From the IMG/VR virus record IMGVR_UViG_3300028591_000079, positions 128,001-192,000 of that record: a stretch of 64,000 bases of DNA; one strand, written 5' to 3'. Position numbers and translations under genes: made by a program. This stretch comes from a virus (taxonomy: Duplodnaviria; Caudoviricetes). Under the pieces are notes generated by a model that saw only the letters and a list, made by a program, of their open reading frames with translations, did no database searches and was not told where the DNA came from. Shown in pieces: positions 1 to 64,000 of this stretch. Positions within the stretch are counted from its first letter, which is position 1, and each line of letters opens with the position of its first letter.

Positions 1-2
1 TT

Positions 3-1160
3 AAAATATTAAAGTATCCGGAAAAAGAAGATACAACATTTTCAATTTCTGTTTATGAAAATAAAAATAAAAGATTAGAAAAAGTTGAACAATTTAATTA
101 TTTGACATTGTTTGAAAACAAAGATCAATATGGTAATTCTACATTCGTAGAAGATGTCGTGAATGGGCGTTCAATATATATAAAAATTTACGCAAATCCA
201 TATATTGAAATAGAAAATCCTGTTCCAACTTTTGGCAGTTATAGCGTTGATCATGGAACATCAGGAGTTTCACCAACAATTGATGAATTGGCAAAAGCTT
301 GGGATTTATTCTTAGATCGCACACAAACAACTGTTAGCTTATTGATGAATTGTGGTTACGTTAGTGACACAGAAAATTTATATCAACAGGCTATGCTTAA
401 CGTTGCAGAAAAGCGTCGTGATTGTTTTTGTTTGTTTGATGTTCCATCAACAACAACAAGCATGGAAGGGGAAAATACAGTATTAGATTGGCGCAAAAAT
501 GTAAGTGGTATGACCACATATCGTGGGGCTTTGTTTACTCCTTGGGTGAAGTCATATGATACTGAGAATGGAAAACGAAACTTCAACATGTGTCCGTCTG
601 CATATATTGCAAAAATCATGGGCGCAGCTGGAAAACCTTGGATTGCTGCTGCTGGTCCGAATCGTGGTTATTATACATCATCAGTGGTTTCCCCAACAGG
701 ATTAACGTCTTATTATGATGAAGAAACTGGCGGTGTTTTATACCAGAATCAATTGAATTGCGGAATCAAAGATATTGCTGGTTATGCAAACTGGGGTCAA
801 AAAACATTACAAATGAAACCATCCGCATTAGATCGTATAAATGTTGCACGCACAGTTATTTATATTGAAACAACATTGCGTGATGCTGCAAGATATCACT
901 TATTTGAAAACAATACAGCATTTGAACGTATGCAGATCACACTACAATTCAATCAATTCTTGGATGAGGTTTTGAATGGTGGCGGGTTGAATCGTTATCA
1001 AGTTATCTGTGATGATTCAAACAATACCCCATATATCATTCAAAACAATCAATTAGTAATTGACATTTATTTGTGGCCAGTATATACAACAGAATTTATT
1101 GCTTTGAATACAATTGTAATGGGGGCCGATGCCGAAATAACAATTTCTTCAAACGCATAA
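3..1160 (+). CDS. Contractile tail sheath protein (T4 gp18-like), 5'-truncated by the window edge
   Basis: Frame is open from position 3. Sheath C-terminal motifs PWIAAAGPNRG, WGQKTLQ..SALDRINVAR, FENN, YQVICDDSNNTP..EFIALN. Confidence 0.95.
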   Translation, partial: KILKYPEKEDTTFSISVYENKNKRLEKVEQFNYLTLFENKDQYGNSTFVEDVVNGRSIYIKIYANPYIEIENPVPTFGSYSVDHGTSGVSPTIDELAKAWDLFLDRTQTTVSLLMNCGYVSDTENLYQQAMLNVAEKRRDCFCLFDVPSTTTSMEGENTVLDWRKNVSGMTTYRGALFTPWVKSYDTENGKRNFNMCPSAYIAKIMGAAGKPWIAAAGPNRGYYTSSVVSPTGLTSYYDEETGGVLYQNQLNCGIKDIAGYANWGQKTLQMKPSALDRINVARTVIYIETTLRDAARYHLFENNTAFERMQITLQFNQFLDEVLNGGGLNRYQVICDDSNNTPYIIQNNQLVIDIYLWPVYTTEFIALNTIVMGADAEITISSNA

Positions 1161-1186
1161 TAAAGACAACAAAAGGATAATGAACA

Positions 1187-1735
1187 ATGAGTATTCATAC
1201 TTTAAAATCTATCAATAATTTGAATGATCCTATTAAACAATTTTTGATAGACTTCAATATTGTATTGCCACAAGGTGTATTTAACTTTGATGCTCAACAA
1301 TTAGAACTTCGTGCACAATCATTTAGCTTTCCAACAGTACAAATGGATGCTACCGAGGTTTGGTGGGGTGGTCATCATCGCCAATTTGCCGGCAAACAAA
1401 CTCGTCAGGGGGATTGGAACGTTACTTTTACAGAAGTTTGGTCCGGAGATGTTATTGATGGATTCCGTAAGTGGATGCAATTAGCTCATAACTTCACAGC
1501 CGGTACAATTTCTTTGCATGAAAATTATATGACAAGTGCACAAGTAAATTTATTGAATCCTGACTTGTATGACCCAAAACCACAAGGTGCCGCAGCAAAA
1601 GCCGTAACTTTGAAAATGTTGTATCCCACACAAGTTCAAGTAGATGGTACAATTAATCCTTCAAGTTCTGAACCTGTAAATATGAGTTGTACTTTACATT
1701 ATTCATATTTCTTGATGTCAGGAGAACAAGAATAA
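1187..1735 (+). CDS. Tail tube protein (T4 gp19-like)
   Basis: Follows sheath; 182 aa; tube-like pattern FSFP..EVWWGG..FAG..WNVTFTE..LYPTQV..TLHY; RBS AAGGA; followed by a terminator. Confidence 0.88.
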   Translation: MSIHTLKSINNLNDPIKQFLIDFNIVLPQGVFNFDAQQLELRAQSFSFPTVQMDATEVWWGGHHRQFAGKQTRQGDWNVTFTEVWSGDVIDGFRKWMQLAHNFTAGTISLHENYMTSAQVNLLNPDLYDPKPQGAAAKAVTLKMLYPTQVQVDGTINPSSSEPVNMSCTLHYSYFLMSGEQE

Positions 1736-1790
1736 AACAGACACTGTTAAACAATTAGTTTCTATATTATCTCCTTTTGATTGTCTGTTC

Positions 1791-1827
1791 ACCCCGCTAT
1801 TAAATAAAGTAAGATAGTGGGGTTTTT
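1791..1827 (+). terminator. Rho-independent terminator after tail tube gene
   Basis: ACCCCGCTAT / ATAGTGGGGT stem followed by a T tract. Confidence 0.8.
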
Positions 1828-1840
1828 CATTTTTTACATA

Positions 1841-1847
1841 AGTTCTA
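1841..1847 (+). promoter_or_regulatory. Putative late promoter motif AGTTCTA
   Basis: Same heptamer in many intergenic gaps upstream of virion/packaging genes. Confidence 0.7.
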
Positions 1848-1887
1848 TTAAGTGTTATAAAAATTTCCCCCAAAAAAGAATTTCATA

Positions 1888-2439
1888 ATGGCATTAACAC
1901 AAATAAGATCTATAAATAATTTATCTGACCCACTAAGACAATATCAATGTAAATTTCATATTTCTAAAGGGCTTGGTACCGCCGCATTAGCTTTGGTCGG
2001 AAATGATATGGTAAGAAAAGAAGATTTTGAACTTAGAGCAACTTCTTGGACTTATCCCGGAACACAAATAAAAACTGTTGATACTGTAATTTTTAATCAT
2101 TATAGAAAAAGACCAAGTATACAAGATAAATCGGGCACATGGAGGGTTAGTGTTGTGGAGGATATGCACGGAAATGTCTTGCAGAGTATTCAAGATTGGT
2201 GCGATAATATAATGAACCCAATGACAGGCGTTATGCTTCCATCTGAATTTTATGTTGGCATGGCATCTGTTGAAATTTGTGGACCAGATATGAAATCAAA
2301 CAAAACATTATATTTGCGTGGTTTTTATCCTACAAAGATCGGTGAAATAAAAATAGATCCAAGTAGTTCAAACGTTGTTACTGTTGATATTGAGTTTAAT
2401 TATGACTGGTATTCTGAAAACAAAGTATTAGGACTTTAA
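1888..2439 (+). CDS. Tail-tube-fold paralogue (second tube or gp54-like tube initiator)
   Basis: N-terminus (IRSINNLSDPLRQY) and core (FELRA..YPG; LRGFYPT..IDPSSS..EFNYD) align by eye with 1187..1735. Confidence 0.8.
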   Translation: MALTQIRSINNLSDPLRQYQCKFHISKGLGTAALALVGNDMVRKEDFELRATSWTYPGTQIKTVDTVIFNHYRKRPSIQDKSGTWRVSVVEDMHGNVLQSIQDWCDNIMNPMTGVMLPSEFYVGMASVEICGPDMKSNKTLYLRGFYPTKIGEIKIDPSSSNVVTVDIEFNYDWYSENKVLGL

Positions 2440-2445
2440 AACAAC

Positions 2446-3225
2446 ATGGCTTATACTCCAACCATTTATGAAAATCCAGCAATTATATTGAGGCGTAGAC
2501 GTTTTGGCGGAATGACAATAAAACATTTAGACGGTGCACCAAACATAAAAAAAATAAAAATAATAAAAAAACCAATAAAAGAATATAACTATAATCAAGA
2601 ATTTTATAAACAACTCAACAAACAAACACAAAGAGGCAATATTGATATAACACAAGGGCAAGACTTGACACCACCAGAAAAAAAGATATATAAAAGAGCA
2701 ATTACTAGAGATATGAAAGGAACAGATATTGTTCAAGTAGAGGCTGATAGAAGAAATCTTTCGGTTACATATACAGACAAAAATGGTAATATAATAATAA
2801 AACAAGGTGGAAATAAGGCTTGGAGAACAAACAACCCTGGTAATCTTAGTTTTTCATCATTAGAAAAAGCAAAAGAGTCTGGTGCAATTGGAGTGTGGGA
2901 AGATGCAGAGGGACATAAATTTGGCATATTTCCATCAGAAGAAGCTGGCGAAAAAGCATTAAGAGAAAAATTGCAAGAAAGAAGATTCTCATATAGAAAA
3001 GATGGCTCAAAAAGAAATATTGCACAAATGATCTCGGAAATATATGCACCAGCTTCTGACAATAACGATTCTTCTGGTTATGCAAGATTTTTAAGAGATC
3101 GTTATGGTGTAGATGTGTATAATAAAACTGTTGAAGATTTAGATAGAGATGAAATGGACAGATTGATTCAAGGTATTGCAGCAAGAGAAGGAAATAAGCA
3201 GGGAACATTAATAACTCAAAAATAA
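2446..3225 (+). CDS. Virion-associated lysozyme-like (putative peptidoglycan hydrolase) protein
   Basis: AWRTNNPGNL..FGIFPS.EAG..AL..YAP.SDNN...Y..EG pattern of the RNNNPGN lysozyme-like family; located in the tail operon. Confidence 0.7.
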   Translation: MAYTPTIYENPAIILRRRRFGGMTIKHLDGAPNIKKIKIIKKPIKEYNYNQEFYKQLNKQTQRGNIDITQGQDLTPPEKKIYKRAITRDMKGTDIVQVEADRRNLSVTYTDKNGNIIIKQGGNKAWRTNNPGNLSFSSLEKAKESGAIGVWEDAEGHKFGIFPSEEAGEKALREKLQERRFSYRKDGSKRNIAQMISEIYAPASDNNDSSGYARFLRDRYGVDVYNKTVEDLDRDEMDRLIQGIAAREGNKQGTLITQK

Positions 3226-3234
3226 TAAGATAAT

Positions 3235-3241
3235 AGTTCTA
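3235..3241 (+). promoter_or_regulatory. Putative late promoter motif AGTTCTA
   Basis: Intergenic, about 20 nt before the 3261 start. Confidence 0.7.
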
Positions 3242-3260
3242 TGTAATAAAGGATTAAATA

Positions 3261-3968
3261 TTGAGCTTAAGATTTAGATCACAACTTTCAGTAGATTTAA
3301 TGCCAGATGAACAAATCGATAATCGCTGGGAAGTTATTATGCCCAAAATGAATTTAAAAACTTCAATTGTTGATTATCCATATTATCCAATTGTCGAATC
3401 TATTCATTTTGCACCTTTAGGATTTAAAAACTCAACAAACGTAAGGGCTGTAACCACATATTATAATATACCGGTTGACAAAGAAGATGCAAAAGAAGCA
3501 AATATAACAATGTATTGTGATACCGGAATGTTGGCCCAATATTATATTGCAGCATGGAAAGAACTTATGTTTGACCAAAAACATGAATATTATTATTATC
3601 CTTGGCAATACAAAAAAGATATCGTCGTTTTGTTTTTTGGTGCTGGCTCTGCTGCTCCAACAGCAAGGTTTTTACTAAAAGGATGTTATCCAATAATACA
3701 AAATGATTTTGAATTACAATATACGAGAGATCCAAAAAGACTACGTATAACGCAAAAATTCAATGTTGATAGAGTTGTTTATGACCCTGCATATTCAACA
3801 AGCGCAATTATATCAACTTTTGCGTCTGGAAATCCTCTTGGAATATTGAGTGATACTGCACTTGCCGCAGCAACAGACAGGGCCTTTGGAACAGCTACAA
3901 GCTGGTTCGGAGGAGATAATTTTGAATCAGATAAAAACTTTAGTTATAACGGTTCGCCAATAAATTAA
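3261..3968 (+). CDS. Tail-tube-fold baseplate-tube junction protein (gp48/gp54-like)
   Basis: Tube-like elements (NITMYCD..YIAAWKELM; FLLKGCYP..LQY..FNVD); TTG start with AAGGA RBS. Confidence 0.65.
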   Translation: MSLRFRSQLSVDLMPDEQIDNRWEVIMPKMNLKTSIVDYPYYPIVESIHFAPLGFKNSTNVRAVTTYYNIPVDKEDAKEANITMYCDTGMLAQYYIAAWKELMFDQKHEYYYYPWQYKKDIVVLFFGAGSAAPTARFLLKGCYPIIQNDFELQYTRDPKRLRITQKFNVDRVVYDPAYSTSAIISTFASGNPLGILSDTALAAATDRAFGTATSWFGGDNFESDKNFSYNGSPIN

Positions 3969-3981
3969 AAGGAGAAAACAT

Positions 3982-4716
3982 ATGGTACAAGAAGAATATT
4001 ATAATGTAGAGCTTCCAGGTAAGAAAAATTATGATCCAAATATAAAAATAGAAATCAAAAAAATAACACCATTTGAACAAAAAAAATTTTATTCACAAAT
4101 GGTGGCGGCTCAAAATGAAGAAGAACAAGACAAGGTTGTGAAAAATTTTATAAAAAGTCTTGTTAGGTGTGAAGGTATTGCTTTTGAAGATATATTCTAT
4201 CCTGATTATATATTTTTATTGTATCAAATAAGAGAAGTTACTTATAAACTCTTTCCACTAAAATATCATTATACATGCTCTGAATGTGGACAAAAACAAA
4301 GTGTAGAAATAAAAATAGATACTCTTCAAATTGAATCTCTTGATGAAAAATTAAAGGACGTTGTTGAGTTGGATAATTTTGGAGAAGTGGCAATAAGATT
4401 TAAAGTTATAAAAGATGATGATATTGTTACAGAATTTTTAAAAAGAAGAGGAGAAGATCCAGAAGATATATTTATGCGCATTTTAGCAGCAGAATTGTCA
4501 TTACTAGATAAATGGCAACCACTAGAAGAAACTTGGGAAATGGCTAAAACAGGTCAAATCACTTCTCAAGATATTTTGCGAATAGAAGATTTTATTGCAA
4601 ATAACAATTGGGGGGTACACGAAGAGGTTCATCATAAATGTTCTAAATGTGGTAAGGAGGTGGCAGAAAGCTATTCTATAGACCCTGCTAGCTTTTTTTC
4701 CACTAATAACGATTGA
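3982..4716 (+). CDS. Baseplate hub/tail assembly chaperone (T4 gp26-like)
   Basis: DYIFLLYQIREVTY motif, two CxxC knuckles (CSECG, CSKCG), ends ..SFF; sits just before the tape measure gene. Confidence 0.75.
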   Translation: MVQEEYYNVELPGKKNYDPNIKIEIKKITPFEQKKFYSQMVAAQNEEEQDKVVKNFIKSLVRCEGIAFEDIFYPDYIFLLYQIREVTYKLFPLKYHYTCSECGQKQSVEIKIDTLQIESLDEKLKDVVELDNFGEVAIRFKVIKDDDIVTEFLKRRGEDPEDIFMRILAAELSLLDKWQPLEETWEMAKTGQITSQDILRIEDFIANNNWGVHEEVHHKCSKCGKEVAESYSIDPASFFSTNND

Positions 4717-4876
4717 AGAAATATTAGAACGTGAATACTATTTAATAACTGAAATGCATATGTCATATAGTGATCTTGAAACAATGCCGATGGAATATAT
4801 AGAATGGTTCTACAGAAAAGATTACTATGAAAAAAACAAAGATCAAAACAGTGAAGACGCAGTAACAGGATTGTAA
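4694..4876 (+). CDS. gp51-like segment, probably a frameshift extension of 3982..4716 (absent from the ORF track)
   Basis: +1 frame reads FFPLITIEEILEREYYLITEMHMSYSDLETMPMEYIEWFYRK..TGL*; it opens just before a T7 run at 4693-4699. Confidence 0.65.
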   Translation, partial: FFPLITIEEILEREYYLITEMHMSYSDLETMPMEYIEWFYRKDYYEKNKDQNSEDAVTGL

Positions 4877-4878
4877 TA

Positions 4879-6627
4879 ATGGCAACAAAAATAAGCGGAA
4901 TAAAAGGTATCAATATTTCGAAATCATCTGTACTCAAGGATGGTAGTAAAAAAGCTGGCGCAAATGATAGTTTTAGAGATACTGCAAATGGAACAACAAG
5001 GGATAACTCTAAAAACAACAACCAGAGTGCCCTTGATGCCGCTATGATAAAAATGCTTCTTGGACAAACCGAGCTTATGGCCAAAAAGACTCAAGAAATA
5101 GAAGCAAATATGCGTAGAGCCGAAAAAAAAGAAGAAGAAAGACAAAAAACAAAAGAAAGGATAGATAGGGAAAAAAACGAAAAAAGAATAGAAAAAACAT
5201 ATGATTCTATTGATGGTGGTCTTGTAAATAGTGCTTTGTCTGGAGTTTTTGGTCCAATTGGTGTTATGCTTGGTAAAGGATTAAATAAAGCAGGGCTTCC
5301 ATTAAATAAAATACCAACAAAAATTATGTCTAAAGTTTTTGGTGGTGGAAGCATAAAATCATCTGGTGGAAGATGGGGAGGAGGATATGAAAATCAAACA
5401 AGTGGCGCTCTAGATGTAAACAGAAGAGAAACAGAAGCAGAACCAATAAATAGATTAAATAATTCTGTTTCATCTCGACTTGATACAATTATAGAATTGC
5501 TTGGAGGGAAAAGAAGAAGTGAAAATGGAGAAGATGAAGATGGCAAAAAAAAGAGTTGGTTAGGAAGATTATTGGACAATTTTCTTCCCAAGGGTTGGCT
5601 TGGCAGGTTGTTGGGTTGGCTTGGACCAAAATTAGCGTATCTAGCTGGAATTGCAGGCTTAGCATATGGTTTTCATAAGTTTTGGAATTGGATAAAGGAT
5701 AAATTTGGCACAGATTGGGCAAATAGTTTAACTGCCACATTGGCACAAGCAATAAAAGGTGCATTAAAAGGTGTTGGAACAAGTTTAGAAAACACAGCCA
5801 AATCTTTGAAGGCACTAAAAAAAGGTTTTGTTGGTTCAAAAGTTTACGGAGGTTTATCAAAGGGATTACAAAAACTAGCAAACAGCGGTAAAATTGGCAA
5901 CTTTGTTTTTGGCGGTGCAGCAAAAAGAGCAAGAGCTGCATCAATTGCAGCACAAAAAACGTTTCAATCTGGTGTGCTTGGAAAAACTGGAACACTCTTA
6001 TCAAAAGCCGGAAAAACTCTGGGTAAGGCTGGTAAGATTGGTGGATATGTTGGCGATTTTGTTATTGCTGCCGAAAATTTATATGATGCTCATAAAAAAT
6101 ATAAAGCAGGAGATAAAAGAGGTGCCGCAGGCTCTGTTGGAAGAGGGGCTGGAACAATTTTAGGCGGCACCATTGGAGCAAAAGGTGGTGCTGCTGCGGG
6201 TGCGGCGCTTGGTACAATGATATTTCCTGGTGTAGGTACGCTTATTGGTGGTGCATTAGGTGGTCTTATTGGAACATTTGCCGGGTCACATGTTGGATCA
6301 AAATTAGGGGCAAAAATCGGAGAAAAAACTTATGATTTAGCAACGGACACAAAACCAGAAGTTCAATCCGAGGGGCAATATACAACAGAAAACACAAATG
6401 GTTATGAGTCGTTACAACTACAAAGCGAATCACTCAATATGCAAAACGAAATATTGAATTCATTAAGGCAAATTGAATATAATCTAAATCCAAATGTTCA
6501 AAAAAGCTTGGATCAATCATATTTAAATAACGCCCAAAGAATGTTTGATAGACCACCAGAATATGATGAATACTATCAAGATTATGTTGGTATAAATCCA
6601 AATATGACATCTTTGTTGAATAAATAA
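4879..6627 (+). CDS. Tape measure protein (gp29-like)
   Basis: 582 aa, helical Ala/Gly/Lys-rich with glycine-zipper segments; follows the chaperone genes. Confidence 0.75.
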   Translation: MATKISGIKGINISKSSVLKDGSKKAGANDSFRDTANGTTRDNSKNNNQSALDAAMIKMLLGQTELMAKKTQEIEANMRRAEKKEEERQKTKERIDREKNEKRIEKTYDSIDGGLVNSALSGVFGPIGVMLGKGLNKAGLPLNKIPTKIMSKVFGGGSIKSSGGRWGGGYENQTSGALDVNRRETEAEPINRLNNSVSSRLDTIIELLGGKRRSENGEDEDGKKKSWLGRLLDNFLPKGWLGRLLGWLGPKLAYLAGIAGLAYGFHKFWNWIKDKFGTDWANSLTATLAQAIKGALKGVGTSLENTAKSLKALKKGFVGSKVYGGLSKGLQKLANSGKIGNFVFGGAAKRARAASIAAQKTFQSGVLGKTGTLLSKAGKTLGKAGKIGGYVGDFVIAAENLYDAHKKYKAGDKRGAAGSVGRGAGTILGGTIGAKGGAAAGAALGTMIFPGVGTLIGGALGGLIGTFAGSHVGSKLGAKIGEKTYDLATDTKPEVQSEGQYTTENTNGYESLQLQSESLNMQNEILNSLRQIEYNLNPNVQKSLDQSYLNNAQRMFDRPPEYDEYYQDYVGINPNMTSLLNK

Positions 6628-6639
6628 TTGGAGTAAAAA

Positions 6640-7839
6640 ATGGCAAATCCACAAGTATATGCTGGTCCTGGAGTTACAAAAATAGATGATGTAACAAAAC
6701 AAATAAACAGTAGTTCACCAAATGTGCTCTCTGGACCAAATTGGATTCCAACATTGACCGGAAATTTGGATGCTTCAAAAGCACAAGCTGGATTAAAAAG
6801 AAGCAATAGTAGTAAAACATGGTATTGTTTGGATTTATTGGGTAAATACCACAAGGAATCAAAATTAAAACAATTTCATGCCTTAACATTTTATTTTAGA
6901 AACACAAAACAACAAAATGGCGCAATAATAACATCAATGCTTCCAGAAAGTTTTACATATGCAATTGGTGGTGTTTATAATAATCCAATAAAACTTATTG
7001 GCAATGATATTGTCAATGTTATAGCTCAAAATTTTACAAACGGAAATGCATCAACAAGTTTTAATTTGGATACTGCATTGGTTTGGCAATCGCCCAAAAG
7101 AATGGATTTGGTTTTTAAAATTCCAGTGTTTGATGATTCTGCAAGTGGTTCTAATATAAACTATCAAGAAGCAATAGATTTGTTTGGCGAAGCTATATTA
7201 CCAGAAATTGCTAAAAATGGAACATATGAAAGTATTCCTGGCCCAAACATTAGTACAACTATAAGATATAGAGCAAGAAACGGAAAAGCAATTACAATGT
7301 CTGGTTGGGGGCAAAAAATAACAGATGTCACATCAAAAGGTTTTCAAACTGTTTTTAATGGCCAAGAAAGAGAATGGGATAGAATTAGCGTACAAGTTGG
7401 CGGATTGCTACTGTTAGATTGGTGTGTAATAAAGGATTTGAAAGTAACATTTCCAAACACAAAAGCCATGGTGCTGCATGATTTTCGCGGAACACATTCT
7501 GCACAAATTGATGATACTGGTCGTGAAACGTATCAGGTACATCTTCAACCGATACAGGCAGAATTAGAAGTAACTGTTTCAACCGTTATGGGAATAACTC
7601 GTGCAACATTTAAGGATATGTTGTATCAAACAGAGTCCACAAGCAAAGGATACAAAGAAGATGCATCAAATACTACACCAGTTACTTCAACATATAAACA
7701 AACAATTGATACATTAAATAATATTGCATTATCACAACGTGGCGGATATCCACAAATGTCATATGCGCCTGGTTATAATGAGCATGATTTTGATCTTTTT
7801 CGAGACCCATCAAAATTCATGAGTTATCCTGACGCATAA
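6640..7839 (+). CDS. Putative baseplate/tail structural protein
   Basis: Between tape measure and gp53-like gene; CVIKDLKVTF..PIQAELEVTV resembles tube-initiator folds. Confidence 0.5.
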   Translation: MANPQVYAGPGVTKIDDVTKQINSSSPNVLSGPNWIPTLTGNLDASKAQAGLKRSNSSKTWYCLDLLGKYHKESKLKQFHALTFYFRNTKQQNGAIITSMLPESFTYAIGGVYNNPIKLIGNDIVNVIAQNFTNGNASTSFNLDTALVWQSPKRMDLVFKIPVFDDSASGSNINYQEAIDLFGEAILPEIAKNGTYESIPGPNISTTIRYRARNGKAITMSGWGQKITDVTSKGFQTVFNGQEREWDRISVQVGGLLLLDWCVIKDLKVTFPNTKAMVLHDFRGTHSAQIDDTGRETYQVHLQPIQAELEVTVSTVMGITRATFKDMLYQTESTSKGYKEDASNTTPVTSTYKQTIDTLNNIALSQRGGYPQMSYAPGYNEHDFDLFRDPSKFMSYPDA

Positions 7840-7854
7840 AATAGGAAATATAAA

Positions 7855-8262
7855 ATGAACAGTTTGAATTCAAATTTTTGTTATGATTTTTCTTATTGGT
7901 TTTCTGATAGAATAATTGATAACAATGGAAATACAGTGTCTGATATAAACGCTGGAATAACAAAATTAATTCCAGACATGATTGACGAATTGAATGACAC
8001 AAGCAATGAACATACAAGATTTATTATTCCTGATTGTCAAGTTTCGATGCCCGATGTAGCAGCAAAATCTTTTTATAATTATGAAAATTTGTGGTGGTAT
8101 TTGTGTTTATCAAACCTAATAACAAATCCGTTTAATGAATACAATTCAAATTTATTATATTATGCCTTTACCTTGAACATATTGAAATCTCATGACATAA
8201 ACACAAATAATTCAAACAAAAATACAAAATCAAAAATTGGAACAATTATAGAATTAAACTAA
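7855..8262 (+). CDS. Baseplate wedge subunit (gp53-like, LysM-like)
   Basis: PDVAAKSFY..LWWYLCLSNLITNPF motif. Confidence 0.75.
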   Translation: MNSLNSNFCYDFSYWFSDRIIDNNGNTVSDINAGITKLIPDMIDELNDTSNEHTRFIIPDCQVSMPDVAAKSFYNYENLWWYLCLSNLITNPFNEYNSNLLYYAFTLNILKSHDINTNNSNKNTKSKIGTIIELN

Positions 8263-8265
8263 GAT

Positions 8266-9408
8266 ATGATAGTAAATAACATATACGACATAAATATATT
8301 AATTTCTGATGTGGATATTTTCGGCACTGGAATTGCCACAAGAGTAAATTGCAAAATAGAAGAATCTATTTCTGACGGTGTTCCTATATGCAAAATAGCT
8401 TTTTTATCATCAAAAGATTTTTTAGATGGTTTTCCAATTATTGATGGTACCAAAGTTACTATAAATATAAAATCACAATTGTTTAATATAGATGAAAAAC
8501 TTTTATTTAGGGTTGCAAATATTACAGCAACCCCTATAAAAAATGATATGATTTTTTCATTAGATTGTATTATTGATTTTTATGAATTATTTAGAGCACC
8601 AATCAAATATTGTATGAACAATAATTCATCAGAAGTTTTTAATTTTATATTGAAAGAAAACAATCTAAATGGAAGCATACACCAAACACAAGATAAACAA
8701 TTGTGGGCACCATCTGAAACCAATCTGGGGCAATGGATGACATATGTGGCATCTCATGCCTGGGCATCTCCACAATCAGGTTTTTATTGGTTTATCAACA
8801 GAACAAAAAACTTATTTTTTTTAGATATAGATAAAATAATACATGAATCAAAAAATGTTGCCAAATTTTATTATGGAGACATAGAAGAAAACGATATAAG
8901 TAATAAAATTATAAGATACAAAAACATTACAACAAAAATAAATTCTGGAGAAGAAAATTTATTTAATAACGGATATAATGGAAATAATTACCATTTTGAT
9001 TTAAATTCTTATACAACCAAAAAAGAAAATGCAAACAAAGTCAGGGCTGTTAGTGAAATAGTAAATATAAATAAAGAATTATCAAAGGGGCTTGGTGAAA
9101 ACATATTACAATTTGATGTTGGAAATCATCACAAAAATTTCTTTTTAGCCGAAGCACAAAATAAAAGAGTTTTATCAACATTTTCAACATATGTAGGGGT
9201 TACGTGTGAATATTTTAGACCAATAAAATTATCACAGGTGTGTACAATGCAGGCCATGTCACCAACACAAGCAAATGGTGAAATAAACACATTGAATATA
9301 AAATATATTGTTTCTAAAATTATTATAAACATTAATAGTTCTACTGTAAATATGGAAGCAGAATTATGTTCACAGGGATATAACGGAAAAAGCACGGAAA
9401 GTTATTAA
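8266..9408 (+). CDS. Baseplate hub protein (gp27-like)
   Basis: 380 aa, directly upstream of the spike gene; KIEESI and FYWF elements. Confidence 0.6.
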   Translation: MIVNNIYDINILISDVDIFGTGIATRVNCKIEESISDGVPICKIAFLSSKDFLDGFPIIDGTKVTINIKSQLFNIDEKLLFRVANITATPIKNDMIFSLDCIIDFYELFRAPIKYCMNNNSSEVFNFILKENNLNGSIHQTQDKQLWAPSETNLGQWMTYVASHAWASPQSGFYWFINRTKNLFFLDIDKIIHESKNVAKFYYGDIEENDISNKIIRYKNITTKINSGEENLFNNGYNGNNYHFDLNSYTTKKENANKVRAVSEIVNINKELSKGLGENILQFDVGNHHKNFFLAEAQNKRVLSTFSTYVGVTCEYFRPIKLSQVCTMQAMSPTQANGEINTLNIKYIVSKIIININSSTVNMEAELCSQGYNGKSTESY

Positions 9409-9410
9409 AA

Positions 9411-10061
9411 ATGAAAAATAATAGAATAAATAAAAACATATTTACAAATCCATTTAATGTTGCAACCGTTATTGATAATAGTGATCCAACAAATTCTTAT
9501 CGTGTTAGAGTTAGAATAGATGTGATACATGATAATATTCAAGATAAAGATTTGCCTTGGGCTGCTCGTGTTGGGCCTGGTTTTATGGGTTTTGGAAATG
9601 CAGACATAGACCATGCGATACCAGAAGTTGGAACAAAAGTATTGACATTGTTTATAGCAAACGATCCAAATTCTATATTATATCTTGGAACTCTTTATAA
9701 AAACAATTCTGCCACTCCTTCTGGTGGTGATTATTTGGGCTCTTATGGGATCTATACTCAAAATGGTGAATTTATAGGGGTAGATAAAATAAATAAAACA
9801 CTTAAAATGATATATGAAGGAAAAATAGATATATCAAAAATAACACAGGCAACCATAAGTATAAATGGTCCAGTAACAATAAATGCAAATTCTGCCACAA
9901 TCACATGCAAAACCAATATAATAAAAGGTGATGTAAAAATAGAAGGTGAATTGGTTGTCACAAAAGATGTTAGAGCAAGAGATGGACAAGTTGGTTTACT
10001 CACTCACACTCATCCAGGTATATTCCCAGGTCCAAGTTCAACAGCTCCGGGTCAAGGATAA
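9411..10061 (+). CDS. Baseplate central spike (gp5/gpV-like)
   Basis: VIDNSDP..RVRVRI..LPWA..PEVG OB-fold N-terminus, beta-helix repeats, C-terminal HTH metal-binding tip (THTHPG). Confidence 0.9.
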   Translation: MKNNRINKNIFTNPFNVATVIDNSDPTNSYRVRVRIDVIHDNIQDKDLPWAARVGPGFMGFGNADIDHAIPEVGTKVLTLFIANDPNSILYLGTLYKNNSATPSGGDYLGSYGIYTQNGEFIGVDKINKTLKMIYEGKIDISKITQATISINGPVTINANSATITCKTNIIKGDVKIEGELVVTKDVRARDGQVGLLTHTHPGIFPGPSSTAPGQG

Positions 10062-10066
10062 AAATT

Positions 10067-10573
10067 ATGAGTATGGCTGCAACTTTGGGATTAATAAGTA
10101 AATTAGCTTCTTCTATTGGTGGAGCTTCTTCTTTGTCTGCCATTGCAAGTGCTTTAAAGTCTGGAGCAAAATCTAGTATGTATGCTATGAAAGTTGATGA
10201 AGGAGAAAAAAGTGATTGGTTAGTGTCTGCAATAAATTCTTCTGGTAATCCAACAATAATAGATCCAAATGCAAATGGTCAAAGTCCCATAACATTTTCA
10301 AGCAAATCAGATGCAGAAAGTTTTATAACTACAAATAACTTACATTACGACTACTCTCAAACTGAATCATCTACAATTTCCGTGGCAACTTTGATGGAAT
10401 ATACTCCTGAATCCGATGAAAATGTGGAAAAAATGGCAACAGATCCAGAAACGGGATTGGCTCAACCATGTTTAAATAAAAGAGCAGAATGTATAGCGCA
10501 AGAAAGAATGCCAACACCAGCAGATTATATACAAGCAATTAAACAAAAAATGTCTCAATGGCTACCAATATAA
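10067..10573 (+). CDS. Hypothetical virion-module protein
   Basis: 168-aa ORF within the baseplate operon; no recognised motif. Confidence 0.5.
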   Translation: MSMAATLGLISKLASSIGGASSLSAIASALKSGAKSSMYAMKVDEGEKSDWLVSAINSSGNPTIIDPNANGQSPITFSSKSDAESFITTNNLHYDYSQTESSTISVATLMEYTPESDENVEKMATDPETGLAQPCLNKRAECIAQERMPTPADYIQAIKQKMSQWLPI

Positions 10574-10606
10574 ACTAAAAAAACCATAAAATACATTGAT
10601 AATTAT

Positions 10607-10613
10607 AGTTCTA
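10607..10613 (+). promoter_or_regulatory. Putative late promoter motif AGTTCTA
   Basis: Intergenic, upstream of the gp25-like gene. Confidence 0.7.
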
Positions 10614-10645
10614 TCTATTAGTATAAAACAAAAATTCCCAAAACA

Positions 10646-11011
10646 ATGTATATAGATCTAAACATAAAATTTTCTCCATATAGTAATGAGTATGTTTACG
10701 TAGAAGACGTAAAAGACATTGTACAATCATTGGAAAGATTATTTAATACCAAAATAGGGTCTGTTCCTTTTAATAGATCTTATGGTTCTTCTTTGTGGAA
10801 TTTATTGTTTGAGAATGAAGGATTAGAAACTTACCAAATCGCCATGTTAATGTATCAAGAAATTCAAATGTGGGAACCAAGAGTAAGTTTATCTCCTGCC
10901 GATGTATCCATATCAAAAATGGACGAACACACGTATGAAATCAAGGTGATATTTAAAGTTCCGTCATTAAACAACACAATAGGTCAGATAACTTCAACAA
11001 TAACAGAATAA
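10646..11011 (+). CDS. Baseplate wedge subunit gp25-like
   Basis: IVQSLERLFNT..G..PFNRSYGS.L..LLFE..I..WEPRV. Confidence 0.92.
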   Translation: MYIDLNIKFSPYSNEYVYVEDVKDIVQSLERLFNTKIGSVPFNRSYGSSLWNLLFENEGLETYQIAMLMYQEIQMWEPRVSLSPADVSISKMDEHTYEIKVIFKVPSLNNTIGQITSTITE

Positions 11012-11014
11012 GCC

Positions 11015-14000
11015 ATGAAATTAGATTCAATTATTTATGATACAGGTACTTTAGCTACAGCGTTGACAGAAAAACTAACAAACGAATCTCCAACTTTTAA
11101 AGCTATGTACCCATCTGAAACATCAACAGCATTGGTAAATCTTTTAGCCGGTTATGGATCAATGCTTCAATATACAATAGTTTCAGCATTGGCGAATTGT
11201 TATACCGATACAGCTTATTCGCCATCGGCAATATATCAACTAGCTGAAACATTAGGAAACAGACTTCATGGTAATGTCTCATCTCAACTTTATTGTGATA
11301 TAACAAGAACAACATTACAAAGCAAAAATGGTGTAGTGATTCCTTCTTATAGTATTTTTGAGGTTGAAGGTTTGCCATTTTTCAATACGAGTCCTGTGGT
11401 TTTTCCAAAAGGTGTTGATACCATTCATAATGTTTTATTGGTTCAAGGAGAATATACAATAGTTGAATTTTATACGAGTGGAGCTGCCGGAGAAAAATTA
11501 TACTTTTCGAATGATTTTAAGTGTAATATGAATATGGTAAAGGTATTTGTTGAAGATAAAGAATGGGATACATTAGACACATTCCTTCCACTAAATTCTA
11601 TGACACTTATTGATTCAGAACAATCTAACACAGTCGTATTACGCATGTCTTCTGATGGAAGGGCGTATATTAAATTTGGAAACAATTCAAATGGTGCCTT
11701 GCCACAGGCAGGTTCAAAGGTGAGAATTGAATATGTATCAAACGAAGGTGCAAATGGAAACATTGAAAAAACGAATATGAACGTTCAACTTATGAGTCAA
11801 ATTTATTACAATGATAATGCAATAAATACACTTTTGGAAGTTGATATTGTAACAAGTCAACCTGCATATGGTGGATATAATACTCAAAGTTTAGAAGTTT
11901 TAAAAGAATCATCCCCTTATGTTTTTGCATCTGGCGATAGAGCAGTAAGAAGAGAAGATTATAAGGCAATTTTGTTGAATAAGTGTGGTTATATTTCGGC
12001 AAATGCATGGGGAGAATACGAAGAAGCAAAATCTTATGGTGGTTATGATAAAATCATGATGAATATGGTTTATTATACTGGAATAAAAGAAATTCAACAA
12101 TATGATTATAGACCACTCGGCGGATTGAAAATTGAAGACTCAGAAGAAGGAGTTGACACATTAAACCCCGTATATTTTACAAACTCATTAGGTAGCGTAA
12201 AAGGATTTCCGGGTTCTTATGAGGTTGATTTAATAAGCAATTTAGATGATACACAAAAAATAAGATATTCTGACAAAAAAGGTAATGGAATATTGGTTTG
12301 TGATCCAAGTGATAATAATATGTGGGATGCAACAGGGCTGGATGATATTCAAGAAAGATCACAATATTTATACCCATATAATGATTCTTTTGATTTATAT
12401 AAGAATTCACCAGCGACAGAATTTTCTGTTTATTGTTTACAAACAGTAGAAAATTCTAGTGATCATGAATATCAAGGTAACCCAAGAGAATATAATGACA
12501 GAACTTTGTTGTTTGACATAGAAGGAAATGCAAAAAATGAAAATTTCATATCGCATGGAACATATGACTCGGGACAAAGTGGTCAAAATCCATCAATGAA
12601 AATAACATTTGATACGCCATTGCAAATATTTATGCAGTTTCCTGGTGATGGAGTATCTATATCAATGTTTTCTTTTATGACACCAACAAATGCAACAACA
12701 ACTGATTTAGGTAGATTCCCAGGATCAATATCTATTTATGCAACAGATACAGACACAAGTCAAGAAAATAGTTCGTTTTTTAATAATATAAAAAATAATA
12801 GTGCATGGACAAGAATTGCTGAAGTACAAAAATTAAATGTACCAAACATATCTGGGGCATGGAGTGATTGGGTTACAACGAAATTATTCAACCCGACTAA
12901 TGGAGGATGGAGAAAATACCCAAATTACATGATTGAAATTTATGATTTACAAAACCTAGATTTAGTAGATTGGGGAACAGGAGAACAAAACTCAGATCAG
13001 GGGAAATGTTTTATTGGAAAAATAAAATTTTTATTGAATGAAGTTAAATCAAAAAGATATGCATGGGGTGGACAAGAAATAACAATAGAAGATCCTGCAA
13101 CAGGAGAAGAAACAACGGCGTTGTCGAATAAATATTATACAAAATCTGCAACATATGACGAACCATATGACCCGACAAATCAAAATCAAAATCATGATTT
13201 ATATACAATTTACGACGAAAATATGAAGAAAAAAGTTGGATGGCATGTAAATTCATTGGTTTCGGGCGATAATGGTGATTATATAACAATAATTACACCA
13301 ACCGGGGATATAATTGGTAGAGGGGAAACAAATAATTATGATTGCACCCTGAGAAAAATGGTGTCTGGAGAACAAGAACAATTCAATATTACAGATCACG
13401 AAACATCGACGATTGATTATGAAAATAATTCTTTAGCGAATTTGTGTATACCAAAATTATTAGATTCTATGAATTATTATAAATACAACATAATAGTAAG
13501 TGGACTAACTGCAGCAAACAATTATAGATCTGGAGATTTATTAAGTTATTCATTTAATAATGGATATTATGTAAATGTTCGAGTTGCCAATATAAATACA
13601 GAATCATATGAAATTGCAATAAACAACATTCGTGGATCTGTGGCAAATTCAACATCTACGCAAAGTGGAAAAAGAAAATTAGAAGTGTCAGATGTGGATT
13701 TGAATTATATGATTGGCACAACCGGACAAGGTGCAAAAGTCACGGTAACATCTGACGATGCAATAAATGTTTATGGTACTTTTACTGGAAATGCGTATAG
13801 TACAGCTACAGCTCAAGCAATAGATTCTCCAATTTTGGAACAATATAATCATTTTACAACATATACGGAATTTAAACAACCAAGGGTGAAAAACGTAAAG
13901 GTTGATGTAACGGTAGAATATGAGGATAGTAATTCGTATAAAGACACTCGAAGAAAAGTTGAAGAAGCTATTCATGGTGTTTTTGATATTACTCCTTATT

Positions 14001-14179
14001 ATGTTGGCAAGAGTTTGGATGTTTCAGATATTTGGGCCGCAATAAACAATGTTGCTGGTGTTAAAAGATTTATAGTTACATATCCAACCGAAAATATAGA
14101 TTGTGAACCATATGAATTTATAACTCTTCAAAAAAATAATTTAACAATAACAGACAAATTTAGCGAAGATTTCAAATAA
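11015..14179 (+). CDS. Baseplate wedge protein gp6-like with a large internal insertion
   Basis: LLVQG, IKFGN..G..P, Y..NEGANGN, AYGG..S..DRAVRREDY; C-terminal G..L..SDI..INNVAGV. Confidence 0.88.
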   Translation: MKLDSIIYDTGTLATALTEKLTNESPTFKAMYPSETSTALVNLLAGYGSMLQYTIVSALANCYTDTAYSPSAIYQLAETLGNRLHGNVSSQLYCDITRTTLQSKNGVVIPSYSIFEVEGLPFFNTSPVVFPKGVDTIHNVLLVQGEYTIVEFYTSGAAGEKLYFSNDFKCNMNMVKVFVEDKEWDTLDTFLPLNSMTLIDSEQSNTVVLRMSSDGRAYIKFGNNSNGALPQAGSKVRIEYVSNEGANGNIEKTNMNVQLMSQIYYNDNAINTLLEVDIVTSQPAYGGYNTQSLEVLKESSPYVFASGDRAVRREDYKAILLNKCGYISANAWGEYEEAKSYGGYDKIMMNMVYYTGIKEIQQYDYRPLGGLKIEDSEEGVDTLNPVYFTNSLGSVKGFPGSYEVDLISNLDDTQKIRYSDKKGNGILVCDPSDNNMWDATGLDDIQERSQYLYPYNDSFDLYKNSPATEFSVYCLQTVENSSDHEYQGNPREYNDRTLLFDIEGNAKNENFISHGTYDSGQSGQNPSMKITFDTPLQIFMQFPGDGVSISMFSFMTPTNATTTDLGRFPGSISIYATDTDTSQENSSFFNNIKNNSAWTRIAEVQKLNVPNISGAWSDWVTTKLFNPTNGGWRKYPNYMIEIYDLQNLDLVDWGTGEQNSDQGKCFIGKIKFLLNEVKSKRYAWGGQEITIEDPATGEETTALSNKYYTKSATYDEPYDPTNQNQNHDLYTIYDENMKKKVGWHVNSLVSGDNGDYITIITPTGDIIGRGETNNYDCTLRKMVSGEQEQFNITDHETSTIDYENNSLANLCIPKLLDSMNYYKYNIIVSGLTAANNYRSGDLLSYSFNNGYYVNVRVANINTESYEIAINNIRGSVANSTSTQSGKRKLEVSDVDLNYMIGTTGQGAKVTVTSDDAINVYGTFTGNAYSTATAQAIDSPILEQYNHFTTYTEFKQPRVKNVKVDVTVEYEDSNSYKDTRRKVEEAIHGVFDITPYYVGKSLDVSDIWAAINNVAGVKRFIVTYPTENIDCEPYEFITLQKNNLTITDKFSEDFK

Positions 14180-17100
14180 TGACAGACATAAATAAAATAT
14201 TTTTAGATACAACTCTCACAGTAGAAAGTGGATATAGTAATTCACTGTGTTTTGTTGATGGTGTGGCTATAGATAAATCAAGATACACATTAGAAAATAA
14301 TGAATTGAACATATATAGAGAAGCATCTAATTATGTTAGTTTATTTTATGATTTAAATATTAGTAGATGTTATTATTTTGAAAGAAACCTAAATGATTAT
14401 GGAACAATAATTAGCGGACCAGATAAAAAAGGAAACACTATACAAAATCTAAAGAACAAAAATATTATGATTTTTGTTGATGGTATACTGTTAGGAAAAA
14501 ATGAATATAGTGTGTTAGATTCAGAAAACGTAGCACTACTAATAATAAAAAATGACAATAATTTTCATGATGTTATTATCTATGTATCAAATACAGAACT
14601 TACATACGGAATTTTATCAGATCCACTAAATCAATTGGGACCAAACAGTACAATAAGTGATTTTTATGTTGTATTAAATCATGATGTAACTTGGAGACTG
14701 TCCGATGTTGATAATTCCATTTGGGTAGATAACAATGGATTAAAATGGACTTTAGAAGATATAGACAAAAATAGAATAAGATTTGGTCGTGGAGATAACA
14801 ATCATAATTTAAGAACAGAAACAACAATACCAAATTATTTCACTTGTATTACAATAGGTGAATTGTCAATAGCATCTTCTGAAATAATAAAAAAAACTTG
14901 GGGACCCGATCAAACAGAAGAATCAAATAATCCTGAAAATAAAATAGGATATAGTCGTTATAATACATTGATTTTTAAGAACGGAAGACTTGTACCAACA
15001 TCATTAATAAAAACAAACGCAGACGGATATAGTTTTGTAGAATTTGACCCACTACCATCTGATAAATTTGAATATTATAAATTAAATAGTCAAACGTTGT
15101 CTTATAATTTTGAAGCCACCCCTGGTATAACAACTTATGGACCCAGGGACGATTATCGTGTAAAACTTCCATTGTTATATGATTCAACTGTTCTTTTGGG
15201 TGATCTTGCAAGAGTTGTTGTTGATGATCTTAGACCTGGATTTATTATATGTGAAAAAGATCGTGCCGGAAGATTAATGGTTGTGGATGAAACAGATGAA
15301 AGTTCAAGAATAAAAGTTTTAACAATTCATGAGTTTTCTAAATCAGAATATGCACCAGATGAATATTATTTAGAGGTTCCAGAAGCAAAAAATATCGTAG
15401 ATTATCTTTCTGATTATGATAAAAAATTCATTATGCTTCCAGAAATTTTACGCATCTTCCAAAGAGTGTTGTTAGATGAAGTTCATGATGAAGTAGAAAG
15501 AATAAAAAACATAAGAAACTCATCAAAAGTGGATTCTGCGCATATTCATAAATTATTAAGTCTTCTTGGTATGAAATTAGACATAAAGCATTTGAATATA
15601 AAACAATTGCAAGAAGCCATTGATGAACTTACTAATTTTTATAGATTGGCTGGGACAAAACAGTCATTAAACTATTTCAATATTGTACAAGACAATACGA
15701 AACTTATAAATATCAAACAATTGTTCACATATCACAAACAAAGAGAAAAAGAAGATAGTAAAAAAACTTATTCATATAAATATAATTTTTTAAATGATCA
15801 ATCACACGGAGAAGGTTATCGCGAAGGAGAAAAGTATAAACTTATAGACAATCATAGTGGATATCCTGTTGATACAGGAAGCATTGTCACTATAAATTCT
15901 GTTGGCGAATTCGATGGAAAACAAAATGCTATATTGTCGTTTTCTGCAGATAAATTTGAAGGAAGTCAAAGTTTTCAATATTTACCACTAACTTTGGAAA
16001 CAATGTCAACAGGAGCAACAGTTGATATCAAATCTATTCCGTATATGTATCAATATGATATAACAATTCCAGAAGAAAGTAGCTCTACTGGTTTTAATGA
16101 GGGAGACATATTAACATCACCGTTATTTGATGGAAGGATTTGGGTTGAAGAGGTTGACCCAATAGATGGACGTATTACACGTTTTGATTTTGAACCAAAA
16201 AGCGGAACAAAATCATATGAAAATATTCAAAATTCACCACTACAAATACAAACATCTGGTGCTGTTTTGAAACTTATTATAACAGCAACAACACAAGAAC
16301 AAACCATAACTTATGATACTGTAAATGGTAATTTTGACAGTAGAAGAAATGGTGGAAATAAAATCGGAGTCTTTGATGTAAAAATAAACGAAACCGCAGA
16401 GTATGAAATTATAATGTCCGGGGGTGGCGGGTCTGGTGGCGCTGCTGATACAGAAATTGGTTCAACAAACGATTCTCCGGCAGAAAAAGGATATAGTGGT
16501 GAAGAAATAACAAAAAGAATTGTTTGTGTTGCTGGAAGTATAATATCATGCAATATTGGGCAAGGTGGAAGGTCAAGTTACGCAAAAGGTGGCGGCGGAT
16601 GTTATTGTGGTTCTGGCGGTGTTGGTGAAAATAATGGTGGTATGGGATATAATAAATCGGAGCGAATAAAAGGAAACACATCACATGGGACTGGATTCGG
16701 AAGTCATTATTCTATTGAATTTTACACACTAAACGGCAAAACAACTAGCGGTTATAGATGGTCAAAAGCAGCATCTGGATCTGGTGGCGGTAGTTCTTCT
16801 TTCGTATATAATAATAAAAAATATATAGCAAAAGGTGGCGATGGTGGAAGTGCAACTTGGGCCGGGAAAAATGGCGCAAATACTGTATTACAAGGCGGCA
16901 TTGGCGGCGGCGGCGGCACAAAATCAGGATCCGGGGCATACGGTGGTTCCAGAAACCCTGACAATAGCAGCTTTACATCTGAAGCAGGTAAAGACGGTTA
17001 CATTATAATTAGAAAAATAACACAAAATTATTCATCAAAAGCAACACTGGAAAATAATTACAACATTAAAGCGCCAAGCGGTACAGTATTTAAATCAACA

Positions 17101-18141
17101 GATAATTCTTTTACTCTTGTTGCAGAAACGATTGAAAATGAAAAAATTACAAGTTTTACAATAACCCCAGAATCAGGGATTATGCCTGTGTGTATCACAA
17201 ACGCAAATGGCGAAATAACTTCATATACAAAATCGTTTGATTTGGTAAATATCGAGAAAAGTGCCAATTTTACTCTTTCACAAAATGTTAGTATATATAA
17301 TTATAGCGTAACCTTAAGAAACCAAGGGATAAATTATTTAACTGAACAAGTATTGAAAGATAACGATGAATTTGTAACAATAAATGTAACTGGTGTTGAT
17401 CAAGGAAAAATTACAAATTTTACCTATACACCAACACAAGGGACTAATTTTGTGGAATTTTATGGTTTATCATTAAATAATACAACACATGGAAATGGTG
17501 CAATTTTAACAATAGATGCATCATCACCAATAAATATTCAAAACATAGAAAGAGAATATATTGATTTTTACACAATAGACGAATTAGCTGGGCCAGAAGC
17601 TTATCATAAAGAGTACAGATTTCCAGTTACGGACTATGGATATGTTAATCAGGGATCACCAAACTCCCCATATCCATGGGCACCAGGAATGGCAGATATT
17701 GATTATGGAAGAACATCAGAAGGTAGCCCAAATTCCCCAAATATTACCGAGCCTGGTGGTGCAGATATTGATTATGGATATGTAAAAAATAGAATAAAAG
17801 GCCAATGGGTTGAATGGTGGGATTTTGAACGTCCGAGTGATTTATATCCAACGAACCATGTTGAAATAGAGATCAATATTTTATCAAACGAAAATTATGA
17901 ACAAGCAGTGACGAGATTTTATAAACAATTTTATTCGTTGGCGAGTACTGTTTTATATATACACAGACTTATTACAACATATAATATGGGAAATAATTTG
18001 GCAACAGGAATTACTGCTGACAATCCTAATGGTGGTGACGGTAGAATATTAATGGGTATAATGACAACTCAACCATACGTAAACCAAGTAATAACAGTTA
18101 CCAATGATCCGGCCAGACAACCAGATATATCAAACAACTAA
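14179..18141 (+). CDS. Large baseplate protein (gp7-like) with a glycine-rich domain
   Basis: Follows gp6; KLLSLLG..FYRLAGT..L element; SGGGGSGG..GGGGG..DGYIII glycine-rich domain. Confidence 0.65.
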   Translation: MTDINKIFLDTTLTVESGYSNSLCFVDGVAIDKSRYTLENNELNIYREASNYVSLFYDLNISRCYYFERNLNDYGTIISGPDKKGNTIQNLKNKNIMIFVDGILLGKNEYSVLDSENVALLIIKNDNNFHDVIIYVSNTELTYGILSDPLNQLGPNSTISDFYVVLNHDVTWRLSDVDNSIWVDNNGLKWTLEDIDKNRIRFGRGDNNHNLRTETTIPNYFTCITIGELSIASSEIIKKTWGPDQTEESNNPENKIGYSRYNTLIFKNGRLVPTSLIKTNADGYSFVEFDPLPSDKFEYYKLNSQTLSYNFEATPGITTYGPRDDYRVKLPLLYDSTVLLGDLARVVVDDLRPGFIICEKDRAGRLMVVDETDESSRIKVLTIHEFSKSEYAPDEYYLEVPEAKNIVDYLSDYDKKFIMLPEILRIFQRVLLDEVHDEVERIKNIRNSSKVDSAHIHKLLSLLGMKLDIKHLNIKQLQEAIDELTNFYRLAGTKQSLNYFNIVQDNTKLINIKQLFTYHKQREKEDSKKTYSYKYNFLNDQSHGEGYREGEKYKLIDNHSGYPVDTGSIVTINSVGEFDGKQNAILSFSADKFEGSQSFQYLPLTLETMSTGATVDIKSIPYMYQYDITIPEESSSTGFNEGDILTSPLFDGRIWVEEVDPIDGRITRFDFEPKSGTKSYENIQNSPLQIQTSGAVLKLIITATTQEQTITYDTVNGNFDSRRNGGNKIGVFDVKINETAEYEIIMSGGGGSGGAADTEIGSTNDSPAEKGYSGEEITKRIVCVAGSIISCNIGQGGRSSYAKGGGGCYCGSGGVGENNGGMGYNKSERIKGNTSHGTGFGSHYSIEFYTLNGKTTSGYRWSKAASGSGGGSSSFVYNNKKYIAKGGDGGSATWAGKNGANTVLQGGIGGGGGTKSGSGAYGGSRNPDNSSFTSEAGKDGYIIIRKITQNYSSKATLENNYNIKAPSGTVFKSTDNSFTLVAETIENEKITSFTITPESGIMPVCITNANGEITSYTKSFDLVNIEKSANFTLSQNVSIYNYSVTLRNQGINYLTEQVLKDNDEFVTINVTGVDQGKITNFTYTPTQGTNFVEFYGLSLNNTTHGNGAILTIDASSPINIQNIEREYIDFYTIDELAGPEAYHKEYRFPVTDYGYVNQGSPNSPYPWAPGMADIDYGRTSEGSPNSPNITEPGGADIDYGYVKNRIKGQWVEWWDFERPSDLYPTNHVEIEINILSNENYEQAVTRFYKQFYSLASTVLYIHRLITTYNMGNNLATGITADNPNGGDGRILMGIMTTQPYVNQVITVTNDPARQPDISNN

Positions 18142-18180
18142 TAATGTAACATGTTTTGATTATAAATATTTATAAAAACA

Positions 18181-18187
18181 AGTTCTA
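18181..18187 (+). promoter_or_regulatory. Putative late promoter motif AGTTCTA
   Basis: Intergenic, upstream of 18234. Confidence 0.7.
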
Positions 18188-18233
18188 TATAAAGATCAGG
18201 TTAAATAATTTTTCAAGCAAAGAGTAACAACAA

Positions 18234-20555
18234 ATGAAAGTCTCAAAAAATACACTTCAATTATCATATTCAATTGCAGAGAGTCATTTTTTTCTAACTC
18301 GTAATGATAGAAATTCTTATTTTGCTAGCTATCCTGCAGAATTGGTAGCCGGTGTTATGTGCGCAATCGGTGGAGATCCACAAACTACTGCTAGTGATGC
18401 AGAGGTTTGGGAAGCAGAAATGTACAACGGAGCAAATTGGACATTGCAAACAATCGATCAAAGTTTTTCTCTTGTTGTTACCGAAGATGGATTAAATGCA
18501 ATAACCTATATTGGTAAAAACGAAGGATTTTATAAATTAGCAATTTCAGCAATAAAAATCAAACAAAACAATATTATAAACCCACTAAAAAATATCATGC
18601 AGTGGACAAAAGAGGATTTTGAGGCGGATGGGGATATAATATTAGATTCAATGACAAATGCTAATTTTACATTGGACAATAATTTGTCTTACAGAACAAA
18701 TATGTCAAATGGAGGTATACAATTTGCAATAAAAATTGATACAAACACATATGGAGAAATTGGAAGAGAAAGATATGACGAATATACAATAGGTGCAATT
18801 GGTTTATATGTACAAGACCCCCAAGAAACAAATAGACAAGTTTTGTTTGCTGTGGCAAATCTAAACAATGCAATCCCAAAATATTCAACAAAAGCAGATC
18901 GCGTTGGAAATGCAATAAAAATATTATTGAACACCGTTATTTCAAATCTTGGATATGTATCAGATCTTACTGTTTTTCCGGAAAGTGTAAATAGTATTCC
19001 AGAAGTCGATACTGAACAACAGTTGGTGGAAAACTATGGTACGGTTATATCTCCTTATAATTTTTATTTAGTAAACAATTATGCAGGAACTAATCAACCA
19101 GCATTAGCAGCAAGAAAAGGAGATCCAACAAAAGAAGATGTTACATGGGAATATTTTACAACAAAAGATGTTGCAATCAATAATATTGACGATGCTATGT
19201 TTGATCCTCTCATAGAAGAATATATGGTTGTTACATGGGATTCGAGTGCTGAAAAATTTGTAAGAGCAGATGGCGCAACGGTTGATCCAGCAGTAAATCC
19301 ATCAAACAATAATCTTACCGGCATTAAAACTGGGAACGGAGTAATTTTTGCTGGAAGTGTTAGCAATTTTAATATAAAAACACAATTCAATATCTCGATA
19401 AATGATGGCGGATCAAATTATAAAATAAACGACAAATTATTTTATGCAGACACAGATACAGGACTAATATTTAAAATAAAAGTAACAAATGTAGATGCTG
19501 GTGGTAAAGTTTTGCAATTTTCAACAACAAGCATAAGTGGAACTGGTACAATATCAAAAACAAATGTTGCTTTTGAATATGATACAAGTGAACAAACAAC
19601 AACTCCAACAGGTAGTGGCTTTAAAGCAAACATTGTGTCTGCAGGTGTTGATTCATCTGTATATATTTGGGATTTTCCATCATCTTGGTATAACATGCCA
19701 TTATATGTTGATACACAAACACCAACATACACAGGAGACGATAGAACCGATGGGCGTGGAAGATTAACAAACGTAGAAACAGATTGGTTTGTCGGTTGGT
19801 GTACTGGTACAGGCACAAATAGTTCTATAAGGTTGGCAATAAACCTTGACGATAAAGCGTCAACATCTGATTATGGAACAACAAGATACGCAACAACCGC
19901 AGAAATAAACAATCCATATAATAATCAAGGCGCCGCACAAGTAATCACAGCAGACATTTGGTCTTTGAAAAACAATTATTTACAAATAACAAAGCCGGGA
20001 ACGATTCGTGCAGATGGAAACGGACATGAGGGTGATTCAATAAATAATCCAATACAAGTAGATTCTTTTGTAAAATTCAACGAAACTGTTGTTGGAAAAG
20101 GTGTGGCAAATATGCCAATAAACAACAATACAGTAGTGGATCAAAACGTCTCTTTCTTTGGTTTAGCATATCGCGCATGGTGGGGGGACTTGGCAGAATA
20201 TTATCGATCAGATAAAGTTTATCCTGCCGGAACATTGATTACAATAGGCTGTGGTCCCGCAGAAATAACTCAAGCAATAACAGAATGCAACGGGATTATT
20301 TCAGAAAGACCAGGATACGAACTAGGAAATAAAACATCACCAAATGATTTACCCGTAGCACTTGTTGGAAAAGTCCCAGTTATATTTGACAATAGATGTA
20401 ACCCAAGATTTGGAGATAGAGTGTATTTGTCTTCAATTGAACCAGGAAGAGCATCAACAATTCCGTATGGACCTTGTTTGGGCAAAATCATAGACAAGGG
20501 TAAAGATTTAAAAACACAAAGCACTATTTTATGCTCAGTAAGAATAAGTTTCTAA
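18234..20555 (+). CDS. Tail fibre/baseplate protein with a C-terminal autocleaved-chaperone-like domain
   Basis: N-terminal VTEDGL..IGLY..LFAVA collar-like motif; C-terminal DLAEYY..G.IS..P..PVALVGKVPV..GD..G..LGK. Confidence 0.7.
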   Translation: MKVSKNTLQLSYSIAESHFFLTRNDRNSYFASYPAELVAGVMCAIGGDPQTTASDAEVWEAEMYNGANWTLQTIDQSFSLVVTEDGLNAITYIGKNEGFYKLAISAIKIKQNNIINPLKNIMQWTKEDFEADGDIILDSMTNANFTLDNNLSYRTNMSNGGIQFAIKIDTNTYGEIGRERYDEYTIGAIGLYVQDPQETNRQVLFAVANLNNAIPKYSTKADRVGNAIKILLNTVISNLGYVSDLTVFPESVNSIPEVDTEQQLVENYGTVISPYNFYLVNNYAGTNQPALAARKGDPTKEDVTWEYFTTKDVAINNIDDAMFDPLIEEYMVVTWDSSAEKFVRADGATVDPAVNPSNNNLTGIKTGNGVIFAGSVSNFNIKTQFNISINDGGSNYKINDKLFYADTDTGLIFKIKVTNVDAGGKVLQFSTTSISGTGTISKTNVAFEYDTSEQTTTPTGSGFKANIVSAGVDSSVYIWDFPSSWYNMPLYVDTQTPTYTGDDRTDGRGRLTNVETDWFVGWCTGTGTNSSIRLAINLDDKASTSDYGTTRYATTAEINNPYNNQGAAQVITADIWSLKNNYLQITKPGTIRADGNGHEGDSINNPIQVDSFVKFNETVVGKGVANMPINNNTVVDQNVSFFGLAYRAWWGDLAEYYRSDKVYPAGTLITIGCGPAEITQAITECNGIISERPGYELGNKTSPNDLPVALVGKVPVIFDNRCNPRFGDRVYLSSIEPGRASTIPYGPCLGKIIDKGKDLKTQSTILCSVRISF

Positions 20556-20570
20556 ACGCAAGGAAAAAAC

Positions 20571-22634
20571 ATGGCAACAACAGCGATTAGTTTTAGACGT
20601 GGTGACACAGATGATAATAAAGTTTTTGCAGGTGTGGAAGGCGAAATAGTTGCCGACTTGGGTAATGGTGGCAATATTGATGATGGAAAAGCAACAATTG
20701 TTTTGCATCGCGGAGACAGCACAGCCGGTGGTATTCGCATGGCAAGAGAAGATTTTGCAAACATAACTGACGATTCTTTATATAATTTAACAACATATCA
20801 ATCGGAGGGTGGTGCAATAACGGGGTTGATGTACAACGATCTTCACAATATACAGCACAATAATAATTCTCAATTTAGAAGTGCAACAGAAAGCACATTA
20901 AAATATGATTACAATATAGCAAGTCAAGATGGACATGATTTATCTACACGTATAATAACAGATCCAAGTTTGACCCCAGGATCAACAGAAGTACCTGGTG
21001 GGGGTCCGTTTGTTGCAACAATTGGATTAAGTAACATAAGTCAAAACGGTATATCAAACATAAGAGATTGGAGTTTTGATTGGTGGAAAATGAGTGTTGA
21101 TACTGAATTTTTGGCCACCAATGAAAATACACAAGCAGGTGATACACATGGACACAGAGGAAAAAATTTAGCTTATGCAGACATGTCAAACGTAAACACA
21201 GCAAATTTGGCAACAACTGGAGCAGGACACTCTGGCGGAAATCTCGCATATGCAGATCTAACAAATGTCTATTATCCAACTATTGTCAATCGCATTGATG
21301 ATGCATATAGAATCGGTGGAAATAAATTACAAAATTATGAATGGGTTATAAACAAACAAAACATTATAAATCCTTATGAAAGCGAACAAGAGCAGGAAAA
21401 AAAGTATCCAAGCATCAAAGCAATAATAAATTATACAGCAACATTGGGTGAAACTTATGTAAATTTAAAATTAGATAATGTTTTAGATTGGAAAATTGCA
21501 TCAGAAAAAGAGGATTTATATAAAATAGATGTTGTTATAGATAATGGTGGAAGTGGATATGCAACAACAGGATCAACAAGCACAATAGTTACAAATATTG
21601 CCCATCCAGATGGAGGTTTTGTTGAAATTTCTGTTTTAGAAGTTGATGATAATGGTAAAATTTTAAAGGCAGAAATTGCAAACGCAAAAAAATATAGTTC
21701 ATCATCAATAGCCACAACAGCATACATAGACACAATAAATCCTGGTGCAGCAGAATTTACAATTTCATCAACAAATGTGCATGTCGGCAAACTGATGAAA
21801 TATGATTTGTCAAATTCAGAAGTGGAAAATTTGACAGATACACAAAATGCAAAATTAACGTATAAAATGCAAAGAGATGCATTGAGCAACTCTATAACAT
21901 ATATTGACTCTGTTAGCGGAGAAATGACAGATTTACAAAACAACAGCTCCGGTTCTTTTTCTGTCGACAATACAACAAATGGTGTAATCGCAAGACTAAC
22001 CACAAATACAATAGCAGAAGTAAATGATGAAATTGTAAAAACAAAAATTTCAAGTATAGACGTTACAAAAACAAATGCTTATTTAAATAAAAATGAAAAC
22101 ATCGGAGATTATATATTAGACACTGATCATGAATTATTGAATCGTGGAGAAATAAATTCAGCAATACAAGATGCTATGGATGCAGCAATTGCGACTGCTG
22201 TTGTGTTCAAGGGTATAGTTGCAGACGAGACAGCGTTACCAAGTAGCGGGCAAACAAACGGTGATTTATATTGGGTCACTGCCTTCTCATCCAACCCACC
22301 AGCAGGTATGATATCTGGCAAATCTGGTTCTGCAATATGGAATGCAAACGTTACACCGGCACAGTGGGAATATAAATTGGATAACCAAAACGCACCAGAT
22401 AATCAAACTTTGGAATATAGTGGAGGTAGTACACAACAAGTTTTAAAAGTAAAGATAGCTGGAACACAAACAGAAGGACCTAATGCGTTGGTTGTAAAAT
22501 CTGATGGCTTATATGTAAAAACACCAGTGGAGACACCAACAATACCAACAGCAGATGGGGTTTATCACCTATATGTAAACAACGGTGTGGTTTCTTGGGT
22601 GAACGATACAAGACTACAAGTCACAAACCAATAA
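20571..22634 (+). CDS. Tail fibre/receptor-binding protein
   Basis: N-terminal FRRG..F.G.EGEI..D..HRGD.TAGG..MARED fibre-attachment motif; LAYADxxNV repeats. Confidence 0.7.
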   Translation: MATTAISFRRGDTDDNKVFAGVEGEIVADLGNGGNIDDGKATIVLHRGDSTAGGIRMAREDFANITDDSLYNLTTYQSEGGAITGLMYNDLHNIQHNNNSQFRSATESTLKYDYNIASQDGHDLSTRIITDPSLTPGSTEVPGGGPFVATIGLSNISQNGISNIRDWSFDWWKMSVDTEFLATNENTQAGDTHGHRGKNLAYADMSNVNTANLATTGAGHSGGNLAYADLTNVYYPTIVNRIDDAYRIGGNKLQNYEWVINKQNIINPYESEQEQEKKYPSIKAIINYTATLGETYVNLKLDNVLDWKIASEKEDLYKIDVVIDNGGSGYATTGSTSTIVTNIAHPDGGFVEISVLEVDDNGKILKAEIANAKKYSSSSIATTAYIDTINPGAAEFTISSTNVHVGKLMKYDLSNSEVENLTDTQNAKLTYKMQRDALSNSITYIDSVSGEMTDLQNNSSGSFSVDNTTNGVIARLTTNTIAEVNDEIVKTKISSIDVTKTNAYLNKNENIGDYILDTDHELLNRGEINSAIQDAMDAAIATAVVFKGIVADETALPSSGQTNGDLYWVTAFSSNPPAGMISGKSGSAIWNANVTPAQWEYKLDNQNAPDNQTLEYSGGSTQQVLKVKIAGTQTEGPNALVVKSDGLYVKTPVETPTIPTADGVYHLYVNNGVVSWVNDTRLQVTNQ

Positions 22635-22643
22635 AAACAAATT

Positions 22644-22675
22644 ACGCCTGAGATTTTTCTTGGGCGTTTTCTTTT
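22644..22675 (+). terminator. Rho-independent terminator closing the tail operon
   Basis: ACGCCTGAGA-TTTT-TCTTGGGCGT followed by T-rich tract. Confidence 0.8.
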
Positions 22676-22681
22676 AAAATT

Positions 22682-22688
22682 AGTTCTA
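22682..22688 (+). promoter_or_regulatory. Putative late promoter motif AGTTCTA
   Basis: Directly after the terminator, upstream of 22713. Confidence 0.65.
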
Positions 22689-22712
22689 TAATGTATCAAA
22701 AGGAGATATTTT

Positions 22713-23033
22713 ATGCCTACACCAAAAAAGAATTATTACGCTTTTAAAATTATCAACTGTAAAGTTCCTCATTGGAAAAAAGGAAAAATCATAAAAGAAG
22801 ATGGTGATATTGTATTTTTAGATAGTGGTGTATTGGGCATCAGAAAAGAGAATTTATATACCAACGAGAAAGAAGCCCTTATGGATTTTGTAAAAGAAGT
22901 AAATAGATGTAATAAAAATAACATTAGTGGCATATATGGCTCAGAAGATTTAAAAGCATATCATAAGGGTAAACAGATATTATTAAAAAAAGCTCAAGAA
23001 GAATTAGATAAAAATGAACAAACAGAAGATTAG
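22713..23033 (+). CDS. Hypothetical protein
   Basis: AAGGAG RBS, 106 aa. Confidence 0.6.
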   Translation: MPTPKKNYYAFKIINCKVPHWKKGKIIKEDGDIVFLDSGVLGIRKENLYTNEKEALMDFVKEVNRCNKNNISGIYGSEDLKAYHKGKQILLKKAQEELDKNEQTED

Positions 23034-23397
23034 AATATCAATTAATCCTTTGTCAATTTTAGATAAACCTCCGATAGATATAGTAGAATTAGGTGATGTG
23101 TTAGACTATATCAGCGTAAAGTTTGATATAGAGAGTTTGAGTATACAATTGAATGAAAAGAAAAAACCATCAGAACTTTATTTTTCTTTATTATCTGGTT
23201 TGTGTAAGACTGCATGTAAAAAAATTATTGTAGAAAATTATGTAGGCAGTAAAAAACCAAACACATTAAAACTTGATTCTTTTTCATCTATGTTATTAAT
23301 AATTGACAATTTGGATGGTTATACTTTGATTTACAACAACGAAAAGCACTCATTTAAAGATATTGAGGCGTTTCGTTCTATTTTAGATATTTTATAA
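23014..23397 (+). CDS. Hypothetical protein
   Basis: 127-aa ORF overlapping the previous stop. Confidence 0.55.
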   Translation: MNKQKIRISINPLSILDKPPIDIVELGDVLDYISVKFDIESLSIQLNEKKKPSELYFSLLSGLCKTACKKIIVENYVGSKKPNTLKLDSFSSMLLIIDNLDGYTLIYNNEKHSFKDIEAFRSILDIL

Positions 23398-23405
23398 GTT
23401 TTAGA

Positions 23406-23444
23406 CATTAATTTGTTGCTTTCCTCATTAAATTTAACTAAAAT
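23406..23444 (+). promoter_or_regulatory. Sigma70-like promoter with paired CATTAA boxes
   Basis: CATTAAT..TTGCTT-17-TAAAAT with CATTAAA in the spacer. Confidence 0.65.
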
Positions 23445-23465
23445 AACACATATAAGAAAAAGGAG

Positions 23466-23981
23466 ATGTGCATGAATCTAATGTGCAAATTGAAGACTAA
23501 AGAAAAAAGTGCCACACTAACAAAACTACGTGAACAAAAAGAAAAATATAAAATAGTAACAAAGCAGATTAGAGGGGCAACACTAAAAACTCCAAACATT
23601 AAATACTTTTTAAATTGTGTTCCTGAAATTCCTGCCGGTAGAGATGTTGTTGCTCGTTGGCGGGATTATTTGGTTATGTACGTAAATTGGTCCAACGATC
23701 CCAATGTAAAAGGTGCAGATCAACTAAAAAAGCAATATGGGTTTGTTGTACGCGTTGAAAATACTGTGCCACGTGGATTGAGAAAAGAAAAAGACCCAGA
23801 AACGTATGCTATGATATTTAATAATGCAGAACGTTGTAAAAAACACTTAGACTGGTTCAATGCGTGTTTTCATACTACAGAAGAACAAAAAGAAATAAAT
23901 GCCGACAATGAAAAGAAACGCAAAGAATTGAGAAAATCCAGCAGACAACAATTCAATGGATATAACCCTCAATACACATAA
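23466..23981 (+). CDS. Hypothetical protein
   Basis: 171 aa, AGGAG RBS. Confidence 0.6.
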   Translation: MCMNLMCKLKTKEKSATLTKLREQKEKYKIVTKQIRGATLKTPNIKYFLNCVPEIPAGRDVVARWRDYLVMYVNWSNDPNVKGADQLKKQYGFVVRVENTVPRGLRKEKDPETYAMIFNNAERCKKHLDWFNACFHTTEEQKEINADNEKKRKELRKSSRQQFNGYNPQYT

Positions 23982-23995
23982 AAAGAAGGTCTAAA

Positions 23996-26044
23996 GTGTC
24001 TAATTTTCATTTAAACAAATTATATATTCAAAACTTTCGCAGCATAAAAAAAGTCGACTTAGAAATAAAAGATGGATTATATGCTGTTGTTGGAAAAAAT
24101 TTAGATCAACCTGCTACTTTCAATGGTGCCGGTAAATCTTCTACTGTATACGCTTTATGGTGGTGTTTAACAGGTAATTCTTTGGGCGGTGAAGTTTTAG
24201 CTGATGATGTAGTAAACATTCAAGAAGGAAAAGACTGCAAGGTTGAATGTACTTTTGATACAGACCAGGGTGAAGTGGTTATAATGAGATGTCGTAAAGA
24301 TAAAGAACACGGCAATAATCTTTTTTTAACAATCAATGGTCAAGACGTAAGCTGTCATAAAGTATCGGACACTCAAGAAAGAATAAATCAACTGTTGAAG
24401 GTAAATTTTGATGTTTTGAAGGGGACTATTATTCTTACTTCTGACATGAAATCTAACTTTGCTGACCTAACGCCTAAAGACCGTATATCAATGTTGGAGT
24501 CTATTAGGGATTATACTATATGGGAAAAGGTTAGAGCAGAATCAAATGTAGACATAAAAAATCTTGATGGTGAAATAAAAGAAAATACTGGACAAATAAA
24601 CCAAAAACAAGGCTCAATTGACACACTAAATGGGCTTGTGATTGATTTAAGAAGAGAATATGTTGAAGAGAAACAAAAAATTACAAATGAAAACTCTGAA
24701 GAAAAACTAAAAAATCTGCAAGAAGTCTTAGAGCAATCCCAAAAAGAACTATCAGAGATTAAAGATGTAGATTATGATGCAAAAATATCAGAGTTAGATG
24801 TACAAATTGGCAAAAAAAATACAGAATTACAAAACAAACTGATAGAACACAATACAAAAAAAGATCAAATCAGAGAAAAATACAAAAAAATGAGCTCTGA
24901 TGTTGAAAATTTGATCTCAGAACTACAAGCACAATCATCCCAATTAGAAAAAGATATTATGAATGTAGATTTTGAGATTAGAGGTTTGCGTTCTGATGTG
25001 GATATAATACAAAAATGGTTTACTAATGATGTTTGCCCAACTTGTCATCGTAAATTAGACCGGACAGATGATGAAATTAATGAAAAAAACAAACAGCGCG
25101 ATCAACTTCTTCAAAAAATCAAACAAAAAGAAGATGAAAAAGCCGCAATAAACGCTAAATTTTTGACCATAGAAACGCAAAAAGCAAAAAACAAGGAAAT
25201 CATACAGGAAAATGAAAAAAAGTGTTCTGTGGAGCTTGAAAATGCAGAAAATGACTATCAAAAATTAGTAAAAAACATACAAGACGATATAGAGACATTA
25301 AAAAAAGATCAAATCAATATAAAAAACATACAGAAAGAAACAAAAAACAAAATTGACACATTAAATACAAAAATAACCAGCTTACAATCTCAAATAACCA
25401 TCTTAAGTGAACAAAAAAACACCACAGATGGGAAACTAAACGAAATCCAAGAAAAAGCTGAAAAATATAAAGCACAAATGGAGCAATTAGAAAAAGAAAA
25501 AGATGAAATTGTCACCAAAAATGCAAAACTAGAAAAAAGAAAGACATTGGCAAAATTCTTCTATGATGCTCTTGGTCCAAAAGGTGGTTTCAGAGGCGGT
25601 TTGTTGGCTAGAGATATCGCATATATAAATCAGTGCCTAAAGTCTTATATAACTAAATTCTTTGATTCTGCGGATTTATATCTTGTGCCACCAACTCCAG
25701 AGAAAAATGTTATTGATATAGTATTTGAAGAAGATGGAATTGCAAAACCAGTATCAAATCTTAGTGGAGGTGAACGTAAAAGAGTTAACTTATGTGTTGC
25801 TCTTGCTATTTATGATTTGTTGCAGTCTACATCTTTGTTTAGCTTCAATCTTTGTGTGTTCGACGAAATAGAAAGCGCATTAGACCCAGAAGGTGTTAGA
25901 CAATTGTTGGAAGTTATTGATGATAGACAAGATAATTTCCAAACTGCATGGTGGATAACAAATAATGAAATGGTATCTTCAAATATTCCCAATAAATTAG
26001 TGGCAACAAAACAAAACGGATTTACAAGAGTGGAGTATAAGTAA
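23996..26044 (+). CDS. SbcC/Rad50-like recombination ATPase (T4 gp46-like)
   Basis: Walker A NGAGKSS, zinc hook CPTC, signature LSGGE, Walker B VFDE, long coiled coil. Confidence 0.95.
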   Translation: MSNFHLNKLYIQNFRSIKKVDLEIKDGLYAVVGKNLDQPATFNGAGKSSTVYALWWCLTGNSLGGEVLADDVVNIQEGKDCKVECTFDTDQGEVVIMRCRKDKEHGNNLFLTINGQDVSCHKVSDTQERINQLLKVNFDVLKGTIILTSDMKSNFADLTPKDRISMLESIRDYTIWEKVRAESNVDIKNLDGEIKENTGQINQKQGSIDTLNGLVIDLRREYVEEKQKITNENSEEKLKNLQEVLEQSQKELSEIKDVDYDAKISELDVQIGKKNTELQNKLIEHNTKKDQIREKYKKMSSDVENLISELQAQSSQLEKDIMNVDFEIRGLRSDVDIIQKWFTNDVCPTCHRKLDRTDDEINEKNKQRDQLLQKIKQKEDEKAAINAKFLTIETQKAKNKEIIQENEKKCSVELENAENDYQKLVKNIQDDIETLKKDQINIKNIQKETKNKIDTLNTKITSLQSQITILSEQKNTTDGKLNEIQEKAEKYKAQMEQLEKEKDEIVTKNAKLEKRKTLAKFFYDALGPKGGFRGGLLARDIAYINQCLKSYITKFFDSADLYLVPPTPEKNVIDIVFEEDGIAKPVSNLSGGERKRVNLCVALAIYDLLQSTSLFSFNLCVFDEIESALDPEGVRQLLEVIDDRQDNFQTAWWITNNEMVSSNIPNKLVATKQNGFTRVEYK

Positions 26045-26607
26045 TGATAATCAAGAAGCCCTTTATATGCAACCCTGGAGAAATATTAAAACCTATTATT
26101 GGATATGAAGGTCTTTATGAGGTATCTAATCTTGGCAGAGTAAAAAATCTAAAAGATAACACTGAAGTAGATTACTATATCCATAATGGATCTAATTATA
26201 TTCGTTGTTCATTAAAAGATGCAAATGGTAAAAGAAGATATTGGCGAGTTAGTATATTAACAGCAGACGCTTTTATTCCCAATCCAAATAATTTACCAGA
26301 AGTTGATCACATAAATGAAGATAAAAATGATAATAGTGTTTCAAATCTTCGACGAGTTACACACAAACAAAATATGCAAAATTATTATAAAAATCATAAA
26401 GGCGAGTTTCAAAAAGCAAAACCAATTAGATGCATTGAAACCGATACAATATACGATTCAATTAGAGAGGCATCTAGAAAAATTACATATATTGATAAAA
26501 AAACTGGTGAACTAAAACATGGCATAAACAAAAACAGATTACAAGAAACATTGAACGGCGGCCAAAAAACAGCTGCTGGATACCATTGGGAATATGTGGA
26601 GAAATAA
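26044..26607 (+). CDS. Free-standing NUMOD4-HNH homing endonuclease
   Basis: IIGYEGLYEVSNLGRVK (NUMOD4); FIPNPNNLPEVDHINEDKNDNSVSNL (HNH); YDSIREA..TAAGYHW (NUMOD1-like). Confidence 0.93.
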   Translation: MIIKKPFICNPGEILKPIIGYEGLYEVSNLGRVKNLKDNTEVDYYIHNGSNYIRCSLKDANGKRRYWRVSILTADAFIPNPNNLPEVDHINEDKNDNSVSNLRRVTHKQNMQNYYKNHKGEFQKAKPIRCIETDTIYDSIREASRKITYIDKKTGELKHGINKNRLQETLNGGQKTAAGYHWEYVEK

Positions 26608-26609
26608 TT

Positions 26610-27665
26610 ATGATTCTATTTTTTACTGATTTACATATTAATGAAACAGCAACATTTAGCACAGCAACAGAGACTGGTTTTAGTGTTAGACAATTAGAAA
26701 GTCTTCAATGCTGTCAAGAAGTTGTGGATACACTAAAAGATCCAAATTACAAGTTTGATGCCGTGGTTTTTGGTGGGGATTTGTTTCATAAGGTTGGTAA
26801 CAGTATTTCAGCTTCAGATCTTGCTTGTGCCACTAAATGCATACAAATAATTCAAGAAGAGTGCATAAAACAAGGTATAATATTTTATTTGATCCCTGGC
26901 AATCATGATATAGCTAATAACATTCAAGGGTTTCATAAATTAATTACATTCAAAACATATAAAAACGTAGAAATTGTGGATACCTTTAAAGAAATTGGTG
27001 ATTATGTATTTATGCCTTATGCTTATGATGATGAAGAGGCTAATAATTTTCTGGAAGGTATAAAAGATAAAAAAAATAAAATAGTCTTTTCTCACCTTGA
27101 ACTAAAAGATGTACCTCTTGGAAATGGACTAACTTCTTCTCATGGTGCATCTGTAAAAACCTTGGCCCAATTCAAATCAGTCTTACAAGGTCATTATCAC
27201 GTGCCACAAACACCAGCAGATAATGTAATAGTAGCTGGTTCATGCCACAAAACATCATTCAAAGATCCTGGTGGTGGTTCAATGATTATATATGACGATA
27301 AAAGCAATACATATGCAAGAAAACCATTTACAGTCCCTTCTTGGTATACTTTTGATGATGATAATATAGAAGACATAAAAAGTCTAGATTCCAATAATTA
27401 TGTAAAAGTTGTAATATCATCAGAGAATATACTAAAAATACACAATATAACAAGAGAATATCTAAAAAGATTCAAAGGGGCAGAAATTATGATAGATGTA
27501 CAAAAAATAAGTCTAAAGAAAAAAATGAACCAACAAGAAAACATAGAAAACGAATCAGAAGAAGAGATTTTGCATAAATTTATTGAAACATCTAAAGTAC
27601 CAGAAGAAGATAAACAACAATTAATTGAAATAGGACTAGATTTGATAGCAAGAGCACGAAAATAA
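26610..27665 (+). CDS. SbcD/Mre11-like nuclease (T4 gp47-like)
   Basis: FTDLH, GGDLFH, PGNHD, FSH, GHYH motifs; ATG at 26610 preferred. Confidence 0.93.
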   Translation: MILFFTDLHINETATFSTATETGFSVRQLESLQCCQEVVDTLKDPNYKFDAVVFGGDLFHKVGNSISASDLACATKCIQIIQEECIKQGIIFYLIPGNHDIANNIQGFHKLITFKTYKNVEIVDTFKEIGDYVFMPYAYDDEEANNFLEGIKDKKNKIVFSHLELKDVPLGNGLTSSHGASVKTLAQFKSVLQGHYHVPQTPADNVIVAGSCHKTSFKDPGGGSMIIYDDKSNTYARKPFTVPSWYTFDDDNIEDIKSLDSNNYVKVVISSENILKIHNITREYLKRFKGAEIMIDVQKISLKKKMNQQENIENESEEEILHKFIETSKVPEEDKQQLIEIGLDLIARARK

Positions 27666-27683
27666 AAAAGGAGAAAATTACAA

Positions 27684-27720
27684 CATTAAACTTGATAAAA
27701 ACATTAAAATAAACTAAAAT
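27684..27720 (+). promoter_or_regulatory. Sigma70-like promoter with paired CATTAAA boxes
   Basis: CATTAAAC-TTGATA-AAAA-CATTAAA..TAAAAT, 17-bp spacer. Confidence 0.75.
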
Positions 27721-27753
27721 AAAGATATAAACTAAAAACCTAAGGAAACTAAA

Positions 27754-28641
27754 ATGGAAAAAGAAATTAATCAAGAAATGGTAAACAGATACGCAACAAA
27801 AACACAAGAAACAACACAACAAAATCAAGAACAAAATAATATCGATTGGGTTAATACACGAGATTACAAACGCATGATTAAATTCCGTGTATTTCCTGCT
27901 AACTCAAAAGAAAATAAAAAGATTGGTGGTGCGTTTTCTTCTGGAGCTCATTGGTTAGAATGTAACGGTGAAAAAGTACGCTATCAATGTCCAGAAAAAA
28001 CCTTCCCAGAATCAGGTGTAGAATGCCCAGTATGTAAAATGTATCGCGAACTGAAAAAGGCAGGCTATACTGAAGAAGAATTATCAAAAGATGGAAGATT
28101 TGGACCAGAAAACATTTTTAGACCTCGTTTATCATCTACTGTAAAATGCGTTGTAATTGAAACAGATACTCGTAAAGACTGGGATAAAGGACATATTTCA
28201 TTGCTTCAACAAAACGGTACAGCTCTTATTACTTGGTTGGTTGATGAATATATCAATCCAGAAAAACCAAACTTTACAGACTGGACAAAAGGTAGCATAA
28301 TCAAATTCTCACGTGATACCGATAATGGAAAATGGAATCGTGAAGTGTTGCCAGACTCAGTTGCCTTTAATCTTTGGAATGCCCCTCAAGATGTTGTAGA
28401 AAAAGTTCAAAAAGAAAATGAAGAAATCACAACATCAGAATTATTCCATATGCCAACGGATGAACAAACACTTCAAGTAAAAGCCATATTGGAAAACATC
28501 AAAGCAGAAATCGATGCAAAAAGAGCTTCTGGTTCAACAACTACAACAACAGAAGCAACTCCAAATGTTTCTGCAGCCACACCAGTACAACCATCCACAA
28601 ATAATGGTGGGTTTGGTGTAGACGATGCGATCCCATTCTAA
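27754..28641 (+). CDS. ssDNA-binding protein (gp32-like)
   Basis: FRVFP..HW..CP..CPVC zinc site; acidic C-terminal tail DDAIPF; adjacent to recA. Confidence 0.8.
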   Translation: MEKEINQEMVNRYATKTQETTQQNQEQNNIDWVNTRDYKRMIKFRVFPANSKENKKIGGAFSSGAHWLECNGEKVRYQCPEKTFPESGVECPVCKMYRELKKAGYTEEELSKDGRFGPENIFRPRLSSTVKCVVIETDTRKDWDKGHISLLQQNGTALITWLVDEYINPEKPNFTDWTKGSIIKFSRDTDNGKWNREVLPDSVAFNLWNAPQDVVEKVQKENEEITTSELFHMPTDEQTLQVKAILENIKAEIDAKRASGSTTTTTEATPNVSAATPVQPSTNNGGFGVDDAIPF

Positions 28642-28658
28642 GAAAATCAAGTAAAATC

Positions 28659-28689
28659 AAGGCGTTAGACTAATTGTGTTTGACGCCTT
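28659..28689 (+). other. Intergenic stem-loop between ssb and recA
   Basis: AAGGCGTTAGAC / GTTTGACGCCTT with no U tract; attenuator or mRNA stabiliser. Confidence 0.55.
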
Positions 28690-28721
28690 CTAAAAAATAA
28701 AATCAAAGAAAGGATTGTAAA

Positions 28722-29792
28722 ATGGCAATAAAAAAAGAAGAAGCAGTTGAAATAAACTCTAAAGATATCGGATTGAAAGCAGCTTTATCTGAAATTCAAA
28801 AACAATTTGGTAAAGAAGCCATCATTTCTTTTACAGACAATAGTGCCCGTAAAGAATTGGAATATGTTTCATCTGGCTCTTTAAGTCTTGATTTGGCATT
28901 GGGCGGCAAAGGTTATCCAAAGGGGCGTATTGTTGAGTTATTTTCTGAACCAAGTTGCGGTAAAACCACAATTTGTTTACATGCAGTAGCCGAAGTTCAA
29001 AAACAAGGCGGTAGGGCGGCGTATTTTGATTTGGAAAATGCTTTGGATTTAGAATATGCGGCAAAATTGGGCGTAAAAGTTGATGAATTGATTTTCTCAC
29101 AACCAGACTCAGGCGAACAAGCATTAGAAATGGCAAATATCTTAATGAAAAATAATGCTGTTGATATTGTTGTGTTTGATTCTGTTGCAGCTATGATTCC
29201 ACGTGCCGAATTAGAAGGCAATATTGGTGATAGTTTTATTGGTACAACTGCAAGATTGTTATCACAAGGGTTGAAAAAAATTGCACAATCAGCAGCGAGA
29301 GCAAATTGCTTGGTTATGTTTGTAAATCAGACTCGTAACAAGATTGGAGTTATGTATGGCAGTCCTTTGACTACATCTGGCGGCGAAGCTTTGAAATTTT
29401 ATGCAACCCAAAGACTTCATATTACTCGCACAACAAAACCATTAGAAGAACGTGGTGAGGCTGTTGGTAATGAAACTAAAGTCAAAGTTGTAAAAAACAA
29501 AGTCGCACCACCATTTCGTATTGCTGAATTTGTAATTGAATATAATAAAGGTATTTCAATTGATTCAGAAGTGTTTAAATTAGGCGTAAAATTGAACTTG
29601 ATTGAAAAGGCTGGAAGTTTCTATTCTTATGAGCCAGAGTCCTTTAGATGTCAAGGTGAGGCTAAATTCAAACAATGGTTGCATGAAAATCCCGAAATCA
29701 AAGAAAAAATTATCGCTAAAATCAAAGAATCAATAGCAAGTGGGGATGCAGAAAATATTGTTGAAGCTGAAGATACTGGAGTTGAAGAATAA
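28722..29792 (+). CDS. recA: RecA recombinase (bacterial type)
   Basis: SSGSLSLDLALG..GRIVEL..SCGKTT; QPDSGEQALE; DSVAAM; GGEALKFYA; KVVKNKVAPPF. Confidence 0.97.
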   Translation: MAIKKEEAVEINSKDIGLKAALSEIQKQFGKEAIISFTDNSARKELEYVSSGSLSLDLALGGKGYPKGRIVELFSEPSCGKTTICLHAVAEVQKQGGRAAYFDLENALDLEYAAKLGVKVDELIFSQPDSGEQALEMANILMKNNAVDIVVFDSVAAMIPRAELEGNIGDSFIGTTARLLSQGLKKIAQSAARANCLVMFVNQTRNKIGVMYGSPLTTSGGEALKFYATQRLHITRTTKPLEERGEAVGNETKVKVVKNKVAPPFRIAEFVIEYNKGISIDSEVFKLGVKLNLIEKAGSFYSYEPESFRCQGEAKFKQWLHENPEIKEKIIAKIKESIASGDAENIVEAEDTGVEE

Positions 29793-30223
29793 TGCTTAGA
29801 CGGACACCTTTGAGACCTAAAAAGAATTATACTTTGAAACGCACTCCTCTAAATTCAAAAAGTGCAGGTCTCAAAAGGTCTCCATTAAAAACAAAATCAA
29901 CGCAACTAAAAAGAACTCCACTAAAAAAACAAAATGAAGAAAAGAAAAAAGCCTGGGAAAAAGCTAGGGAAAAAAGATTAGAAAAAGATAATGGCAAATG
30001 TGTTGTGTGTAAGAAGAAAGCAACAGAAGTCCATCATATACATCTAAGAAGCAAGAGACCAGATCTATTATTGAATCAAAACAACTTACGGTCACTCTGC
30101 TCTAAACATCATTTTCATCAAGGCAACGAGAATTATGATAAACAGTGTGAATTATTAGCGAGAGTAGAAGGTATAACAGTAGAAGAACTATTATATAACG
30201 CAGAACAACCGGATGGAGAATAA
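29792..30223 (+). CDS. HNH nuclease with N-terminal basic repeats
   Basis: Four L(K/R)R(T/S)PL repeats; CVVC..EVHH..NL..LC..HH. Confidence 0.8.
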   Translation: MLRRTPLRPKKNYTLKRTPLNSKSAGLKRSPLKTKSTQLKRTPLKKQNEEKKKAWEKAREKRLEKDNGKCVVCKKKATEVHHIHLRSKRPDLLLNQNNLRSLCSKHHFHQGNENYDKQCELLARVEGITVEELLYNAEQPDGE

Positions 30224-30449
30224 AATGACATTAAAAATTGTACCAAATCCAGATCAAGAATTTTTAAAAGAGATAACACAACGAGTAATTGATAATGATG
30301 GTTACTGTCCTTGTCTCTTGTATAAAAATCCAGATACAAAATGCATGTGTAAAGATTTTAGAGAACAAACAACTCCTGGATTTTGTCATTGTAAGAGATT
30401 TATGAAAATAGAAGAAGAAACAAAAACAGAAGAACAAAAAGGAGAATAA
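30213..30449 (+). CDS. Ferredoxin-thioredoxin reductase catalytic-subunit-like protein
   Basis: NPD..GYCPC..CMC..CHC pattern. Confidence 0.8.
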   Translation: MENKMTLKIVPNPDQEFLKEITQRVIDNDGYCPCLLYKNPDTKCMCKDFREQTTPGFCHCKRFMKIEEETKTEEQKGE

Positions 30450-30452
30450 ATT

Positions 30453-30905
30453 ATGGATGCTTCATTATATTCATTTGACAAGGTAAGAGCTTTTAATGAT
30501 GTTGAAATAAGAAAACAACTTCAGTATATGTTTGTTGAAGAAGATATTGATGCATTTATTCAGTTTCTCCGTAAAATAAAAGACTTTGGAAAGCAATCAG
30601 CAGACAAGAGACACATGATTCTTGTTGATTTAGCTTTCTTCAAGTCCCAAATACAAAAATTCGAAGCACAAGTCAGATCTGCAAAAGAAAAAGAAAAACT
30701 AAAGCAGGTACAAGAAGCAATCAAAAAAGCAAAAATGACAGGTGCTAAAATTACAGAGAATGCAGTTACAGAATTTACAACAACCAATGCCAATTATGAA
30801 AACTTAGAAGAACTACATGCGTTGGCTCAAAGTTGGAAAGATTATATGTCTGATTTATACTTTATGTGTCAGCAAACAAACAAAATCATTGACAACTTTA
30901 ATTAA
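30453..30905 (+). CDS. Hypothetical helical protein, possibly a UvsY-like recombination mediator
   Basis: 150 aa, coiled coil, in the recombination cluster. Confidence 0.4.
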   Translation: MDASLYSFDKVRAFNDVEIRKQLQYMFVEEDIDAFIQFLRKIKDFGKQSADKRHMILVDLAFFKSQIQKFEAQVRSAKEKEKLKQVQEAIKKAKMTGAKITENAVTEFTTTNANYENLEELHALAQSWKDYMSDLYFMCQQTNKIIDNFN

Positions 30906-30922
30906 TATTTATTTTCACTTCA

Positions 30923-30958
30923 CATTAAACTTGTAAAAAACATTAAATATACTAAAAT
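30923..30958 (+). promoter_or_regulatory. Sigma70-like promoter with paired CATTAAA boxes
   Basis: CATTAAAC-TTGTAA-AAAA-CATTAAA-TATAC-TAAAAT. Confidence 0.75.
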
Positions 30959-30981
30959 CTATACAACTCAAACAAAAGGAG

Positions 30982-31227
30982 ATGTATATGAGTAATTCAC
31001 AAATTGATGGCGCACAGTTGTTATCTTACATTGAACGCGTAGAAAAATTGAATGATGATGCTGCTAACATTGCCGCTGACATCAAAGAAGTAATGAATGA
31101 AGCTAAGTCTGCAGGTTACGATCCAAAAATGATTAAGTGGTGTGTAAAAATGCGTAAAATGGACAAAGATGAAATTGAAGAACTGTCAGAGTTAGAAAAA
31201 ATGTACAGCAAAGCAATTGGTCTGTAA
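30982..31227 (+). CDS. gapR: GapR/DUF2312 nucleoid-associated protein
   Basis: QLLSYIERVEKL..IAADIKEV..EAKSAGYD.K..VKMRKMD..Y..AIG matches the DUF2312 pattern. Confidence 0.9.
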   Translation: MYMSNSQIDGAQLLSYIERVEKLNDDAANIAADIKEVMNEAKSAGYDPKMIKWCVKMRKMDKDEIEELSELEKMYSKAIGL

Positions 31228-31236
31228 TATAAAAGT

Positions 31237-31503
31237 TTGAAAGAAAAGGAAAGAATCATGCCAGTAGTATTTATGAAACAAGAAGAATATAAGTCCCCAG
31301 TTGATGAAATATTTGAAATTGGAATTGTAGATGCTACTGGTTTTTCTTTTCTTGAGGCTGAATTTTTCAAAGAATATATTGGTAAAGAAATTGAAGGACC
31401 AGATGGAAAGCAATATATCATCCACTCGATTATGAAAGATGTATTTACTGAAAAATTTTATGCTTTGTGTCAGGAATTAATAAATATAATGGAGGTAGGA
31501 TAA
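31237..31503 (+). CDS. Hypothetical protein
   Basis: ORF in a tightly packed operon; true start may be ATG at 31258. Confidence 0.5.
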   Translation: MKEKERIMPVVFMKQEEYKSPVDEIFEIGIVDATGFSFLEAEFFKEYIGKEIEGPDGKQYIIHSIMKDVFTEKFYALCQELINIMEVG

Positions 31504-31751
31504 TGTCAAAAAAAAGTGAAGATTGTCAACCAAACAAACTATCTGAACTGTCTTATTTTACTCAACAATTTGTCCCGTTAGATACTGTTTTTTATCATCC
31601 AACTATAAATGGAGTAGAAGAAGTATCATATAGACAATTTCTCAAGACAGATCAACCTCCAATGACTGAATTATATTTCTCTAAAGCAAAAGCAGAAATT
31701 GTATCAGAAAAAATAAAGAACAACGAAACAGACGAAAAAAACAATGAATAA
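31503..31751 (+). CDS. Hypothetical protein
   Basis: GGAGG RBS; ATG overlaps the previous stop. Confidence 0.55.
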   Translation: MSKKSEDCQPNKLSELSYFTQQFVPLDTVFYHPTINGVEEVSYRQFLKTDQPPMTELYFSKAKAEIVSEKIKNNETDEKNNE

Positions 31752-32730
31752 TACAACTCTAATCGTAGATGCATCACACTTAATTTATCGTAATCTATCG
31801 GTAACTGGAAAAGATCTGTATACAAAATCGAATCTTCCAGTAAAGGGGTTGTATGGTGTTCTTTCTTCAATCAATAAAATACTAGAAGAAAATCCTACAA
31901 TAAATAGAATATACTTAGCTTTTGATGGATTCTCTAAATATCGTCATGAGCTCTATCCAGAATACAAAGCAAATAGAGAACATAATCCAGAAAACAAAAG
32001 ATACCAAGATTATATAACACCAGATAGTCACGGTTGGTCCAGAAAAGATACTATAAAATGGACAATGGAAAAAACAAAAGAAATCGCGCCTAAATTTTGT
32101 ATGCATGTAGTCTATAATGAAGATGCAGAAGGTGATGATATGGGTTATTTGTTGGGGAAACAGCTTTATAATACATCTGAACTTATTTTTATGACAGATG
32201 ATAAAGACTGGTTACAACTTATCAATCTTTTTCCAAACTCAACAGTATATAGAGCAATGGCAGGAGAAATCGTTACATCACAAAATTTTACTCAAACACA
32301 AAATATTCCTGCTAATTGGTTCGTATTTCAAAAAACAATGCTCGGAGATAAAAGTGATAATATTCCATCTGTTATTTCTGGTTGTGGAGAAAAAGCTATA
32401 GAATTATTAATCAACGAAGCAATAAAACACAACATCAATCCAGAATCAGAAACATTATGGGAAGAACTTGAAAATATAATAGATGATGTGGAGCTTGGAA
32501 GACACAAAAACCTCATCAATATCAAAAATTACGAAAATAAACTAACTTACGAAAGAAATAAAAAACTTGTAGACTTTCGTATGGCACAAATTACTAACAC
32601 ACTAACAGAAAATATAAATGAAACTCTTAGTCTTGATTTTGAAGAAGTGGCAAGTGTAATAAGAGAACTGGAATTTAAATCATTATCAAAAATTATCATA
32701 CCTGGTAGTCCTTGGTATAGATTGAAATAA
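31744..32730 (+). CDS. 5'-3' exonuclease/flap endonuclease (T4 RNase H-like)
   Basis: LIVD, AFD, RHELYPEYKANR, EGDD, DKDWLQL, GDKSDNIP..GEK. Confidence 0.93.
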   Translation: MNNTTLIVDASHLIYRNLSVTGKDLYTKSNLPVKGLYGVLSSINKILEENPTINRIYLAFDGFSKYRHELYPEYKANREHNPENKRYQDYITPDSHGWSRKDTIKWTMEKTKEIAPKFCMHVVYNEDAEGDDMGYLLGKQLYNTSELIFMTDDKDWLQLINLFPNSTVYRAMAGEIVTSQNFTQTQNIPANWFVFQKTMLGDKSDNIPSVISGCGEKAIELLINEAIKHNINPESETLWEELENIIDDVELGRHKNLINIKNYENKLTYERNKKLVDFRMAQITNTLTENINETLSLDFEEVASVIRELEFKSLSKIIIPGSPWYRLK

Positions 32731-32747
32731 AAACACAGGAGGTATAA

Positions 32748-34160
32748 ATGAATGATGACAATACTAAGTTTGATTTCGATGAAGAGTTGCAATTCAAAAT
32801 ACTTCAACTCTGTGTTCAGGATTATCAATGGACTACTTCTGTCGGACTTGAAATAATAGATGCCAAATTCTTCGATAATGAAATGTATGGCAAAATTTTC
32901 AACTGGATCAAATACCTTACACAAAAATATAATACAGATATAAAAATGCCCATCCTAAAAGACTGTGCAACCAAGGTATATAACGAACAAAGAATTACAC
33001 TAGACCAAAAAATTATCTATGACCAAATTATCGAAAGACTTTATGACTCTCTCGACGACTTCACAAATGGAATAGAATATCTAAAAGAAAGAGCTCTCGA
33101 ATTCGCAAAAAAAGAAAAATTTCGTATGGGTCTTCAACAAGCTGTAAATCTCCTAAAACTTGATCCAAACGCCTATGAACAAGCAATACCTATTATGGAA
33201 AAATCTCTTGCTGTTGGTTCTGGACTTAATCTCGGTATGGACTTGAAGCGTGACATCTTAAACCTTCCACAAATATTGGGTAAAAAATACGACAGAGTGA
33301 ATATGATATCAACAGGACTAAAAGGACTCGATGAAGCTATTGGTGGTGGCTGGATAAATGGGACTCTTAGTTTGATCGCTGCAGCTTCTGGTGGTGGTAA
33401 ATCTCGTGCTATGTCATATTTTGCAGCTGAAGCACTAAAACAAGGGAAAAAAGTAGTGTATATAACATTGGAATTAGATGAAGATGAAACCCTTGCCAAT
33501 GTCGTATCTTCTCTTACCGATAAAACTTGGTGGGATATGATGAACCCTGACCCAAACGCAAGATTAGAATATCAGTCGGCAGCAGAAAAAGTAAAAGATA
33601 CACTTAATGCAAATCTAAAAGTAAAATTCTATGTAAACAAAACTATATCAACCCAAACTATCAATGCTTATTTGATGAGACTTAGAAGTTCTGAAGGGTT
33701 TACTCCGGATTTGGTTGTTGTGGACTATATGGACTTGTTGTTGCCAATAGAAAAACCGAGAAGCAGAAGCGAAGAAAGTGATTACAGTTCCCTTGGTATT
33801 GTATGTTTTGAGTTGATCGGTCTCGGTAAAGCTTTCAATGTTCCTATTATTTCTGGCTCACAATTGAACAGATCAGCATTCGATATTACAGGAAATCAAG
33901 TTGTAAGTATGGCAAGTCTCAGCGATTCTGCACGCAAGGTATTCAATTGTCATAATTTAATTACAATCAACAGAAACCCTTCAGAAAAAGAATTGGGTAA
34001 GGCGAGACTTTATTTAGCCAAAGCAAGAACGGGTCATCAAAATGAAATTGTTTATACTAATTATGATCTTGGAAAGTGTAAAATACAAGAGGTGCCTCCA
34101 TATGATCCCACAGAAGAGGTTGATGGAATGGTAAATGTGAAACAAGTTGGAGGGAAATGA
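32748..34160 (+). CDS. Replicative helicase (DnaB/gp41 family)
   Basis: Walker A AASGGGKS, YITLEL, VVVDYMDL, SQLNR, KAR. Confidence 0.93.
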   Translation: MNDDNTKFDFDEELQFKILQLCVQDYQWTTSVGLEIIDAKFFDNEMYGKIFNWIKYLTQKYNTDIKMPILKDCATKVYNEQRITLDQKIIYDQIIERLYDSLDDFTNGIEYLKERALEFAKKEKFRMGLQQAVNLLKLDPNAYEQAIPIMEKSLAVGSGLNLGMDLKRDILNLPQILGKKYDRVNMISTGLKGLDEAIGGGWINGTLSLIAAASGGGKSRAMSYFAAEALKQGKKVVYITLELDEDETLANVVSSLTDKTWWDMMNPDPNARLEYQSAAEKVKDTLNANLKVKFYVNKTISTQTINAYLMRLRSSEGFTPDLVVVDYMDLLLPIEKPRSRSEESDYSSLGIVCFELIGLGKAFNVPIISGSQLNRSAFDITGNQVVSMASLSDSARKVFNCHNLITINRNPSEKELGKARLYLAKARTGHQNEIVYTNYDLGKCKIQEVPPYDPTEEVDGMVNVKQVGGK

Positions 34161-35122
34161 TGGTAGGTTTTTATTTTGGGGATTTGAATAAAAGAAAAAC
34201 AACGACAACACGCGCTTCTATTTCTTATGGAGCCAAATACCCAGTAGAAAAACCAATTACATACAATAAATTTCTCAATGATAACATAGAAAAACTTCAC
34301 CTTGCAATGGATGATATAAAAATAAAATATGGAAAAAAATGGGGGTTGTGGGGTGAAGATAATAGTAATGGCGAGTTCAATGTACTAAACAATTTGCTCT
34401 CCAACACGCCACCGGAAGGATATAAAGTTGCAAGAGTCATGAGTAATACAAAAAAAATTAGATTCTTGTATGAATGGGACAATGTTAGTCTAGATGCCCA
34501 AAAAATATTTACACAAGATCTTATTAGAAAGGGTGTATTACAAAGAGCTGTTTTCTCTGGTTCAAAATCTATTCATCATATTATAGAGCTTTGGTCAAAC
34601 AGAGAACCACAAAACAAAGAAGAATATAGGTTTATGCATAGATTTATAGCTCAACAATTGGGACTTTCGGGTTTTGATACACAGTGCATTGACAGCTCAA
34701 GATTAACACGTTGTCCAGGGGTTTTTAGAAAGGAGAAGGGCAAATGGCAGGAACTAATCTATTATAGCAATGAAAACAGATTTAAATGCGATAATTGGTA
34801 TGAATATTTTTTGGCAGAGAAGAAAAACACAAACAATGACACAACAACAAAATTATTTAGAATTATAGACTCGATAAAAGATTTAAATAAAGGTGCCGAT
34901 CATAAGTTTGTTGCCAATTATATAAGATCAGAAGAAAAAAAGGGAAGTTTTGGCGATGGTAGAAAACACGAAAATGTACCAAGAATAGTTGCCGCCCTAA
35001 AATTAAAAGGTCATTTGTCATTAGAAGAAGTACAAACAGTTTTAGAGCCATACTTGGAACATTTAGATAATCAGGATTTATGGAATAGTATAGAAAAATT
35101 ATATAATGGAGCTTCTGACTAA
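34157..35122 (+). CDS. Archaeo-eukaryotic-type primase (AEP/PrimPol-like)
   Basis: YEWD, FSGSKSIH, D..DSSRLTRCPG motifs; between helicase and polymerase. Confidence 0.75.
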   Translation: MMVGFYFGDLNKRKTTTTRASISYGAKYPVEKPITYNKFLNDNIEKLHLAMDDIKIKYGKKWGLWGEDNSNGEFNVLNNLLSNTPPEGYKVARVMSNTKKIRFLYEWDNVSLDAQKIFTQDLIRKGVLQRAVFSGSKSIHHIIELWSNREPQNKEEYRFMHRFIAQQLGLSGFDTQCIDSSRLTRCPGVFRKEKGKWQELIYYSNENRFKCDNWYEYFLAEKKNTNNDTTTKLFRIIDSIKDLNKGADHKFVANYIRSEEKKGSFGDGRKHENVPRIVAALKLKGHLSLEEVQTVLEPYLEHLDNQDLWNSIEKLYNGASD

Positions 35123-35125
35123 AAA

Positions 35126-35161
35126 CATTAAACTTGAATAAAACATTAAATCATATAAAAT
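35126..35161 (+). promoter_or_regulatory. Sigma70-like promoter with paired CATTAAA boxes
   Basis: CATTAAAC-TTGAAT-AAAA-CATTAAA-TCATA-TAAAAT. Confidence 0.75.
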
Positions 35162-35184
35162 AAAATGGCAAATAGGAGAATAAT

Positions 35185-38100
35185 ATGCCCGACTTACCAA
35201 AACTTTATCCTTGTCATTTACATTCTTGGTTTTCATTAGGCGATTCGTGTATTTCTCCTAAGAAATTAGTAAAACGCATGAAAGAACTAGATCTTGAAAA
35301 AACAGCTATTACTGATCATGGAAATGTTTTACATGTTATTCGTTTCAATTCAGCATTACAAAAAGAAGAAAAAACACTATATCCGGGCGAAGAATTTTAT
35401 TATATTGAAGATGCAACACAAAAAGATGCAGAACACAGAGCAGCATACCATCTAACAATTGTTGCGTATAATCAAGAAGGACTAAGCACGTTATATAAAC
35501 TTTCTTCATTGTCATATATTGATGGATTTTATTTCAAGCCAAAAATCGATTTAAAAATGCTAAAAGAAAACAATAAAGGCATTCGCGTTTCTTCTGCATG
35601 TATAAAAGGGTTGATTGCTAGCGAAATTATAAATGATAGATATGAAAATGCAAAAAATGTGGCACAACAATTCAAAGATATATTTGGTGAAAATTTTTAT
35701 TTAGAAATTATGCCCCACAATCTTGATGAGCAAAGAAAAACAAATTTGGGCGTATTGAAAATATCAGAAGAGCTTAATATTCCACTGTTAGCAACATATG
35801 ATGCGCACATGTGCAATCAAAATGAAACAAAATATCGCAGATTCTTGATTCAAATGACGAAAGCAGGGTGGGCAAGTGAAGATATGGAACTTGGGCTCAC
35901 TGACACTATTTATATGATGTCTGCAGAAGAATATATAAACTTCTTTAAAAAATATCATCCAGAATTTCCACAAAACAAGGTTATTGAAGCTATCGCAAAT
36001 ACAGAAAAATATCTTGGAAATGAAAAAATCGAAATGGAAACCGATCAGTGTATATTCCCTAAAATTGATATACCACCTCAATATAAAGATGATTTGGATT
36101 ATATTCGTCATTTATTGTGGAATTCAATGAAAGAAAAAGGCCTAGATAAAAAACCTGAATATATTGAACGAGTAAAAGAAGAATTAGAAATAATGAATAA
36201 TGATGGGTTTGTTCCATACTTTTTAGTATTATACGATGTATTTAATTGGTGTAGACAAAATAATGTCATGACTGGTCCTGGTCGCGGATCAGGTGCCGGT
36301 TGCCTTATGAACTATTTATTAGGCATCACACGAATTGACCCATTGAAGTTTGAATTACAATTTGATAGATTTTACAATGCTGGTAGAAAAGGCCCTGATG
36401 GGTGTCCAGATGTGGATTCAGATTTTGCAGATGCCCGCAGAGAAGAAGTAATTAAATATACTGAAGAAAAATATGGATCAGATAAAATTTCTCAAATCTG
36501 TAATATTTCTACTATGAAGATGAAGTCTTGCATTAAAGATTGCGCAAGAGTATTGAATATACCTTTTGCAGAAGCTAATGCACTAACAAACAAAATAGAT
36601 TGGGATGCTTTCGAATCTTTAGATGAAGCAAAAGAAGATAAATCAGCTGGAGCATTGATAAATAAATATAAAGAAGTATTTGAATATGTTGAATATTTTC
36701 TAGACTTTCCGAGACAAACAGGAAAGCATGCAGCAGGCATTATTATTTCAAATAGACCAATTGGAGATGTTTGCCCTATGATGTTGTCTGAAGTAGAAGG
36801 CAAGAAGTTTTTGATTTCGCAATTTGATAAAGATGATGTACACAAAACAGGATTGATAAAATTTGACTATTTAGGTTTATCTACTCTTACATTTTTGACA
36901 CACATCGTTGAAGACATAAAAAGAATGTATGGTAAAGATATAGATTTGGATTCGATTGATATTACAGATAAAGAGGTATACAAACACATTTTGGCTACAG
37001 CAGATACAGACAACGTTTTTCAAATGGAGTCTGGCGGTATGAGAAACTATTTAAAAAGATTACAGCCTGATAGATTTGGAGATCTAAGTGCTTTAAATTC
37101 CTTATATAGACCTGCTGGAATTAAGTCTGGAGCTATCGATAATTATATAAACAATAAATTTGAGCAACCAAAAAAATATGGTGTCAAAGAGTTGGATGAT
37201 TTATTGGCTAAAACTAATTATGTTGTATGTTATGATGAAATTAAAATGAGTGTTGTAAAGATCTTTGGTGAATTTAGTCCAAAAGATGTAAATAAGTTTC
37301 GTAAATCATCCGGCAAAAAAGATCCAAAATCAATGGAATACTGTGCAGAAATGAAGCCGACTTTTGTAGAAAACGCACAAAAACATGGACTAACAGAAGA
37401 ACAAGCGTCTATGTTGTATGATTCATTGATTGGTTATGCATTTTGTAAGGCCCATGCCGATTGTTATTCTATTCTTACATATTGGACTGCTTGGTTGAAA
37501 TATTATTATCCGGTGAACTTTTTACACGCCTCGTTTACATTTAGCACTATGGATGCGGAAAAGGACAAGTATTCAATCAAGACGGCGTTAAAGATGGCAA
37601 AAAGAATGGGATATAAATTCGCAGGGGTTGATATAAACAGAAGTGGGTGGAATTTTAAGTTTGATGATGATAAAAAATTTGTATATTGGTCAATGAGGAA
37701 CATAAAACAAGTGAGTGAAGATATTGCAAAAAAAATAGAAGAAAATCAACCATATACAGATTTTAATGATTTTGTGGCACGTGGTAAAGAGTTTGGTGTT
37801 AGTAAAAGAGTTATTGATCCATTATTATCCTTGGGTGCTTTTGATAGTTTAAATTGTGGTGATCAAATAAAAGAGTGGTGGATAAAAAACAATAAACTAA
37901 AAAAGGCAGACAGAGAAGCTTTGGGAATAGAAACAAAAGAACAAGAATTAGAATATTTAGATAAGAAGTATGAAGAATTAATCAACGAACCACAACGAGT
38001 CAAAGAAAATAAATGGCTAGGTGTGGTTGTAAGTGTTGACGATGATGTGTTTGAATTAAATAAAAAATGTATCGGGCATGAACAATTCAGAAAACTCAAA

Positions 38101-38430
38101 GAAAAAGATAACTGCATAGTGTGTGGAATTTTGACAAAGAAAGAGTTGAAAAAAGGAAAGAGTGGTAATAATTATGGTGTATATACTGTAATGAACAAAG
38201 ACTACAATTTTTATACTTTACAGATGCCTGGTAAGACTTATTTAACTTTTGAGGATGGTAATTTAGATAGTGAATATAAGTTTGTAGAAGGTGATTGGGT
38301 TATGTTTTATGGTAGCAAGGCTGATGAGAATAGAATCTTTTTAAATGGTTCTATGATTGTAAACTTGGCTGAATACGAAAGAAAAGTAAAAGCAAAAACA
38401 ATAAAAGAAAAAATGGTGTTTCAGGGATAA
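35185..38430 (+). CDS. dnaE: DNA polymerase III alpha subunit (family C)
   Basis: PHP domain, GPGRGSGAG, PDVDSD, HAAG, KFDYLGL, FQMES, YAFCKAH; no intein seen. Confidence 0.96.
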   Translation: MPDLPKLYPCHLHSWFSLGDSCISPKKLVKRMKELDLEKTAITDHGNVLHVIRFNSALQKEEKTLYPGEEFYYIEDATQKDAEHRAAYHLTIVAYNQEGLSTLYKLSSLSYIDGFYFKPKIDLKMLKENNKGIRVSSACIKGLIASEIINDRYENAKNVAQQFKDIFGENFYLEIMPHNLDEQRKTNLGVLKISEELNIPLLATYDAHMCNQNETKYRRFLIQMTKAGWASEDMELGLTDTIYMMSAEEYINFFKKYHPEFPQNKVIEAIANTEKYLGNEKIEMETDQCIFPKIDIPPQYKDDLDYIRHLLWNSMKEKGLDKKPEYIERVKEELEIMNNDGFVPYFLVLYDVFNWCRQNNVMTGPGRGSGAGCLMNYLLGITRIDPLKFELQFDRFYNAGRKGPDGCPDVDSDFADARREEVIKYTEEKYGSDKISQICNISTMKMKSCIKDCARVLNIPFAEANALTNKIDWDAFESLDEAKEDKSAGALINKYKEVFEYVEYFLDFPRQTGKHAAGIIISNRPIGDVCPMMLSEVEGKKFLISQFDKDDVHKTGLIKFDYLGLSTLTFLTHIVEDIKRMYGKDIDLDSIDITDKEVYKHILATADTDNVFQMESGGMRNYLKRLQPDRFGDLSALNSLYRPAGIKSGAIDNYINNKFEQPKKYGVKELDDLLAKTNYVVCYDEIKMSVVKIFGEFSPKDVNKFRKSSGKKDPKSMEYCAEMKPTFVENAQKHGLTEEQASMLYDSLIGYAFCKAHADCYSILTYWTAWLKYYYPVNFLHASFTFSTMDAEKDKYSIKTALKMAKRMGYKFAGVDINRSGWNFKFDDDKKFVYWSMRNIKQVSEDIAKKIEENQPYTDFNDFVARGKEFGVSKRVIDPLLSLGAFDSLNCGDQIKEWWIKNNKLKKADREALGIETKEQELEYLDKKYEELINEPQRVKENKWLGVVVSVDDDVFELNKKCIGHEQFRKLKEKDNCIVCGILTKKELKKGKSGNNYGVYTVMNKDYNFYTLQMPGKTYLTFEDGNLDSEYKFVEGDWVMFYGSKADENRIFLNGSMIVNLAEYERKVKAKTIKEKMVFQG

Positions 38431-38467
38431 TATTAAACTTGAAAAACTCTATTAAATATATTATAAT
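38431..38467 (+). promoter_or_regulatory. Sigma70-like promoter with paired TATTAAA boxes
   Basis: TATTAAAC-TTGAAA..TATTAAA..TATAAT, 17-bp spacer. Confidence 0.75.
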
Positions 38468-38491
38468 TTAATAAAATAAAAAGGATAAATC

Positions 38492-38803
38492 TTGGCAAAC
38501 AATACTGGAAGACTTTTTAAGAATCCAAATTTTACTGAGGGTTCAAAATTGCCGAGATATATTGGAGAATGTGAAGTTGATGGTGTAAAAAAAGCAGTAG
38601 CAGCATGGATAAGACCTTATAAAAATGGTGGATCCTATATGTATATCAACTTTGGAGAACTAAAAAAACAATCAAATGAAAGAATAATCCCGATAAAGAG
38701 TAAAAACAAAGATGGTATAAGAAAGTTGGATAAAATAGCTACAGGCAAAAAAGAAGAAAAAATAAAAACAGAAGATATAGAAGTTACAGGAATACCATTT
38801 TAG
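38492..38803 (+). CDS. Small putative nucleic-acid-binding protein (DUF736-like) with IPF tail
   Basis: G.LFKN..P.Y.G..V.G..AAW pattern; ends EVTGIPF; TTG start with AAGGA RBS. Confidence 0.55.
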   Translation: MANNTGRLFKNPNFTEGSKLPRYIGECEVDGVKKAVAAWIRPYKNGGSYMYINFGELKKQSNERIIPIKSKNKDGIRKLDKIATGKKEEKIKTEDIEVTGIPF

Positions 38804-38814
38804 AGGAGGTTTAG

Positions 38815-38985
38815 ATGTCAGATATATTATTAGTATTAGGTATTTCAAGTTTTACACATTATTTTGGAATATTTACTTTTCATGCTGTTCATTATTGGAG
38901 TCTATTGTTCTTTTTGTTTACAGTAGATTTCTTTTTTACAAGTTGGAGCAATAAATTAAAAGAAAAAGATAATAAAAAGGAGTAA
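38815..38985 (+). CDS. Small membrane protein, 56 aa (absent from the ORF track)
   Basis: GGAGG RBS; MSDILLVLGISSFTHYFGIFTFHAVHYWSLLFFLFTVDFFFTSWSNKLKEKDNKKE fills the gap. Confidence 0.65.
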   Translation: MSDILLVLGISSFTHYFGIFTFHAVHYWSLLFFLFTVDFFFTSWSNKLKEKDNKKE

Positions 38986-38989
38986 AAAC

Positions 38990-39610
38990 ATGATCATCGG
39001 ACTAAGTGGTATTGCGGGGAGTGGTAAAGATACGGTTGCAAATTTGATCATTAAAAACCACAAAAATTGGGTAAAAACATCATTTGCAAAATCTATGAAA
39101 GATGCTGTTGCTGGAATGTATGGACTACCCAGAGAAATGTTAGAAGGAGACACAAAAGAATCTAGAGAATGGAGAGAACAACCGGTAGAATTTTGGGGAG
39201 AAAAACTTGGAATTGAAAATCTTACACCTAGACAGATTTTGCAATTTTTTGGTACAGGGTTGGTTCGCACACATGTTAATCCTGATTTTTGGGTGTACAG
39301 AACAGAATTTGAATTAGATAAACTAACGAGTGGTGGTGGGAATGCTTTAGTTACTGATGTTAGATTTCCCAATGAAGCAGAAATGATCAAATCAAAAGGT
39401 GGACAGATTTGGCATGTTTTTTGTGGCGATGTCCCTGAATGGTTTACAAATTATAGAGACAAAAGAATTATTCCAGATGGCGTACATGAGTCTGAATATA
39501 GATGGGCAGAAACAACACCAGATGCAATAATTCACCCACAACGCAAGGGATTAGAATTGTTAGAAAAATTAGTCGAAACAACATATAAACACAAAATAGA
39601 AGAACAATAA
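38990..39610 (+). CDS. Deoxynucleoside monophosphate kinase (T4 gp1-like)
   Basis: IIGLSGIAGSGKDT, SFA..K, PRQILQ.FGT, TDVRFPNE, HESE. Confidence 0.93.
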   Translation: MIIGLSGIAGSGKDTVANLIIKNHKNWVKTSFAKSMKDAVAGMYGLPREMLEGDTKESREWREQPVEFWGEKLGIENLTPRQILQFFGTGLVRTHVNPDFWVYRTEFELDKLTSGGGNALVTDVRFPNEAEMIKSKGGQIWHVFCGDVPEWFTNYRDKRIIPDGVHESEYRWAETTPDAIIHPQRKGLELLEKLVETTYKHKIEEQ

Positions 39611-39624
39611 TAAAGAGAAGTGGG

Positions 39625-40548
39625 ATGAAAAAAACACAAACAGTAGCATATTTGATTGATTTCATAAATTCCAATGGACAAAACATAGAATCACTAAAGC
39701 TCGCATGTGGTACAAATACAAATCTAAAAATCTATTTATGTTTGGACGAAGAAGATCTGATTTCGTATGCAAAAAAATTCAAAAAACACAAAACACCAGC
39801 GGATTTATTAGATGTTATGATAAAAAAACAACCATCAATAAATATATCAGTTGAAGTTTATGATCGTGTTGTAGAATCTGTTAGAAATGATATGGAACAG
39901 TATTTAAAATATAATGGATTCAAAATGGCAAACGCATGGGAAGATCAGGACGGGTGGGTTTCTCATTTTTTAGTTAAGTATTATTATTTTTCGAACTTTT
40001 ATAGAGATAGATGGTTTTTCCCAGAGAATCTAAAAAAAGCAACAAAAGTAAAAAAGACCTATAAAAAATATTCGGACTTTTTAAATTTAGCAAGAAAAAG
40101 CATCACAGAAGAAAGAAAAGTTCAAGCAAGAAAATGCGCAGAAAATCCAGAAGCAACACTAAGGAAAAGTTCTGTTGACACTCCAATGTTCCAAAACAAT
40201 CAACGAATTACAATGTTGGATATTACTTCTAGACAAGATGTTAGCGAAGACCAGATGTTTGATTCCTACCACGAGGCATTGTCTATAAAAAGAAAAATAA
40301 TGGAATATGCAGAGAATTTTGAAGATGGTAAATATGCAAAAAAAATACAAACAATGCTAGAAACTGGAGAATGCAAGGGTAAAAAAATAGAATTGGTACT
40401 ATTGAAAATCTTTGCTTATAAATCTGGAATAGTAACAGCAAAATCAATAAAATTCATAAATTCACTGTCAAGAACATATAAAGAAAAATTTGGAATTAGT
40501 TCTGCATTACTTAATAAACAAATGAGAGAACTTGGAATAAAAAAATAA
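39625..40548 (+). CDS. Hypothetical protein, candidate divergent sigma factor
   Basis: Weak resemblance to sigma regions 2 and 3.2 (YSDFLNLARKSITEERKVQAR; SSVDTPM..TMLDI). Confidence 0.4.
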   Translation: MKKTQTVAYLIDFINSNGQNIESLKLACGTNTNLKIYLCLDEEDLISYAKKFKKHKTPADLLDVMIKKQPSINISVEVYDRVVESVRNDMEQYLKYNGFKMANAWEDQDGWVSHFLVKYYYFSNFYRDRWFFPENLKKATKVKKTYKKYSDFLNLARKSITEERKVQARKCAENPEATLRKSSVDTPMFQNNQRITMLDITSRQDVSEDQMFDSYHEALSIKRKIMEYAENFEDGKYAKKIQTMLETGECKGKKIELVLLKIFAYKSGIVTAKSIKFINSLSRTYKEKFGISSALLNKQMRELGIKK

Positions 40549-40553
40549 AAAAA

Positions 40554-40560
40554 AGTTCTA
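40554..40560 (+). promoter_or_regulatory. Putative late promoter motif AGTTCTA
   Basis: Precedes two hairpins with no + strand ORF. Confidence 0.6.
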
Positions 40561-40564
40561 TATA

Positions 40565-40650
40565 ATGGGCACTGTGATTTTATTTTCATAGTCGAGCCCA
40601 TATCCCGGTAGTATCCAGTTTTCCTCCTTTCCCTGGATACTACCATTTTT
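40565..40650 (+). ncRNA. Putative two-hairpin small RNA with anti-SD loop (may double as a bidirectional terminator)
   Basis: Hairpin 1 at 40565-40601; perfect 12-bp hairpin 2 at 40607-40644 with loop TTTTCCTCCTTTCC; T tract after. Confidence 0.55.
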
Positions 40651-41236
40651 ATAAACTTTTCATTTTTGCCACTTCAAATAAATCTTTGGCCCACTGTGCT
40701 TTATCTCTAAGATAATGATTGTATAAAGTTTTTTCATTGCTAATCATTACGCAATCAATTTTATTATCCAAACACTCTTCAACGGTTACAGGGCCATCAT
40801 CTATAACTAAATCAATTTTATTGTCTTTGAAGGCTTTTACTTTACTATGAGAATCAGTTACTATAATGTTTTCAATGGGGATTAATATATTATTTGTTTT
40901 GAGTTGATTATATGTTTGATATTTTGCCCAACTAATCTTGTTTCCCATATAATCAACATCTGGATAAATACTTTGTCTAGATGTAACAATTTTTAGATTA
41001 TATAACAGATCCCAATTTGCAATTAGTGACGGGTATTTATTGTTTATCAGTGGAGTTGAATATCCTGGTAAAGTTCTAAATCCCATAATGATTTTTTCTC
41101 CAATATCTTTAGGATAACACTCATAAACAGCCCAGGATACTGGAGGATAATAATCTTTTTTATCATTGAAGCCCATCTTATAGACAGGCTCCAAATCAAA
41201 CACAGTATTATCTAAATCAAGTGCTATATTTTTCAT
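40649..41236 (-). CDS. HAD-family 5'(3')-deoxyribonucleotidase-like protein
   Basis: IALDLDNTV, IVTSR, K, VIDDG; ATG at 41236. Confidence 0.85.
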   Translation of the reverse strand: MKNIALDLDNTVFDLEPVYKMGFNDKKDYYPPVSWAVYECYPKDIGEKIIMGFRTLPGYSTPLINNKYPSLIANWDLLYNLKIVTSRQSIYPDVDYMGNKISWAKYQTYNQLKTNNILIPIENIIVTDSHSKVKAFKDNKIDLVIDDGPVTVEECLDNKIDCVMISNEKTLYNHYLRDKAQWAKDLFEVAKMKSL

Positions 41237-41463
41237 TGCACGATCTCTAAAGCTGATGTTGTTGCTGCATACACATCTTTTCCACAAGCTACAGTAAATG
41301 TTTCAGATTTGCGCTTTGTTGTAGATAACATTTCAATTTTTGCTGACACTTGTTCATTCATTGCTCGTGTTAACACATGGGAATTTGTAGAAACACTTAC
41401 ATCATTCCAAGTACCGCCAGAGAACACAGAAATAATTGTTAATGTTGTTGCTATACAAGACAT
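41233..41463 (-). CDS. Hypothetical protein
   Basis: GGAG RBS; fills the operon gap. Confidence 0.5.
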   Translation of the reverse strand: MSCIATTLTIISVFSGGTWNDVSVSTNSHVLTRAMNEQVSAKIEMLSTTKRKSETFTVACGKDVYAATTSALEIVQ

Positions 41464-41464
41464 A

Positions 41465-41707
41465 TTACTCTCCTTTTGTTGTTTTTTCTTGTTTTTTGTA
41501 TAGATTTTTCATGTGAGTATATAACAGTCTTCTGCCAATGATTCTGCCAAGATACAATCCACAAAACACATCCATACAAAACTCTAAAAGTGCCTGAATA
41601 AAAATATAATTTCCATCAAACACAATATTCAAAATAGCATGTGTAATTACAACAAATGCAATTATAAACACTATGCTGAAAAAATACAACATAATCACTG
41701 GCATCAA
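41465..41707 (-). CDS. Small membrane protein
   Basis: Two hydrophobic segments and a basic C-terminus. Confidence 0.6.
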   Translation of the reverse strand: MMPVIMLYFFSIVFIIAFVVITHAILNIVFDGNYIFIQALLEFCMDVFCGLYLGRIIGRRLLYTHMKNLYKKQEKTTKGE

Positions 41708-41982
41708 TAATCACCACCATATAAATAAACACTATTTAAAGATTGTTGCCGTAACGGATTATAGTTGCATTCTACATGAGTTGTGTTTTGATATGTAACA
41801 TATGTATCATATCTACCAGCAATTGGGTCCCAAGATTTATACGACTGAGGATAATCTCTAACCGTATAACATTCCGGGACCTTATAATATGTTGGACTAC
41901 CATATCCAAATGGACGACTAATTTCTGGATTCGAACAAGCTGTTAAAATAAATATTGAAAATAAACATAAAAATTTCTTCAT
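41704..41982 (-). CDS. Putative lipoprotein
   Basis: MKKFLCLFSIFILTAC lipobox; AAGGAG RBS. Confidence 0.75.
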   Translation of the reverse strand: MKKFLCLFSIFILTACSNPEISRPFGYGSPTYYKVPECYTVRDYPQSYKSWDPIAGRYDTYVTYQNTTHVECNYNPLRQQSLNSVYLYGGDY

Positions 41983-41992
41983 AATTTTCTCC

Positions 41993-42286
41993 TTAAATGT
42001 TTCTAATTGATTCTCGTATTGCAACCAAATCTTCATACATTCTTGTTTCAATATTATCCCTGTTGTCACTAGAGTTATCACGCAAAATTCTTACATTGTT
42101 ATATTTATCAATAATAGAGTCAACATAATTGCCTAGGCTTTTTATATCTTCTTTTATTGAAGAATCCGACTTTTGTATATTAAGCTGTTCCAAAAACCAT
42201 TCTTTGTTGTTTTCTACATAATTCAAAACATCGTCTGCATCAATAGTAACATCTGCTTTGATTTCTAGCCCCCACGGATATTTCAT
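41993..42286 (-). CDS. Hypothetical protein
   Basis: AAGGAG RBS. Confidence 0.6.
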   Translation of the reverse strand: MKYPWGLEIKADVTIDADDVLNYVENNKEWFLEQLNIQKSDSSIKEDIKSLGNYVDSIIDKYNNVRILRDNSSDNRDNIETRMYEDLVAIRESIRNI

Positions 42287-42306
42287 CTTTTTCTCCTTGC
42301 GTTTTA

Positions 42307-42720
42307 TTATATCATTGTTGACATAAATTTATCTGTTCCACCACATAATTCAACAGCAGCATCAAAATTTTCATTTTCAAACACAATCATGTTATGCTCT
42401 GTATCAATTGTTTTTGGCGAGTCATTATTATCACTTTTACAAATATAAAAGATAATTCCAGGATATTGCTCTTTAATTTTTTGAATAATATTTTTTCTAC
42501 CGTCATCTTTCAAATATTTTTCATCTACTTTATAAAATTTATATTTCATATTGATAGAATCAGAAATAACGACAGCAATTTGGGCACCATTTAAGGTTAA
42601 TTCCGCATCTGTTTCAATATTTGGCGAAACAAAACTTTTATTTAAAAAGTTTTTACGGTTTGCTATTTTCATTTTTTCTAATTCATCTGTTATTTTTTGT
42701 ATAAAAGTTTCTTTATTCAT
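42307..42720 (-). CDS. Hypothetical protein, paralogue of 43352..43765
   Basis: Shared C-terminus VF..VELCGG vs VF..IELLGG. Confidence 0.6.
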   Translation of the reverse strand: MNKETFIQKITDELEKMKIANRKNFLNKSFVSPNIETDAELTLNGAQIAVVISDSINMKYKFYKVDEKYLKDDGRKNIIQKIKEQYPGIIFYICKSDNNDSPKTIDTEHNMIVFENENFDAAVELCGGTDKFMSTMI

Positions 42721-42722
42721 TT

Positions 42723-42890
42723 TTAACTCCTTTTCCAATAGACATTGATGATATTATCTCCTTTGTCTGTTTCTATTTTATAACATTTTAATTTGTTTTG
42801 CAATACATTTTTGATTATAAAACTGTCAGGCATATAATCAAAAATAGGGTATTCATATTCTCCAACAAGTTTATTATTTACAAGAAACAT
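42723..42890 (-). CDS. Hypothetical protein
   Basis: GGAG RBS before ATG at 42890. Confidence 0.5.
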   Translation of the reverse strand: MFLVNNKLVGEYEYPIFDYMPDSFIIKNVLQNKLKCYKIETDKGDNIINVYWKRS

Positions 42891-43350
42891 TTTTATCTCC
42901 ACTTTGATTATTGCAAAACCATCCAGATAAAAGATAAGTATATCTATCGTTTTTTGCTTGTTTATCGTTAAATATAAATTTTTTATATGCATCAATATAT
43001 TGTTTTTGTTTTATATCCTCTTTTGTGTCAAAATATACAAAATTTTTACCATTAGAGAACATTGTTATGTGATCTTTTACATCTGTGAAATTATAAAACA
43101 CATTCAGAGTATGATCATAAATACCACATAAAAAACAAGCATCTTTATTTGTGATCTTTGGAATTGCACATCCTAATTGCTCATCCAAAACTTCAACAAC
43201 TGCCGGGGATAAATACCATTTTTCATCTGTATCAATAGAAATATCAAAAATATGACAAAAAACTTTGCTAGAACCGTCTGTCATATCAAACTTGTCCATA
43301 AATTCTGTTATTGTTTCCATTTTAAAAAACAAAGTCAAATCGTGTTTCAT
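42874..43350 (-). CDS. Hypothetical protein
   Basis: 158-aa ORF in operon. Confidence 0.55.
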   Translation of the reverse strand: MKHDLTLFFKMETITEFMDKFDMTDGSSKVFCHIFDISIDTDEKWYLSPAVVEVLDEQLGCAIPKITNKDACFLCGIYDHTLNVFYNFTDVKDHITMFSNGKNFVYFDTKEDIKQKQYIDAYKKFIFNDKQAKNDRYTYLLSGWFCNNQSGDKNVSCK

Positions 43351-43351
43351 A

Positions 43352-43765
43352 TTAATCCTCTAAAGTATCCAAAAAAGGTTCTATTCCACCAAGTAATTCA
43401 ATTGTTGTTATCACATTTGGATCAAAAACAACAAAATTACATTGTTCGTCACAGTTTTCTTTACCAATATACATAACGGTATCATATTCTTTTGTCAATT
43501 TTTCTCTTATCTTTTCTATGTTTCTATTTTTCCAATCAATAAACCCCTTATAACAGATCGGAGATTCAAATTCTTTATGCTTTTTTCCATATTGCTCAAA
43601 AAATATCAAAGCAACTCTGTATCCGGTCCTTGTAAACATTCTATTTTGATATTTTTCAGATGTTTGATCCATAAGAGTTGACTTAAAATTGTTTACATAA
43701 GGCTTTGTTGTCTCGTCTTCCGATAAAAAATCTTCAAAAGCTGTAAAAAATTCATTGGTTGTCAT
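43352..43765 (-). CDS. Hypothetical protein, paralogue of 42307..42720
   Basis: Shared motifs with 42307..42720; AAGGA RBS. Confidence 0.6.
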   Translation of the reverse strand: MTTNEFFTAFEDFLSEDETTKPYVNNFKSTLMDQTSEKYQNRMFTRTGYRVALIFFEQYGKKHKEFESPICYKGFIDWKNRNIEKIREKLTKEYDTVMYIGKENCDEQCNFVVFDPNVITTIELLGGIEPFLDTLED

Positions 43766-43774
43766 ATTTTATCC

Positions 43775-44029
43775 TTATTCGATTACTTCTTTATAGTCTT
43801 TTTCTCTTATTAACCACACATTTCTTCTTCTGTTATTCATATCATACATTCTATATCTCCAAAAAACTCTATTACTCAAAACCAAGGCAAGAAAAACACG
43901 AGTATCTACATCTACAGTTTTTCTTTCTACAACCTTTTTAGTGCCAAATTTTATTTCTGCATTGTTTATTTCATAGAGTTTTTGGTTTTCTGGCACATCA
44001 TTGCTAAAAATCACAAAACTAACCTTCAC
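43775..44029 (-). CDS. Hypothetical protein
   Basis: GTG start overlapping the end of clpP. Confidence 0.5.
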
Positions 44030-44615
44030 GACTTACCTTTATACCATCAATTAGGCCTTTTTTACCGTATTTTTTAGCGTCTTCTGCCTTCAAATAACAA
44101 TCTCTTTCAATATCTTGTGCGATTTTGGACTTTTTTTCACCACTGACCTCAGAATAAAAATCTACTAGCCAATCTTTCATGTCTTGAATGTTTTTTGCTT
44201 GAATTTGAATGTCGGTAGCTTGTCCCTTTGCGCCACCCAATGGCTGATGTATCATAATTTCAGTATCTTTCAGTGCAAATCTCTTACCTTTAGCACCACC
44301 AGCCAACAAAACAGATGCCCCAGATGCACACATACCCATACCCAAAGTAGAAACATCACAAGAAACATAATTCATAGCATTCAAAATAGCACGAGTAGCA
44401 GTAACAGAACCGCCTGGAGAATTGATCCACATTTGAATGTCTTTATTTTTATCTTCTGATTCTAAAAACAACAATTGTGCCACTACACTGTTTGCTAATT
44501 CGTCTGTGATTTCTTCACCAACAAAGATAATGCGATCAGACAACAACCGAGAATAGATATCACATGCACGTTCACCATCCTTAGTTTTAGAAATAACCAT
44601 TGGTATCAAAGCCAT
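44019..44615 (-). CDS. clpP: ATP-dependent Clp protease proteolytic subunit
   Basis: [30 protein letters not shown] (Ser), MIHQP (His), ERD (Asp). Confidence 0.96.
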
Positions 44616-44641
44616 TTATAACTCCTTTTGTTTACAACTCC

Positions 44642-44669
44642 ATTATAACATATTTAATTCTATTGTAAA
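44642..44669 (-). promoter_or_regulatory. Sigma70-like promoter for clpP with ATTAAA in the spacer
   Basis: Minus strand TTTACA-atagaATTAAAtatgt-TATAAT. Confidence 0.65.
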
Positions 44670-44670
44670 T

Positions 44671-44700
44671 AAAAAACCCCAAGAATAATTTCGAGGGGTT
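44671..44700 (-). terminator. Terminator downstream of the spanin genes
   Basis: Minus strand AACCCC..GGGGTT followed by T tract. Confidence 0.7.
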
Positions 44701-44731
44701 ACAACATGGATGATTATTATCCATCCGCATT

Positions 44732-44989
44732 CTAATTGTGTTTTATTGTTTTGTCAAGCATTTCATTTGTTGTGTTATTTTGAGCTTTTTCTTTTTGATC
44801 AACTTCTTGCAAACATACTATAATTTGAGAAAAAGTCTTGGTTCCATCATAGCATTGAGAAGTTGGATAATTAGTTTGTCTATAATCATTTACAACTACA
44901 TAACTATCTTTACTACCAAAACAACCAGTCAACATCAATATAAAAAACAATAAAATCAACACAACAACAATTCTACCAAGCGTTTTCAT
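44732..44989 (-). CDS. Outer-membrane spanin (Rz1-like lipoprotein)
   Basis: Signal peptide with LTGC lipobox directly after the i-spanin-like gene. Confidence 0.7.
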   Translation of the reverse strand: MKTLGRIVVVLILLFFILMLTGCFGSKDSYVVVNDYRQTNYPTSQCYDGTKTFSQIIVCLQEVDQKEKAQNNTTNEMLDKTIKHN

Positions 44990-44990
44990 A

Positions 44991-45302
44991 TTATTCTCCT
45001 TTTAGATATTTTAGCAATTCTTCTGATGGTTTTGAGTCTCCACATGAATCTTTTGGTATGTTTTGGAATCTTTCTTTATATTCTTTTTCGATTTTTTCCA
45101 TTTCTTGAGCTATTTTTTTATTATATTCTTTTAGATTGTTTACTTCTAATTGCGATGCTTTTAATTGTACTTCTAATGATTCTCTGGTTTGTTTTTCCAT
45201 TTTATAGCTATTTACAGAAGTTCTCCACAACACAAAGAGACCAGAAAAGGCAATGGCAATAATAGCATACAAGATAATTTTAGTTTTTGATAATCCTAAC
45301 AT
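44991..45302 (-). CDS. Inner-membrane spanin (Rz-like)
   Basis: N-terminal TM, coiled coil, C-terminal DSC..P..LL..L; ATG at 45302. Confidence 0.72.
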   Translation of the reverse strand: MLGLSKTKIILYAIIAIAFSGLFVLWRTSVNSYKMEKQTRESLEVQLKASQLEVNNLKEYNKKIAQEMEKIEKEYKERFQNIPKDSCGDSKPSEELLKYLKGE

Positions 45303-45615
45303 TTTTATACCTCTCAAAATTTTTCCAATATAATTGTTTACCACATTTTTGTACAGTACTTATATTATAGAACCAGCAATCATCAAAATTACATACAATT
45401 ATTTCTTTTGAACAATTACCTTCCCATGTGCCATCTTTATTATATCCACCGGTCCACCATCCGAAAGTTTTATATTCTTCACATACCCACTTGATTTGGG
45501 CTGGTTTTATTTTGAATCCTGTTTTTCCTATTTTGGCCTCTTTTTCTGTGCAAGGTTTTTTATATATCCCAGGTTCTCTTATATACACCCAAGTTTTTTT
45601 ATTTGTGTTTTCCAT
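45280..45615 (-). CDS. Hypothetical protein
   Basis: 111-aa ORF overlapping its neighbours. Confidence 0.55.
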   Translation of the reverse strand: MENTNKKTWVYIREPGIYKKPCTEKEAKIGKTGFKIKPAQIKWVCEEYKTFGWWTGGYNKDGTWEGNCSKEIIVCNFDDCWFYNISTVQKCGKQLYWKNFERYKNVRIIKN

Positions 45616-46171
45616 AATATAATTCTCTAAAATGTTTTCTGCAGACAGATTTATAGATTGTATCCCCTAATTGTACTCCTGATCCACCTTTTACAACATT
45701 ACCTTTGGAATCAAATAATAAATGATGATCCGCTAGTTTCATACACCCTTCTATTTGACAATTTGATTTTAGTTGATGTAATTTTGCTCCAACTTCAATT
45801 AATCTTTTAGAAGTTGGAAACATATGCTCATTATAATCCACCAAAAGACCGTAACACATTACTATTTTATTTTCTTTATCTGCCATTTCCACCAATTTGT
45901 CTATATCTTCCGGGGTAAAAAATTGAACCTCATCTACTAATATTACTTTTGTTTCTTTTTTGGGATGATAATTTTGCAAATCTTTTAGTGACAATGCTGG
46001 AGTTTCAATACCAATACGAGACTTTATAATAACATCTCCAAATCTATTATCAAATGATGGCTTTATACACTCCACCTTGACACCATTCTTTTTCCAATTA
46101 TAAGCTTGCATAATAAGCTCTGCAGATTTTGAAGTTCCCATGGTACCATAAGTAAAATGCAAATTAGCCAT
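45599..46171 (-). CDS. tdk: Thymidine kinase
   Basis: YGTMGTSKS, KSRIG, LVDEVQF, CYGL..D, YKSVCRKH. Confidence 0.95.
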   Translation of the reverse strand: MANLHFTYGTMGTSKSAELIMQAYNWKKNGVKVECIKPSFDNRFGDVIIKSRIGIETPALSLKDLQNYHPKKETKVILVDEVQFFTPEDIDKLVEMADKENKIVMCYGLLVDYNEHMFPTSKRLIEVGAKLHQLKSNCQIEGCMKLADHHLLFDSKGNVVKGGSGVQLGDTIYKSVCRKHFRELYYGKHK

Positions 46172-46259
46172 CTTTTTTCCTTATTCGTTGCTCATATTAT
46201 CAAAATAACCTTAAACCATAAGCTGCTGTTCCGATAGCTCTCGTCATTGTTTTTACTCC

Positions 46260-47387
46260 TTATTTGATTCTATTGACTCTATAAAACATACCTTGGCGAC
46301 TAAAAGTTTTTATGTTTTTAGCACCAATGTAACTACCACAACTACGTAAAGACCCACATATATCATTTATAGTGGTTTGTATTGGCCCAGTATATGGAAC
46401 CAACTTACACTCAACGCCTTCACTTGTACCAGTTGATGTTACTTTACCATAATTTTCTCTTTGAGCTCTAAATGAACTCATTCCATAATATTCTTTGAAA
46501 AATTTGTATGTGATTTTATTTTTCAATGTATCTGGATCAACTTCTTCTGTTTTATACCATTTCTGGATCTTTTCCCCGTTAGATTCTTCACATCCAGCAA
46601 ACATTGAACCACTCATGCACATATCAGCTCCAGCAACCAAAGCCTTACAAAAATCAGCATTAGTTTTGAAACCACCATCGGCAATAATATAACCACCTAC
46701 TTGATGAGCCGCATTTGCGCATTCGATAATAGCTGACAACTGAGGTCTTCCACATCCAGTTTTGATTCTAGTATCGCAAACGGGAGAAGGACCAATACCA
46801 ACTTTTACGAAATCTGCACCAGCCAATATTAACTTTTGAACTTCATCACCAGAACAAACATTGCCCACAGCGATCAACCCACCATGAAAGTTTTGTTTGT
46901 TCATAAATTCACGCAACTGTTTTACACAATCTACAATTTCAGGAATATAAGCATTTGGAACATCTAACAATACACTTACCAATGCACCAGTTTCTTTATA
47001 TACAATTTCTACTTTCTTAAATTCTTCTTCCCAATTGCGTTTTCCTACGGTTATAAACAAATTTCTTTCATTACCATAATATTCGCCACAACCATCAATA
47101 CCACCATAAATAATATCTTTCTCTTTTTGCTCTTTTATAAATTCAATGATCTGATCTGCTTTATAAAATTTATGTAGTGTAGCAAAGAATTCATTTTCCA
47201 ATAACTTACTAGCAACAGCAAAAGTACCAGTTTGAGTCATGTTAGCTGAAATAATAGGAACACCACAAACTCCTAAATGTTTATACTCTCTTACGATCTC
47301 TACATCCCCTCTGTGATTAATTGTGGTAGTCTGTGGAGCAATTAGAACATCATCAAAATCTAATTGAACATCGTTGTGTATTATCAT
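46260..47387 (-). CDS. guaC: GMP reductase
   Basis: LDFDDVLI.P, PIISANM, LHKFY, VKVGIGPSPVCDTR..G.GRPQLSAI, IIADGG, YYGMSS, SEG; no CBS domain. Confidence 0.9.
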   Translation of the reverse strand: MIIHNDVQLDFDDVLIAPQTTTINHRGDVEIVREYKHLGVCGVPIISANMTQTGTFAVASKLLENEFFATLHKFYKADQIIEFIKEQKEKDIIYGGIDGCGEYYGNERNLFITVGKRNWEEEFKKVEIVYKETGALVSVLLDVPNAYIPEIVDCVKQLREFMNKQNFHGGLIAVGNVCSGDEVQKLILAGADFVKVGIGPSPVCDTRIKTGCGRPQLSAIIECANAAHQVGGYIIADGGFKTNADFCKALVAGADMCMSGSMFAGCEESNGEKIQKWYKTEEVDPDTLKNKITYKFFKEYYGMSSFRAQRENYGKVTSTGTSEGVECKLVPYTGPIQTTINDICGSLRSCGSYIGAKNIKTFSRQGMFYRVNRIK

Positions 47388-47398
47388 TTTATTTTCCT

Positions 47399-47980
47399 TT
47401 AGATAGATGCAGCCAATAATTTCATATAAGCCTCATCACGTTCTTTTCTTTCTTTTACAACTTTTTCTTTTAGACCCCAACTTTCAATACGTCCCACAAT
47501 CTTCTCCCAATCTTGATAATTATACCCACTACGGTTGTCGGCTGGATAACAATGTCCACGATGCTCTTTTTCATACTCGGTTAAGAATTCATCATCTAAT
47601 ATAATGTAATCTTCAACAGGGTGTTTTTCTAACATTTCTTTTATAATTCTCAACCTTAGCCATGGTTCCCTTTCTGTAAATCTACCGACTGGAGTATCTT
47701 TATATAAATCCAAATCTAACTTTTTGATATTAGCCCATTCTTTCACTTTGGCAATACTTTCTTCTTTATTGAATTGAAACTTCCAAGATGAAATTGAAAT
47801 AAAATGAACAACAACATCATCTGCAAGGTTTCTACAAGCACGATCAAGATAATTCAATTCATACAGATTTAAATCACGAAGCTCACCCATCTCTTGACCA
47901 ATTTTAGTATCATTTCGCCAAGTAGTAACATGAGCGAGTGGTCCGTCAAAATCTGCAAATATAAAAAACTCTTTTGCCAT
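47399..47980 (-). CDS. HAD-superfamily protein (RNA-repair-type HAD domain)
   Basis: FADFDG, ISSW, YIILDD; ATG at 47980. Confidence 0.7.
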   Translation of the reverse strand: MAKEFFIFADFDGPLAHVTTWRNDTKIGQEMGELRDLNLYELNYLDRACRNLADDVVVHFISISSWKFQFNKEESIAKVKEWANIKKLDLDLYKDTPVGRFTEREPWLRLRIIKEMLEKHPVEDYIILDDEFLTEYEKEHRGHCYPADNRSGYNYQDWEKIVGRIESWGLKEKVVKERKERDEAYMKLLAASI

Positions 47981-48876
47981 TATTCTACCTCTACAATTAG
48001 TTTTGGATTCCATTGTGGTTCTGCATAAGTCTCATTACCAGTTACATACCCAAACGGATTCTGATACACTGGAATTGAAACACCTTTGCCTTCTATTTTT
48101 CCTTGCCAACGATTATGCTGATGACCTTGAAGGATAAATGCTGTGTTTGGAATGTTTTCAATTATCCATTTTCTCAAATCATTACAAAAATAAGAATTTA
48201 GTGGTGATCCTTTGAATTCTTCTGCAGTTGATTCAGGTGTTACGGGGAAATGCGTCATCAATATAAATTTTCTACCTTTTTGCATGGCCCTAATATAAGC
48301 AATCTTGATGTCTGCCAAAGTATGTTCAAATTCTTTCCACATGTCATAAGGACTCATAATAACACTTCGATATGTGCTTTCAGGAATAGTATAAGTAAAC
48401 CTAAAATCACTTACACCATATTCAGCAGCCCTCATCGCCTCTTCCTGTTTATCTACACCATCTGACATAAAATTAGTCCACAATGTAGCACCAAACACAA
48501 TCGGAGCATGAATATCAAAATCATCTTCTGTTTTTTGGCAACTATAATCATCTCTATTGGCAAACACTATCAAATTACCAGACCCCAAGCAATCATATTC
48601 ACCTAAAACCTTTTTATATTCTTTATTTAAATCTTCATAACTAGCCTGAAAACCATACATAAAATGATTTCCACCAATAATAATGGCTCTTTGGTTTGGA
48701 ATATATTTATAACAGAATTCTTTTACTTCATTAGGACTAGAACCAACATCACCAGCAATAAGATTTACACCATCAAAACCATCATTCAACTTAGAAAACA
48801 TCTCATCAGTGTATTCTTCGTTGTAATGTTTGTTGTAATAATAATGATTATCACTAAAGAGTCTAAATTTAGTCAT
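47980..48876 (-). CDS. Calcineurin-like metallophosphoesterase
   Basis: SDNH, AGD, GNH, GATLW, THF, GHQH, NP.GY. Confidence 0.88.
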   Translation of the reverse strand: MTKFRLFSDNHYYYNKHYNEEYTDEMFSKLNDGFDGVNLIAGDVGSSPNEVKEFCYKYIPNQRAIIIGGNHFMYGFQASYEDLNKEYKKVLGEYDCLGSGNLIVFANRDDYSCQKTEDDFDIHAPIVFGATLWTNFMSDGVDKQEEAMRAAEYGVSDFRFTYTIPESTYRSVIMSPYDMWKEFEHTLADIKIAYIRAMQKGRKFILMTHFPVTPESTAEEFKGSPLNSYFCNDLRKWIIENIPNTAFILQGHQHNRWQGKIEGKGVSIPVYQNPFGYVTGNETYAEPQWNPKLIVEVE

Positions 48877-49198
48877 TTCTTTCTCCAACATAAAAATCAT
48901 AAAAATCTTCTGGTGTCATTAGTGCATATTTTTCTTCATCAATAGAAACGATAAAGTCTTCATTTATTCTACCGTTTCTGGATGGACTATAATACCAATC
49001 CATAAGTGGAGAATCGTCTGTTATTTCTAAACCAATAAGAGCAGACAGATATTTTATAGCACGTTCTTCGTTTATATCAGGAATCGAATGAAAAAAACCA
49101 CGAATGTAATTATCAAGAGCATCTTCAACAGCTTGTTTTTTCTGTTGTGCTTCAATGATTGCATCTAATTCTTCAACAAATTGTTCTTTTGTGATCAT
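48869..49198 (-). CDS. Hypothetical protein
   Basis: 109 aa, directly downstream of the structured RNA. Confidence 0.6.
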   Translation of the reverse strand: MITKEQFVEELDAIIEAQQKKQAVEDALDNYIRGFFHSIPDINEERAIKYLSALIGLEITDDSPLMDWYYSPSRNGRINEDFIVSIDEEKYALMTPEDFYDFYVGERND

Positions 49199-49214
49199 AT
49201 TATTCTCTTTTTAT

Positions 49215-49435
49215 TGTTGGACCGCGGTAAATGAAAACCATTCCAGCCTTAGGTTGTGTTGGGTCAACTATTTTACAAACAGTGCGTCTCTATCTCATAT
49301 TCTCTAGGCCACACCATTGTCCAAGGACTATGGAGATTGTATCCTTGGAAAAATCCCTTAGAGTCTCAACAGCTCCACACACATTGGCAGGTTACCCCTA
49401 TCAATCTCCTTTATTCATTTCATTATGGTCCAACA
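49215..49435 (-). ncRNA. Putative ~220-nt structured ncRNA with pseudoknots
   Basis: 9-bp closing stem, several nested stems, two pseudoknot pairings, raised GC, promoter aligned to its 5' end. Confidence 0.75.
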
Positions 49436-49440
49436 CCTTT

Positions 49441-49473
49441 ATTATAGTATTTTTAATTTAAATCACAAGTTAA
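49441..49473 (-). promoter_or_regulatory. Sigma70-like ATTAAA-class promoter driving the ncRNA
   Basis: Minus strand TTAAC-TTGTGA-tttaaATTAAAaatac-TATAAT. Confidence 0.75.
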
Positions 49474-50266
49474 AAGACGATCTAATACTAAATTCTAAAG
49501 ATTCTGCAGTGTCTTCTCTTGAATTTAGAACAATTGGTAATTTAGCCCCCATCAAAAGCCCTCCACAAACCCAATTTTCACTTAGCGCTGTTAGACTTTT
49601 CCAAATTGCATTACCTTCATTTATATCTTTTACAACAATAACATCTGACACTGGACCACTTATACCTTTTGATTCCCTAATGTTTTTATTGAGTGCCACA
49701 TCTAATTGTTCTATTCTTAGTTGTCCTTCTGGGTATTCAAATTTGTTTTTATTCCACCAATCGTAATAAAATGGATTTGTTTCTCTATTGTTTTCGCCGC
49801 CGGCAGACAATAAAGATGTATATATTTCTTTTTTCTCCCACACACATTTCAAATAAACTTCTGTAGCATATTGAATCGCTTTTGGTATCAAATCCTCAGC
49901 ATTCAATAATCTCAAGTTACATGCAGCATCGGTCAATATAAAAGTTTGATTTGTTTTTGTGTTTTTAAATATCCCACAATGAATCAATCTATCACCACCA
50001 AAATATTTATTCAACTCTATAATGGGTCTAATAAAGTTTTCTGTGTGAATTTTGCCTTTTACTATAATATATTTTTCTTTTATCATTGTTAGTGTCACGT
50101 TTTTATTTGTAGCAGCATCATCTAACTTAAAATGATCAACTAAAGAATTCCTACCAATAACAGGAACAACATAAACTTCACCAACAACATTTTCTTTTTT
50201 TAGTTTATCAAAGACTTTAGCATGTTTTTCTGTAATCTGACCCAACAATAATATATCTTTTTTCAT
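49463..50266 (-). CDS. Phosphate acetyl/butyryltransferase (PTA_PTB family)
   Basis: KG..HT..F, ILTDAA.N, LLSA, DV.VV.DI..GN..WKSL, G.LMGAK.PIVL.SR.D. Confidence 0.85.
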   Translation of the reverse strand: MKKDILLLGQITEKHAKVFDKLKKENVVGEVYVVPVIGRNSLVDHFKLDDAATNKNVTLTMIKEKYIIVKGKIHTENFIRPIIELNKYFGGDRLIHCGIFKNTKTNQTFILTDAACNLRLLNAEDLIPKAIQYATEVYLKCVWEKKEIYTSLLSAGGENNRETNPFYYDWWNKNKFEYPEGQLRIEQLDVALNKNIRESKGISGPVSDVIVVKDINEGNAIWKSLTALSENWVCGGLLMGAKLPIVLNSREDTAESLEFSIRSSFNL

Positions 50267-50268
50267 AA

Positions 50269-50478
50269 TTATAATTCCTTTGATCTTTCAATTACACTTT
50301 TGGCAGCATTTTTTATGGATTTTTTGAATTGTTTCCACATCTTTTCAATATCATCTGGTGTATCTGTTTCTTTCACATGTTCCATACAAAAAGCCAAATA
50401 CAGTTTTACATCAGACTTTTTTATCGTGTGCGGTACTTTTATGCATTTTAGCTTGCTATTGATTTCCTTCATTTTCAT
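50269..50478 (-). CDS. Hypothetical protein
   Basis: Short ORF in operon. Confidence 0.5.
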   Translation of the reverse strand: MKMKEINSKLKCIKVPHTIKKSDVKLYLAFCMEHVKETDTPDDIEKMWKQFKKSIKNAAKSVIERSKEL

Positions 50479-51040
50479 CTTTATAATCCCTCCAGTCCAT
50501 TTTTAACATTGTATTTAGATAGTCCATAAGATTTCTTGTTTCTTCATCGTCTATACATAAATCAGCAACAGTCCAACAACCGTTTTTCAATACTCTCCAA
50601 GCTTTTGACCATCTTGTGTGCTTTTCCCATAATAAACACTCTGGGCACATCCAAATTGTAAAAGTATCATCAAAAGTATCTGGTTCAACAAGTAATGCAT
50701 TGAAAGTACCCAAATCATGAAAATAAGTACCAAATAAACCTACATTTTTTCCCGTTTTTGGTTTATATCCTGTTGCTTTTTTTAGATCTTTCAACAATTG
50801 TTGTGCTCTGTCTTTTGGTAAACATATAACATCTTGCCCTCTGTTTGTGTACCCCTTGAACAATATTGCAAAAAAATCTTTAATCTTATTCCACCACAAA
50901 TACCATGCAGACCTTTGTGATCCCATATAAGTAAATAATGTCCAATAAGTTACATATGGTACATTATTGGCTGGATTTTTATTTACATCTAATCTCAAAG
51001 CATCCATTTCACAACTACAAGAATAATAAGAATTAATCAT
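50456..51040 (-). CDS. Hypothetical protein with an internal duplication
   Basis: AAGGAG RBS; two similar halves. Confidence 0.6.
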   Translation of the reverse strand: MINSYYSCSCEMDALRLDVNKNPANNVPYVTYWTLFTYMGSQRSAWYLWWNKIKDFFAILFKGYTNRGQDVICLPKDRAQQLLKDLKKATGYKPKTGKNVGLFGTYFHDLGTFNALLVEPDTFDDTFTIWMCPECLLWEKHTRWSKAWRVLKNGCWTVADLCIDDEETRNLMDYLNTMLKMDWRDYKDENEGNQ

Positions 51041-51051
51041 TTTAACTCCTT

Positions 51052-51576
51052 TTATTTGATTTTTTCTTCTACAAAATGATTATCTTCATCATAGTATACA
51101 ACATATTTTATTCCGCATCTACGTAAAAATTCCCAACATCCTTTACATGGTTTTGAGCTTCCTCTAGTATCAGATAACAATCCACCCTTTCTTCTTGCTA
51201 CAACTATCATAGGAATCTTTAAGGATCTTACAAATTCAAAAAAATACTTTTCTTGGCTTTCTGTTGGATTAGTTATTTTATTTGTGAACATAGCGCCAAC
51301 CCCAGCAACATCCAATTCCATTATTGTTCTTGAATCTATAACTTTAGTAACATAATTTCTAACAGCATCCAATTCACAATGACTACCTCTCTGATCTCGC
51401 CTATATCCGTTTTTTTGCTTCATCCAAAAATATGGTTGTTTGGTATTATGTCCTATTGATAATATATTCCCGTCTTTATCTAACAAACAAGCAGCCATTC
51501 TTTGCCGATATTCTGAGTTTACAGTTTCATCAAAAGCAACATTTAAAGCTTTCAACATTTCATGACGGTTTATCAA
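51052..51576 (-). CDS. Cytidine/dCMP deaminase-like zinc protein
   Basis: ILSIGHN, HCE, SKPCKGC..GIKYVVY. Confidence 0.85.
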   Translation of the reverse strand: MINRHEMLKALNVAFDETVNSEYRQRMAACLLDKDGNILSIGHNTKQPYFWMKQKNGYRRDQRGSHCELDAVRNYVTKVIDSRTIMELDVAGVGAMFTNKITNPTESQEKYFFEFVRSLKIPMIVVARRKGGLLSDTRGSSKPCKGCWEFLRRCGIKYVVYYDEDNHFVEEKIK

Positions 51577-51596
51577 AATTTTCTCCTTTTTTTAGT

Positions 51597-51624
51597 ATTA
51601 TATTGAACTTAATAAAAAATGCAA
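51597..51624 (-). promoter_or_regulatory. Sigma70-like promoter heading the minus-strand accessory block
   Basis: Minus strand TTGCAT-ttttTATTAAGttcaa-TATAAT. Confidence 0.65.
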
Positions 51625-51657
51625 TTAAAAAATTTTCTCAAACTAATTAATTTTCAT

Positions 51658-51664
51658 AGTTCTA
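51658..51664 (+). promoter_or_regulatory. Putative late promoter motif AGTTCTA heading the terminase operon
   Basis: In the divergent intergenic region. Confidence 0.7.
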
Positions 51665-51719
51665 TTTATTAGATATACTATTTGAATGGAGAAACCTATA
51701 TACAAGAGAATTAGTTAAA

Positions 51720-52133
51720 ATGTCATTACAGAAGATGGATCCAGACACTAAAATGGAGATAATCATCAATATGGCATGGGGCACTCCGCTAAAAATTATT
51801 GCACAAAAGTATAAGACCACAGAAAGTAAAATTATAAACCTTAGAAAAAACAACTATAAACTATATAATCAAATTTCAGAAGGTTTTTATATAGCAGATG
51901 AAGTTGCGGTTTTAGGTTTATGTCCAATACATGAAAGAGCTGTAAATGTAATAAGAAACAAATACAAATCTCGTTTCAAAATATTAGATGAAAATAATTA
52001 CTTACTTGATGGTTCTGCAATACTAATGGATAAAATAATAGAAATAGCAGACTCCATTATAGCTTTAGATGATATTCCTCCACTAAACGAAAGTAGATGG
52101 TTGAAGAATTTTTATAAAGAATGTAAAAAGTAA
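51720..52133 (+). CDS. Hypothetical protein with possible N-terminal HTH
   Basis: GTPLKIIAQKY.TTESKI. Confidence 0.5.
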   Translation: MSLQKMDPDTKMEIIINMAWGTPLKIIAQKYKTTESKIINLRKNNYKLYNQISEGFYIADEVAVLGLCPIHERAVNVIRNKYKSRFKILDENNYLLDGSAILMDKIIEIADSIIALDDIPPLNESRWLKNFYKECKK

Positions 52134-52148
52134 AAGGAGCAACTTAAT

Positions 52149-52538
52149 ATGCAAACTAAAACAAGAGAAGTAGAAATACCAGAAGGAATGTCTCTAATGG
52201 ACTACGCAAAACAAACAAAAGGGATATATATAAATCTTTTGAATCTTTGTGGTCGTTCTCCTACAAGTGGCAAGTATGAATTTAGATATATGTTGTCAAA
52301 TAAAAGTCTGTATGGTGAAAAGGTAAAAATCGTAAACGCAGGACAAGAATTAGATGCAACAGTCCTTTATAGTTGTTTAGGAACTGATTATAGAGACAAA
52401 AAACAATATAGGGAAGAATTCAAAAAAGCTGTTGATGAATTAGTAAAAGATTATAGAACACAAGAAAGAATTGATGCTCATATCTCTGGTGAAAACTATT
52501 CATTAGAAGAATTGCGCAAAAAAGGACTATTGGATTAA
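52149..52538 (+). CDS. Hypothetical protein
   Basis: AAGGAG RBS. Confidence 0.6.
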   Translation: MQTKTREVEIPEGMSLMDYAKQTKGIYINLLNLCGRSPTSGKYEFRYMLSNKSLYGEKVKIVNAGQELDATVLYSCLGTDYRDKKQYREEFKKAVDELVKDYRTQERIDAHISGENYSLEELRKKGLLD

Positions 52539-52540
52539 AA

Positions 52541-52813
52541 ATGGATAAAAAAGTTGAATATATTGCTGAATTGTTGGGTATGGAAAATCAAGATGTGGCA
52601 TTGGTCTTGTATACATATCTCAGTAAAGTATTGGAAGATTTAGTTCACAACAGATACGCAGTTACCATATTTGGAGAATTGGTATTTGATGATGAAAATA
52701 ATATAGTCTTCAAAAACAACAAATTCGAATTCAACAATAAGCTTTTTGACCGTAAAGATATATTGTCAATTTTACAGGTAGTTGAATATGGACCGGGTGG
52801 AAGAGTTTTTTAA
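52541..52813 (+). CDS. Hypothetical protein, possibly divergent HU/IHF-like
   Basis: IAELLG..DV..VL..Y..V...L..IFGE pattern; 90 aa. Confidence 0.4.
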   Translation: MDKKVEYIAELLGMENQDVALVLYTYLSKVLEDLVHNRYAVTIFGELVFDDENNIVFKNNKFEFNNKLFDRKDILSILQVVEYGPGGRVF

Positions 52814-53063
52814 GAAGCCAAGAAGAAAATTGTCAATAGAAGAAATAGATGATATGCTGGATCTTCTTGACAAAGTGTATGATTCTGCTCTAAACAAAAA
52901 AGAAGATTACTACATTCAAATTGCTCTTATACATCTTCTTGTCGGATACCCAAATGAAAACACAAAATATTCAGAAGCTACACTAAAAATAAATGACTGG
53001 ATATATCAACTAAGACCAATAATAAACGAATATAGGATTAAACACCACCATGGCAAAGTTTGA
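52782..53063 (+). CDS. Hypothetical protein
   Basis: ORF in the terminase operon. Confidence 0.5.
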   Translation: MNMDRVEEFFKKPRRKLSIEEIDDMLDLLDKVYDSALNKKEDYYIQIALIHLLVGYPNENTKYSEATLKINDWIYQLRPIINEYRIKHHHGKV

Positions 53064-53637
53064 AAACCAAAAGTATATATTTAATGAGGATTTTAGTTCT
53101 GAAGATTTTGTCTATATGGCTTTTTCTATGCTAGAGACTCGTGGTTATCATGGGCTTATTGAATTGATGTCGATAATAGATGATCCAGATAAAATAATGC
53201 AAATCATATACTTATTCAACGGTATGGAAATAAAAATGCCAAAAAGTACCGAATTTGCTGACACCCTAAAATCTTGTGCTATGGCTTATTTTATGCTTAA
53301 TGGAAATGCTTATTCTAAAAACGGATTTACTAAAAAAGAAGCAATGGCAACACTAAACGTAGAATCAGAAGAAGAATATGAAAAACTTGTAAAAATATAT
53401 CAAGACTGGGTTGCTCGCATGAAAGATAATGGATTCTACGTACAAGACTACCTAAAATTCAAAAATAATACCGAACTAAACAAGGTAGAAAGAATACAAG
53501 GAATATATAAACCCGGCAATAGACTCAAAAAAATATTCTCTATAAAAAAATTTAAACAAGAGGCAAAAAAACCTAAAAAGAGAAAATCACCAACAAAAAA
53601 ACCAAAAATAATGGAAGAGACGAAAAATGAACAATGA
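53050..53637 (+). CDS. Hypothetical protein, possible Mor-like domain
   Basis: LFNGMEIKMP resembles the FGG.xx.P motif of Mor-type activators; weak. Confidence 0.4.
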   Translation: MAKFENQKYIFNEDFSSEDFVYMAFSMLETRGYHGLIELMSIIDDPDKIMQIIYLFNGMEIKMPKSTEFADTLKSCAMAYFMLNGNAYSKNGFTKKEAMATLNVESEEEYEKLVKIYQDWVARMKDNGFYVQDYLKFKNNTELNKVERIQGIYKPGNRLKKIFSIKKFKQEAKKPKKRKSPTKKPKIMEETKNEQ

Positions 53638-54301
53638 CGATATGCCTAAAAAATGGACTGAAATGGCCAATAGTGAAGAAACAGAACAAAACACTTCAAT
53701 TGCCAATTATGAAGAAGAACAAGTCCCAGCATTATCATACGAAGAACAAAAAGAATTAGTAGAACAAGAATCCCCAGAAGAATATAAAGACATGTTTGGG
53801 GCCCTTGTTGAAGTTTCTAATATGGCAAATCTTCTTTCTAAAATTGACACAGACGAAAGCCAATATGTAAGACGTAAAATGTTAGATATCGTGTCAGAAG
53901 AATTTATTAGAAAACGTATGAACACTAATGTAAAACTCGAAGATATGAAATTAAGACTTTTAAATAGAGTTTATGATAATATTGACCAATTAGATCTCAC
54001 AACATCATACGAAATGCTCAAAGGTATACATGAAATGACTCAAGGAGAAGCACAATCCCCAATAGGAAGATATGCAAATCCGTCTATTATACCAACACAA
54101 AATACGGGTCCTACAATTAATATATCAACCGGAGAAGGAAATATAAATACAGCAACAATATCTCCAACCCCAGCTCCAACAAGTAACATTAATCTAAAGG
54201 ATCTTTCCCGCATGAGTGAAGCACAAAAAGCATGGGGGGATCTAAAAGTAAAGAAAAAAGATCCAATAATAATAAATACAGAGGGTAAAGATAAACAATA
54301 A
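53627..54301 (+). CDS. Putative terminase small subunit
   Basis: Helical 224-aa protein directly upstream of the large subunit. Confidence 0.5.
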   Translation: MNNDDMPKKWTEMANSEETEQNTSIANYEEEQVPALSYEEQKELVEQESPEEYKDMFGALVEVSNMANLLSKIDTDESQYVRRKMLDIVSEEFIRKRMNTNVKLEDMKLRLLNRVYDNIDQLDLTTSYEMLKGIHEMTQGEAQSPIGRYANPSIIPTQNTGPTINISTGEGNINTATISPTPAPTSNINLKDLSRMSEAQKAWGDLKVKKKDPIIINTEGKDKQ

Positions 54302-56334
54302 TGATAACAAAGACTCAATTTACAGAAAGCGAAATAGATCAAAAAATAGATAATCTTCCCTCTATATCTTTTGATGATAATGAAGAATTTCAAAGAGTTG
54401 TTATGTCTCAAGATTTTACGGACATATTCAACTATATTATGCAAACAAGAGACATTCCAGATAAAATTAGAGCTTTAAATGAAATAGATCAAAGAATATC
54501 ACTCTATCTTACATTAACAAGTCAAGATGAAAATTTTATATCTCAATCTGATCAAATACTTTACGCCAGACATTTTCCAGATATTGAAGAATTTTTAGAT
54601 AATAATTTTTATATGGGATATACATCTGGAACTATTTATCCATACTGGCGTGAAAAAATGTTATTAATGTTTGATAAAGGTTCCACAATCAAAAAAGCTG
54701 TTTATACGGGCTGTATTGGATCTGGTAAATCTACAATAGCCAGAAAATGTTCAATATATTCCCTGTATAAAGTATTATGTTTACGCCATCCTCGTGCAGT
54801 ATTCAATGTAGATAATGATGCAACCTTAGCTAGCTTTATTTATTCTATCACCTTGAAGACAGTGTATGAAACTAACCTTATGCCTTTTGTAAAGATTTTG
54901 GATAGTATGCCATGTTTTCAAAGAGTTCAAAAAATAGCAGCCTTCAAAAATTTCGATATATCAGAAGAAACATCACCTATCCCTTATTGTGTTACTGGAT
55001 CAGGTGGAGATACTACAATTCATTTTGCCAACAATATTATTCAGTTCGCAGGATCTCAGGAAACACACCAAACTGGTAGAAATATTTTTAATGCTTTCTT
55101 GGACGAAGTCTCTGAAAAAGGCCTTGAAGATGGTCTTAGAATTATTAATGCTCTTGATGCTCGTATTTCATCTCGTTTCCAAGGATCTAACTTTACATTT
55201 TTTAGTATTGTATCATCAGCGAAAGAAAAAGCCAGTCCTATTGGTGCCTATATTAGATCGATTCCACAAGATGATAAAGAAAGTATAGTATTCTCGCCTA
55301 AACTATGGGAAGTTAAACCAGATCCGGATTTTCAAGGTGATGGCAGAACTTTTACTGTATTAGTGGGAAATGGAATTATACCATCAAGAATTATAGATAA
55401 TGAAATAGAATTAGAACAAATTAAGAATGGTGAATTTGTTTTGCAGAATGGGTGTGAAATTATTGAGCCACCTCTTTTCTATAAACAAAAATTTGAAATG
55501 AACATAGATCAAGCCATTCAAGATATTGCAGGTATCGCTACCGGTGGTGAAGATCTTGTTTTTAGAGATACATCAAAATTACAAGATACTAACTTGTGTC
55601 CTGAAATTCATTTTGTGGCAGATCTAGGTAAAAAAACGGATCTATTCCAATTTTTACCATCTCATTTGTTTACAACAGATTTAAGTGGGAGAAAAAGATT
55701 TAAAAGAGCACCAAACGCTGAAAGGGTTGTGCATCTTGATTTAGCAGAAGCATCAGGAGAAACAGAGGCAGGTATAGGATTGATGCACAAAGAATTATAT
55801 AAAGCACCAAATTCCGTTTTCCCGGAAGAAATATATGTTGTTGATTTTATTGGATATGTAAATTCAAAAACAAGAATTGACCTAGAGGCAATACAAAACC
55901 TATATATAAAACTTGTAACAGAATATGGTTGCAATATAAGACTTATGAGTTCAGACCAACATCAAGGCGAATTAATGAGACAATTTTTTGATAATCATAG
56001 ACTAGCGACAGAAACAGCATATATATCAGTTGACCGTACTTTGCAACCATATAACAACACAGCAAGGCTTATTGAATTGGGTAGAGTAAAAATTGGTAAA
56101 TGTCCTTATCTTATTGAACAAATGGAAAACGTTGGCATTAGAAGTGGTAAAGCAGTAAGACTAAACGCAACAAGAAAAGATATGACCGATGTTCTTTGTG
56201 GTATGATAGAAGGAGCACGCATTTGTAATTTATCAGCTGCTTATACTTATTCGGTTTCACCACAAGAAAAAGAAAACAAGGATACTATACAATCCTTGTT
56301 AAAATCTGATCAATTTTTGGTAGATATATTATAG
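54301..56334 (+). CDS. Terminase large subunit
   Basis: YPYW, Walker A GCIGSGKS, Walker B AFLDE, VSS; nuclease VHLDLA..SD..KDMTD. Confidence 0.9.
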   Translation: MITKTQFTESEIDQKIDNLPSISFDDNEEFQRVVMSQDFTDIFNYIMQTRDIPDKIRALNEIDQRISLYLTLTSQDENFISQSDQILYARHFPDIEEFLDNNFYMGYTSGTIYPYWREKMLLMFDKGSTIKKAVYTGCIGSGKSTIARKCSIYSLYKVLCLRHPRAVFNVDNDATLASFIYSITLKTVYETNLMPFVKILDSMPCFQRVQKIAAFKNFDISEETSPIPYCVTGSGGDTTIHFANNIIQFAGSQETHQTGRNIFNAFLDEVSEKGLEDGLRIINALDARISSRFQGSNFTFFSIVSSAKEKASPIGAYIRSIPQDDKESIVFSPKLWEVKPDPDFQGDGRTFTVLVGNGIIPSRIIDNEIELEQIKNGEFVLQNGCEIIEPPLFYKQKFEMNIDQAIQDIAGIATGGEDLVFRDTSKLQDTNLCPEIHFVADLGKKTDLFQFLPSHLFTTDLSGRKRFKRAPNAERVVHLDLAEASGETEAGIGLMHKELYKAPNSVFPEEIYVVDFIGYVNSKTRIDLEAIQNLYIKLVTEYGCNIRLMSSDQHQGELMRQFFDNHRLATETAYISVDRTLQPYNNTARLIELGRVKIGKCPYLIEQMENVGIRSGKAVRLNATRKDMTDVLCGMIEGARICNLSAAYTYSVSPQEKENKDTIQSLLKSDQFLVDIL

Positions 56335-58620
56335 AAACTCTGGCGATGTTAGTGGTAGTTTTTTGATTCTTTCTAATTCTGCCACCATTTTATTTGTACC
56401 TTTATTATATTTATCTAACATGTTTGACATTTTTACCAGATCCATATTGTCACCAACTCTAAGCAACCAATCATTAACGTTTTTATTTCTTTTTTCTATC
56501 GCTTTTGTTTTACGCGCTATGATTTTATCTTTTTTAGCTTGTCTTGTATCAATTATAGATTTTTCAAAAGCATCAGTTTCATCGTTTCTTACTGGCCAAT
56601 ACACATCATCAGTATCTTCAGTCATTTGAGAAAATAGATTATCAGTAAAATCAACTAAATTATCGGCAGAATCTATAACTATTTTTTTGATTCTAATTTG
56701 ATCATCTAAAAGTGGCTTTGCATTTTTCTTCATTTTATTTGGATCACTATTGAAAAGACTGCTATCTAATAATTTTTGTCCTTCAAAATTAAAATCTTTT
56801 ATTTCCGTATTATAAAGATGAAAGACTTTTTCTGTTTCTAATAGTTTTGCTCTATCAATAAAACTGATATTATTTCTTACTTTTTCAATAAATTCCTTGA
56901 GTTGTTCTGGAGTTTTACCAATCAGAACCATAAAATTTGTCCCCATTTTATGTAGAAAATACATATATTTAGATGATCCAGCATCAAAAGATATGGTAAC
57001 AACAGTACTATAAAAACCATATATATCTTCAATAGTCAAATCTGATGTAGTGTCTTCTGTAAGTTTTGTAAATAAATCATTAGTAAAATCAGCTAAATTA
57101 TCATAAGAACGACCCATAATATCTCTAATTTGTACTTCTTCTTGATCTAATTGCTTTTCGCTTGAGATAAACTTTTTTGGATCATCTACATATAAACTAC
57201 TATCTAATAATTTCTGTCCTTCAAAATCAAAGTCTTTTATTTCAGTAGAATAAAGCATACCAGTTAGAGTTGTACTAAGAATACATGAATCGTTGCTTAT
57301 TTGTTTTATATTTTGGTTTATTTTTTGGTTAAACTCATCAATTTGACCTAAATCCTTACCAAGTACTACATAATATTTTCTTATTTTAGTATCAGAACCA
57401 GGAAATAATAAAGACAAACGAACAACACAACCATAATAACTATAAATATCATCTATAGTTTCATTATCTTCTTTTTTAGATTTTTTCTTTTTCTTTGAGC
57501 CCGGTCGTGGATATTGTGTATGGGTAACGGCTGGAGCAAAAGAAGCAGTAGTAACCCCACCACCAATGCCAGCAGCACAACAACATTCTTCTAAATTTGG
57601 GTGGTCTTTCATGTATTCAACCAAATCAGTAAAATAATTATTAGCAAACTCTTCTGGTGTATAATAAAAGTCATATTTCAAAATTGGCAAATATGGATTT
57701 AGAGCTGGAATATTTGCTTCTGTTTCTGCTTTATATGCCACCTTTACTATATCAAAATCTGGGTTAAACAACAATTGATCATCAAAATTATAATCTTTAG
57801 CTGCAACACTATAAATAACACCTTTATCTTTTGATTTATAAACTTTACATTGTCTGTCTGTTTTTTTGTTTTTATTGTGTTTTTGTACGTTTGCATATAT
57901 TTTTAGAAGATCCTTTGCCGCCTGTTCTTTTGTTGGAGAGAAAAATGAATACCAACTTGCGTAGTTAAATATTTGCTTTGTTGGACCTATACTAACATGT
58001 GTAACGTATATTTTATAATCATCTGCATTTATAGTGTCATCTGATTCTGTTAGTGTTGATTCTTTTAAATATCCTAATTTATATGCTTTTATATAATCTT
58101 CAATCATATTATCCATAAATCTATCTTTCTGAGGATACATACCAACAGAATCCATTTTTTGCATTATATCAGAATCATAAGCATACCATCTTTTTGCAAA
58201 TGCTTTTTCTACTGGTAATTCTAATAATTTTTGTTTTATTGAAAAATTATCTTGTAATACATCTTGAGAATTATAATCAAAAAAACCAGCAACAACACTG
58301 TATTCTAAACTTAAATCATATGTTACCACTCTTACCTTATTTTGCCCATCATAGTTATCACCAAATTCTGAAGCAACTTTTGATCTTATTATTCTATCAA
58401 ACTCGTATCCTTGTTCTTTATCTTTTGCAATATAATACAAATGAAACGCAATCTCTGCAGAGTCACTTTCTTCTGGAGTCAATCCATAAGTTTTCAGTAA
58501 CATATCAGGGAAAATATCATAAGATGGATCCATATTAATATAAACAGCGCAATGACCAACAAAACAAGCATATTGTGTTTCTTCAATTTCATCAAAAAGA
58601 TTTTTTATTGAGTCTTCCAT
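56329..58620 (-). CDS. Probable head/internal polyprotein with four paralogous domains
   Basis: Repeats (EIKDF.FEGQKLLDSSL) bounded by LKE/LTE/LEE/MTE; late-motif operon. Confidence 0.6.
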   Translation of the reverse strand: MEDSIKNLFDEIEETQYACFVGHCAVYINMDPSYDIFPDMLLKTYGLTPEESDSAEIAFHLYYIAKDKEQGYEFDRIIRSKVASEFGDNYDGQNKVRVVTYDLSLEYSVVAGFFDYNSQDVLQDNFSIKQKLLELPVEKAFAKRWYAYDSDIMQKMDSVGMYPQKDRFMDNMIEDYIKAYKLGYLKESTLTESDDTINADDYKIYVTHVSIGPTKQIFNYASWYSFFSPTKEQAAKDLLKIYANVQKHNKNKKTDRQCKVYKSKDKGVIYSVAAKDYNFDDQLLFNPDFDIVKVAYKAETEANIPALNPYLPILKYDFYYTPEEFANNYFTDLVEYMKDHPNLEECCCAAGIGGGVTTASFAPAVTHTQYPRPGSKKKKKSKKEDNETIDDIYSYYGCVVRLSLLFPGSDTKIRKYYVVLGKDLGQIDEFNQKINQNIKQISNDSCILSTTLTGMLYSTEIKDFDFEGQKLLDSSLYVDDPKKFISSEKQLDQEEVQIRDIMGRSYDNLADFTNDLFTKLTEDTTSDLTIEDIYGFYSTVVTISFDAGSSKYMYFLHKMGTNFMVLIGKTPEQLKEFIEKVRNNISFIDRAKLLETEKVFHLYNTEIKDFNFEGQKLLDSSLFNSDPNKMKKNAKPLLDDQIRIKKIVIDSADNLVDFTDNLFSQMTEDTDDVYWPVRNDETDAFEKSIIDTRQAKKDKIIARKTKAIEKRNKNVNDWLLRVGDNMDLVKMSNMLDKYNKGTNKMVAELERIKKLPLTSPEFL
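56762..57243. repeat. 44-bp direct repeat (56762-56805 and 57200-57243), 3 mismatches, 438-bp period
   Basis: CTATCTAATAATTTYTGTCCTTCAAAATYAARTCTTTTATTTC. Confidence 0.85.
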
Positions 58621-59471
58621 TACACATCAAGATCAAATATATCTTTTATTTCTGTTTCACCAGTTTCTACATTTTGAACTTTTACCCTTGGTGCTGTTTC
58701 TGGATCTTTTTCATCAAACATAACATCAATCACACGATAAACAGGAGCATCAGGATTAACACCAGCCATAGGATCATCTTCAACGCCCATGTCCATACCT
58801 CCACTGATAGAATCAACAGCCCCACCAGCAGGAGAAATATGCAAATCATTATTTTCGGAAGCAAAATCATCTAAATTGAAATCTCCATTATTATCTTGAG
58901 TTGTTGTATTATCTGTGGAAGAAGTATCTGTTGATGTTTTATCGCTAGTTGTATTCATTCCACCAACCCCAGCAACAGAAGCATCAAAATTATCCAGATT
59001 AAAATCGTCTTCTTTGAATAGTCTTTGATTTACAAGTCCACTGATCCATGGATATTTTGAGGATTCCATCATTGCTTTTAGTGTTACTTCTGCGGATTCG
59101 TTTTTGTTAGAATTATAAAGATTACCTATAATTTGTATCCACGTTTGAGATTCACCAGATACAGCACCAGTTTGAAGCATTTTATTACACAATTCAACTT
59201 TTCCCTTTTTTTGCAAATTAGTAAGTGCATTATAAAATTCTTGAGGAAAAGATTGTGGTTTTTGTTGAAGTATTTGTGTTAAAGTATCCACATAAGAGTC
59301 AATATTTTTATCATTATCAGCTTTTGTTTGTTGTTGATAATTATAATCTCTATTTACTTGTTTTTGAAAAGCTTTGAATTCTGGAGAGTTTATATCAGGC
59401 TGCGTGCCAAATTTTTCTTTCCACCTTGTTATAGCATATTTTACACCAACTTCTGTAAGGATTTCTGCCAT
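58620..59471 (-). CDS. Acidic probable head/prohead core protein
   Basis: ILTE, MME, FKE motifs; acidic low-complexity C-terminal half. Confidence 0.5.
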   Translation of the reverse strand: MAEILTEVGVKYAITRWKEKFGTQPDINSPEFKAFQKQVNRDYNYQQQTKADNDKNIDSYVDTLTQILQQKPQSFPQEFYNALTNLQKKGKVELCNKMLQTGAVSGESQTWIQIIGNLYNSNKNESAEVTLKAMMESSKYPWISGLVNQRLFKEDDFNLDNFDASVAGVGGMNTTSDKTSTDTSSTDNTTTQDNNGDFNLDDFASENNDLHISPAGGAVDSISGGMDMGVEDDPMAGVNPDAPVYRVIDVMFDEKDPETAPRVKVQNVETGETEIKDIFDLDV

Positions 59472-59472
59472 T

Positions 59473-60021
59473 TTACCCCTCCAATATTTTCAAAACTTGT
59501 TCATCAGTAGATTCGTGTATTTCTACAGCTGGAGGAAGTGGATAATTATGTTCTTTTAGCCAAGTATGCAATTCCGGTACTGTTTTAAATATTTCTATCA
59601 TACCATCGTGAGAAAGAAGAATATTACCATTTTGTTGAAAAATATGAGCATCCTTGGATTGCAGAAAAACATCATTACCCTCATCATTAATCACCCAAGT
59701 ATTAGACGTTTCTTCTTTATCGGCCTGACTTATTTTTTTCAATAGTTCGTCAAATTCAGAAATAACATCGGCAGCGTTTTTGAATTTTTCTACTGCTTGA
59801 GCCATCATTTCTTCTTTGGTTTGAGGTTCTTCTTTTTTTTCTACATCAACCCCTATACCATGAAGTTGTAATTCTTTATCGGTCTTGATGTCTGTTATAA
59901 AATTTCCATCATCATCCATAGCTGGGGAAGTTGCTGTAACACCTTCTTCTGATAGTGAAAGTTTCTTTGTCATTTCAGTAATAGCAGTAAGAAACTTTGA
60001 TTTTATACGATATTCAACCAT
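59473..60021 (-). CDS. Acidic probable head/prohead core protein
   Basis: First gene after the minus-strand AGTTCTA; ITE, LSE, IHE motifs. Confidence 0.5.
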   Translation of the reverse strand: MVEYRIKSKFLTAITEMTKKLSLSEEGVTATSPAMDDDGNFITDIKTDKELQLHGIGVDVEKKEEPQTKEEMMAQAVEKFKNAADVISEFDELLKKISQADKEETSNTWVINDEGNDVFLQSKDAHIFQQNGNILLSHDGMIEIFKTVPELHTWLKEHNYPLPPAVEIHESTDEQVLKILEG

Positions 60022-60059
60022 TTTTTGAGATCTCTTTGGTTTTTGTTAATCACACTTTA

Positions 60060-60066
60060 TAGAACT
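60060..60066 (-). promoter_or_regulatory. Putative late promoter motif AGTTCTA (minus strand)
   Basis: TAGAACT on + strand, about 40 nt upstream of the 60021 start. Confidence 0.7.
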
Positions 60067-60093
60067 CTGCTCGTAAAACAAAATTTGCCCCTA

Positions 60094-60600
60094 TTATCTT
60101 TGTATTGTCAGTGTTGCTTCATATTTATCATTTTTTTTGTTTATTTTTACATACGAGATTTTGCCACTAATTTTTTCTTGAGTATTTATTTTTATCACTT
60201 CTAAAGTCGGTAAAGTCATTATTTTTTGTTTATTGAAAATTTTTATATTATTATTTACGTTTTTTGTTTTATACCATTGTTCTTTATCATCTTTTTTTCT
60301 ATATTTTGGATATTTCCCGTTTAATTTGAAAAACCTATAATAATCACTATCTAAGTCTCGAATTGCTTGTTCTAGAGTCGCATTCTCCACATTTTTCAAC
60401 CAACCCTTTTTAATTTTTAATTTTTTTAATATTTTTTTCTCTTCATCAAACGAAATATTTTTCTTGTTACGCTTCCAAACTTCGTATCTAGTTTTAACAA
60501 AGAAGTTATAAACATACCTAGAGTACTTAATCTCTCTTTCAATGAGGATTTTTTGCTCTTCATCGGGTTTTAGTTCAATTTTTATCGTTTTGATGTTCAT
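60094..60600 (-). CDS. TnpB (IS200/IS605 OrfB) N-terminal fragment lacking RuvC
   Basis: IKIELKP.EEQ..SRYVYN..WL..LEQA..DL..Y.RFF..YPKYRKK..LPTL..I; stops where RuvC-I would begin. Confidence 0.8.
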   Translation of the reverse strand: MNIKTIKIELKPDEEQKILIEREIKYSRYVYNFFVKTRYEVWKRNKKNISFDEEKKILKKLKIKKGWLKNVENATLEQAIRDLDSDYYRFFKLNGKYPKYRKKDDKEQWYKTKNVNNNIKIFNKQKIMTLPTLEVIKINTQEKISGKISYVKINKKNDKYEATLTIQR

Positions 60601-60624
60601 TTTCTTCTTCTCTTTTATACATTG

Positions 60625-60653
60625 AATATATCGCAAATAAACGATAAAGTCAA
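60625..60653 (-). promoter_or_regulatory. Sigma70 promoter for the TnpB fragment
   Basis: Minus strand TTGACT-17-TATATT. Confidence 0.6.
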
Positions 60654-60659
60654 GATAAA

Positions 60660-60925
60660 AACCAAAGAATAATTTTTGTTATATAGTAAGTAATATATAC
60701 AATAATTAATTTATTTTTTTTAAATTATTATTATGTTCTTAATTTCTTTAATTACGTATTAAGTACATAATTTGTATATTGTATTTAATATCTTACAAAT
60801 AAAAATATTAATTTATCTAAAATTAATAACCTAGTAATAAATATTATATAAACGCGCGCACGCGTCTTAATATGTATTTAAATATTAAAGGATTTTGAAA
60901 AATATTCTTTTTCTTGATGATTAAG
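60660..60925. other. Very AT-rich divergent intergenic region, candidate replication origin
   Basis: About 12 TTAA copies, A/T tracts and one ACGCGCGCACGCGT island. Confidence 0.4.
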
Positions 60926-60928
60926 TGT

Positions 60929-60935
60929 AGTTCTA
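60929..60935 (+). promoter_or_regulatory. Putative late promoter motif AGTTCTA
   Basis: 6 nt before ATG 60942; possibly a leaderless transcript. Confidence 0.45.
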
Positions 60936-60941
60936 AAAGAT

Positions 60942-61433
60942 ATGATGAGCAAAACCGAATATCTTGTTATTTATTATATTGGTTATTCTTGGAACAAAGA
61001 AGAAATAATGAAAGCTCTTGGTATTGACAAAGAAGAGCTTGAACGTATATTGAAAAAATACAATCTCAAAATATCAAAAAATGGTATAAAAAGAGCGGCT
61101 AGAGGTAAAAGGATAGAATACACCAAAAAAAATATAATAATCAGACATGATAAAAAAACCAATGACTGCCCATTTATTTGTGTGACTGTTCATAAACAAC
61201 TAAAAACAGCAAAAAAGACGGTATATTCATTATCAATCAAAGATAACGGTAAAAAACTAAGAAAACGATCTACAAAATTGATAAAAATTCTAAAATGTCG
61301 TAATAATTTTCTAAAAGAGAACAACCAAGACAAACTAAAACAAATTAGAAAAGCTGAAATAAAATGGTTCTTGCGACATCCTTTTACAAAATTTACTTTT
61401 CCTTGGTTAGTTCAGTTGATTTCCAAACATTAA
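60942..61433 (+). CDS. Basic putative DNA-binding protein (N-terminal HTH-like)
   Basis: NKEEIMKALGIDKEELERIL; Lys-rich. Confidence 0.5.
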   Translation: MMSKTEYLVIYYIGYSWNKEEIMKALGIDKEELERILKKYNLKISKNGIKRAARGKRIEYTKKNIIIRHDKKTNDCPFICVTVHKQLKTAKKTVYSLSIKDNGKKLRKRSTKLIKILKCRNNFLKENNQDKLKQIRKAEIKWFLRHPFTKFTFPWLVQLISKH

Positions 61434-61463
61434 ACTTGTAAAAAACATTAAAAACGCTATAAT
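61428..61463 (+). promoter_or_regulatory. Sigma70-like promoter with paired CATTAAA boxes
   Basis: CATTAAAC-TTGTAA-AAAA-CATTAAA-AACGC-TATAAT. Confidence 0.78.
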
Positions 61464-61503
61464 AAACTCAATAACCAAATCAAAGCATATAGGAGAGATT
61501 GGT

Positions 61504-61884
61504 ATGAGTGTATTTAAAATTCGTATGGCGACAGAGACAAGTAATGATACATACTATAGAAGACTCAATATACCCAGAGAATCTTATGTGGATGTTGATG
61601 TAATAAATAGAGTTGTTTTAAGACATGGTAGTACAAAAAGAAGAAATATTTTACCGGCAAATGATAAAAACTATATAGAAGAAAAAAAGAATTTGATTTC
61701 TGGATTAGTTTTTGATAGTCGTAAAGATGCAGAAAAGTTTATGAGAAAGAAAAAAAGCACATTAGAACGATTGGCAAAACAGAATCCAATTTATAAACAG
61801 TATGAAATTTTTGCAATACAACAGCGTTTTATGCCAGATGAAAACAAACTAAAACACTGGGATCCAAATAAAGAAGATTTTTAA
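61504..61884 (+). CDS. Hypothetical protein
   Basis: AGGAG RBS. Confidence 0.6.
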   Translation: MSVFKIRMATETSNDTYYRRLNIPRESYVDVDVINRVVLRHGSTKRRNILPANDKNYIEEKKNLISGLVFDSRKDAEKFMRKKKSTLERLAKQNPIYKQYEIFAIQQRFMPDENKLKHWDPNKEDF

Positions 61885-61936
61885 TTTCCATTATTTTATT
61901 TTGATGGTAATATTCTGGTGTAAAAAGAGGTAAAAA

Positions 61937-62290
61937 ATGACAAACAAAGAAAAATATGAAATGATAAAACACTTTGCTGATAACAATGATGTAATAGGTG
62001 TTTTAGGTTCTTTTTTGGTGGATGATGCGTATAAGGATATCGATTTTGTCAGATTTTTGAAAGATTCGGATCCTAAGTTGTTTTTCAATATTCACCCAAT
62101 GATTATGGCAGATCTAGAAAAACATCAAAAAGTTATGGAATCTTGTGTTTATATTTTAGAAAAAACAAAAGTGTCAAACAAAGTAAAAGAACAATTAGTA
62201 GTGGTATCAACAGGAATAGCAGAAAGATGTAAGGCCATAGTTGGTGCCGCAAAAGAATTATGTGATATTTTTGATAAGGCTTGCAAATAA
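61937..62290 (+). CDS. Hypothetical protein
   Basis: GAGG RBS. Confidence 0.6.
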   Translation: MTNKEKYEMIKHFADNNDVIGVLGSFLVDDAYKDIDFVRFLKDSDPKLFFNIHPMIMADLEKHQKVMESCVYILEKTKVSNKVKEQLVVVSTGIAERCKAIVGAAKELCDIFDKACK

Positions 62291-62301
62291 AGGAGAAGGA
62301 A

Positions 62302-63210
62302 ATGAGCATTAATCCATTCAAAAGAAAAAACACACCAAAACAAGATCCGGCAGAAATTGAAGGAACAACAGAATATCATATTCGCGTTATTAGTAATTCA
62401 AAAATGTTTCCAGATGAATTGATTAAACAAATAGGAGAAGAATTGGGACTGAAGACTGTTACCAGGGATCCTAAAGAAAATAAAAATGAAACAAAAAAGG
62501 CAAAGAAAGAAAAAATAAAATTCAACTTTGATATGGTTTCTACTTCTACTGATTTGAAGATGTTGACTGAAAAACTAAAAAAGTCAAAAGTAAAAGCTTA
62601 TAGTCTGTTGCTGTATGGAGAACCAGGTTGTGGAAAAACTTTTTATGGTAATTATTTGGCTCAAGAATTAGGTATGAATGTTATCAAGAAAAAAGCAAGT
62701 GATATGTTGAGTCGTTATGTTGGAGAAAGTGAAAAACAAATTGCGGCAGCTTTTCAAGAAGCGGTAGATAACAATGCAATACTTATTTTAGATGAGTGTG
62801 ATTCTATGTTGACTGATCGTAGTAAGGCAAAGCAAGATTTTCAGGTTTCAAGTGTAAATACTATGCTAACTTGTATGGAATCTCACCCGTTGCCTTTTAT
62901 TTGCTCTACCAACTTGAAACAATGGTTAGACAAAGCTTCTATGAGACGTTTTGTGTTCAAGATCAAATATGATGAGATGAATCATAAAAATATTCAAGCT
63001 GGGATTAATGAATATTTTGGTAAAAAGTTCAAAATTACAGAGGAAGACACCAAACTTTTGAAACATATAACAGCTGGCGATTTTCCAATTGTGAAGAAAA
63101 AATTAGACATATTGGAAGATGGTAAATATACAAAAGAAAATATTTTACAGCAGTTATTTGAAGAGCAGAAAGAAAAAGAAATAAACGATATTGGAAAAGT
63201 AGGATTCTAA
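62302..63210 (+). CDS. AAA+ ATPase (classic AAA clade)
   Basis: LLYGEPGCGKT, SRYVGESEK, LILDECD, STN..LD.A..RRF; ends KVGF; ATG at 62302. Confidence 0.92.
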   Translation: MSINPFKRKNTPKQDPAEIEGTTEYHIRVISNSKMFPDELIKQIGEELGLKTVTRDPKENKNETKKAKKEKIKFNFDMVSTSTDLKMLTEKLKKSKVKAYSLLLYGEPGCGKTFYGNYLAQELGMNVIKKKASDMLSRYVGESEKQIAAAFQEAVDNNAILILDECDSMLTDRSKAKQDFQVSSVNTMLTCMESHPLPFICSTNLKQWLDKASMRRFVFKIKYDEMNHKNIQAGINEYFGKKFKITEEDTKLLKHITAGDFPIVKKKLDILEDGKYTKENILQQLFEEQKEKEINDIGKVGF

Positions 63211-63603
63211 ATGTTTGATAATAGAAAGTTTGAAAAAATAAACAGAAACCTAAGTAGAATCATGGAAACGGATCTTGATAATATTGCTTTTGCTTTTGTT
63301 GATGGCGAAAATAGTATGGAGATCCCTGATATGTATGAATTTTGCAAATGGTGGGTAAAAAAATATCCTGATAAATTTGCATATCTAAAAGGTAGTTTAT
63401 ATAGGTTTAGAGAAGATAGAGCTAAGTTATTCCATTCTATAGATGTTATACTTAGAAAATATGCAGACAGTAAGAGGGCTAATCCGTTTGTTATCTTTCA
63501 GCTTCAAATGTTAACAAATAACTGTATAGACCAAACGAATTCTACATGTTCATTGGTTCAAACTATAGTAAAAATGTGCGAAAAAATATTAAAAGGGGAA
63601 TAA
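63211..63603 (+). CDS. Hypothetical protein
   Basis: Abuts the AAA gene. Confidence 0.55.
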   Translation: MFDNRKFEKINRNLSRIMETDLDNIAFAFVDGENSMEIPDMYEFCKWWVKKYPDKFAYLKGSLYRFREDRAKLFHSIDVILRKYADSKRANPFVIFQLQMLTNNCIDQTNSTCSLVQTIVKMCEKILKGE

Positions 63604-63605
63604 AA

Positions 63606-63950
63606 ATGTATTTAGAAGTGACAATGAAAGATTTGAAAAATAAAAGTGTATTTGAATATATTGCAACATCTATAGAAAAGAAATTCCCAGATAGTAAAGA
63701 TGATGCAAATAAAATAAGAAATGCAATGACAAATGAAGAAGTTGCAGAAATTTTTGGGGATTATTATGAAGGATGGAAATATGATAATGTAATTTTTTCT
63801 TTTGGAGATATTGATACTATTATTTATTGGATGGATCAAGAAGTACAATTACAAAAGAAAGCATTGGAATATAAGAAATGGCTAAATTGGTTGGCTGATA
63901 GAGGATTGAGCCCAAACAAAGTAAAACAAATCAATAAAAAAAGCTCCTAA
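63606..63950 (+). CDS. Hypothetical protein
   Basis: ATG at 63606 after a GGGG RBS. Confidence 0.55.
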   Translation: MYLEVTMKDLKNKSVFEYIATSIEKKFPDSKDDANKIRNAMTNEEVAEIFGDYYEGWKYDNVIFSFGDIDTIIYWMDQEVQLQKKALEYKKWLNWLADRGLSPNKVKQINKKSS

Positions 63951-63974
63951 TATTTATCTGGAGCTTCTTTTTTT
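63942..63974 (+). terminator. Rho-independent terminator
   Basis: AAGCTCC..GGAGCTT followed by a T tract. Confidence 0.7.
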
Positions 63975-64000
63975 ACTGTAGTATTCTTGTATTATTTCTT

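Follow-up and report, generated by a model that had tools for sequence, protein, structure and literature searches.

The DNA examined here, which we call the window, is a stretch of 64,000 nucleotides that covers bases 128001–192000 of a 231-kb viral record (32% G+C, ~96% complete). Within it, two blocks of genes on opposite strands run toward each other and end at the same place. The block on the plus strand contains tail, tape-measure and baseplate genes, followed by genes for DNA polymerase III alpha and a dNMP kinase and then by an orphan gene of 307 codons that ends at 40548 (stop codon 40546–40548). The block on the minus strand, which includes a gene for a ClpP-like protease along with small orphans, ends with the stop codon at 40649–40651; the 212-aa product of the convergent gene that stops there has a weak match to phrog_420, a family of unknown function. 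The sign of the GC skew flips at the same point. At this junction, on the plus strand at 40554–40652, lies an ordered set of elements that we refer to as the RNA unit: an AGTTCTA box, a 37-nt hairpin, a short linker, a 12-bp hairpin with a 14-nt loop, and a T tract. The features of the locus, by position in the window, are as follows.

39625–40548, plus strand: 307-aa gene, the last of the DNA polymerase III alpha/dNMP kinase block; its product has a predicted sigma-factor-like fold.
40554–40560, plus strand: AGTTCTA box, a promoter-like, phage-specific signal; exact in 18 of 19 variants and GTTCTA in the variant L017; mostly 4–7 nt 5′ of hairpin 1.
40565–40601, plus strand: hairpin 1 (the 5′ hairpin); sequence and length vary among relatives, with 36–48 nt in most.
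40567, plus strand: predicted transcription start (G), 6 nt 3′ of the box, the distance at which purines peak; the foot of hairpin 1 in most variants.
40602–40606, plus strand: single-stranded linker; AUCC, AUUCC or AUCU, semi-conserved in most variants and commonly ending in UCC.
40607–40644, plus strand: hairpin 2, with arms at 40607–40618 and 40633–40644 (12 bp) and a 14-nt loop at 40619–40632 that holds CCUCC at 40623–40627.
40645–40652, plus strand: U tract (A-TTTTT-A at 40645–40651), which completes an intrinsic terminator and overlaps the stop codon of the convergent gene at 40649–40651.
40649–41287, minus strand: convergent 212-aa gene, taken from the list of open reading frames; its stop codon abuts hairpin 2, and it lies outside the RNA unit and is given for context only.

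An earlier, sequence-only reading of this stretch had described the box as being followed by two hairpins and by no open reading frame. The box and both hairpins are present where that reading placed them, and the letters of the hairpins are exact on direct reading. The sole ATG frame that follows the box is 8 codons long (from 40565); it has no Shine–Dalgarno (SD) sequence and is not kept in relatives, and for these reasons it was rejected as a plus-strand micro-ORF. Hairpin 1 consists here of an outer stem, ATGGGC/GCCCAT, and a 7-bp inner stem with one G-U pair, together with a 3-nt bulge and a loop made up of A and U only; a 5′ hairpin is predicted in the minimum free energy folds of all 19 variants of the unit. 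To judge by its letters, the linker that follows may be a second C-rich single-stranded patch. When the region 40549–40660 is folded as plus-strand RNA, the predicted energy is −38.1 kcal/mol, compared with −14.9 ± 3.2 kcal/mol for 200 shuffled sequences (z = −7.3), none of which folds as well; the minus strand of the same region gives −34.4 kcal/mol (z = −5.7). Rfam returned nothing at gathering scores over the whole window and only insignificant scores for the unit at E values up to 10, and the unit has no match to tRNA or tmRNA.

Relatives, covariation and strand

Relatives of the locus were gathered by way of the neighbouring 307-aa protein, and the sequence of the loop was not used. A large protein database contains 27 metagenome homologues of this protein (34–87% identity), and the contigs that encode them, together with an alignment-based scan of metagenome and viral collections, yielded about 35 loci. 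These carry 19 distinct versions of the unit, with 31–89% identity in the neighbour protein. Every locus that reaches far enough past the 307-aa gene has the complete, ordered unit, and the loci that are without it end within or just past the 307-aa gene, or within an intervening gene. Across all loci the unit sits 0–2 genes away from the 307-aa gene; the neighbour on the side of the convergent gene is not constant. The order of the elements is constant: the box, 4–7 nt in most cases, the 5′ hairpin, a linker of 3–6 nt, a hairpin of 10–15 bp with a loop of 11–17 nt, and a T run. A nucleotide search of the locus against deposited phage genomes returned no relatives, nor did single-protein searches of the locus with both neighbours and with DNA polymerase III alpha, and a scan of IMG/VR for the pattern of box plus loop gave one true relative and three chance matches, which are ordinary ribosome-binding sites (RBSs) read backwards. 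A covariance model of the unit detected no second copy in this genome or in a complete 203-kb relative, each of which has one.

If the loop is functional, as the sequence-only reading had proposed, it should be conserved in related phages while the stems that present it covary, and this is clearly the pattern found. Across 17 aligned variants of hairpin 2, 10 of the 11 positions of the loop core, UUU-N-CCUCCUU, are invariant; outside this core the only invariant column is one T of the tail, and none of the stem columns is. Among the variants, the one variable position of the core, N, is occupied by U, C or G and never by A. In an alignment of 16 variants that was fitted to a model, and that favours structure by construction, all 12 stem pairs of hairpin 2 have changes on both sides, and 96% of the cells are paired, compared with 24–48% when the partners are slid and with none of 500 shuffles reaching so high a value. 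A plain MAFFT alignment of the six closest variants contains 8 pairs that change on both sides, which none of 500 shuffles matches. For hairpin 1, 3 pairs are changed on both sides within the closest subgroup. Folded individually, every variant adopts the common architecture, and the CCUCC region has a predicted probability of being unpaired of 0.87–1.0 in all 19.

The strand on which this structure is read can also be assigned. Within the closest subgroup, 11 G-U or U-G cells would become A-C mismatches if read on the minus strand, and several G-U cells of hairpin 1 are likewise A-C mismatches on the opposite strand; since the G-U pairs are tolerated only on the plus strand, the plus strand is the RNA strand. 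The T run after hairpin 2 is present in 18 of the 19 variants (it is weak in L036), solely on the strand that bears the box. Furthermore, the arrangement of the neighbouring genes varies. In the loci L011–L013 the genes on both sides run in the direction of the unit; in L017 the unit stands inverted with respect to the 307-aa gene, with box, hairpins and T run turned together; and in L014–L016 the convergent gene has a separate terminator of its own beside the unit. Polarity belongs to the unit and is independent of how the neighbours are arranged. As a fallback, the locus had been described as possibly a simple bidirectional terminator between convergent genes; this is ruled out by the conserved loop and the covariation, and by the retention of the unit both among co-directional genes (L011) and in inverted orientation (L017). 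We consider it very probable that the unit is a genuine structured RNA, conserved and strand-specific, whose anti-SD loop is under selection.

It is worth considering whether the opposite strand might nonetheless be the functional one, with the complement of the loop (AAGGAGG) serving as a strong SD, either for a small downstream ORF or to load ribosomes within the 3′-UTR of the convergent gene. Read in reverse complement, the loop does come close to a perfect SD, and the minus strand folds well (z = −5.7). Yet that strand offers no ATG, GTG or TTG at a suitable spacing, the reading frames beyond the loop are short and bear no relation to one another from relative to relative, the G-U pairs turn into A-C mismatches, and the U tract and box mark the other strand everywhere, including in the inverted L017. 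Such a role is scarcely credible, and the lack of a usable start codon together with the A-C mismatches led us to reject it.

Individual relatives depart from the common pattern in their own ways. The variants at L032:4130–4248 and L035:4109–4228 have a near-identical hairpin 1 and loop and wholly unrelated hairpin 2 stems; the terminator stem may either evolve much more rapidly than the remainder of the RNA or have been swapped. At L005:3429–3541 (identical at G001:C1:65817–65921), the box is closely followed by seven bases that duplicate the 3′ arm of the terminator stem. By their letters, these bases could pair with the 5′ arm of the terminator to give an alternative, anti-terminator-like fold; a box-proximal repeat of this type is not seen in the other subclades.

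The AGTTCTA box and its sigma-like neighbour

The box had been called a late motif, and its distribution does identify it as a genuine phage signal ahead of virion genes, on the grounds of both its enrichment and its position before tail and baseplate genes. Specifically, 41 of the 62 copies of AGTTCTA in the genome fall in the 9.8% of the DNA that is non-coding (binomial p about 1e-26), and AGTTCTA is the third most intergenic-enriched 7-mer, behind two SD words. Thirty of the 41 intergenic boxes face a gene start within 130 nt, and boxes are found ahead of tail tube and baseplate wedge genes. Six nucleotides past the box there is a purine in 33 of the 41 intergenic copies, and this purine is G in 14. 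A start at that distance would place the 5′ end of the RNA at ~40567, at the foot of hairpin 1, and would give RNAs of 79–103 nt across the variants. Outside the window, a box on the plus strand at G000:C1:90737 lies ~20 nt 5′ of the first tRNA in an array, which indicates that this class of box can drive stable RNAs too.

Two further boxes outside the window, both on the plus strand, are followed by RNA-like structure. At G000:C1:73112–73165, a box opposes a minus-strand block of small genes with strong SDs and has a short hairpin and a U run directly behind it; the product could be a very small late antisense RNA within what is presumed to be an early region. At G000:C1:217747–217886, an orphan box is followed by a strong fold of ~130 nt (−37 kcal/mol) that has a terminator at its end and a 20-codon frame inside, and it is either a further late non-coding RNA or a micro-protein gene.

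The constant neighbour of the unit, the 307-aa protein, has no match to a Pfam or PHROG family. Its AlphaFold model is all-helical, with two domains (pLDDT 83.5), and a Foldseek search of this model against the PDB gave nothing significant. In an all-against-representatives structure search, sigma-2 domains make up most of the top matches, the best of which has a Z of 8.4 (rmsd 2.8, 84 aligned residues), a value of a size that is common for helical proteins; residues 70–181 are the region best aligned to sigma-2, and ECF, sigma-28, sigma-B and sigma-70 entries are among the top 50. The model suggests that the protein may be a diverged sigma factor of the phage, and the one that recognises the AGTTCTA box.

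Shine–Dalgarno usage and candidate targets

The most intergenic-enriched 7-mer of the phage is AAAGGAG, which indicates that the phage uses SDs heavily. The loop had been suggested to act in an early-to-late switch in translation, in which late genes would lack the strong SDs of earlier ones. Among 316 genes, identified with a simple ORF and codon-score caller that chose starts partly on SD strength, equally across classes, those that have a box no more than 4 kb upstream carry weaker SDs (median −6.2 kcal/mol, against −7.55 for the remaining genes; p = 2e-4). The 203-kb relative shows a like difference (−5.9 against −7.6, p = 2e-5), and across 146 orthologue pairs of the two genomes the strength of the SD is conserved (rho 0.54). 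When genes are classified by their nearest promoter, the difference has p = 0.05 in this genome and p = 2e-4 in the relative. The direction agrees with the switch proposal, in that late-class SDs are weaker in two genomes, but the support is modest: the shift is only ~1–1.5 kcal/mol, and GGAGG itself is carried by only 5–15% of genes in any class, with class counts that are not significantly different.

The strongest duplexes predicted between the loop and RBSs (−12 to −16 kcal/mol) cluster in box-free small genes at 57–80 kb of the genome, and the weakest SDs and loop duplexes are in the box-rich virion blocks; very strong SDs are present at 44% of the genes in the 57–80 kb block versus 0–7% in virion blocks. 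That block (G000:C1:57000–80000, minus strand, outside the window) comprises ~50 small genes with almost no AGTTCTA boxes, and its RBSs are near-identical, consisting of AAAGGAGG and a short A/T spacer that recur verbatim before several genes. No conserved phage target was found in the two genomes compared, and their lists of top matches differ. The best match to the loop in this genome is dUTPase, which was rejected as a conserved target since it is not at the top in the 203-kb relative. Feedback on the adjacent sigma-like gene was also rejected, its RBS being weak or variable among relatives.

The pairing strength expected of the loop is relevant here. The 3′ tail of 16S rRNA reads CCUCCUU(U), with A at the position that matches N of the loop, and the commonest strong RBS of the phage (AAAGGAGGT) would favour A at this position, unlike the U, C or G observed. 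Generic pairing of the loop with SDs would be no stronger than that of 16S rRNA, so a global effect would need very high levels of the RNA.

Phage genes for ribosomal protein S21 exist, and S21 sits beside the anti-SD on the ribosome. In the window, a 163-aa ORF at 60942–61433 on the plus strand, directly after a box at 60929, resembles S21 at residues 29–63 (15–18 bits, cut-off 27); this sub-threshold stretch is the only sign of a phage S21 that we found, and it is too weak to call. As for the host, word matches of the ClpP-like protein lead to alphaproteobacterial MAGs at 57% identity, which is not decisive. The 13-mer of the loop is absent from the two MAGs matched in this way, and it occurs in 7 of 121 sampled genomes of Alphaproteobacteria, at the level of the control and never in a matching hairpin; an origin of the loop in an alphaproteobacterial host is thus unsupported by the 121 genomes sampled.

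Possible functions of the loop

We propose that the unit is a self-contained non-coding RNA gene of ~85–90 nt (79–103 nt in relatives). Transcription would begin ~6 nt past the AGTTCTA box and stop at hairpin 2 and its U tract, and the product would be composed of a freely varying 5′ hairpin, a short linker that contains C, and a terminator hairpin whose unusually large loop would keep UUU-N-CCUCCUU permanently single-stranded. Given that the loop contains the CCUCCUU(U) of the 16S tail, it could pair in trans with GGAGG-type SD regions, that is, with AAAGGAGG-type RBSs and their A-rich surroundings, and thereby keep the 30S subunit off. Its targets would be phage genes outside the late class, which have the strongest SDs, and probably host mRNAs too. 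That the unit is independently transcribed as a small RNA is likely, judging from its signals; that this RNA masks RBSs in trans is the best mechanism available to explain the loop, and we hold it in even balance. A bolder version would have the RNA accumulate in bulk late in infection and outcompete the 30S subunit at every strong GGAGG-type site, so that translation shifts from host and early messages to late virion messages, the weaker, GGAGG-poor RBSs of which would be spared. This would make the RNA a protein-free counterpart of the T4 nuclease RegB, possibly wired to the adjacent sigma-like factor, and we put it forward only tentatively, as a conceivable outcome. It should also be considered that the upstream replication operon has no terminator other than hairpin 2. 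The mRNA of that operon may therefore carry the loop at its 3′ end too, and the timing of the loop would not have to be confined to late infection.

This dual position invites the view that the unit is a terminator or 3′-UTR element and nothing else, which ends the upstream replication operon and insulates the convergent gene, with a loop that is kept for a role in cis, such as stability of the 3′ end or the binding of a factor during termination, and with no free RNA that acts in trans. Hairpin 2 does have the makings of an intrinsic terminator, in that a 12-bp stem stands directly before A-UUUUU and a stem with a T run is found in 18 of the 19 variants; it is the sole terminator-like structure after the 307-aa gene, with the U tract behind it, and it lies at the end of the 307-aa gene block in most loci. 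However, the loops of intrinsic terminators are normally 3–8 nt long and free of sequence constraint, whereas the loops here are 11–17 nt long with 10 invariant positions, and a consensus terminator scan did not list hairpin 2. A terminator would have no use for the conserved box that most of the 19 variants place 4–7 nt ahead of hairpin 1, the unit of L017 is inverted relative to the operon that it would have to terminate, and an invariant 11-nt loop core on freely changing stems is left unexplained. We therefore regard termination as an unlikely account of the whole unit. It is also improbable, in our estimation, that the loop is the seed of a specific antisense regulator, directed at a single mRNA or a handful of them, with host genes the most plausible targets, and not at SDs generally. 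The U residues that flank CCUCC are as invariant as the core, suggesting a longer, defined duplex, and the problem of stoichiometry that a global blocker faces would vanish; likewise RNAIII and CyaR, known small RNAs with anti-SD loops, act on defined subsets of mRNAs (PMC2837412). Against this, the best phage targets are not common to the two genomes, and an invariant loop offers no co-variation with a target.

The fact that no conserved phage mRNA target was found would also suit a loop that pairs with no mRNA, and that is instead a decoy of the 16S 3′ tail and titrates, in late infection, a protein that recognises the anti-SD; candidate partners are a host defence ribonuclease, an enzyme that processes the rRNA end, or a ribosomal or initiation protein. 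The loop is predicted to be single-stranded in every variant and has CCUCCUU(U)(C) in common with the usual 3′ end of bacterial 16S rRNA, but the resemblance stops at the 5′ flank, where UUU-N differs from the 16S flank and N is never the A of 16S. The U-rich flanks fit instead the A-rich surroundings of RBSs in an AT-rich genome, and no candidate partner protein is linked to the unit. A decoy is, in our view, decidedly unlikely.

Masking of RBSs in trans, the reading that we prefer, would rest on a mechanism of anti-SD-loop small RNAs that is already known in bacteria, and the unit belongs to none of the families with which it was compared. What it has in common with SD-masking RNAs as a class is a motif held unpaired and a seed that is conserved while the scaffold stems covary. 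Its putative promoter and terminator are the box and the U tract, which are conserved and co-invert with the unit, and the box is statistically enriched. The cuckoo RNAs of the Alphaproteobacteria (CcsR1–4/RSs0680, alpha-r14 and NfeR1) consist of adjacent hairpins with a conserved anti-SD-like pyrimidine loop and compensatory stems (PMC4615179, PMC10746234), and the likeness lies in an anti-SD-like loop that is the sole conserved sequence, on stems full of compensatory changes. However, the cuckoo motif CCUCCUCCC is repeated in each of 2–4 hairpins (PMC4615179), whereas here the loop motif is confined to the terminator hairpin, has the core UUU-N-CCUCCUU, and does not place CCUCCUCCC in each loop; moreover, the gene described here has no Rfam match, belongs to a jumbo phage of virulent type and is preceded by a box that is specific to the phage.

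The low-GC setting of the phage recalls RNAIII of S. aureus, which has C-rich loops on hairpins 7 and 13 and on the terminator hairpin 14, and the related small RNAs with UCCC loops, RsaE and LhrC (PMC2837412). In these, initiation at strong, unpaired SDs is blocked through contact with C-rich loops that are exposed, one of them on a terminator hairpin, as is predicted for the phage RNA. The bacterial RNAs differ in being longer or multi-seed, with defined targets and extended duplexes, and the covariance model of LhrC (RF00616) scores the unit at 15.8 bits against a gathering score of 110 (E = 4.6), which makes it no member. CyaR (RyeE) of Enterobacteria acts on the SDs of some mRNAs through a hairpin loop whose anti-SD sequence is conserved (PMC2837412). 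It resembles the unit in its length of ~85 nt and its anti-SD loop, and it is the best, though insignificant, Rfam match of the unit (RF00112; 15.9 bits against a gathering score of 47, E = 1.8); the unit is not a member, and the two differ in promoter logic and host range.

Among phages, the endoribonuclease RegB of T4 inactivates early mRNAs at the GGAG of their SDs and spares later genes with other RBSs (PMC1702504, PMC3014915). The likeness would be a functional analogy only, that of an early-message shut-off by way of the SD; RegB is a protein nuclease that is assisted by S1 and cuts, whereas the agent proposed here is a masking RNA. A search for RegB (PF10715) gave no match, but the control search matched no genome either. 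The antisense RNAs c4 (P1/P7), sar (P22) and oop (lambda) of temperate phages have loops that cover the RBS of one neighbouring gene, such as ant or cII (PMC12197685), and are alike in being phage-encoded small RNAs with a loop that, for the unit, is proposed to pair at the RBS. They differ from the unit, which has no target in cis, a late-type box and a generic anti-SD seed. In the literature that we searched, a conserved RNA with a generic anti-SD loop, behind a late-type box in a clade of jumbo phages, has not been described.

To our knowledge, transcriptomes of virulent and jumbo phages have revealed small RNAs, almost none of which has a known function. The phage small RNAs that are well understood come from temperate phages and act on a single neighbouring gene (PMC12197685). 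Here, sequence alone is enough to delineate a conserved RNA gene with a clear candidate seed, a candidate class of promoter and a mechanism that can be tested, and it links the AGTTCTA signal not only to virion genes but also to genes for stable RNAs. If general masking of RBSs were true, it would be a new route by which phages take over or re-time translation, and one can imagine an 11-nt loop on a free scaffold as a compact tool for tuning SD-dependent translation. Read cautiously, the unit is an uncatalogued RNA family that is useful for the annotation of rumen jumbo phages.

Pyrimidine-rich, anti-SD-like sequences were also noted elsewhere. Outside the window, on the plus strand at G000:C1:213663–213694, a 241-aa gene is followed by a terminator in which a 10-bp stem carries an anti-SD-like loop of 12 nt, UCCCUCCUCUCU. 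At L011:3995–4150 on the plus strand, and also in L012 and L013, a second small unit lies ~10 nt past the terminator of the RNA unit; it has a sigma-70-like promoter, an RNA with the unpaired 5′ end UCCUCCUUUCC, one hairpin and a strong terminator, and from its sequence it could be another anti-SD RNA, under a promoter of host type.

Follow-up and report, generated by a model that had tools for sequence, protein, structure and literature searches.

A conserved, pseudoknotted RNA predicted upstream of a nucleotide-metabolism operon in a clade of jumbo phages

INTRODUCTION

What lies in a 264-bp gap within a packed run of minus-strand phage genes, and does it act on its own or on behalf of the operon that follows it? 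The gap is found in the window analyzed here, a 64-kb stretch that corresponds to bases 128001-192000 of an IMG/VR phage record (231,064 bp, 96% complete, 32.2% GC). A preliminary description of this DNA had proposed that the gap encodes an independently transcribed, compact, tertiary-folded RNA belonging to no recognized family. Here, we follow up on that proposal by means of homologue searches, covariation analysis, and comparisons with known RNA families, and we weigh what such an RNA might do.

RESULTS

A GC-rich gap within a nucleotide-metabolism gene run

Upstream of the gap, the minus-strand run comprises, in order, genes for a dCMP deaminase, a 194-aa ORF, a 69-aa ORF, and a PTA_PTB-like protein (49463-50266). 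It continues after the gap with a 109-aa ORF, a metallophosphoesterase, a HAD_SAK_2 phosphatase, an IMPDH/GMP-reductase-family enzyme, a thymidine kinase, and three small ORFs; this downstream nucleotide-metabolism operon spans ~4.7 kb, and the first clear terminator-like site of the run is located at ~44680-44696, just before ClpP. The length of the gap, 264 bp between ORF 49463..50266(-) and ORF 48869..49198(-), was confirmed. The gene that follows it is:

48869..49198, minus strand: first downstream ORF, 109 aa, with 20 homologues and without a Pfam or PHROG match

The 20 relatives of the 109-aa protein share 56-95% identity with it. Its AF2 model reached a pLDDT of 84, and a PDB fold search returned no match. 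The ClpP homologues that we used for host inference came from mixed phyla and pointed to no single host.

The raised GC content that had first drawn attention to the gap is real: it amounts to 42.5-42.7% across the element, compared with 32.2% over the whole 231-kb genome, which places the element in the top 1.7% of the genome's 220-nt windows. When the 42 ORF-free gaps of at least 150 nt were ranked by GC, the top three were two tRNA clusters and the gap studied here. Thus, the GC signal marks structured RNA genes in this phage genome.

Mechanical translation of the plus strand of the gap yields ORFs of 76 and 63 aa. These were rejected as coding, given that homologues (see below) differ by indels of 1, 2, 3, and 16 nt, and the long stop-free stretches of the opposite strand lie in different frames among homologues. 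In addition, gene callers called no gene in the gap on any homologous contig examined. A leader peptide was likewise discarded, as the short AUG-led frames differ in every lineage.

Homologues share a nine-helix fold

Homologues were gathered from contigs that carry relatives of the 109-aa protein and from five JGI metagenome contigs found by a conserved RNA pattern. Helices were derived from column-pair statistics and RNAalifold; a covariance model (R1) was then built, the copies were refitted to it, and the pairs were counted. The refitted alignment (A4) holds 16 distinct sequences, and a further copy of the RNA with the same synteny occurs in L033 and L034, beyond the 16 aligned. The homologues are metagenomic contigs of related jumbo phages (~230 kb) that form one small clade; judging solely from the record names XIEF21-1 and TONG22-1, their origin in ruminant gut studies is suggested. 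Model R1 matched the window element at 252.5 bits (E = 1.5e-67), and this is the single copy in the 231-kb genome.

The predicted architecture is a rod of stacked helices P1, P2, P6, and P3 that leads to a three-way junction with hairpins P4 and P5. More specifically, the rod runs from P1 to P2, through an internal loop that contains the 5' strand of a pseudoknot (PK1), and on to P6 and P3a/P3a'/P3b. The P4 loop folds back to pair with the internal loop between P2 and P6, which creates PK1. The parts are as follows:

49215..49435, minus strand: structured RNA, ~220 nt from the first to the last P1 base pair; matched by model R1, with conservation ending at the P1 edges
49427..49435, minus strand: P1 5' arm, (U)GUUGGACC; pairs with 49215-49223, with four of eight pairs changing on both sides
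49215..49223, minus strand: P1 3' arm, GGUCCAAC(A); pairs with the P1 5' arm
49414..49420, minus strand: P2 5' arm, AAAUGAA; pairs with 49229-49235, with 2 covarying pairs and 99% of cells paired
49229..49235, minus strand: P2 3' arm, UUCAUUU; pairs with AAAUGAA
49402..49409, minus strand: PK1 5' strand, GGAGAUUG, lying in the P2-P6 internal loop; partner strand in the P4 loop
49332..49339, minus strand: PK1 3' strand, CAAUCUCC, within the P4 hairpin loop; pairs with GGAGAUUG
49389..49401, minus strand: junction strand AUAGGGGUAACCU; 14 of 18 columns invariant in five lineages
49386..49388, minus strand: P6 5' arm, GCC; pairs with GGC at 49246-49248, with 100% of cells paired
49371..49383, minus strand: P3 5' strand, UGUGU-G-UGG-AGCU (P3a, P3a', P3b); pairs with 49255-49269
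49255..49269, minus strand: P3 3' strand, AGUU-GAC-CCA-ACACA, with an invariant GAC bulge
49350..49370, minus strand: junction strand (GUUG)AGACUCUAAGGGAUUUU, between P3b and P4; 14 of 21 columns invariant in five lineages
49320..49349, minus strand: P4 hairpin, UCCAAG / CUUGGA, with an 18-nt loop that includes the PK1 3' strand; 2 covarying pairs, 100% of cells paired
49278..49318, minus strand: P5 hairpin, AAUGGUGUG / CGCACUGUU, with a variable tip (49287-49309); 2 covarying pairs

In the nine-helix model, which has 57 pairs, 98.5% of the 912 alignment cells are paired, compared with 31-43% when the 3' partners are slid by 1-3 columns; the percentage is inflated by the derivation of the structure from the same sequences, which does not explain the excess of compensatory pairs, i.e., 16 pairs changed on both sides versus 0-5 in the slid controls. 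None of 500 shuffles equaled the observed pairing values. The search for homologues and covariation advised in the preliminary description therefore gave 16 distinct copies with compensatory pairs above the controls, and its compact, tertiary-folded RNA takes the form of a conserved nine-helix fold with a loop-to-internal-loop pseudoknot. Since the single-sequence thermodynamic fold is unremarkable (z = -1.62), the support for this structure comes from covariation. G-U pairs make up ~11% of cells, and several of them are invariant, which renders the fold specific to the gene strand.

These data bear on the reading that the gap holds no functional RNA, but rather a decayed or unrecognized coding gene, a DNA-level element, or chance complementarity. 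Opposite-strand stop-free stretches of 60-72 codons and the unexceptional fold energy are compatible with it, yet homologue indels of 1, 2, and 16 nt break any frame, no gene is ever called at the site, and the 16 compensatory pairs and strand-specific G-U pairs contradict it. We regard this reading as extremely improbable.

Every complementarity listed in the preliminary description is present in the window sequence, and the alignment separates those that are kept from those that are not. The proposed 9-bp closing stem corresponds to P1 and is maintained in four sequence versions, all complementary: UGUUGGACC/GGUCCAACA, GUUGGGUC/GRCCCAAC, GUAGAUC/GAUCUAC, and UGCUGAAYC/GGUUYAGCA. The stem AAAUGAA/UUCAUUU reappears as P2 with its two covarying pairs; flanking its 3' arm, GGU/ACC (49237-49239 / 49226-49228) could form a 3-bp closing helix, in which one pair covaries. 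The first of two proposed pseudoknots, GGAGAUUG with CAAUCUCC of the P4 loop, is upheld by three covarying pairs (in 8, 8, and 4 sequences), with variants such as GGAGA/UCUCC, UGGGA/UCCCA, and UGGGG/CCCCA. The third pair of P6 is of the C-G, U-G, or U-A type among homologues, P3a/P3a' contain 2 covarying pairs, and P3b is invariant except for one C-to-U change that gives U-G.

Three other pairings needed revision. Only 4-5 bp of the stem AGCUGUU/AAUAGUU are conserved, while the rest is not, and no pair in it covaries. The "pseudoknot 2" strands GGUGUG/CGCACU are conserved and covarying, but they form the nested hairpin P5 instead of a pseudoknot. The stem CUCU(A)AGG/CCUAGAG was abandoned, with no covarying pair and 15 mismatched cells; its CCUAGAG partner sits in the P5 tip, where 8% of columns are invariant and which is 16 nt shorter in L006, L007, and L019 (the partner being deleted in these three) and replaced in L010 and L018. 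CUCU (49360-49363) may instead pair with AGGG (49396-49399), the AGRG/CUCU changes being one-sided only.

An invariant core and a variable periphery

As a neutral baseline, we used the 4-fold degenerate sites of the flanking genes, 36% of which are invariant across five lineages. In the same five lineages, 61% of the paired RNA columns are invariant. The strands of the core junction (AUAGGGGUAACC.GC.AA, AGACUCUAAGGGAUUUU, UGUAAAAU, ACCUAA, and the GAC bulge) have 62-100% invariant columns, compared with 8-29% for the P4 loop outside PK1, the P5 tip, and the outer junctions. Altogether, ~60 unpaired nucleotides are invariant. From the sequences compared, a conserved core with a free periphery points to a putative binding pocket or active center around P6, P3, and the three-way junction.

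A conserved promoter, an open linker, and no terminator

Two features delimit the element on either side:

49441..49468, minus strand: sigma-70-type promoter TTGTGA-16-TATAAT, a scan match with hexamers kept in 15 of 16 homologues
49199..49214, minus strand: A-rich linker with the ribosome-binding site AAUAAAAAGAGAAUAAU, then AUG at 49198; predicted mostly unpaired

The promoter is thus found where it had been claimed, with its predicted start at P1. Its -35 box shares bases with the stop codon of the PTA_PTB-like gene upstream, and the -10 box ends 5-6 nt before P1. Among homologues, the consensus is TTGnnA, 16-17 nt, TATAAT, with a variable spacer sequence and an extended -10 (TGn) in most of them. 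A promoter scan is noisy in AT-rich DNA (55 sites versus 40 expected) and is no proof by itself. In L012, a ~19-nt deletion removes the -10 box, while the RNA is intact and P1 compensated; consequently, the RNA could be produced there only within a polycistronic transcript.

On the other side, the ribosome-binding site and ATG of the next gene follow 16-21 nt past P1 in every homologue. The terminator scan detected no terminator-like site after the RNA, and between the RNA and ~44.7 kb there is a single weak match, inside a gene. Without a terminator, the RNA is continuous with the downstream mRNA and is anatomically a 5' leader or intercistronic element of the operon; as no other signal marks a 3' end, a discrete RNA would arise only through processing. 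The claim of an independent transcript therefore stands as regards a conserved promoter of its own, but not as regards its end: the next ribosome-binding site and ATG are 16-21 nt away with no terminator between, and L012 lacks the -10 box.

Having what appears to be its own promoter, the element resembles a stand-alone noncoding RNA gene; as a putatively aptamer-like, conserved domain in a same-strand 5' leader, it also resembles a riboswitch. No expression platform was detected, that is, neither a terminator/antiterminator nor, in 11 homologues, a helix that sequesters the ribosome-binding site or AUG. Partition-function folds of these 11 homologues left the linker, ribosome-binding site, and AUG mostly unpaired, with no common partner. 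Two candidate switches were rejected: masking of the ribosome-binding site through the P4 loop or ACUCU, the complementarity of which is inconsistent among homologues, and an alternative helix between the P1 3' arm and the ORF (CAACAA/UUGUUG), which exists only in the window-type sequence.

We favor, with a probability of roughly 0.42, the reading that the RNA forms a functional domain in its own right, represents a new family, and is co-transcribed with the operon, as judged from comparative sequence data. For autonomy speak the conserved promoter that starts at P1, the self-contained domain with conservation stopping at the P1 edges, the open linker with no expression platform, the variable slot that the RNA occupies, the lack of a bacterial counterpart in pattern scans, and the changing first downstream ORF, which is of 86 aa or 109 aa depending on the lineage (an extra ORF of 83-86 aa lies between the RNA and the 109-aa gene in five homologous lineages). 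Against it, the RNA is always 16-21 nt upstream of a same-strand ORF, which is the anatomy of a cis leader.

Indeed, a cis-acting sensor or leader is a tentative alternative, somewhat less probable than an autonomous domain, in which the RNA would bind a metabolite (most plausibly nucleotide-related) or a protein and control the nucleotide operon. Apart from the close, same-strand position with no terminator in between, this alternative would account for the persistence of the RNA in L012 without a promoter of its own, like an intercistronic element, and for the P1-closed multi-helix domain with an invariant junction core, which resembles a large aptamer. It would also suit an operon that encodes thymidine kinase, phosphatases, and an enzyme of the IMPDH/GMP-reductase family, genes of a kind that in bacteria are commonly under the control of purine-sensing riboswitches. 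However, there is no terminator/antiterminator or sequestering helix, the linker is predicted to be open in all homologues folded, and the first ORF to be regulated differs between lineages. Control without a platform in the sequence would have to work by other means, for instance through the stability of the transcript, through Rho-dependent termination, or by sterically affecting 30S loading near P1. Moreover, the phage riboswitches known to us belong to bacterial classes, the RNA had no bacterial counterpart in our pattern scans, and relatives that lack the RNA run the same gene module.

The same anatomy could reflect a generic structural 5' element that protects the mRNA 5' end or, in the manner of put/EAR, exerts processive antitermination on the transcribing polymerase. 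Its place right after the promoter, at the point where a long operon transcript begins, would suit such a role, the needs of which are nonetheless exceeded by ~60 invariant unpaired nucleotides and a pseudoknot; to our knowledge, known stabilizers are simple hairpins, and known antitermination RNAs measure 65-120 nt. Furthermore, there is no terminator to override before ~44.7 kb, bar the weak in-gene match, and the RNA of L012 does not lie at a 5' end. We consider a generic 5' element quite improbable.

Occurrence of the RNA among related phages

To place the preferred reading of an autonomous domain in its genomic context, we compared loci with and without the RNA. The PTA-like proteins encoded upstream fall into a group with 69-74% identity, all of which have the RNA where the contig permits the check, and another group with at most 48% identity. 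The sampled members of the distant group (L011, L024, L035, and L036) lack the RNA, and a filter-free model search of L011 and L024 gave nothing above noise (short stretches scoring no more than 15 bits). Of these RNA-less relatives, L024, L035, and L036 retain the PTA-like gene, small ORF(s), the metallophosphoesterase, and IMPDH, and L011 retains only the first two. The slot in L024 is occupied by a hydrophobic ORF of 122 aa, after which comes a homologue of the 86-aa ORF. Because distant relatives keep the flanking module without it, the RNA, together with its promoter, appears to have been inserted into a gene module older than itself, as far as the compared sequences tell. The HAD_SAK_2 gene is also missing from RNA-less relatives; the gain or loss of the RNA probably happened once, and hence the co-occurrence of RNA and HAD gene represents one event. 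All representatives being orthologous at one locus, genomic association yields almost no functional information.

Beyond this clade, no copy turned up when 185,579 bacterial species genomes were scanned for exact matches to three conserved patterns, a search that diverged relatives could escape. In IMG/VR, the pattern AAAATAGTTGNCCNANCACAACC had two matches, both chance occurrences inside coding sequence (L014 and L015), and the other two patterns added no further contigs. Against 50,697 GenBank phage records, blastn and megablast of the element and its 12-kb flank returned nothing, and tblastn of the flanking proteins gave remote or no matches. An IMG/VR search for the locus with single flanking proteins recovered none, and an alignment-based search recovered only the RNA-less L024.

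No match among known RNA families

We compared the locus with the 4227 models of Rfam 15, which include riboswitches, ribozymes, group I/II introns, RNase P, 6S, SRP, tmRNA, GOLLD, ROOL, HEARO, and EAR. No model reached its gathering score in the 64-kb window, and the stretch 49100-49600 had no match at E<=10. Over the RNA of five divergent homologous loci, no model matched either. The earlier impression of an unrecognized family thus held up even at this permissive threshold. The RNA is neither a tRNA nor a tmRNA, as had been noted, since ARAGORN finds none in the window or locus while detecting 8 phage tRNAs elsewhere. The suggested resemblance to the raiA motif did not survive: RF03072 (gathering score 101.3 bits) has no match in the whole phage genome at E<=10, the 501-nt region included.

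A literature search by conserved sequence strings also gave no match. On sequence evidence, the predicted RNA is a new family, as set apart by the Rfam 15 models; the candidate lists of a 2023 survey that predicted 10,006 viral structured RNAs (PMC10690425) lie outside this comparison.

Several specific identities were considered and rejected. The segment AUAGGGGUAACCUGC resembles 16S rRNA helix 45 only in the window-type sequence, and it is not conserved in homologues. A similarity to the B12 box of cobalamin riboswitches was dismissed, the element order being wrong and the model not matching. A group I intron is not supported by any Intron_gpI match, and the ORF downstream is equipped with a ribosome-binding site and ATG of its own; the upstream protein is of full length (265-270 aa) in RNA-less relatives, with the next ORF following directly, so that the locus does not behave as an intron-interrupted gene. 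Searches of the phage genome for partner genes found no Ro60, RtcB, RNA ligase, or reverse transcriptase. More specifically, a Ro60 RNP was set aside as no TROVE domain occurs in the 96%-complete genome (control genomes were matched), an RNA-repair link for want of an RtcB or RNA ligase gene, and a retron/DRT template RNA for want of an RVT_1 match.

A self-processing ribozyme of a new class would cut near its own boundary, separate the upstream cistrons from the operon mRNA, and define the ends. In size, in its pseudoknot, and in its invariant junction core, the RNA is comparable to glmS-like ribozymes, and self-cleavage would explain how ends arise where no terminator follows and, in the case of L012, where the promoter is missing. 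Set against this, no Rfam ribozyme family matches and no cleavage site can be identified, which leaves the idea purely inferential; we deem it improbable.

DISCUSSION

Collectively, our data make it nearly certain that the RNA exists, adopts the fold described, and represents a new family, within the scope of one narrow clade and a single locus. As to its role, we return to the autonomous domain co-transcribed with the operon. Such an element might be called an "RNA moron", i.e., an RNA with its own promoter inserted into an older gene module. The conserved promoter would start transcription at the first P1 pair, and, with no terminator, the transcript would run into the operon. The RNA would then form the 5' end of the operon transcript and be released probably by cleavage in the open A-rich linker, and its folded core may bind a partner (protein or small ligand) or react on itself. 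The roles put forward in the preliminary description, namely ribozyme, RNP scaffold, or decoy, may also apply. It would presumably not act as a classical riboswitch because no expression platform is visible.

It is conceivable, albeit less likely than not, that the RNA founds a phage-specific class whose core is catalytic or senses a ligand, as a self-processing ribozyme or a riboswitch would. If so, it would be either a new transcript-cutting ribozyme or the first phage-only riboswitch class, sensing a metabolite of the nucleotide pool and tuning a salvage operon. Well-supported complex RNA classes of at least ~200 nt are rare, and earlier ones have led to new ribozymes, riboswitch ligands, and RNA-protein machines. 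The present RNA is compact enough for structural work, with a covariation-backed secondary structure and pseudoknot in hand, and related phages in which the same gene module occurs either with or without it offer a natural experiment. Given its apparent insertion into a conserved nucleotide-metabolism module of jumbo phages that have not been cultured, its function may be relevant to the way in which large phages handle host nucleotide pools.

Among known systems, the raiA motif RNA is similar in size (~200-220 nt), in its multi-helix pseudoknotted fold, and in its position upstream of a gene. However, raiA is a bacterial RNA (Bacillota/Actinomycetota), whereas the RNA described here was found only in phage contigs and is not matched by RF03072. 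Y RNA and YrlA share with it a long closing stem that joins the 5' end to the 3' end, and a HAD_SAK_2 gene, the domain of which is named after RNA-repair proteins, is located nearby; in contrast to them, the phage RNA has no Rfam Y RNA match and no tRNA-like module detectable by ARAGORN. GOLLD, ROOL, and the T4 stable RNAs C and D are structured phage RNAs that are probably co-transcribed with their neighbors and processed, and like the present RNA they are phage-encoded orphan structured RNAs. GOLLD and ROOL differ in being 2.5-4x larger, often beside tRNAs, and represented in Rfam, whereas the RNA described here lies >40 kb from the tRNA clusters.

Finally, the large aptamers THF-I, cobalamin, and glmS offer an architectural comparison. 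THF-I has a loop-to-internal-loop pseudoknot, cobalamin a kissing loop, and glmS is a ribozyme-riboswitch. The phage RNA differs from all three in matching none of their models and in having no terminator or ribosome-binding-site sequestration, and it is ~2x the size of THF-I. What it has in common with them in architecture is a P1-closed 5'-leader domain built as a rod with a three-way junction, a hairpin loop docked on an internal loop, and invariant junction nucleotides.

Conservation of the nucleotide-metabolism module

Distantly related jumbo-phage contigs that lack the RNA (L024, L035, and L036) share with the window a module consisting of a PTA_PTB-like gene, one or more small ORFs, a metallophosphoesterase gene, and a gene for an enzyme of the IMPDH/GMP-reductase family. 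The PTA-like protein displays 40-48% identity across these contigs, and a dCMP deaminase gene is often found upstream of the module. We also observed that a phosphotransacetylase-like enzyme is located inside a nucleotide-metabolism cluster. Thymidine kinase and ClpP protease are likewise phage-encoded; the nearest bacterial matches of ClpP (43-57% identity) are scattered over unrelated phyla and give no pointer to the host.

Features of the module and its surroundings
Window 46260-51576, minus strand: PTA_PTB-like/metallophosphoesterase/IMPDH module, conserved in L024, L035, and L036
Window 47399-48013 and homologous loci, minus strand: HAD_SAK_2 phosphatase gene, between the metallophosphoesterase and IMPDH genes
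Window 45599-46171 and 44019-44615, minus strand: thymidine kinase and ClpP protease genes
L024 4761-5129: 122-aa ORF, in the slot of the RNA
L003 2140-2400; L012 2260-2511; L013, L017, L020, and L033; L024 5140-5439: additional 83-99-aa ORF
Genome C1 (the whole phage record) 90763-92347 and 217892-218201, outside the window: tRNA clusters

The HAD_SAK_2 gene is confined to the RNA-carrying clade and is missing from the RNA-less L024, L035, and L036. Since this co-occurrence probably reflects one gain or loss event, it argues only weakly for a functional link between the phosphatase and the RNA. In L024 (a 202.7-kb relative), the slot of the RNA is occupied by a hydrophobic, membrane-like ORF that could not be assigned to a Pfam family with confidence. 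Several lineages, including L024, have an additional ORF of no known family, which in RNA carriers separates the RNA from the 109/113-aa ORF; the window's lineage lacks this additional ORF. Its origin as a paralogue of the 109-aa protein was ruled out (BLASTP E 0.12).

Other noncoding regions of the phage

Of the phage's eight tRNA genes, those for Ala, Asn, Thr, and Leu form one cluster and those for His, Pro, Phe, and Trp a second; these two clusters are the sole noncoding gaps that exceed the RNA gap in GC content. A divergent, AT-rich intergenic region (window 51577-51720; 23-29% GC) with promoter-like sites on each strand separates the minus-strand nucleotide-metabolism run from a plus-strand run that starts at 51720.

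Variation within the RNA and its promoter

Variable elements
Window 49226-49239, minus strand: GGU/ACC candidate helix
L012 about 1990-2020: ~19-nt promoter deletion

The 3' strand of helix P2 is situated between GGU and ACC, which could pair around it as a 3-bp helix. One of its pairs covaries (U-A in 12 sequences versus G-C in 4), which may reflect a single evolutionary event, and the helix could represent an alternative or kissing-type arrangement. Comparison of two RNA-carrying loci, L012 and L017, revealed that, owing to the deletion, the RNA promoter of L012 has no -10 box; despite this loss, the RNA of L012 is intact and its helix P1 is compensated.
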